The translations under genes were made by a program, and so were the position numbers. Positions 1-19,847 of a stretch of DNA of 19,847 nucleotides are shown here, one piece after another; position 1 is the first letter of the stretch, and every line of letters begins with the position of its first letter. The notes beneath the pieces are model-generated. The model was not told where the DNA came from. It was given only the letters and a program-made list of their open reading frames with translations, and made no database searches. Where the stretch lies: the NCBI GenBank assembly GCA_046497275.1, contig JAWOFX010000182.1, positions 1 to 19,847 of the forward strand, written 5' to 3'. The DNA comes from Promethearchaeia archaeon. Lineage in GTDB: Archaea; Asgardarchaeota; Lokiarchaeia; Sigyniarchaeales; SOKP01.

Positions 1-1
1 G

Positions 2-67
2 AAAAAAGCTCCTAAAGATTTTGATAGTGTGGAGATTATTCGTAAATTTCGCGAAGAAAGACATTAG
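2..67 (+). CDS. vapB: 3' end of a probable VapB-type antitoxin (partial, runs off the window start)
   Basis: Frame 2 reads KKAPKDFDSVEIIRKFREERH then TAG (65-67). The 'DSVEIIRxxRxER' end is typical of archaeal VapB antitoxin C-termini, and it stops 20 nt before a PIN gene. Confidence 0.7.
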   Translation, partial: KKAPKDFDSVEIIRKFREERH

Positions 68-87
68 AAAGAAGGGTGCTATGATAA

Positions 88-510
88 ATGAGAGAAATAG
101 TTATTGATGCGAATGTTGTGGTTAAATGGTTTATTGAAGAAAAAGATTCAGATAAAGCTATCCTTCTACGAGATAAGTATATAGATGGGAAAATTAAATT
201 TTTCGTTCCACCACTATTATATTTTGAAGTATTAAATGCGTTGAAATATAGTCAATTATTTGAACCTCGTGAACTTAGGGATGCGGGGGAAAGTTTAGAG
301 AATTATGGATTCAAAGTAATTACTATAAAAAATGAAATTCGGAATCATATGATTAAAGTTGCGGTGGATTACGATTTATCGATTTATGATGCTTCGTATA
401 TTGGTCTTAGCATAGGTTTAGAAAAGATTTTCTGCACTGCTGACGAAAAAATCATTAAAAAATTACCTTCAGCACTTAAAAAAAAAGTAAAAAGTCTCAT
501 AGAGATCTAA
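88..510 (+). CDS. vapC: PIN-domain ribonuclease toxin (VapC family)
   Basis: 140 aa with the PIN acidic residues in context: IVIDANVVVKW, YFEVLNAL, YDASYI, TADEK. Confidence 0.9.
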   Translation: MREIVIDANVVVKWFIEEKDSDKAILLRDKYIDGKIKFFVPPLLYFEVLNALKYSQLFEPRELRDAGESLENYGFKVITIKNEIRNHMIKVAVDYDLSIYDASYIGLSIGLEKIFCTADEKIIKKLPSALKKKVKSLIEI

Positions 511-621
511 AGATAAATATAAGTGAATTTAAAAGATCTCTCTGAAGATAATAAAATTTTTAAATTTATAAATAATTTTACGATTATATTTTTCAATGTG
601 TATAATTAAGGAGATAGATAA

Positions 622-1392
622 ATGACCTTTAAACTCTCAAAGAAAGAAATTTTCCCCATTATATTAGGAAGTTTGGGTTTTTTAATGATTTTAATTTCAG
701 AAATAATTAATCAGCTTCAAGGATCAAAGATTTTGATTATTGCTTGGAGCGCAAGTATTTTTATAACAATTTCTACTTTTATTATTCGATTTTATTCCTT
801 AGACACTGAAAAATTCAAAGAGACCATTCAAGAGACAAATCCTGTAAAGAGTCACCAATTAAAACCAATCCGTTTTTTAAACTGGATCCTTATCGCTATG
901 ATTGTTGGCTTGATTGCGACTATTGTTATTGCGTATGATTTTATTATTGGGATGATAATATACCTTCTGATGCAAATTTCCTTAATGATTGCATTTTCTG
1001 GTATAATAATTATCAGTCCAAAAGCTCAAATGAGCCATCCAACCCTACGTAGAACCTTTTTAATATCTATAATTTTTTGGATTGTTTTTATCCCGTTGGT
1101 ATTTTTTCTCTTTGTGTGGAATGGTACAGAATCATTAATCGTAGTTCCTTATGTCGTTGCTATTGGATTAATGGCATGCATATCGTGGTTTGGGGTGGGA
1201 TATACCCAGAGATCTAAAACTTTTCGATATTGTGTTGTGTTGGCATCAGGTTTATTTGTGTTTTCCGATCTTCTCATAGGCAACTCGAGATTTGGGACAA
1301 TACGTATCGATATTTATTTTTTGATCGATATTACCTATGTTCTAAATATTTTATTGATGTCTCATGCTCAACTCTTTTTGAATGTTCATTGA
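622..1392 (+). CDS. Polytopic membrane protein, YhhN/TMEM86 (lysoplasmalogenase)-like C-terminal region
   Basis: About 8 hydrophobic segments. GLFVFSDLLIG resembles the YhhN GxxxFxxSD motif, followed by a DITYVL helix. AGGAG lies upstream. Confidence 0.6.
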   Translation: MTFKLSKKEIFPIILGSLGFLMILISEIINQLQGSKILIIAWSASIFITISTFIIRFYSLDTEKFKETIQETNPVKSHQLKPIRFLNWILIAMIVGLIATIVIAYDFIIGMIIYLLMQISLMIAFSGIIIISPKAQMSHPTLRRTFLISIIFWIVFIPLVFFLFVWNGTESLIVVPYVVAIGLMACISWFGVGYTQRSKTFRYCVVLASGLFVFSDLLIGNSRFGTIRIDIYFLIDITYVLNILLMSHAQLFLNVH

Positions 1393-1513
1393 AATCAGAA
1401 GTTTTATTGGGTGTAATATTATCAAATGGAATTTATGATTTAGATAATTTATTATTTATAACTAGCATATTCATTAGTAAAATCGATTTAAAAGAATAAG
1501 AGATGATTTTTCT

Positions 1514-2077
1514 ATGGATATTGTTATTAAACATCTCGGACCAGATGTAATTGAGGATTTTTTATACTTTTTTGATGAAGTAGGATTTATAGATAATCCT
1601 AACTGGGCGTCTTGTTATTGTCATTATTATCATTTCGATGGTTCAAGAGAAGATTGGGGCAAACGAACAAAGATCCAAAATAGAGATGCAACAAAAGCAT
1701 TGATTCTTTCTGGTAAAATGAAAGGGTTTCTTGCGTATTCAGATGGAAAACCAATTGGATGGTGTAATGCGAATTCAAGACAAATTTACTCGTATCTCCC
1801 TGTTAAAGATGCACACAATGAAGAGGAGAAAGTAGCATCAGTTGTTTGCTTTTTAATTACTCCTCATTACAGGAAGAAAGGGATTGCTAGAATGCTTTTA
1901 AAAGAAGCATGCGAATACTACAAGATAAAGAAATATAATTATATTGAGGCCTATCCAGTTAAAGAGGCAAAATCAGATGCGCATAACTATCACGGACCAA
2001 TTTCCCTATTCCGTTCAGAAGGTTTTTCTGTAATAAAAGAATTAAAAGATTTTTTTGTAATGAGGAAACAGTTGTAA
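1514..2077 (+). CDS. GNAT-family N-acetyltransferase
   Basis: Acetyl-CoA binding motif A (CFLITPHYRKKGIARMLL), the PIGWC strand, and IEAYP ... LFRSEGF motif B. Confidence 0.85.
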   Translation: MDIVIKHLGPDVIEDFLYFFDEVGFIDNPNWASCYCHYYHFDGSREDWGKRTKIQNRDATKALILSGKMKGFLAYSDGKPIGWCNANSRQIYSYLPVKDAHNEEEKVASVVCFLITPHYRKKGIARMLLKEACEYYKIKKYNYIEAYPVKEAKSDAHNYHGPISLFRSEGFSVIKELKDFFVMRKQL

Positions 2078-2138
2078 CTTGGTTTATTCTTTTCAAAGGA
2101 ATTCTCATTAAAATTAAATGCTGAATTTACCTTTCCAT

Positions 2139-2161
2139 TCCCATTTCACAGAAAAATGGGA
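2139..2161. promoter_or_regulatory. Inverted repeat TCCCATTT-N7-AAATGGGA (operator or hairpin)
   Basis: Perfect 8-bp arms at 2139-2146 and 2154-2161, 34 nt upstream of the 2196 ATG. Confidence 0.35.
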
Positions 2162-2195
2162 TATGATTAAATATGTGAAACACAAATAATTAAAT

Positions 2196-3017
2196 ATGTT
2201 TTTTGAAAGTATATTTATGATTAGAGGTGGAATCTTCGGATATGACTTTAGTGTTAAATTACTTATTGCCTTATTTGGAATTACGCTCTGCTATTATGAT
2301 TGGAAGGAAAATGAAAAAAGATTAGATTATTTTTGGGTTTTTTTAATTGGGACATTAATTTGGTCTTTAGCGGAATTCTTATTACAACTTGTGGGAATTA
2401 GGGAATTGCAAGATAAATTTTTTTTTGGGATCAATATAACTTCTTGTTTTTGGTTTACGATTCCTTTGCAGGGAATGTCAGAGGGAGCATTTGTCGCATT
2501 AATCAATCTATTCGTAGGAGATAGACTATTAGATAAAGAAAAAAGAAAAGAGGGATTATTCGTATTATTTGGCTATCATATTATCAATTTTGGTATAACC
2601 TATTCGATATTATTTAGTTTAGGATATAATTTTTTAAATGTGAATGTTGGAGATCTCAGTGTTCCATCAAGAAGAGATATTTTTACGATCCCCTCATTGA
2701 TTTATTTAGCTTTATTTATTGCACCGTTTATTTATTGGTATATTAGAACTAATAAGAGGTTGAGAAAAAGAGCAAATCATATGTTTTTATTGATGTTAAT
2801 TACAGTATCTATTTGGACTCTCTTAGAATGGCTAACAGGGCAACGTTGGATCGAAGTAGGCATAAAGACTTCCGAGGGCACATATTCGAATCTCACAAGA
2901 GCGCCCCCTTTAATTGAATTTTTAGCTCTTGCCTATGATGTCGTAATAGAAATCGTGTTAATGTATATGCCGTTTTTAGCAATCCCCTATCTATTAGGAT
3001 TGATAAAGTCTGAATAA
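2196..3017 (+). CDS. Uncharacterised multi-pass membrane protein with an internal repeat
   Basis: 273 aa, about 7 hydrophobic segments, two copies of IW(S/T)L(A/L)E(F/W)L...GxR. Confidence 0.8.
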   Translation: MFFESIFMIRGGIFGYDFSVKLLIALFGITLCYYDWKENEKRLDYFWVFLIGTLIWSLAEFLLQLVGIRELQDKFFFGINITSCFWFTIPLQGMSEGAFVALINLFVGDRLLDKEKRKEGLFVLFGYHIINFGITYSILFSLGYNFLNVNVGDLSVPSRRDIFTIPSLIYLALFIAPFIYWYIRTNKRLRKRANHMFLLMLITVSIWTLLEWLTGQRWIEVGIKTSEGTYSNLTRAPPLIEFLALAYDVVIEIVLMYMPFLAIPYLLGLIKSE

Positions 3018-3188
3018 ATTAGATAGAGGTATTAGTGAAAACCAGAGGTTGAGAATACCATCCTGTAATAATTTATTATATAAAATAAATAGTGTGGTGA
3101 GCATAAGTTATGATTCAAAGGAGAATGTACATCTAGATTAATGAATTACAAACATCGCATTAATATCAACCAAACCTTTTACTAACTT

Positions 3189-3593
3189 ATGAGTGTGAAA
3201 TCAGAAAATATAAATATGAACAAGCGAATCGGGCTTCCCTTATTAGTGTGGGGCGGAATCAATATAATAGCCGGAATTTTCACGCTAATTTCCCCTTCTG
3301 ACTTAACAAGAGGAGTGCTACTTCAATCATTCTTCTGGGGGCTTATTGATGGAATTCTCGGATTAGGTACTTTTTTACGCAAAAAAGAATTCGACTTAGA
3401 AAAGATCAAAAAAATATTGTTAGTAAATGTCTATTTGGACGTTGGCTATATGGTGGTTGGAATTCTTTTAATTTTGTTTGGTGGAAATGCATTCTTAATG
3501 GGGAACGGATTGGGAGTGATAATTCAAGGAGCATTTCTATTTATTGTTGACTTAATCCATCACAGACATATTGAAAAAACCCTCATGGAGTAA
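3189..3593 (+). CDS. Small 4-TM membrane protein (DUF6992-like)
   Basis: LLVNVYLDVGYMVVG and GNGLGVIIQGAFLFIVD resemble that family as I recall it. The true start may be the second Met (MNKR). Confidence 0.65.
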   Translation: MSVKSENINMNKRIGLPLLVWGGINIIAGIFTLISPSDLTRGVLLQSFFWGLIDGILGLGTFLRKKEFDLEKIKKILLVNVYLDVGYMVVGILLILFGGNAFLMGNGLGVIIQGAFLFIVDLIHHRHIEKTLME

Positions 3594-3701
3594 TTATATT
3601 GTTATTTATAAAAGAATTTTTATAATAATTTTATAATCTTTTTTTGATATTTTGGAGTTAAAAAAAGAAATAATTTAACGAATACCTAGCTCTTTTTGTG
3701 A

Positions 3702-4109
3702 TTATTCAGAGGAATCACTAAATTTTTGTCTTTTTCTCAAATAATAGACAACAATTGTTCCACATATCATAATAATAACCCATGAGAGCGTGTAATATGG
3801 AGACGTACCGGAATATCTAACATGAAGAATGTCCGCGAACACTGTAAAAGAGAATAAGAATACAAGAGCACATATGAAAATGATCAAGTGATCTAACTTT
3901 AGAGGGAAACCGCTTTTTAATTTGATTGTGTGATATTCATTTCGAGTTATAAACCCGAGTATAATAGATATGAAAATCAATACTAATCCAGATATGAGTG
4001 TATATGTAAAAACAACTGGTGATATTAGTGAAAACAAAAACAACGATAATATTTCCATTAATGTTCCAATGATTAAGATTACTAAACTAATATCCAGTAA
4101 TTTTGACAT
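3702..4109 (-). CDS. Hypothetical 4-TM membrane protein
   Basis: Four hydrophobic segments and a basic C-tail. ATG at 4109 is preferred over the TTG at 4112. Confidence 0.65.
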   Translation of the reverse strand: MSKLLDISLVILIIGTLMEILSLFLFSLISPVVFTYTLISGLVLIFISIILGFITRNEYHTIKLKSGFPLKLDHLIIFICALVFLFSFTVFADILHVRYSGTSPYYTLSWVIIMICGTIVVYYLRKRQKFSDSSE

Positions 4110-4272
4110 CAATGCAATTTATGTCATTTCATTATTTAAGTCTTATAGGTACTGTTTTGTAAGGAAATTTATCGAAGAGAAAATTATATACAAAAATATT
4201 TAAGTATATATATTTAAAATGTTTATGGAGAAAGTAGTGCAAACCAAAAATTAGTAATAGAAATGATAAATT

Positions 4273-4641
4273 ATGGAAAAACCACAGTTAAATAAAACTA
4301 TTCAGAAAGGTACTGATAAGCCAAATTCAATAAAATGTCTCGTATTTGGAATTATATCTATTGTTTTATCAAGTCTAGCGCTCGAATTTATTAGTTTTTT
4401 TAAAATAGAAGCTTTTTTCATTCTAAGAGTAATAATCTTTAATTTTATGAATATTATAGGTATTTTGTGTGGAATTTTAGCTGTTATATTTAATCGAAAA
4501 GCCCAAGAACGGGAGCTTGATAATAACATTGAAAAAGCGGGAAGTGTAGTGGGTAAATTAGGTTTAGCATTTAATATTCTGATATTTTTATCAATTTCGA
4601 TTTTTTTAATACGGTTGGGAGTGGATTTTCTTTTTGAATAG
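4273..4641 (+). CDS. Small membrane protein (DUF4190-like)
   Basis: Three hydrophobic segments with the pattern CLVFGIISI ... GILCGILAV ... AGSVVGKLG. Confidence 0.6.
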   Translation: MEKPQLNKTIQKGTDKPNSIKCLVFGIISIVLSSLALEFISFFKIEAFFILRVIIFNFMNIIGILCGILAVIFNRKAQERELDNNIEKAGSVVGKLGLAFNILIFLSISIFLIRLGVDFLFE

Positions 4642-4694
4642 ATCAATTGATTTTCAAGATTTTATATGAAACGGATTGGGATCTGGAAGAAATA

Positions 4695-5474
4695 TTATTG
4701 AGAATCATTAAGAGTTTGGCAATAGAAAACCAAATCTTTAGCATCAAGAAATTTTACTTTTTTTTTATTTCCGTTTAACTCTATTTGTTTCTCATACACG
4801 AGATTCCCCCGAAGATCAATCATTTCAAGATTTTCAAGGTTTGCAAGCCCCCTTATCTCTGTGATTTCATTGAAAGCTAATTCTAATCTCATCAGTTTGG
4901 TTAAGGTTCCAATATTCTTGATTTCTCTTATTGAATTTCTTTTAATTGCTAAAAGTTTCAAATTATTTAGCGTTTCGAGACCTTGTAGGTCGGTTATAAA
5001 ATTTTTTTCAATATTTAAGAATTCCAGATTCCTTAAGTTCTGAAGTCCTTCGATGTATTTAATACGATTACTTCCAAGATATAACCACTTTAATTTAGTC
5101 AAATTTTTTAAACCTGCAATCTTTTGAATTTGATTATCAAAAATATTTAGTTCTACTAAATTGATAAGATTTTCAATACCTTTAATCTCTGTAATTTTGT
5201 TATTATATAAAAAGAGGTATTTTAAATTTGTTAATGAATAGAGCCCTTTTATTTCCTTAATTTCATTTAATCTTAGATTTAATATTTCTAGCTTAGTCAA
5301 GTCTTCAAGACCATCTATTTCATTAATTTCATTATTAGAAAGATCTAATTCTTTTAGATTTTTCAGATTTTTTAATCCTCTAATATCAGTAATTTTTTGT
5401 ATACCTAAATTGGAAAGATCTAATCTTCCTTCTCTCACCGTATACCTTTTTCCATCATATTCTACATATTTCAT
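4695..5474 (-). CDS. Leucine-rich repeat protein (SDS22/internalin-like 22-aa repeats)
   Basis: About 9 tandem LxxLxxLxxLxLxxNxIxxIxG repeats with short N- and C-caps. No signal peptide or additional domain is visible. Confidence 0.95.
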   Translation of the reverse strand: MKYVEYDGKRYTVREGRLDLSNLGIQKITDIRGLKNLKNLKELDLSNNEINEIDGLEDLTKLEILNLRLNEIKEIKGLYSLTNLKYLFLYNNKITEIKGIENLINLVELNIFDNQIQKIAGLKNLTKLKWLYLGSNRIKYIEGLQNLRNLEFLNIEKNFITDLQGLETLNNLKLLAIKRNSIREIKNIGTLTKLMRLELAFNEITEIRGLANLENLEMIDLRGNLVYEKQIELNGNKKKVKFLDAKDLVFYCQTLNDSQ

Positions 5475-5559
5475 ATGATCAGTTTATCATAGTTTTACTA
5501 TCCTTGAATTTATAAAATCTAACCTCATTATATATATTTGCCCAGAAAAAATCTTATAT

Positions 5560-6540
5560 ATGAACATCGCCGAAGATCTAATGTTGGATTTTGCGGAAAA
5601 TACGGGGTTGACCTCAAATAAACCTCCAAGACGATATTTGTGGACTGATGCGTTTGCTGTATGTAATTTCATTCAATTATATAAACAGACGAAAAATAAA
5701 ATTTACAAACAGTATTCGATTGATCTAATAGATCAAGTCCATTCTACTCTTGGAAAACATCGAGAAGATGATTCGAGAGAAGGTTGGCTTTCCAAAGATC
5801 CTGATCGCCCTACTAAAAACGGACTTCGTATAGGGAAGAGGCTCCCTGAGAGGGAGAAAGATGAGCGAATTGATGAAAGCCTTGAATGGGAGAGGGATGG
5901 ACAATATTTTCATTATTTAACAAAATGGATGGTTGCATTAATCAATATGGGAGGTTTTTTAGATGAGAAGAAATATATTCTCTGGGCTGCAGATCTTGTA
6001 AAAGCGTCTCAAGCCTTTATTCATGATAGTAGAATGTATTGGAAAATGAGTATAGATTTGAGTAGACCACTAGTAAGATCCATGGGTCAGCATGATCCCC
6101 TTGATGGCTATGTTGTATATAAGCTGGTGAATATTCATACAGAGGAAAGTTTAAATAAAGAAGTCGAAGATATGTTTACTATCGCCAGAACTATAAGATT
6201 AGAAACTATGGATCCATTGGGAATAGGAAGTTTACTTATAGATGCATATCATTTATATCAAATGGGAGAAGATGAACAATTTTTACAAGATATTATAAAT
6301 GCTGCTAAATATGGCATTCAATATTTTAACACCAACAATCATAGCCTGGCATTTCGGGAATTAGGTTTAGCAATAGGTCTGGAAGCATCTAGGCGTATGA
6401 ATGAATTAACTTCCTATTGGGAAATAAAAGATAGAATAATAAAATATTGGGTTGAAAATCGAGACTGGCGAGAACATATAGATATAAATCAGGTTATGCT
6501 CTCAACAAGTCTAGTACCAAATCAATTTCTAGAAATTTGA
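5560..6540 (+). CDS. Conserved protein of unknown function (possibly alpha-helical barrel)
   Basis: 326 aa soluble ORF with dense motifs YLWTDAFAV, GLRIGK, DGQYFHYLTKWM, MYWKMSIDLSRPLV, GQHDPLDG and FRELGLAIGL, which I recall from a widespread uncharacterised family. Confidence 0.85.
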   Translation: MNIAEDLMLDFAENTGLTSNKPPRRYLWTDAFAVCNFIQLYKQTKNKIYKQYSIDLIDQVHSTLGKHREDDSREGWLSKDPDRPTKNGLRIGKRLPEREKDERIDESLEWERDGQYFHYLTKWMVALINMGGFLDEKKYILWAADLVKASQAFIHDSRMYWKMSIDLSRPLVRSMGQHDPLDGYVVYKLVNIHTEESLNKEVEDMFTIARTIRLETMDPLGIGSLLIDAYHLYQMGEDEQFLQDIINAAKYGIQYFNTNNHSLAFRELGLAIGLEASRRMNELTSYWEIKDRIIKYWVENRDWREHIDINQVMLSTSLVPNQFLEI

Positions 6541-6711
6541 ATTATATTATATAAAAAATTTCTTTCTGAATAATTAATAACTTAAGAACTAGATATAAAA
6601 TTTTAATGTTTAATTATGAGAATCTTAATATTTTCTATTGAGTTAGTTTGATTAATATTGTAGAATATTATCAGTATTCAACAATAAAATCAATAAAAAA
6701 GAGTGAATAAA

Positions 6712-7188
6712 ATGGCTCAAGCTGAATTAAAAATTGGTAAAAAAGCTCCTGATTTTTGTTTGCCCGATATGAATGGAGAAAAGATATGCTTGAAAGATTA
6801 TGCTGGTAAAAATGTTATCTTATATTTTTATCCGAAAGATAATTCTCCAAGCTGTACCACCGAAGCAATAGGATTCACGAATATTTTACCTGAGTTAGAA
6901 AAGCTAGATGCGTTTGTTATAGGAATAAGCCCCGACAGTCCAGAATCTCATAAGAAATTCATTGAGAAAAAAAATTTGAAAATTACTCTATTAAGTGATG
7001 AAGAAAAAGAAGTTCTAGAACCATATGGAGCATGGGGAATGAAAAAATTTCGAGGTAAATCCTACATGGGAGTGATTCGTAGTACTTATCTTATTGATAC
7101 TGAAGGAAATATCGCGTATCACTGGCCAAAAGTAAGTGTGAAAGGTCATCCAGAAGATGTGAAAGAAAAATTAAGCGAAATTGTATAG
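6712..7188 (+). CDS. bcp: Peroxiredoxin, Bcp/PrxQ subfamily
   Basis: FYPKDNSPSCTTEA (PxxxSxxC), GISPDS and the RSTYLID Arg. ATG 6712 is preferred; the GTGA at 6703 is better read as a Shine-Dalgarno element. Confidence 0.93.
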   Translation: MAQAELKIGKKAPDFCLPDMNGEKICLKDYAGKNVILYFYPKDNSPSCTTEAIGFTNILPELEKLDAFVIGISPDSPESHKKFIEKKNLKITLLSDEEKEVLEPYGAWGMKKFRGKSYMGVIRSTYLIDTEGNIAYHWPKVSVKGHPEDVKEKLSEIV

Positions 7189-7406
7189 ATTTACTACAAT
7201 ATTCGAATCCAATGAGAATTAATTTCCATTTAAATTCTTTTTATTCTTAATTTTGGTTTTTAACGTGTAATTAAATTGGAAATTGAAATGATTTTATAAA
7301 TTATTAGAATTTTTCTGTGAAAACAAGAAATTACTCTGATTTCATGCGATTTTTTTATAAACCATGTGAAAAATATTTAAATACCAATCTAGCAGTGGTT
7401 AAATTA

Positions 7407-8906
7407 ATGATTAAAAGTATAAATCCCGCTACTCTTGAATTTATTGGAGAAGTGGAAGAAACTCCGGTTGAAAAAATTGATGAGATTTTTAAAAATTCTC
7501 GAATTGCTCAAAAGGAATGGGCTAAAATTCCTCTTAATGAGAGAGCGAGACGAGTGGTTAAAGTTAATGAAGTTATTTCCACTCAATTTGATGAAATTTC
7601 ACTTATAATTTCTCAAGAAGTTGGAAAACCTCCTAATGAAGCATTTGTTAGTGAAGTCTATGGAGTTGCTGATTCCACATTCAATTATTACACAAATGTT
7701 GTCGATATTTTAGGTGGAGATGAACAAATTCCTTTAGGTTTTTATGAATCGCTCGATAAACATAGTTTTATTATACGCAAACCAATTGGAGTGATTTGTG
7801 TTATAGGTCCATATAATTATCCATTCACAATACCTTTCCAACAAATAGTTCAAAGTTTAATGGCAGGCAATAGTGTCGTGTTTAAACCCTCCTCTGAAAC
7901 CGTATTAACAGGCAAAAAAATTCAAGAAATTTTTGATGAAGTTGATCTTCCAGAAAATTTGGTCCAAACTGTCTATGGTAGTGGTTCAAAAGTTGGAAAT
8001 CCCTTGATAGATAATGCAGATAAGGTTATTTTCACTGGGAGTACCGCAACGGGAAAGAGAATAATGCAGCGAGGAGCGAATACGCTTACAGAAGTGGATC
8101 TTGAACTTGGAGGGAAATCAGCGATGATTGTATTTCCAGATGCGAATATTGAGCGAGCGGTATTAGCAGCTCGTTGGGGGTGTTTTACGAATGCTGGTCA
8201 AGTATGTGCCTCAGTCAAAAGACTCTATCTTCATGAAGATATTTATGATGATTTTATTGATAAATTGGTCGCTAGTACTAAAAAACTAAAACAAGATATC
8301 CCAACAAAGCCAAATGTGGATGTTGGAGCAATGATCAATGAGGAACAACTGAATTGGGTTGATAAAATGGTTAAGACAGGGATTGAGGAAGGTGCTGAGG
8401 TTTTAGTTGGAGGGAGAAGGAATCCTGATTTAAAGGGATATTTCTATGAACCTACGATTATGATTGCAAAAAGCAACGATATGCGAGTAGTTCAAGAAGA
8501 GATCTTCGGCCCTGTTTTAGTAGTTTTAAGGTTTAAGGATGATAAGGAAGTAATTGAAATGGTAAATGATAATCAATATGGATTAACATCAAGCGTTTGG
8601 ACCCAGGATAGAGAATTTGGTAAAAAGATTGCTGAGGAAATAGATACAGGGTCAGTGATGGTGAATGAAGTAGTATATACGTTCGCACTCGCTTCTACTC
8701 CATGGGGTGGAACAAAGAATTCAGGAATAGGAAGAACTCATGGGAAGTTAGGATTCTACGAAGTTTCACGGCCTCTTCACATAAATATCGATGAATATAA
8801 GGAGCCAGACCTTTGGTGGATGCCATATGACGAAGATTATGATGAGATTATTGAAAATTTTAAAAATATTGCTTCAAGTTTGGTTGTAAAAGATAAGTAT
8901 GAGTAA
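7407..8906 (+). CDS. NAD(P)-dependent aldehyde dehydrogenase
   Basis: PYNYP, FKPSSET, FTGST, ELGGKS (catalytic Glu), NAGQVCAS (catalytic Cys), EEIFGPV. The start is placed at MIKSINPAT (7407) rather than GTG 7317. Confidence 0.95.
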   Translation: MIKSINPATLEFIGEVEETPVEKIDEIFKNSRIAQKEWAKIPLNERARRVVKVNEVISTQFDEISLIISQEVGKPPNEAFVSEVYGVADSTFNYYTNVVDILGGDEQIPLGFYESLDKHSFIIRKPIGVICVIGPYNYPFTIPFQQIVQSLMAGNSVVFKPSSETVLTGKKIQEIFDEVDLPENLVQTVYGSGSKVGNPLIDNADKVIFTGSTATGKRIMQRGANTLTEVDLELGGKSAMIVFPDANIERAVLAARWGCFTNAGQVCASVKRLYLHEDIYDDFIDKLVASTKKLKQDIPTKPNVDVGAMINEEQLNWVDKMVKTGIEEGAEVLVGGRRNPDLKGYFYEPTIMIAKSNDMRVVQEEIFGPVLVVLRFKDDKEVIEMVNDNQYGLTSSVWTQDREFGKKIAEEIDTGSVMVNEVVYTFALASTPWGGTKNSGIGRTHGKLGFYEVSRPLHINIDEYKEPDLWWMPYDEDYDEIIENFKNIASSLVVKDKYE

Positions 8907-8934
8907 AAAAGAATAATTTATTAATTCAAGAGAA

Positions 8935-10122
8935 TTATTTTCTCATCTCAATAAATTTTCCGGAACTCATAAGTTCACAGGGTTTAAAATAATTAATATT
9001 ATTTTTAACAGCAAATTCTGTCAATAATTTAGACCATTTTTTATAGTTTCTCTTTCCAGGAATAAAAGGTCCCGAAACACCAACCCCAATTTTCATAACT
9101 TTCTCGATAATGGAATAGTTTGGTACAATTTTTTCTTCTAATAACTTACAACCCTCGTTTAATTGGATTGCAAGGAGCAGTTCTGGATCTAAAAGTCCCG
9201 CTTTTTTAGTTTTGTCTATCTTGGGTTTTCCATCCTCACCATATTCATAAAATCCTCGTCCAGTCTTTTTACCATAATATCCTTTGGAGACTAATTCAGT
9301 TAATACTTCGCCGGGTGTAAAAACAGATGAAACCCGTTGTTCAAAGCTTTTTAACGCTTTATAAGCAGTATCTAATCCTAAATAATCAGTTAATTCAAAT
9401 GGACCTCTCTTCATAAATTCTTGGGCGTCCGCATCTAATTGTTCAAACGGGATTCCCTTTTCTACTGCTATATCTGCTAATAAACTAAAGTATAATGTGC
9501 CAGGTAATAAAAGGCTATTTGCTATGAACCCAGGTGTTTCATTTTCTATAGGAGCAACATACATTGTACCGTCTCTTACCGGTATTGTTTTACTGAATTT
9601 GATTATTTGATCGAAAATTATATCTCTTGTTTCTTTTCCTTTCATTAGTTCTACACAACTTCGAGTGAAAGGAGGCAAGAAAAAATGCATACCAATTGTG
9701 TGTTCTGGTCTTCTTGAGGCTTTCCCCAGTTCAGTTATGGTGAAAGTAGAAGTATTTGAAGCAAGAATGGTCTCATTTGAAATATTATCTCCTAGTTTTC
9801 TAAAAAGGTTCGTTTTTAGTTCAATATCTTCTGGAATCGCCTCGATTATTAAATCAGATGAAAATATATAATTATCCAATTTTGTTGATATATTTAATTT
9901 ATTAAAAACTTCTTTAGCTCCCCCTTTTTGCGGGAAGAACCCTTTTGTCTCTAATTTATCCATATAGTATTTAAGTGTATTTTTAGCCTTCATTAATGTT
10001 ATTTTTGATATATCCACAAGATATATCTTTTCGGCACTAGAGAGCATAAATACTTGAGCGATTCCAACGCCCATTGTTCCTGCTCCAATCACAGAAATAT
10101 TCTTGAAATTATCTTTTACCAT
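8935..10122 (-). CDS. 3-hydroxyacyl-CoA dehydrogenase family protein (NAD-binding domain plus duplicated C-terminal domain)
   Basis: GAGTMG, IEAIPE, ASNTS, GMHFF, PGFI, GPFELTDYLGLD, GKKTGRGFYEY. Confidence 0.9.
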   Translation of the reverse strand: MVKDNFKNISVIGAGTMGVGIAQVFMLSSAEKIYLVDISKITLMKAKNTLKYYMDKLETKGFFPQKGGAKEVFNKLNISTKLDNYIFSSDLIIEAIPEDIELKTNLFRKLGDNISNETILASNTSTFTITELGKASRRPEHTIGMHFFLPPFTRSCVELMKGKETRDIIFDQIIKFSKTIPVRDGTMYVAPIENETPGFIANSLLLPGTLYFSLLADIAVEKGIPFEQLDADAQEFMKRGPFELTDYLGLDTAYKALKSFEQRVSSVFTPGEVLTELVSKGYYGKKTGRGFYEYGEDGKPKIDKTKKAGLLDPELLLAIQLNEGCKLLEEKIVPNYSIIEKVMKIGVGVSGPFIPGKRNYKKWSKLLTEFAVKNNINYFKPCELMSSGKFIEMRK

Positions 10123-10229
10123 TAAATTAACCTAACCATAATTAGATTTTATATTATTAAAATTTTAATCATAAAAAGAATAATCTATAATGATGTCCAA
10201 TTTTTGTTTAAATAAATATATCAAACAAT

Positions 10230-11099
10230 GTGAATGACTTGAGAATTGATTTTCATTGTCATATATTCCAAGATACTGATTCATTAAATCAAATCCAAAA
10301 GCAATTTCAAAAATTCTCAGGATACGGATTTTATGAACGAATTAAGCAAGGAGTGAAGAGGACTAGTTCAATTGATACAGATGATATCATAGAAAAAGCA
10401 TTATTTCATATTAAGAAAGCAAGATTAAGTAAAGTAGTTTTACTTCCTCTTAGTATTAAGGAAAATAAAAAAGTGTTAGAATGGAAAAAAAAAGCACCAG
10501 ATATTTTCATCCCATTTTATAATCCTCCTGAAAAACCTATAGAAGGGATCAAAATACAAGAAGGGATGCAGCATGCTATTGAACATGATGAGATAAAAGG
10601 ATTAAAGATAATGAATCCATTTCGAAGGAAATATTTAGATGATCCAATATTAAACGAATCCCTTGAAATAGCACAGCAATATGAGTTATTGATATTGATG
10701 CATACGGGATATCCTCCTCCAGGAACAAGAAAAAATGTGTTAACTTATGCAAATCCATTAAAAATCGAGCGAATAATTCAAAAATATCCCGATCTAAAAA
10801 TCATTATTGCACATATGGGATTCCCATGGGTTGACGGTGCACTATCTTTAGCCGTCCAGTATCCTAATATTTATGTTGATATTAGTAATCTTACTTATAT
10901 GATGCCCGCAAGATTACAGGATTTCATTTTTCGGGCTAAAGAACTCATTGGAATTGATAAAATATTATTTGGCTCAGATGGATTTGTTCCTGAAATGATT
11001 GAAATGACGGTTAACTATTTTGAAACTATTGATTTTTTGTCAAAAAGCGAAATTGATAAAATTTTAGGATTAAACGCTAAGAAGTTATTAAATTTATAA
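10230..11099 (+). CDS. Amidohydrolase family metallo-hydrolase (Amidohydro_2-like)
   Basis: DFHCH (HxH), MHTG, IIAHMG, YVDIS, ILFGSD, C-terminal ILGLNAKKLL. GTG start. Confidence 0.85.
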   Translation: MNDLRIDFHCHIFQDTDSLNQIQKQFQKFSGYGFYERIKQGVKRTSSIDTDDIIEKALFHIKKARLSKVVLLPLSIKENKKVLEWKKKAPDIFIPFYNPPEKPIEGIKIQEGMQHAIEHDEIKGLKIMNPFRRKYLDDPILNESLEIAQQYELLILMHTGYPPPGTRKNVLTYANPLKIERIIQKYPDLKIIIAHMGFPWVDGALSLAVQYPNIYVDISNLTYMMPARLQDFIFRAKELIGIDKILFGSDGFVPEMIEMTVNYFETIDFLSKSEIDKILGLNAKKLLNL

Positions 11100-11218
11100 G
11101 ATAAGTTTCTTCAATTTAAGGAATGAAACTTTTAACGAATATAACAGATAAAGGAAATAAATATAATGAAAATCTAATATCATATTATAAAAATAATCAT
11201 AAAAATTAGTGAATTAGT

Positions 11219-12022
11219 ATGAAATTTATCGATTTATCCATTCCAGTAATTAATCCAGATGAGGCAGTGTTTGATCCACCATTAACTCAACCCAAAATTG
11301 AATATACAGATCATGAAGAAGGAGCAAATCAAATGGGTTTTGTCTTTCCAAGGTTAAAACCTGAAAAGCATCTACCAGATGGAAAAGGGTGGGCTGTGGA
11401 AACTATTACTTTGGGCACACATAGTGGGACTCATATGGATGCTCCTTGGCATTTTGCTCCTATCCAAGATAAAGAAAAGGGCGGTAGAGAAGCGATGACG
11501 ATAGATGATATTCCTTTAGAGTGGTGTATTGCTCCTTTAATTGTTTTAGATTGTACAGATTATGAAGAGGGATATGTTATGACACCAGAGGATGTTGATG
11601 AGAAATTAGAGGAGATTGATCACCAACTTAAGGAAGGAGATATAGTATGCGTACATACAAACGCCCCAAAACATTATGGAACTAAAGACTACATTAATCA
11701 CGGAGTGGGAGTGGGAAAAGAAGCAACTCTTCATATATTAAGACAAGGAGTTCACATAGTTGGAATAGATGCGTGGAGTTGGGATGCCCCTTTTTCAATT
11801 ACTGCAAAAAAATGGAAGAAATCTGTGCGGGAAAAAAAACCGGATACTTCTTTAATTTGGGAAGGTCATTTTGCCGGAAGAGAATTAGGATATTTCCAGA
11901 TGGAAAAAATGTATAATCTTGATAAAGTCCCTGCAACTGGGGCTACAATATATTGTTTCCCAATAAAAATAGCTCGAGCTAGCGCTGCTTGGGTTCGCGC
12001 AGTCGCAACGGTACCAGAATAG
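11219..12022 (+). CDS. Cyclase-family metal-dependent hydrolase (kynurenine formamidase-like)
   Basis: HxGTHxDxPxH motif (HSGTHMDAPWH), plus IDLS, GID, EK..NL and the terminal RAVA. Confidence 0.9.
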   Translation: MKFIDLSIPVINPDEAVFDPPLTQPKIEYTDHEEGANQMGFVFPRLKPEKHLPDGKGWAVETITLGTHSGTHMDAPWHFAPIQDKEKGGREAMTIDDIPLEWCIAPLIVLDCTDYEEGYVMTPEDVDEKLEEIDHQLKEGDIVCVHTNAPKHYGTKDYINHGVGVGKEATLHILRQGVHIVGIDAWSWDAPFSITAKKWKKSVREKKPDTSLIWEGHFAGRELGYFQMEKMYNLDKVPATGATIYCFPIKIARASAAWVRAVATVPE

Positions 12023-12037
12023 AATCTTAAATAATTA

Positions 12038-12110
12038 TTTTCTTTCTTTTTATCTAATTATAATAGATTTAAATCTCTAAATTAAAAAATTCAAAAATAA
12101 AAAGAAAATA
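12038..12110. terminator. Convergent oligo(T) terminator region
   Basis: T-tract TTTTCTTTCTTTTT (12038-12051) after the cyclase stop, and an A-tract (12093-12110, T-rich on the minus strand) after the longin gene stop. Confidence 0.45.
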
Positions 12111-12130
12111 AATCTAGATATTATAATTTT

Positions 12131-14350
12131 TTAGTATTCCGTCTCAAAAGTCCGATTGACTAATTCCGCTGCATCTGAAAAGGGTGCTAAAGCCCCACCC
12201 CAATCTTCCAAAGCTTCTTGATAATTTTCTTGGAATTGAGTAACAAACTGTCTTAGTTGAGTTCTTACTTCAGAAGTCTGATTCCCTTTAATGAAAAGTG
12301 CACCAAATAATTTTTTTCCATACTCTATTAAGATCGTGATATCACCATGATCAATTGTCTTCAAAGCTTCAGTGCTCTTTGTAGTTTCTTTGATAAAAGA
12401 TGTGATGGCAGAGAACATACCTGAAATTAACCCGGGATCTTGAGAAACATCTGTAGAAAATTCGTAGTTGTAGACACCTCGACCGTCTTCATAAATAATA
12501 TATAATCCTTGTTTCTTCACTCGTTCAAAATTATAACTGAACTCAGATTTCCATATTCCTATCCGCCCTTGACCATAAAGGTATTTTAATATGAAATAAA
12601 ATCGTTTAATTTCATCTTCTTCTTGAGGTTTTATTGCACTGAGGATTCTATTTTTTTCCAATTTGGTTAATAGATTTATCACTTCTTCTCTCGAATCTTC
12701 TGGTGTTTCAGGAATTGTTAGTTCATTTTTAGAAACTAAGTATTCACTATCTTTTTCCCTATAATCATTATATGTAAAAAAATTATCCACATTGGTGAAA
12801 ATCATTTTCTTAACATATTTTTCATCAATAGGTATATTAGAGATTTTAAATCTTTTAAGAATGTAATAGGTGAAACATCCCCATAAAATAATGCTAAAGA
12901 GGTATTCCGTATAAATGTAAGGAATTGCTAATATACCTAAAACACCTGTTAAATCTGCTTCTAAGACAGCGCTTCTAAGTGTGAAAAAGTCGAACCCAAA
13001 AAGTGATGTATAACTTACCCGTCCCGTTAGCCAATACTCTTCCGAAGCGAAATTTAATATCGGAGCAAATCCTACAAGGGGAAATAGTATTGAAATTACT
13101 AAAGTTATGAAAACGAATCCTATAAGGCTAGAGAGCACGTTCCTTGAAAATCTAAATACATAAATGAGTGATATTGAAGTGATTAAAATCGGTATCAATG
13201 CAAACAAAATATTTTCTATAATTATTAAAAAATCGAGACTCATAGTCTGGGTTAAATTTGGATCGGCATTGAAGAGACCCGAATTAATTGTGGGATCGGG
13301 ATTAAAACCATATACAGGACCGAAAATCGTAAGGGAAAATATCCAATAAACAACCAAGTAAGCAATAGAAGCAATAAGACCGAACACTACTCCATAATAA
13401 AATCCAGATTTTTTAGCCGTCTTTATTTTTTGTTTTTTGTTTTTCCACCAATCAATTATTTTAATTAAGATAAAAATTGAGATTTGCTCAAAGATATCCA
13501 AAAAAAGAATGAATACAAAAGTGGCCATCATAAAGTAGGCAAAAAAGTAAATAAGAGTATTAAGAGAATCTGTATATTCAATTATAAATAAAAAGATTGA
13601 AATGATTGAAATTGGTGCGCCAACCATATATAAGCTTCGAAATGTTTGTTCTCTGACTTTCTCCCCGAAATATCTTCCCTTAATAGCCAATTTACTTGAA
13701 TATAAAAGTTCGATACTAAAAATAACAACAGCTAAATACACGAAAAGAATCTCTATAAACCACCCAAGAGCGGTCTCTGAGGCGACGAAATCTAATGTCT
13801 CTAACTCTGAAACTTTTAAAACTGTTTGAAGAATATAAAGTGATACAGGTAATAACACTAACATTAATTTCAGAATTTCCTTTTCTCGAGTCCAATCTTT
13901 ATTTAATAATTCATTCTTTATAGTCTCCAATGGACTTCTGTTAAACTCATACGTTAAGTTATTTAGATTCTCCTTTAAGGATCCTTTTTCCTTTCGCAGT
14001 CTGTTCCAAATCATCACGAATGAAATAAGAGGAGCAACAAGAAATATAAATGGCAATGTAGTCAACGGATAGGAAATAAAAGTTGTTATAAGAGTAATAA
14101 AATGTGTAGGCATGTATGCTAGGCTTAGAGCTTCTTGACCTGGAGAGACTTCTAAATTATCTGGGGTCAAATTAAATTGAAATATAACTGGGAGTATCCA
14201 GTAGATGAAATAAAATACGGAAATCCCTATAGCGATTCGATAGTATAATTTTCCAATAGCACGATTCCAAATAAAAATTAATGGAATGAATAGAATAATA
14301 ATGGGAAGTAAATTCAGCACAAGTGTGAGTGAAATTTCTATAGCGGTCAT
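12131..14350 (-). CDS. Large polytopic membrane protein with a putative winged helix and a C-terminal Asgard-type longin domain
   Basis: About 12-13 hydrophobic segments in the first ~500 aa. The last 125 aa (12134-12508) read GLYIIYEDGRGVY...DPGLISGMFSAITSF...IDHGDITILIEYG...LRQFVTQFQENY...DWGG, the longin pattern. Confidence 0.8.
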   Translation of the reverse strand: MTAIEISLTLVLNLLPIIILFIPLIFIWNRAIGKLYYRIAIGISVFYFIYWILPVIFQFNLTPDNLEVSPGQEALSLAYMPTHFITLITTFISYPLTTLPFIFLVAPLISFVMIWNRLRKEKGSLKENLNNLTYEFNRSPLETIKNELLNKDWTREKEILKLMLVLLPVSLYILQTVLKVSELETLDFVASETALGWFIEILFVYLAVVIFSIELLYSSKLAIKGRYFGEKVREQTFRSLYMVGAPISIISIFLFIIEYTDSLNTLIYFFAYFMMATFVFILFLDIFEQISIFILIKIIDWWKNKKQKIKTAKKSGFYYGVVFGLIASIAYLVVYWIFSLTIFGPVYGFNPDPTINSGLFNADPNLTQTMSLDFLIIIENILFALIPILITSISLIYVFRFSRNVLSSLIGFVFITLVISILFPLVGFAPILNFASEEYWLTGRVSYTSLFGFDFFTLRSAVLEADLTGVLGILAIPYIYTEYLFSIILWGCFTYYILKRFKISNIPIDEKYVKKMIFTNVDNFFTYNDYREKDSEYLVSKNELTIPETPEDSREEVINLLTKLEKNRILSAIKPQEEDEIKRFYFILKYLYGQGRIGIWKSEFSYNFERVKKQGLYIIYEDGRGVYNYEFSTDVSQDPGLISGMFSAITSFIKETTKSTEALKTIDHGDITILIEYGKKLFGALFIKGNQTSEVRTQLRQFVTQFQENYQEALEDWGGALAPFSDAAELVNRTFETEY

Positions 14351-14460
14351 TTTTTTTAAAGTGTAAATTTTTTTATTTAACTTATTACATTTATTTAAAT
14401 TAAATATATCTAATCTTCAATAAAGAAATTAAAAACTTCAAATATTTTAAATCTTGTATC

Positions 14461-15564
14461 ATGAGCAAAAAAATTGGTGTTTTATTTGATTATGATTTCT
14501 CCAGCCAACATAATCCACCCTACCCCCATCCCACTTTTATTTCATATGAAAATCCTTTAAGAGTTAAAGCGATTTATAATTATTTCGAGAAGGTAAAACT
14601 TTTCAATGACGACCGTATTATACGGTTAGCTCCAAAACTTATAGATGATCATATGTTAGAATTAGCACATTCTAAATATTATATTGATACAATTCAAAGA
14701 CTCTCGAAGTTTGGTAGTGGGCTTCTCTCAGAGGAGGTTTTTATTGTAAAAGATACGTTTTTACTTGCTAAAAAAGCTATAGGTGGTGTAATAGAGTCCA
14801 TAGATGCCGTTCTTTCTGAAAGAGTAAAACAGTCCTTTGCGATTGTGAGACCACCAGGTCATCATGCAATGCGTGAGAAAGGTGCTGGTTTATGTATTTT
14901 TAATAATATCGCAGCAGGTATATTAAATCTAAAAAATAAGGGTTATAATAAGAAAATAGCCATCATTGATATTGATGACCATTATGGAGATGGACTTGCT
15001 CAATATTTTTATGAAGATCCAGACATTCTCTATTTTTCTGTGCATGAATTTGATTTCCTTGAAGGAGACATAGGATTTATTACAGAAACGGGTGCTGATG
15101 AGGGAATCGGAAAAACCATTAATTACCCCATTCCAATGAACACCACAGATGATAATTTTTTGGAATTTATGGATATAATTGAACTTATTTTAAAAGAGTT
15201 TAACCCAGATATCATTATTGTTGCAGTTGGGTTCGATATGTACTTTGATGATCCAATTGGTAATTGTCTGTTGACTAGTAAATCATACTATGATTTTACC
15301 GTTTCTATAAAAAGAATTGCCGAGAATGTCTGTGAAGGGAGATTAGTTTTCGTTTTAGAGGGAGGATATAGCTTAATCGGACTACCATTATGTGTATATT
15401 CCATAATACGAGCATTGCTTCAAGAAGAGTATATCGATTATGATTTTGAAAAAATAGATTTTTCCAAGTATCGGAGCAACATTGAAATCTCAAAAATTAA
15501 AGAGGCTTTAATAAATCTATTGAAGGATAACTGGAATTGCTTTGATGAGTCTTCTGAACTATAA
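14461..15564 (+). CDS. Zn-dependent histone deacetylase family protein
   Basis: RPPGHHA, CIFNN, DIDDHYGDG (DxH), SVH, GFD..DDPIG and VLEGGY give a complete catalytic set. Confidence 0.93.
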   Translation: MSKKIGVLFDYDFSSQHNPPYPHPTFISYENPLRVKAIYNYFEKVKLFNDDRIIRLAPKLIDDHMLELAHSKYYIDTIQRLSKFGSGLLSEEVFIVKDTFLLAKKAIGGVIESIDAVLSERVKQSFAIVRPPGHHAMREKGAGLCIFNNIAAGILNLKNKGYNKKIAIIDIDDHYGDGLAQYFYEDPDILYFSVHEFDFLEGDIGFITETGADEGIGKTINYPIPMNTTDDNFLEFMDIIELILKEFNPDIIIVAVGFDMYFDDPIGNCLLTSKSYYDFTVSIKRIAENVCEGRLVFVLEGGYSLIGLPLCVYSIIRALLQEEYIDYDFEKIDFSKYRSNIEISKIKEALINLLKDNWNCFDESSEL

Positions 15565-15597
15565 AAATGAGAGAGAAATTATTAAATAAGAGATTAT

Positions 15598-15999
15598 TTA
15601 CACTAAAGGTTCCATTTTTTTTGCGTATTCTTGAACAGTAAATAATGCATCACGAGGACCTGCTTGGGGATTTATATAACATACTAGGGCACCCTCTCCC
15701 CCAATAGGTATAGGACATATGATGAGATGACCTTTTCCCTTAATATTAGTACCAATCTTGCGCTCTTCAGTATTCTCTACAATCATGTACTTAATCCCTT
15801 GTACCTCTATACTTGAAATCCCTTTCTCTCCAAGTTTTAATTTCTTTCCAAGGAGCTCATTAAATTGATCCAAATCATTTGAAATATCCCAATTTTCAGT
15901 TTGAGTGACTAAATTACCTTGTGTGTTAATTATTGCGACTCCGTACACGTTTTGTTCTTCATCTAAAAGACTATCAATAAGAGATTCTAATTCAGACAT
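15598..15999 (-). CDS. Profilin (Lokiarchaeota type; eukaryotic signature protein)
   Basis: 133 aa. TQTENWDISND, QGIKYMIVENTEERKIGTN, GKGHLIICPIPIGG and NPQAGPRD closely match structurally characterised Loki profilin as I recall it. Confidence 0.93.
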   Translation of the reverse strand: MSELESLIDSLLDEEQNVYGVAIINTQGNLVTQTENWDISNDLDQFNELLGKKLKLGEKGISSIEVQGIKYMIVENTEERKIGTNIKGKGHLIICPIPIGGEGALVCYINPQAGPRDALFTVQEYAKKMEPLV

Positions 16000-16034
16000 T
16001 TTTTCCTATAATATTAAATGCGTGTTTTTTTATA

Positions 16035-16050
16035 TTAGTAACATTACTAA
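16035..16050. promoter_or_regulatory. Palindrome TTAGTAA-CA-TTACTAA in the divergent profilin/permease promoter region
   Basis: Perfect 7-bp arms at 16035-16041 and 16044-16050 inside the 104-bp intergenic spacer. Confidence 0.4.
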
Positions 16051-16103
16051 AACAATATAAATTAATCATTAATAATACGATAATATCATATCAGTGATTT
16101 CAA

Positions 16104-16646
16104 ATGTTTCGTATGTTCAAGAAAGGAGTGTTGTTAATCCTTAGAGAAAAAAGAACTTTTATAATTTTCATGCTCATTTATACGATATTAATCTTCTTGA
16201 CCAGTTTGTTTTTTGAAAACAGTCTTGCTGGGAATTTTGGTGAGGTCTCTGGATATTTAGTGGTAATCTTTTTATTTACCAGTCTAATTTTATCACTTCT
16301 TTATGCATGGATTCTTGTTTCGCGGAAACGAAGGGACTGGGCAACATTGAAGTGTATAGGATATACAAATAGAAATATAATAACTATAGTTTCAGGTATT
16401 ATTCTATTTACTTCATTAATGGGACTCTTGATTGTAATTGAGATATTATTCCATTACACAGCCATTTTTACGTATATAGATACAACCGAAATTAGTACTG
16501 GATTACCTTCTATTCTTATTGGATTATATCCAGTAATAATAACAACAGTGTTATTTATTTTAGTTCAAGTTATTTCAATAGCGTTAATTTATCGAAAAGT
16601 ATTAAAAGTAAGGCCGATAGTTGCCTTAAAGAGGGTGGGTGAGTAG
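16104..16646 (+). CDS. FtsX/MacB-type ABC permease, minimal 4-TM form
   Basis: N-terminal amphipathic helix, four TMs, coupling helix RKRRDWATLKCIGY (family pattern RxxEIGxLKAxG) and C-terminal KVRPIVALK. Confidence 0.85.
   Translation: MFRMFKKGVLLILREKRTFIIFMLIYTILIFLTSLFFENSLAGNFGEVSGYLVVIFLFTSLILSLLYAWILVSRKRRDWATLKCIGYTNRNIITIVSGIILFTSLMGLLIVIEILFHYTAIFTYIDTTEISTGLPSILIGLYPVIITTVLFILVQVISIALIYRKVLKVRPIVALKRVGE
16638..16642 (+). promoter_or_regulatory. Shine-Dalgarno-like GGTGA for the ABC ATPase, inside the permease 3' end
   Basis: GGTGA 9 nt before ATG 16652 matches the archaeal extended SD; the genes are only 5 nt apart. Confidence 0.55.
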
Positions 16647-16651
16647 AAAAA

Positions 16652-17344
16652 ATGCCAATAGATATGGATACAATGATTGAGGCAATTGATGTAAATAAGG
16701 AATATAGACGATCTGGAGCTATCATTCGTGCGTTAGCAGACGTTAATGTAACTATAAAATCGGGGGAGTTCGTAATCGTCCAAGGTCCCACAGGATGTGG
16801 AAAATCAACGCTTCTTAATGTGCTATCGGGGTTAGATTTTCCAGATTCAGGTAAAATCATTTTTGATGGAGAGAATATCGCAAGATCTACGGAGGACAGA
16901 CTTGCGAGGATAAGACGGATGAAAGTTGGATTTGTATTTCAAGATTTTAATTTAATTAGTACTTTTACCGCATTAGAGAACGTAGAAAGTGTACTTTGGC
17001 CAACCGTGTTAAGAGCGTCCGAGATTGAAAATAGAGCAATCAATGCGCTACGAGACGTGAATCTTCTTGATAGAAAAGATCATTATCCAGTTCAGATGAG
17101 TGGTGGAGAGAAACAAAAATGTGGCTTGGCACGAGCAATAATCCATCGTCCTCGAGTAATTTTAGCTGACGAGCCTACAGGAAATCTGGATCCTCAATCA
17201 GAAAAAGAAATTATGGATTTACTAAAAAAGATTAATAAAGAATCAGACACCACAGTAGTCGTGGTTACTCACAGAGAAAAATTAACATCCTACGCAGACA
17301 AAGTTGTACAAATGAAAGATGGAAGAGTAATCAATGTAAAATAA
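16652..17344 (+). CDS. ABC ATP-binding protein, LolD/MacB/FtsE subfamily
   Basis: Walker A GPTGCGKST, Q-loop GFVFQDFNL, signature MSGGEKQ, Walker B/D-loop ILADEPTGNLD, H-switch VVTH. Confidence 0.95.
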   Translation: MPIDMDTMIEAIDVNKEYRRSGAIIRALADVNVTIKSGEFVIVQGPTGCGKSTLLNVLSGLDFPDSGKIIFDGENIARSTEDRLARIRRMKVGFVFQDFNLISTFTALENVESVLWPTVLRASEIENRAINALRDVNLLDRKDHYPVQMSGGEKQKCGLARAIIHRPRVILADEPTGNLDPQSEKEIMDLLKKINKESDTTVVVVTHREKLTSYADKVVQMKDGRVINVK

Positions 17345-17594
17345 CACTTTTCTTTTAAATTTATATAAATTATCCACTTTTTTTGTATTTTTAAATTCAA
17401 TCAAATATTAAGGAATAATTTTTTCAATAAGTAAAATAATCCTAAATCTAGATTATGTGGTTCATTAGCGAATCTTAACTATTTAAATCAACAAGAAACG
17501 TAAAAAAAAAGATATAAATATTAGGTTTTTTTTAGATTTTATAATTAGGTAAAAAAAAACTAAAAAATATCATATAAAAAATTAGTGAATCCTT

Positions 17595-18329
17595 ATGGGA
17601 ATTGGACGTGTTATTGGTTCGGGTATCGTAGGTATGCTTTTTTTAGTTCCATTTGCTTGGCTTTCTTTTTTTGCATTAGATTTAACTGGAACAGTGACTG
17701 GCGGACTTATTACAGGGTTAAATGATCTCTTTGCCAGTATAGGAGGGCCTATAGGAGCAATACTAACTTTTGTTGGTGGGATGTTTATTGGACTTCTATT
17801 AGTAATATTATTTCCGATTCATTGGGCACTCATGTATAGACCTGATGATGTAATGCTATTAGTAGGGCTTGTAATGCCTTGGGTTTTGGCTTGTACTGTA
17901 GCTTCTGCTATATTTGCTCATTCTCCTCGAGGGGGGCTCCATACAAGTCTTGCAGTAGGAATAGGATATCTAATCTTGAGTTTTGTCCTTTATGGTGTCC
18001 TTCTTTTTATAATTAGAGCAATAAGTGGAGGGATGGGGGGTCTTGTTATAGATCTTATTGATGGGTTAAGTCTAGGACTGACAGACTTGCCTTTTCTAGC
18101 AGCTGTGTCGTTAGCAATATTGGAAGGATGTTTGGTTGGAAGTGTCTTTGGTGCGTTCATCGGCAGCTTAAAATATAAGCCAGAAGGAGCAAAAAAACCA
18201 GTAAAAAAGAAGGGCAAAACACCAGAATCTGAACCTAAATTGGACACATCGGCTGATTATTGTACAAACTGTGGAGCGAAGATAACGCCTGGTAATGAAT
18301 TCTGTACTAATTGCGGTCAAAAAGTCTAA
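17595..18329 (+). CDS. Gly-rich membrane protein with a C-terminal double zinc ribbon
   Basis: About 5 hydrophobic Gly-rich segments, a Lys-rich linker, then CTNCG...CTNCG. Confidence 0.85.
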   Translation: MGIGRVIGSGIVGMLFLVPFAWLSFFALDLTGTVTGGLITGLNDLFASIGGPIGAILTFVGGMFIGLLLVILFPIHWALMYRPDDVMLLVGLVMPWVLACTVASAIFAHSPRGGLHTSLAVGIGYLILSFVLYGVLLFIIRAISGGMGGLVIDLIDGLSLGLTDLPFLAAVSLAILEGCLVGSVFGAFIGSLKYKPEGAKKPVKKKGKTPESEPKLDTSADYCTNCGAKITPGNEFCTNCGQKV

Positions 18330-18341
18330 ATTTATATTTCG

Positions 18342-18359
18342 TTTTTATTTTTATTTTTT
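18342..18359 (+). terminator. Oligo(T) terminator
   Basis: TTTTTATTTTTATTTTTT just after the 18329 stop. Confidence 0.45.
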
Positions 18360-18477
18360 CATTCAATCTCAATTAATTTATGAATCCAATACATTAAAAA
18401 AAGAAAAACCTATATTGTTCATAATAACTTTATTAAATATTAATTTTAGATGATGAGTAGGGAGGTTTGAAATTCGT

Positions 18478-19491
18478 ATGAGTCGTCAGATTAAAGGCGT
18501 ATTGCTAAATCGTATTTTGGTATTAGTTATGATTATATTAATTCCTGTGGCAATATTCTTAATCTTCTTATTCGTTGATTTTGAATTATGGTATTCAACA
18601 GATCCCATATTGACATTTTGGATTATTAAAGTGGCATGTCCACTTGTATTTGGTGTATCATGGTTATTTTTTATGATTTTGTTCGCGGATAGGCTTGCAT
18701 TGACGATAGATTCAATGGATAGAGTAGTCTCAATAATTCCTCTTAGATTAAAATTATTTTATGGTATGATTGCGATAGTTGTATTGTTTATTTTCGTGTT
18801 TCCCTTGATTTCTCCTTTAATTGGAGTTATCAGTTTTATGTCTCTCGCGTGGAGAGCAACGACTTTCAAGAAGAAAGAATGGGGTGATTCAGGAAGTCCT
18901 TTTTATACAAAGATTCTTATGGTTTTAGCTGCCGTGCTTCCAATTTTTTGTAGTGTATCCATCATCCCAGAATATTTAGTCCTTTCTGCCTTTTTAACAA
19001 CTCAAATATGGGCGCCTATAACTGATTTCGTATATACGATCTCATATTGTCTCTGTACCGCTTTAGCAATTGGATCTCTTTTTTATCTTGTTGAAAATAA
19101 AGGAGTAAGTGAATATGAGGTGATTTTGGTTGACACCACTCAAAAGAAGTCGTTTTGGTATGTCAAATTTGTAGAATTAGGATTATTTGTCTTCTTCCTC
19201 TTTTTGGCTTATGGAGGTTTTGAAATCATCGAACTTTTCTATACAGCGGGATTTGTAATCGTAGTTTTTGTTTCAATTGTCAACCATTTTTCAGAAAAAC
19301 AAAAGACAGGAAAGGTAAGAGGACACATTCTTGGCTATCTTTTAGCTGCGATTTTTCTAGGATCTAATTCACTCGTCTTTTATATTGATTTACCAGATTT
19401 TATAAATATTATAAGTTTAATTGTATTAGCAGGTGTGTTTATTGTGGTATTTCTTCTCACCTTTATATATCTTGAAGAAACCAAATTCTAA
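18478..19491 (+). CDS. Uncharacterised multi-pass membrane protein
   Basis: 337 aa with about 10-11 hydrophobic segments. GGAGGT at 18461-18466. Confidence 0.8.
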   Translation: MSRQIKGVLLNRILVLVMIILIPVAIFLIFLFVDFELWYSTDPILTFWIIKVACPLVFGVSWLFFMILFADRLALTIDSMDRVVSIIPLRLKLFYGMIAIVVLFIFVFPLISPLIGVISFMSLAWRATTFKKKEWGDSGSPFYTKILMVLAAVLPIFCSVSIIPEYLVLSAFLTTQIWAPITDFVYTISYCLCTALAIGSLFYLVENKGVSEYEVILVDTTQKKSFWYVKFVELGLFVFFLFLAYGGFEIIELFYTAGFVIVVFVSIVNHFSEKQKTGKVRGHILGYLLAAIFLGSNSLVFYIDLPDFINIISLIVLAGVFIVVFLLTFIYLEETKF

Positions 19492-19615
19492 TCTTCATTT
19501 ATTTATCTTTTTTATGTAGTTGAAAAAATTTGTGTTTTGGCTATTATATACTGCCAGTAAAGTCAATTATATTTTATCTTTCTGTTTACAATTGTGAAAT
19601 CTAAATGAGGTAAAG

Positions 19616-19777
19616 ATGGTGAATATTTTTAAACTTAATCTTATTAAACCCTTATTTGAATGGATATTAGAGTATTTAAGCAACGCTATATTGGCTTATA
19701 CAATTTTATTAGGAATTTCTACTCTATTAGAAAGTAAGTTTTTAAAAAGGCTTATTTCATCTATGATCATAAGTTAG
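19616..19777 (+). CDS. Candidate small hydrophobic protein (53 aa)
   Basis: Read manually: MVNIFKLNLIKPLFEWILEYLSNAILAYTILLGISTLLESKFLKRLISSMIIS then TAG. GAGGT at 19607-19611. Confidence 0.3.
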   Translation: MVNIFKLNLIKPLFEWILEYLSNAILAYTILLGISTLLESKFLKRLISSMIIS

Positions 19778-19815
19778 TTAATTAATCAAAAAATAATATA
19801 ACAAGGAAATTAAAG

Positions 19816-19847
19816 ATGAAAAAAATAAATAGCAAATCTTTAATGGT
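19816..19847 (+). CDS. Possible 5' end of the next gene (partial)
   Basis: ATG preceded by AGGA, open to the window end (MKKINSKSLM), with a basic N-terminus like a signal peptide. Confidence 0.3.
   Translation, partial: MKKINSKSLM

Follow-up and report, generated by a model that had tools for sequence, protein, structure and literature searches.

Conserved adjacency of profilin and a minimal type VII ABC operon in one Lokiarchaeia-type order: a candidate membrane partner of the archaeal actin system

In Escherichia coli, FtsEX interacts with FtsA, a protein of the actin fold. FtsEX (PDB 8tzj, 8x61, 8i6q) is a two-gene module that is thought to transmit force rather than to transport a substrate, and that combines the four-helix FtsX fold and an N-terminal coupling helix with a characteristic ATPase subclass, all of which it has in common with the locus described here. 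The same membrane-domain fold and ATPase class recur in MacB, LolCDE, HrtBA, YtrEF and BceAB, which all act via a large outer domain that is absent from the module of this study. On the archaeal side, we know of no regulators joining the Lokiactin cytoskeleton to the membrane; recent studies of crawling and protrusions in cultured Asgard archaea mention profilins, gelsolins, an Arf GTPase and BAR proteins alone. Solved profilins of these archaea are those of PDB entries 5yed, 5yee and 5zzb, which we take to be the Loki profilin-1 and profilin-2 entries of Akil and Robinson (2018); their biochemistry was carried out on other Lokiarchaeia sequences than ours and with rabbit actin, and we found no treatment of genomic context in this structural and biochemical work. 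Phosphoinositide lipids have been reported to release Asgard profilins from actin (bioRxiv 10.1101/2025.11.30.690169).

The sequence analysed here, hereafter the window, is the whole stretch of 19,847 nucleotides of contig JAWOFX010000182.1 from a Promethearchaeia archaeon, in which all three open reading frames of interest are present where the first-pass annotation had put them. The profilin gene (133 aa, positions 15598–15999, minus strand) lies head-to-head with a permease gene (180 aa, 16104–16646, plus strand), their start codons being exactly 104 bp apart (16000–16103), and the stop codon of the permease gene is followed after 5 nt by the start of an ABC ATPase gene (230 aa, 16652–17344, plus strand). 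The annotated picture of a profilin 104 bp away from a divergent permease-ATPase operon was borne out in its coordinates, strands and gap. The same three genes stand in the same order in the cultured strain MK-D1 as ATPase (DSAG12_01904), FtsX-like protein (DSAG12_01905) and profilin-like protein (DSAG12_01906), where they are all expressed and appear as table rows only (Imachi et al. 2020, PMC7015854, Supplementary Table 3). The arrangement is already visible in that published gene table, and we found no paper, the MK-D1 paper included, that comments on the link between profilin and the ABC genes.

A phmmer search of the PDB matched residues 3–132 of the window profilin to 5yed and 5yee (E=3.6e-60) and to 5zzb (E=3.5e-58), and more weakly to 5zza (E=3.9e-11) and 7pbh, an entry named Profilin (E=8.5e-6). 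The window protein belongs to the same family as the solved Loki profilins and is about 75% identical to them over its full length. Its score against the Pfam Profilin profile (PF00235, E=3.2e-5, 24.5 bits) is marginally under the cut-off of 25, a shortfall that is typical of divergent archaeal profilins and that is outweighed by the PDB matches. Judged by its sequence, it is a true Loki profilin, and because of the high identity to the biochemically studied proteins it very probably has the same actin-binding activity. Orthologues in the four families sampled below share 33–79% identity, and reciprocal best matches from loci of the fourth family return to the window profilin.

The permease matches the Pfam FtsX profile (PF02687, E=2.6e-9, 37.6 bits, over the cut-off of 25.5), and its AlphaFold2 model (pLDDT 91.7) consists of an N-terminal amphipathic helix and four transmembrane helices. 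Whereas FtsX has about 100 residues or more in the loop between TM1 and TM2, the loop here measures about 6 (42–47 in the model), leaving no extracytoplasmic domain. Almost all of 32 permease orthologues have a short loop, the longest (about 35 residues) belonging to one Hel sequence. There is one copy of the permease per genome, and the permease gene preceded the ATPase gene in 40 of 40 loci examined. The idea that profilin might supply the missing outer domain was rejected, since profilin has neither a signal peptide nor a transmembrane segment. The ATPase matches Pfam ABC_tran (E=2e-32), and alignment of 31 orthologues revealed invariant residues in Walker A (G45, G50 and K51), at Q97, in the signature S150-G-G-E153, in Walker B (D173-E174) and at H207, as well as an invariant family-specific motif, L115-W116-P117. 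By this conservation the catalytic motifs are intact. The pair has both the MacB-type fold of four transmembrane helices and an ATPase with intact Walker A and B, signature and H-loop, which by sequence and model place it among the type VII (FtsX/MacB-fold) systems; because the large periplasmic or extracytoplasmic domain for mechanotransmission is missing, we file it as a variant rather than a typical member. Unlike other type VII systems, the Loki module has no adaptor, lipoprotein or sensor kinase gene nearby.

The 104-bp region between the divergent units (16000–16103) was aligned with MAFFT as part of 24 orthologous intergenic regions from the window's own family, yielding the 70% consensus TTATATA ... 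AAT.TAAAT.AATA ... GGTGA. Two conserved TATA-like boxes are arranged back to back at a distance of about 25 bp, TTATATT on the profilin side (16030–16036) and AATATAAAT on the permease side (about 16054–16062), and a GGTGA ribosome-binding site precedes the permease, represented in the window by a Shine-Dalgarno-like AGTGA (16093–16097) located 6 nt upstream of the ATG. By archaeal promoter rules, the conserved boxes are predicted to be promoters, and the earlier proposal that the two promoters overlap or nearly overlap is roughly right. A head-to-head pair with a gap of about 100 bp is not rare as such; what exceeds chance is its retention.

Retention was assessed in 56 genomes representing four families of one Lokiarchaeia-type order. 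Both profilin and the ABC pair were found in 50 of them, and were direct neighbours in 44 of these 50 genomes, divergent in 42 and co-directional in 2. A single gene is inserted between them in two genomes (G028 and G043), contig ends interrupt the locus in three others (G039, G049 and G051) in a manner consistent with adjacency, and the two are truly separated in one (G053). The divergent arrangement occurs in three families, with a spacer of about 70–230 bp. In the fourth, the profilin gene immediately follows the ATPase gene, read in the same direction and separated from it by 14–110 bp, an arrangement that looks operon-like and shows that the link outlived a rearrangement.

These observations can be read in two main ways. 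We favor a conserved neighbourhood maintained by selection and probably co-regulated, in which profilin and a minimal type VII ABC operon are associated throughout one order, and give this reading a probability of roughly 0.5. Its most serious competitor, somewhat less probable and still a substantial possibility, is neutral synteny: unrelated housekeeping genes would lie in a spot poor in rearrangements, where compact promoters make separation costly, and the ABC pair, unconnected to actin, would be an ordinary membrane exporter or extractor. The co-directional form would then have arisen by a small local inversion or transposition, after which the genes stay close by default.

Support for neutral synteny comes from the gene order around the locus. 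The whole block of eight genes in the window is syntenic throughout the window's own family, and about 25–40% of other adjacent pairs, divergent ones included, are conserved between the first and second families, a figure drawn from a small local baseline of fetched loci. Given such high general synteny, conservation between the first two families alone is weak evidence. Furthermore, kinship among the genomes means that the counts overstate independence, and G053 lost the link altogether. Against neutrality, direct adjacency persists in 44 of the 50 genomes although profilin identity falls as low as 33–47%, and in the second family no other pair from the block of the window lasts as long as the trio, as at three loci from single-contig genomes (L048–L050) that retain profilin, permease and ATPase while the rest of the block is gone from ±8 kb. 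A control divergent pair, formed by a deacetylase and a 739-aa membrane protein, survived in 7 of the 11 loci from the window's own family, in 1 of the 4 from the second and in none of the 3 from the fourth; both this pair and the deacetylase/profilin pair decay faster than the pair of profilin and the ABC genes.

The weight of the retention evidence rests on the fourth family, where control pairs are few (0 of 6 conserved). The three genes are tightly packed there after the rearrangement, by as little as 14 bp in G045, and no gene flanking the cluster has its counterpart beside the cluster in G000, the flanks mapping elsewhere in that genome. All that the fourth family shares with the window is permease, ATPase and profilin, followed by a distant homologue of a zinc-ribbon protein. 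Adjacency kept across lineages while the flanks change was thus observed in four families of the order and not outside it. Conserved divergently transcribed pairs are reportedly a usual mark of co-regulation or functional association (Korbel et al. 2004).

Beyond the order, the ABC pair itself is present at 20 loci representing 12 further Asgard families, which bear the source labels Hel, Odin, Thor, Sif/Borr and Heimdall. A search with a Loki profilin profile (E≤1) found no profilin within about 5–7 kb of any of these 20 loci, or within the shorter distance available at contig ends. Genomes with the short form of the module nearly always have just one copy of it; the module is Asgard-wide and older than its link to profilin. 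Since it occurs in 12 families with no profilin nearby, neither the module nor profilin needs the other as a neighbour. The search for retention across Asgard lineages proposed in the first-pass annotation was therefore clearly positive over four families of one order, rearranged form included, and negative beyond it; confinement to one lineage, which had been named as counting against a functional link, is what we found. The lack of the link in every other Asgard class examined also favors neutral synteny.

Other neighbours of the ABC pair, noted post hoc, are suggestive. In Odinarchaeum it stands head-to-head with an ARPC4/TRAPPC3-like protein, and in Thor and a sister family with Ras/Arf GTPases, one of which has a longin-like head. 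We consider it possible, at rather long odds, that the pair is an Asgard-wide membrane machine serving eukaryote-like regulators of cytoskeleton and trafficking, with different lineages having wired different ones head-to-head to it: in the Loki order profilin, in Odinarchaeia the ARPC4/TRAPPC3-like protein, and in Thor and its sister family the Ras/Arf GTPases. If true, archaeal actin and small-GTPase systems would have a membrane anchor or regulator of prokaryotic type, driven by ATP and without a eukaryotic counterpart.

In MK-D1, the ATPase, FtsX-like and profilin-like genes have RPKM values of 373, 248 and 243, respectively (PMC7015854, Supplementary Table 3), which are uninformative on co-regulation because they come from one condition and resemble those of unrelated neighbours. 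Metatranscriptome contigs, which attest presence in RNA libraries rather than levels, strands or starts, cover all three window genes at 99–100% identity; among the contigs listed none spans the spacer. One begins at 16084, the place expected for a start, although contigs cannot show starts, and two begin at 16646, contig ends being hints only. Prediction of a complex of two permease, two ATPase and one profilin chains from separate alignments returned a score of 0.00, which speaks neither for nor against binding.

Under the selective reading, profilin and the ABC genes would stay close together because they are co-regulated and contribute to one process on the cytoplasmic side of the membrane. 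Having no outer domain, the module cannot use the periplasmic mechanotransmission of FtsEX, MacB and LolCDE; more likely, it would use ATP-driven shifts of its four-helix bundles either to act on a constituent of the membrane, for instance a lipid or a molecule with a lipid anchor, or to pass a signal to the cytoplasm. A plausible candidate route would be that the module alters the local membrane state and thereby the availability of profilin-actin, which in turn could affect protrusion growth. The reported release of Asgard profilins from actin by phosphoinositides makes a route through membrane state plausible. That profilin binds the module directly, a narrower version of the selective reading, appears improbable.

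The first-pass annotation had described the ABC genes as an FtsEX-like pair that might couple ATP-driven conformational change to Lokiactin, for example in protrusion growth or division, instead of exporting a substrate; in its specific form, this model would have the pair bind profilin or actin directly. The first half of this description holds insofar as the permease has the FtsX fold of a type VII system. In a Foldseek search with its model, the top 43 PDB matches were all membrane domains of FtsX, HrtB, LolCE, YtrF, BceB or MacB (TM-scores ≤0.66, all E>1e-3), the best being FtsX of Vibrio cholerae (8tzj_C), while the permease sequence profile gave only chance matches against the PDB. The ATPase is nearest LolD and FtsE and also matches the MacB and DevA profiles, but it is under the cut-offs of both NCBIfam LolD (TIGR02211, 210.2 bits vs 307.75) and FtsE (TIGR02673, 203.9 bits vs 264.85). 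Although the FtsX-type domain of four transmembrane helices is present, the TM1–TM2 domain that binds a hydrolase activator is not. The module further differs from FtsEX in its permease-to-ATPase gene order, in having profilin as neighbour, and in a context devoid of a peptidoglycan hydrolase activator or FtsA; Pfam and NCBIfam profile searches detected no division genes in the window. The FtsEX analogy is therefore weak.

As a functional proposal, direct coupling to Lokiactin draws on the intact catalytic motifs, on the order-wide linkage with its operon-like placement of profilin behind the ATPase in one family, and on the precedent of FtsEX and FtsA. Opposed to it are the lack of an extracytoplasmic domain, the missed FtsE cut-off, the absence of peptidoglycan or FtsA context in these Asgard archaea, and the universal presence of the module in lineages that carry profilin elsewhere. 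Furthermore, orthologue alignments revealed no additional cytoplasmic domain on permease or ATPase that could dock a soluble partner, an observation that also fits neutral synteny. A Lokiactin co-immunoprecipitation study in L. ossiferum mentions in its main text profilin, gelsolins, an Arf GTPase and BAR proteins and no ABC protein, its authors noting that membrane proteins were under-represented (Nature 658:1218, PMC13716822). These last two points count against the selective reading as well. Altogether, we regard a direct FtsEX-type coupling as unlikely.

Two polytopic membrane proteins are encoded downstream on the plus strand. The first (244 aa, 17595–18329) carries a C-terminal zinc ribbon (Pfam Zn_Ribbon_1, E=1e-7), with the match confined to residues 222–243. 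It often joins the cluster as a fourth member, following the ATPase in most same-family loci, and its homologues lie near the cluster in G042 and after profilin in the fourth family. The second (337 aa, 18478–19491) has no Pfam family; its homologues occur in 10 of 11 same-family loci and directly 3' of the ATPase in L076, from a Heimdall-labelled genome (E=1.5e-19). In the protein atlas, the nearest clusters of the zinc-ribbon protein are recorded mostly from Promethearchaeota and have the zinc ribbon as their sole Pfam family, and the 337-aa protein falls in unnamed clusters only, which are from Promethearchaeota wherever a taxon is given. These recurrences and the Asgard-specific nature of both proteins could suggest that they form the functional unit with the ABC pair and that profilin is a passenger at its edge, but this is very improbable, as L048–L050 keep profilin with both membrane proteins gone from ±8 kb, and profilin of the fourth family has the ATPase on one side and the zinc-ribbon protein on the other rather than lying at the edge.

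If the link proves neutral, it marks a limit of gene-order inference in these genomes, whose synteny from family to family is unexpectedly high. The locus also points to a minimal type VII module that is Asgard-wide, uncharacterised and unable to work like its bacterial relatives. The order-wide link between profilin and a membrane ATPase provides a concrete and cheap candidate, as yet unproven, for a partner of archaeal actin, one that existing cultures of MK-D1 and L. ossiferum allow to be tested.

The divergent arrangement described in the first-pass annotation, with its three open reading frames and 104-bp spacing, was borne out by the coordinates and the sequence. In the genome carrying the window (contig C112; 3.85 Mb, 98.9% complete), profilin is encoded at 15598-15999 on the minus strand (133 aa), followed on the plus strand by the permease at 16104-16646 (180 aa) and the ABC ATPase at 16652-17344 (230 aa). 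The divergent start codons of profilin and permease lie exactly 104 bp apart, and 5 nt separate the permease stop from the ATPase start. Source labels on close homologues of the window proteins read Lokiarchaeota or Promethearchaeota. The 133-aa protein scored slightly below the cut-off of Pfam Profilin (24.5 vs 25 bits, E=3.2e-5) and matched solved structures over its whole length (5yed/5yee, E=3.6e-60; 5zzb, E=3.5e-58), with weaker matches to 5zza (E=3.9e-11) and 7pbh (named profilin, E=8.5e-6). We take these structures to be Loki profilin-1 and -2, Odin profilin and a Heimdall profilin. The matches identify the predicted protein as the canonical Loki profilin rather than a distant look-alike. 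Two more profilin-like paralogues, both longer, are encoded elsewhere in the same genome.

The 180-aa permease contains an FtsX permease domain (Pfam, E=2.6e-9), and its AlphaFold model (pLDDT 91.7) consists of an N-terminal amphipathic helix and four transmembrane helices, with outer-side loops of only ~6 and ~13 residues. The best 43 structural matches of the model were all type VII ABC membrane domains (FtsX, HrtB, LolC/E, YtrF, BceB, MacB), with TM-scores up to 0.66 and every E-value >1e-3; a sequence-profile search with the permease recovered none of these structures. The ATPase is nearest to LolD (210 bits), FtsE (204 bits), DevA and MacB, and fell short of every equivalog cut-off among these profiles. 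Across 31 ATPase orthologues there is no variation at the Walker A, Q-loop, signature, Walker B or H-loop residues. Together, the short-loop FtsX-fold permease and the intact ATPase motifs indicate, as far as sequence and model can tell, a catalytically competent type VII ABC module devoid of an extracytoplasmic domain. To our knowledge, all characterised type VII members operate by way of this domain. An L-W-P motif following the Q-loop region (ATPase residues 115-117) is family-specific and (nearly) invariant in all 31 Asgard orthologues. A protein-atlas feature search with the permease also returned look-alike clusters of short permeases (164-187 aa) in Spirochaetota and Bacillota; taken as leads only, these clusters suggest that FtsX-type permeases lacking the outer domain may not be restricted to Asgard archaea.

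To map the linkage, profilin and permease were searched in 61 related genomes and their coordinates compared; 17-kb loci were retrieved from 20 of these, and apparent exceptions were resolved individually. Both genes were found in 50 of the 56 genomes of a Lokiarchaeia-type order comprising four families, the first being that of the window. They are divergent direct neighbours in 42 genomes (gaps of ~20-230 bp in the fetched loci), co-directional direct neighbours in two (G041 and G045), separated by one foreign gene in two (G028 and G043) and truly apart in one (G053). In three more (G039, G049 and G051), contig ends cut the cluster in a manner compatible with adjacency; in G039, the ATPase is divided over two contigs, one bearing the permease and the other profilin. 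In the co-directional form, found in the fourth family, a single strand carries permease, ATPase, profilin and a gene distantly homologous to the one for the zinc-ribbon membrane protein in the window (17595-18329, +), the ATPase-profilin gap being only 14 bp in G045. Fourth-family profilins and the window profilin are reciprocal best hits. The foreign genes encode a 398-aa BNR/sialidase-like protein between profilin and permease (G028, L056:9092-10288) and a 463-aa protein without known family between ATPase and profilin (G043, L054:3907-5298). The published gene table of the cultured strain MK-D1 shows the three genes in this same succession, DSAG12_01904 (ATPase), 01905 (FtsX-like permease) and 01906 (profilin-like), expressed at 373, 248 and 243 RPKM, respectively (PMC7015854 Supplementary Table 3). 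Our literature search found no publication commenting on the arrangement, though it is visible in that table.

Retention of the link within the window's own family says little because a whole 8-gene block is syntenic there. In three single-contig genomes of the second family (loci L048-L050), the trio stays, while the rest of the block is gone from +/-8 kb. The neighbouring divergent pair in the window, a histone-deacetylase-family gene (14461-15564, +) and a gene for a 739-aa polytopic membrane protein (12131-14350, -), was kept in 7/11 same-family, 1/4 second-family and 0/3 fourth-family loci. Family-to-family synteny is nonetheless high in this group: when second-family flanking genes were mapped onto the window's genome, ~25-40% of other adjacent pairs were conserved too, non-operonic ones included. 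In the fourth family, 0/6 control pairs were conserved, a small sample. Given this background synteny and the size of the fourth-family control, the profilin-ABC linkage is probably, not certainly, maintained by selection. The 739-aa protein has a soluble C-terminal longin-like domain, and its gene forms a block with the deacetylase gene and profilin in most genera of the window's family and in one second-family genus, a block that decays faster than the profilin-ABC link.

Beyond the order, searching with a short-permease profile gave full-length matches (~170-210 aa) in 12 further families, with one short-form copy in almost every genome; in other families, only C-terminal matches were obtained, within ~400-aa permeases that possess the outer domain. 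The 12 families carry labels such as Helarchaeota, Odinarchaeum, Thorarchaeota, Borr/Sifarchaeia and Heimdallarchaeota. In 20 loci from these families the ATPase followed the permease every time, and no ORF in the flanks (mostly ~5-7 kb, less at contig ends) matched the Loki profilin profile at E<=1. Therefore, the ABC module is ancient in Asgard archaea and its link to profilin is a later, order-specific acquisition. Retention of the pair beside profilin thus holds across four families and stops there, confining the arrangement to one lineage, albeit a broad one, which is one of the outcomes that the first-pass annotation had listed together as refuting its proposal.

Elsewhere, the head-to-head partner of the ABC pair also tends, with caution, to be a eukaryote-signature regulator. 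In Odinarchaeum LCB_4 it is OdinLCB4_000280 (377 aa, L067:7735-8868), which hits Pfam ARPC4 weakly (E=4e-4) and whose AF2 model (pLDDT 72) resembles ARPC4 and TRAPPC3/Bet3 chains (E ~2-4e-4). In Thor loci, its C-terminal CPxC...KHxDH domain reappears as a stand-alone gene (72-78 aa) located two genes past the ATPase (L072:9238-9465, with equivalents in L073-L075). Thor-labelled genomes and a sister family have a Ras/Arf-family GTPase gene in the divergent position (L070:7891-8763, with a longin-like N-terminal part; L071:8089-8625), and a gene for a SNAP/PCI-like helical protein (264-294 aa) lies downstream (L070:5548-6342, L071:5502-6332). Ordinary metabolic genes adjoin the pair in other families. 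Eukaryote-signature neighbours occur in three among ~11 independent arrangements; at an assumed genomic share of ~4% for such genes, this exceeds expectation, by a rough, post hoc estimate for a category defined after looking. Furthermore, the 337-aa membrane protein of the window (18478-19491, +) has a homologue directly after the ATPase in a Heimdall-labelled genome (L076:5832-6824, E=1.5e-19), suggesting, since this class is distant, that the protein may be an older partner of the module than profilin.

Alignment of 24 orthologous intergenic regions revealed three conserved elements, namely a TTATATA box (16030-16036), an AAT.TAAAT box (~16054-16062) and, a few bases before the permease ATG, GGTGA (AGTGA at 16093-16097 in the window); no further element hinting at a shared regulator site was seen in these spacers. 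By archaeal promoter rules, the two boxes would be back-to-back core promoters ~25 bp apart, with predicted starts at ~16008 for profilin and ~16084 for the permease operon. Metatranscriptome contigs from salt-lake sediment (two studies, 99-100% identity) span parts of profilin, permease, ATPase and the zinc-ribbon gene, and none among those listed bridges the spacer. One contig starts at 16084, although such contigs prove neither RNA ends nor levels. Position 16646, 6 nt ahead of the ATPase start codon, is the exact first base of two contigs, each from a different study and one of them carrying adaptor sequence, and may be an internal RNA 5' end or a processing site between permease and ATPase.

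The proposal that an FtsEX-like pair forms a membrane-to-actin module with profilin therefore stands in part: the linkage is real and order-wide, whereas the FtsEX analogy is unsupported, given the missing outer domain and the sub-cut-off ATPase. FtsEX, MacB and LolCDE act via their outer domain; because the window's module has none, it cannot act as they do. Direct coupling to actin is likewise unsupported. The main text of the published Lokiactin co-immunoprecipitation names no ABC protein, although membrane proteins are under-represented there. The conserved features of the permease, an N-terminal coupling helix and an R/K-rich TM2-TM3 cytoplasmic loop with an ATLKCIG motif, point towards the membrane interior or the cytoplasm, as does the LWP motif of the ATPase. 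The most economical reading is that the module would be an ATP-driven device that works on some component of the membrane or signals inwards and that, in this order, it would be co-regulated with profilin. Since Asgard profilins are reported to be under phosphoinositide lipid control (10.1101/2025.11.30.690169), a connection between module and profilin at the level of lipids is a plausible inference.

Follow-up and report, generated by a model that had tools for sequence, protein, structure and literature searches.

A two-gene type VII ABC system of Asgard archaea whose permease has no extracytoplasmic domain

We show that a contig of a Promethearchaeia archaeon encodes a two-gene type VII (MacB/FtsX-fold) ABC system, the permease of which has no extracytoplasmic domain (ECD). 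This permease has the sequence signature, the topology, the fold and the associated ATPase of a type VII system and lacks the outer domain. Our preferred reading, to which we assign a probability of roughly 0.45, is that the pair works as a self-contained extractor or flippase for a molecule residing in the membrane. Every studied type VII system (MacB, LolCDE, FtsEX, HrtBA, BceAB, YbbAP and YtrEF) is understood as transmitting mechanical force to an outer domain. Reviews and surveys of type VII systems describe TM1 and TM2 as separated by a large outer domain (PMC5985334, PMC11466899, PMC8386196). In a survey of Asgard transporters, the ABC3 systems are termed uncharacterised, and the passages searched do not mention the short form (PMC7997004). 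The initial annotation had considered that short permeases of this type might already be characterised; our search of the literature on FtsX in Asgard archaea and on ECD-less or minimal forms gave no description of a stand-alone ECD-less type VII permease.

The window, i.e. the whole stretch of DNA that was analysed, comprises 19,847 nucleotides (assembly GCA_046497275.1, contig JAWOFX010000182.1) and has a GC content of about 31%. The coordinates of the relevant features are given in Table 1. Read from the sequence, the permease and ATPase genes probably form a bicistronic operon; the next gene begins 250 bp 3' of the ATPase gene. Other neighbours in the window are a histone-deacetylase-family gene and a gene for a 337-aa membrane protein. 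Contigs at least 99% identical to the window, assembled from four salt-lake metatranscriptome libraries (two studies), extend over profilin, the permease and ATPase genes and the zinc-ribbon gene. They leave some intergenic stretches uncovered and break at 16636-16647, gaps and breaks that have no meaning in contigs as opposed to reads. The contigs give only a weak hint that both ABC genes are expressed, as DNA carry-over is possible.

Table 1 The permease-ATPase pair and its surroundings in the window
Feature	Coordinates	Strand	Basis
Profilin, 133 aa, divergent neighbour (context)	15598..15999	-	Pfam E 3.2e-5, 24.5 bits vs 25-bit cut-off
Intergenic region, 104 bp, A+T-rich, divergent from profilin; inferred promoter region	16000..16103	.	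Sequence reading
FtsX-domain permease, 180 aa, 4 TM, no extracytoplasmic domain	16104..16646	+	ORF, Pfam, hydropathy, AF2, VIA-align
Spacer, 5 bases, permease stop to ATPase start; GGTGAG-like ribosome-binding motif before it	16647..16651	+	Sequence reading
ABC ATPase, 230 aa, MacB/LolD/FtsE/MJ0796 type	16652..17344	+	Pfam ABC_tran 2.1e-32; NCBIfam; PDB matches
T-rich stretch after ATPase stop, inferred archaeal terminator	17345..17400	+	Sequence reading
Multi-TM protein, 244 aa, C-terminal zinc ribbon (context)	17595..18329	+	Zn_Ribbon_1 at residues 222-243

Kyte-Doolittle windows revealed four hydrophobic peaks in the permease, at residues ~19-37, 52-72, 92-118 and 136-163, with 13 residues between the first two. 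The Pfam FtsX model (PF02687) matched residues 52-169, which span TM2-TM4, with a score of 37.6 bits (cut-off 25.5), and the same signature was also reached by the short permease of Lokiarchaeum ossiferum. The AF2 model of the permease, made from 25 homologues (pLDDT 84.2, pTM 0.77), consists of an N-terminal amphipathic helix (2-14), TM1 (16-42), TM2 (46-74), the coupling helix (76-85), a long TM3 (89-127), TM4 (141-165) and a C-terminal cytoplasmic helix (172-179). In this model a turn of 3 residues connects TM1 and TM2, and a loop of 13 residues connects TM3 and TM4. The initial annotation had stated that TM1 and TM2 of this 180-aa protein are joined by about 13 residues and that the N-terminal amphipathic, coupling and C-terminal elements are retained. 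The open reading frame and the hydropathy profile bear out the former and the AF2 helices the latter; furthermore, the linker has a median length of 13 residues (range 5-36) in 190 unique homologues.

The relatedness of the permease to solved structures is visible at the level of the fold only: a profile of the family (25 members) found no chain among the PDB sequences at E values up to 1. The top Foldseek matches were FtsX and HrtB (TMq 0.67 each). With VIA-align, HrtB came first (Z 16.2, rmsd 2.8 Å, 157 residues aligned), followed by FtsX (Z 14.1), YtrF (14.0), MacB (13.6), LolC (12.8), BceB (12.6) and YbbP (10.8). Altogether, 36 type VII entries were found at Z values of 16.2 to 9.9, the lowest being a BceB entry, and unrelated helical folds did not exceed Z 6.3. 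The alignments of the model to the long type VII proteins run across the point at which their outer domain is inserted. The assignment to type VII, made before any structure comparison, was thus confirmed, since the fold matches are confined to type VII membrane domains, including those of FtsX and MacB.

The translation of the second gene contains all motifs of an ABC ATPase, namely Walker A, the Q-loop, the signature (MSGGE), Walker B with the catalytic Glu and the H-loop. Its top PDB matches were MJ0796, LolD, BceA, YbbA, YtrE and MacB, all of them ATPases of the type VII kind. Among the NCBIfam models, it scored 210.2 bits with LolD (TIGR02211), under the equivalog cut-off of 307.75, and 203.9 bits with FtsE (TIGR02673), under the equivalog cut-off of 264.85. 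Judged by these scores, the ATPase belongs to the LolD/FtsE subfamily and is an orthologue of neither.

The short permease belongs to a family of constant length. A word-index search gave 446 near-length homologues; the 120 listed among them were 170-184 aa long, and those listed were labelled Lokiarchaeota or Promethearchaeota. An exhaustive phmmer search of 1.84 billion cluster representatives gave 44 matches at E ≤1e-3, and all but 2 of the 44 representatives were at most 202 aa long; the two exceptions (414 and 372 aa) match TM2-TM4 only. The 190 unique homologues mentioned above are all 157-207 aa long. The alternative considered in the initial annotation, that orthologues are much longer and the window carries an assembly deletion, is therefore not what we found.

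Almost all named members of the family come from Asgard archaea. In a sample of 301 Asgard genomes, 156 had some family match and about 145 had the short full-length form, counted as open frames of ~170-240 aa covering model positions 2-177; it was nearly always the single match of its genome. The remaining matching genomes had either the TM2-TM4 part of FtsX proteins of ~410 aa or fragments. Sorted by family, the short form was present in 59/68 genomes of f1, 6/7 of f2, 4/4 of f5, 46/76 of f9 and 14/19 of f14; the families without a match in this sample include f7 (0/28) and f29 (0/11). When one genome from each GTDB species was scanned for the pattern, 40 loci were found, all of them in Asgard archaea, including Promethearchaeum syntrophicum MK-D1, L. 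ossiferum, Harpocratesius, Sigynarchaeum and members of the Odin, Hel, Hermod, Hod, Thor, Sif and Atabeyarchaeia groups. Both cultured Lokiarchaeia, P. syntrophicum and L. ossiferum, carry the short permease. Each of five complete or near-complete genomes has exactly one short copy, in addition to long FtsX genes, single or double. A singleton with the label ‘Korarchaeota’ lies on a 3.5-kb contig that carries the permease-ATPase pair followed by a presenilin-family gene, and a search seeded with this member returned only itself. A tblastn search of 72,556 plasmids gave no family match. The ESM Atlas lists two clusters that resemble the permease in their features, one of 187 aa from Spirochaetota and one of 164 aa from Bacillota. 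In a quick tree, the clades follow the taxa (Loki with Hel as sister, Odin with the Hod-type members, Hermod, and Atabey), and this taxon coherence fits a mainly vertical descent.

Conservation was computed per column on 23 diverse members with a mean identity of 36%. In this set the outer loops were least conserved (0.95 and 1.24 bits per column) and the coupling helix most conserved (3.24 bits), the transmembrane and cytoplasmic helices being at 2.0-2.5 bits. Across 190 members, R14, Y26, L29, Y67, A80, K83, C84, G86, Q155, P171 and A174 are near-invariant. E113 and H117 are separated by one helical turn, lie in the outer half of TM3 and occur in 171 of the 190 members each, and Y124 stands with E113, H117 and Q155 among the most conserved positions. 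The poor conservation of the outer loops argues against a conserved extracellular protein partner, and the conserved positions in the membrane and at the cytoplasmic face argue for a functional site there. It had been suggested from the sequence that the system acts within the membrane, on cytoplasmic partners, or with a partner encoded elsewhere. The conservation in the membrane and at the cytoplasmic face goes some way towards narrowing this suggestion.

The same data bear on whether the gene is functional at all. A protein of such unusual shortness could come from the remnant of a longer FtsX gene, decaying or already non-functional, or from a mis-called open reading frame, and the shortness is everything that speaks for this. 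The 25 Loki-type members share a mean column identity of 70%, motifs are invariant across the phylum, and the length of the protein is constant. Furthermore, the motifs of the partner ATPase are intact, the quick tree is coherent with the taxa, and contigs from RNA libraries lie over the genes. The conservation data effectively refute the remnant, which we find hardly credible.

We clustered the open reading frames around the pair in 50 loci. The ATPase gene directly follows the permease gene in 49 of them, and the 50th is interrupted by the end of its contig; a third gene universal to the pair was not found across the 50 loci. This constancy of the ATPase, together with the lack of a universal third gene, suggests a self-contained system. 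As the initial annotation had stated, no adaptor and no second permease is encoded next to the pair in the window (by ORFs and Pfam), and the absence of an adjacent second permease extends to all 50 loci.

A partner encoded at a distance is another matter. The short permease could be one half of a heterodimer with an ECD-bearing FtsX protein encoded elsewhere, as in LolC-LolE, or could mimic the first module of BceB. Candidates for such a partner exist: other Asgard genomes also encode single-FtsX permeases of ~386-431 aa, and the genome from which the window comes has an FtsX fragment at a contig end, with its N-terminal part cut off. The complete long FtsX genes of this genome encode self-sufficient proteins of two fused modules (645-991 aa), however, and MacB_PCD (PF12704) was not detected when searched for in it. 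The known heterodimeric permeases of type VII systems have adjacent genes, whereas the short permease is paired with its own ATPase and has no second permease next to it in any of the 50 loci. The first module of BceB, to residues 1-184 of which our model aligns, does provide a case in which an ECD-less module is paired with an ECD-bearing one (PMC12646458). On balance, the heterodimer, which the initial annotation had named as a possible refutation, finds no candidate among adjacent genes, and the distant pairing that remains is in our opinion very unlikely.

The genes around the pair differ between lineages. Profilin adjoins the pair in 19 Lokiarchaeia loci, mostly head-to-head, with identities between the permeases down to 36%. 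In the Sigyn-like locus L037, the order is permease, ATPase, profilin on one strand, so that the linkage has outlasted a rearrangement. The linked profilin is the sole profilin match in the genomes of MK-D1 and Harpocratesius, and in the window genome three further profilin-like matches, all weaker, lie elsewhere. Profilin is distant from the ABC pair in Odin and Atabeyarchaeia. In the Odin/Hod-type loci, the divergent neighbour is a Cys-rich protein of 377-434 aa, which in 5 of 7 cases has a sub-threshold ARPC4 match (best E 9.7e-5). Its link to ARPC4 is weak, as these Pfam matches are below the threshold: the predicted structure of the 377-aa Odin protein is poor (pLDDT 54.8), a profile search of the PDB with it gave nothing useful, and an Atlas search gave nothing. 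In two loci of family f9, this divergent position upstream of the pair is taken by a Ras-family GTPase, and one locus has a weak longin match.

Several membrane proteins also adjoin the pair in a lineage-specific way. In Hermod-type loci, a 4-TM protein of ~190 aa (c190) is encoded directly upstream on the same strand; a comparison of this protein with the short permease detected no paralogy (hhalign probability 0.2), and a search of the window genome did not find it. GtrA-like and YidC/EMC3-like proteins are found downstream of the pair in the Promethearchaeum group. The zinc-ribbon protein is present in only 10 of the 50 loci, in either orientation, and jackhmmer searches across the loci identified both this protein and the 337-aa protein as lineage-specific, excluding them as universal partners. 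In other lineages, the neighbours are housekeeping genes (CoA-transferase, Tsr3, ELP3, phosphoglycerate mutase).

This gene context is one reason to consider the main alternative to our preferred reading, namely that the pair is a signal or force transducer acting on a membrane-intrinsic or cytoplasmic partner, perhaps tied to actin regulation or membrane remodelling. Known systems work in this manner: BceAB functions together with the kinase BceS, and the target of FtsEX in E. coli is the actin homologue FtsA. The concentration of conservation in the membrane and at the cytoplasmic face would suit a transducer, as would the persistent linkage to profilin in Lokiarchaeia, the ARPC4-like and GTPase neighbours and the lineage-specific membrane proteins next to the pair; BceAB indeed has a membrane-intrinsic partner (PMC12646458). 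However, no partner is conserved across the phylum, the profilin linkage does not extend to Odin and Atabeyarchaeia, and housekeeping neighbours take its place elsewhere. The ARPC4 matches are below the Pfam cut-off, small GTPases are so common in Asgard genomes that chance adjacency is plausible, and synteny inside one class may be mere inheritance. A transducer is thus possible, yet we regard it as doubtful.

More specifically, the pair might be a membrane module peculiar to Asgard archaea that is driven by ATP and coupled to the actin machinery. Through its cytoplasmic face, such a module would draw profilin, actin or ARPC4-like factors to the membrane or regulate them there, with the action of bacterial FtsEX on FtsA as the model. 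We consider such a coupling unlikely. A prediction of the permease-ATPase-profilin complex, in which profilin was scored, gave 0.00 with the output ‘no answer’, which is evidence neither way. If the coupling were true, Asgard cells would possess an energised link between membrane and cytoskeleton that is older than eukaryotes.

The extractor or flippase named at the outset would operate as follows. Two permeases and two ATPases would form a self-contained 2:2 complex. ATP binding would shut the ATPase dimer, and the coupling helices (76-85) would transmit this movement, zipping together the TM1/TM2 pairs of both permeases; the zipping is modelled on MacB, LolCDE, HrtBA and YbbAP. Lacking an outer domain that could be moved, and with outer loops of poor conservation, the complex would do its work inside the bilayer. 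A hydrophobic or amphipathic resident of the membrane, such as a lipid, a lipid-linked intermediate, a pigment or a toxic compound, would be squeezed out or across, in an HrtBA-like extraction without a receiving domain. The candidate site would be made up of conserved polar positions within the membrane, namely E113 and H117 in TM3, Q155 in TM4, Y26 in TM1 and Y67 in TM2, these residues being placed by topology only.

In LolCDE, HrtBA and BceAB, the substrate is held at the level of the outer leaflet in the membrane domain. The same is the case in YbbAP (PMC12646458). Since the studied type VII extractors hold their substrates there, extraction within the membrane is the most economical reading of the short permease. 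YbbAP provides a precedent for in-membrane extraction by a type VII system (PMC12646458). LolCDE and HrtBA are further precedents; LolCDE, like YbbAP, extracts substrates embedded in the membrane. Several observations weigh against the extractor and hold its probability down. In the studied type VII extractors, the outer domain takes over the substrate or passes it on, and an ECD-less extractor would be unprecedented. TM3 and TM4 are peripheral in MacB-type folds (PMC5985334), so that E113 and H117 do not necessarily border a central cavity. Across the loci, neither a substrate nor a gene of lipid metabolism or related to exporters goes consistently with the pair, and the profilin, ARPC4-like and Ras-type GTPase neighbours of some lineages suggest regulation instead.

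Whatever the pair does, the family has conserved the motor, the coupling helices and the four-helix fold in the absence of an outer domain, which shows that the core of a type VII system can be selected on its own. With ~410 residues per half, it is the smallest natural system in which to study what a type VII membrane domain does alone. Asgard archaea are the closest prokaryotic relatives of eukaryotes, and the function of the pair bears on the biology of their membranes. As both cultured Lokiarchaeia carry the pair beside profilin, it can be tested in existing cultures.

Among the known systems, HrtBA (PDB 7W7C/7W7A/7W78) is the best structural match, and a separate LolD-type ATPase is common to both. 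HrtBA is a heme extractor and works on a hydrophobic molecule residing in the membrane. HrtB differs from the Asgard permease in having an ECD between TM1 and TM2: the aligned residues are spread over residues 1-342 of its chain, with 14% identity. FtsEX (PDB 8TZJ, 8I6Q, 8W6I) resembles the Asgard pair in the 4-TM FtsX fold, the separate ATPase gene and the two-gene operon. FtsX acts through its ECD on EnvC, PcsB or RipC-type partners and peptidoglycan hydrolases, whereas the Asgard permease has no outer domain and its gene precedes that of the ATPase. This lack of an outer domain, together with the FtsE score below the cut-off, led us to reject an identity with FtsEX. MacB, LolCDE, YbbAP and YtrEF share the membrane fold (Z 10.8-14.0) and the ATPase subfamily with the Asgard pair. 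Unlike it, they all possess large outer domains of the Porter/Sabre type and rely on partners outside (MacA-TolC, LolA, TesA). An identity with LolCDE was rejected because of the sub-cut-off LolD score and because the short permease is the only one encoded at the 50 loci.

The closest parallel to the missing outer domain is the N-terminal module of BceB (PDB 7TCG/8G3A/8S5G), an ECD-less, four-helix module of the FtsX type, over which our model aligns with Z 12.6. This first half of BceB is the one characterised ECD-less FtsX-type module, and it is fused to an ECD-bearing second half (PMC12646458). BceB is a single 10-TM chain with its outer domain between TM7 and TM8 and works with BceS, whereas the Asgard permease has 180 aa and 4 TM and resembles the first BceB module only; it was therefore rejected as a BceAB-type protein. 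In contrast to the BceB module, the Asgard ECD-less module stands alone and is thus presumed to form a homodimer without any outer domain.

The short ABC pair, an FtsX-domain permease and an ATPase, was linked to a profilin gene at 19 loci in Lokiarchaeia. The two were mostly oriented head-to-head; at the Sigyn-like locus L037, profilin lay downstream of the pair on the same strand. Neither the P. syntrophicum MK-D1 genome nor that of Harpocratesius gave any profilin match other than the pair-linked one.

In the four closest genomes, the gene block around the pair was syntenic, comprising genes for a polytopic membrane protein of 739 aa (-), a member of the histone-deacetylase family (+), profilin and the ABC pair, followed by those for a multi-TM protein ending in a zinc ribbon and for a membrane protein of 337 aa. 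A homologue of the latter was also present 3' of the ATPase at the distant locus L019 (family f20). In P. syntrophicum and its relatives, the genes on the 3' side of the pair encoded a 4-TM protein of the GtrA/DPMS type, a small insertase homologue resembling YidC/EMC3, and a radical-SAM protein.

In Odin and Hod-type genomes, the gene next to the pair, in divergent orientation, encoded a Cys-rich protein of 377-434 aa, five of whose seven members gave sub-threshold matches to Pfam ARPC4 (best E-value 9.7e-5). Weak ATC_hydrolase matches were obtained as well, and the AF2 model was poor (pLDDT 55). Two f9 genomes carried a divergently oriented Ras-family small GTPase upstream of the pair, and a weak longin-like match occupied this place in an f20 genome.

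Coordinates of the pair's neighbours and of related FtsX-type genes (L-numbers, loci; L034, P. syntrophicum MK-D1)
Feature	Location	Strand	Remark
Profilin	window 15598-15999	-	
Profilin	L034:3537-3959; L017:5672-6052; L037:4962-5342		
Flanks of the syntenic block	window 12131-15564 and 17595-19491		
Genes downstream of the pair	L034:5309-5815; 5993-6592; 6610-7674	-; +; -	
Cys-rich neighbour	L013:5598-6731	+	homologues in L018, L040-L044, L056
Ras-family small GTPase	L014:3931-4497; L020:3929-4465	-; -	E ~1e-48
Longin-like match	L019:5769-6389	+	weak
~190-aa 4-TM protein	L049:3341-3913	+	10 other Hermod-type loci likewise (alignment)
Korarchaeota-labelled singleton	L061:226-2397		
Further FtsX-domain gene, contig-end fragment	G000:C48:5074-5361 (L004:1471-1788)	-	window's own genome

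A singleton member of the family lay on a 3.5-kb contig labelled Korarchaeota; there, too, permease and ATPase genes formed a pair, and a gene for a presenilin-family protease came next. The window's genome contains a further FtsX-domain gene, truncated by the contig end and followed by a gene for a 471-aa Asn/Ser-rich protein.

In each of the four RNA libraries, none of the contigs listed bridged the permease/ATPase junction (window 16636-16647). Several started at 16640-16647, one of them (X9) at 16646 with adapter sequence immediately before its start; such starts could represent an internal 5' end or a mere assembly break.

At Hermod-type loci, the short permease gene was preceded, at a distance of 48-91 bp and in the same orientation, by the gene for a highly conserved, unannotated 4-TM protein. 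The 4-TM protein belonged to no Pfam family, had no detectable homology to the short permease and was not found in the window's genome. This protein may be a lineage-specific partner of the pair.
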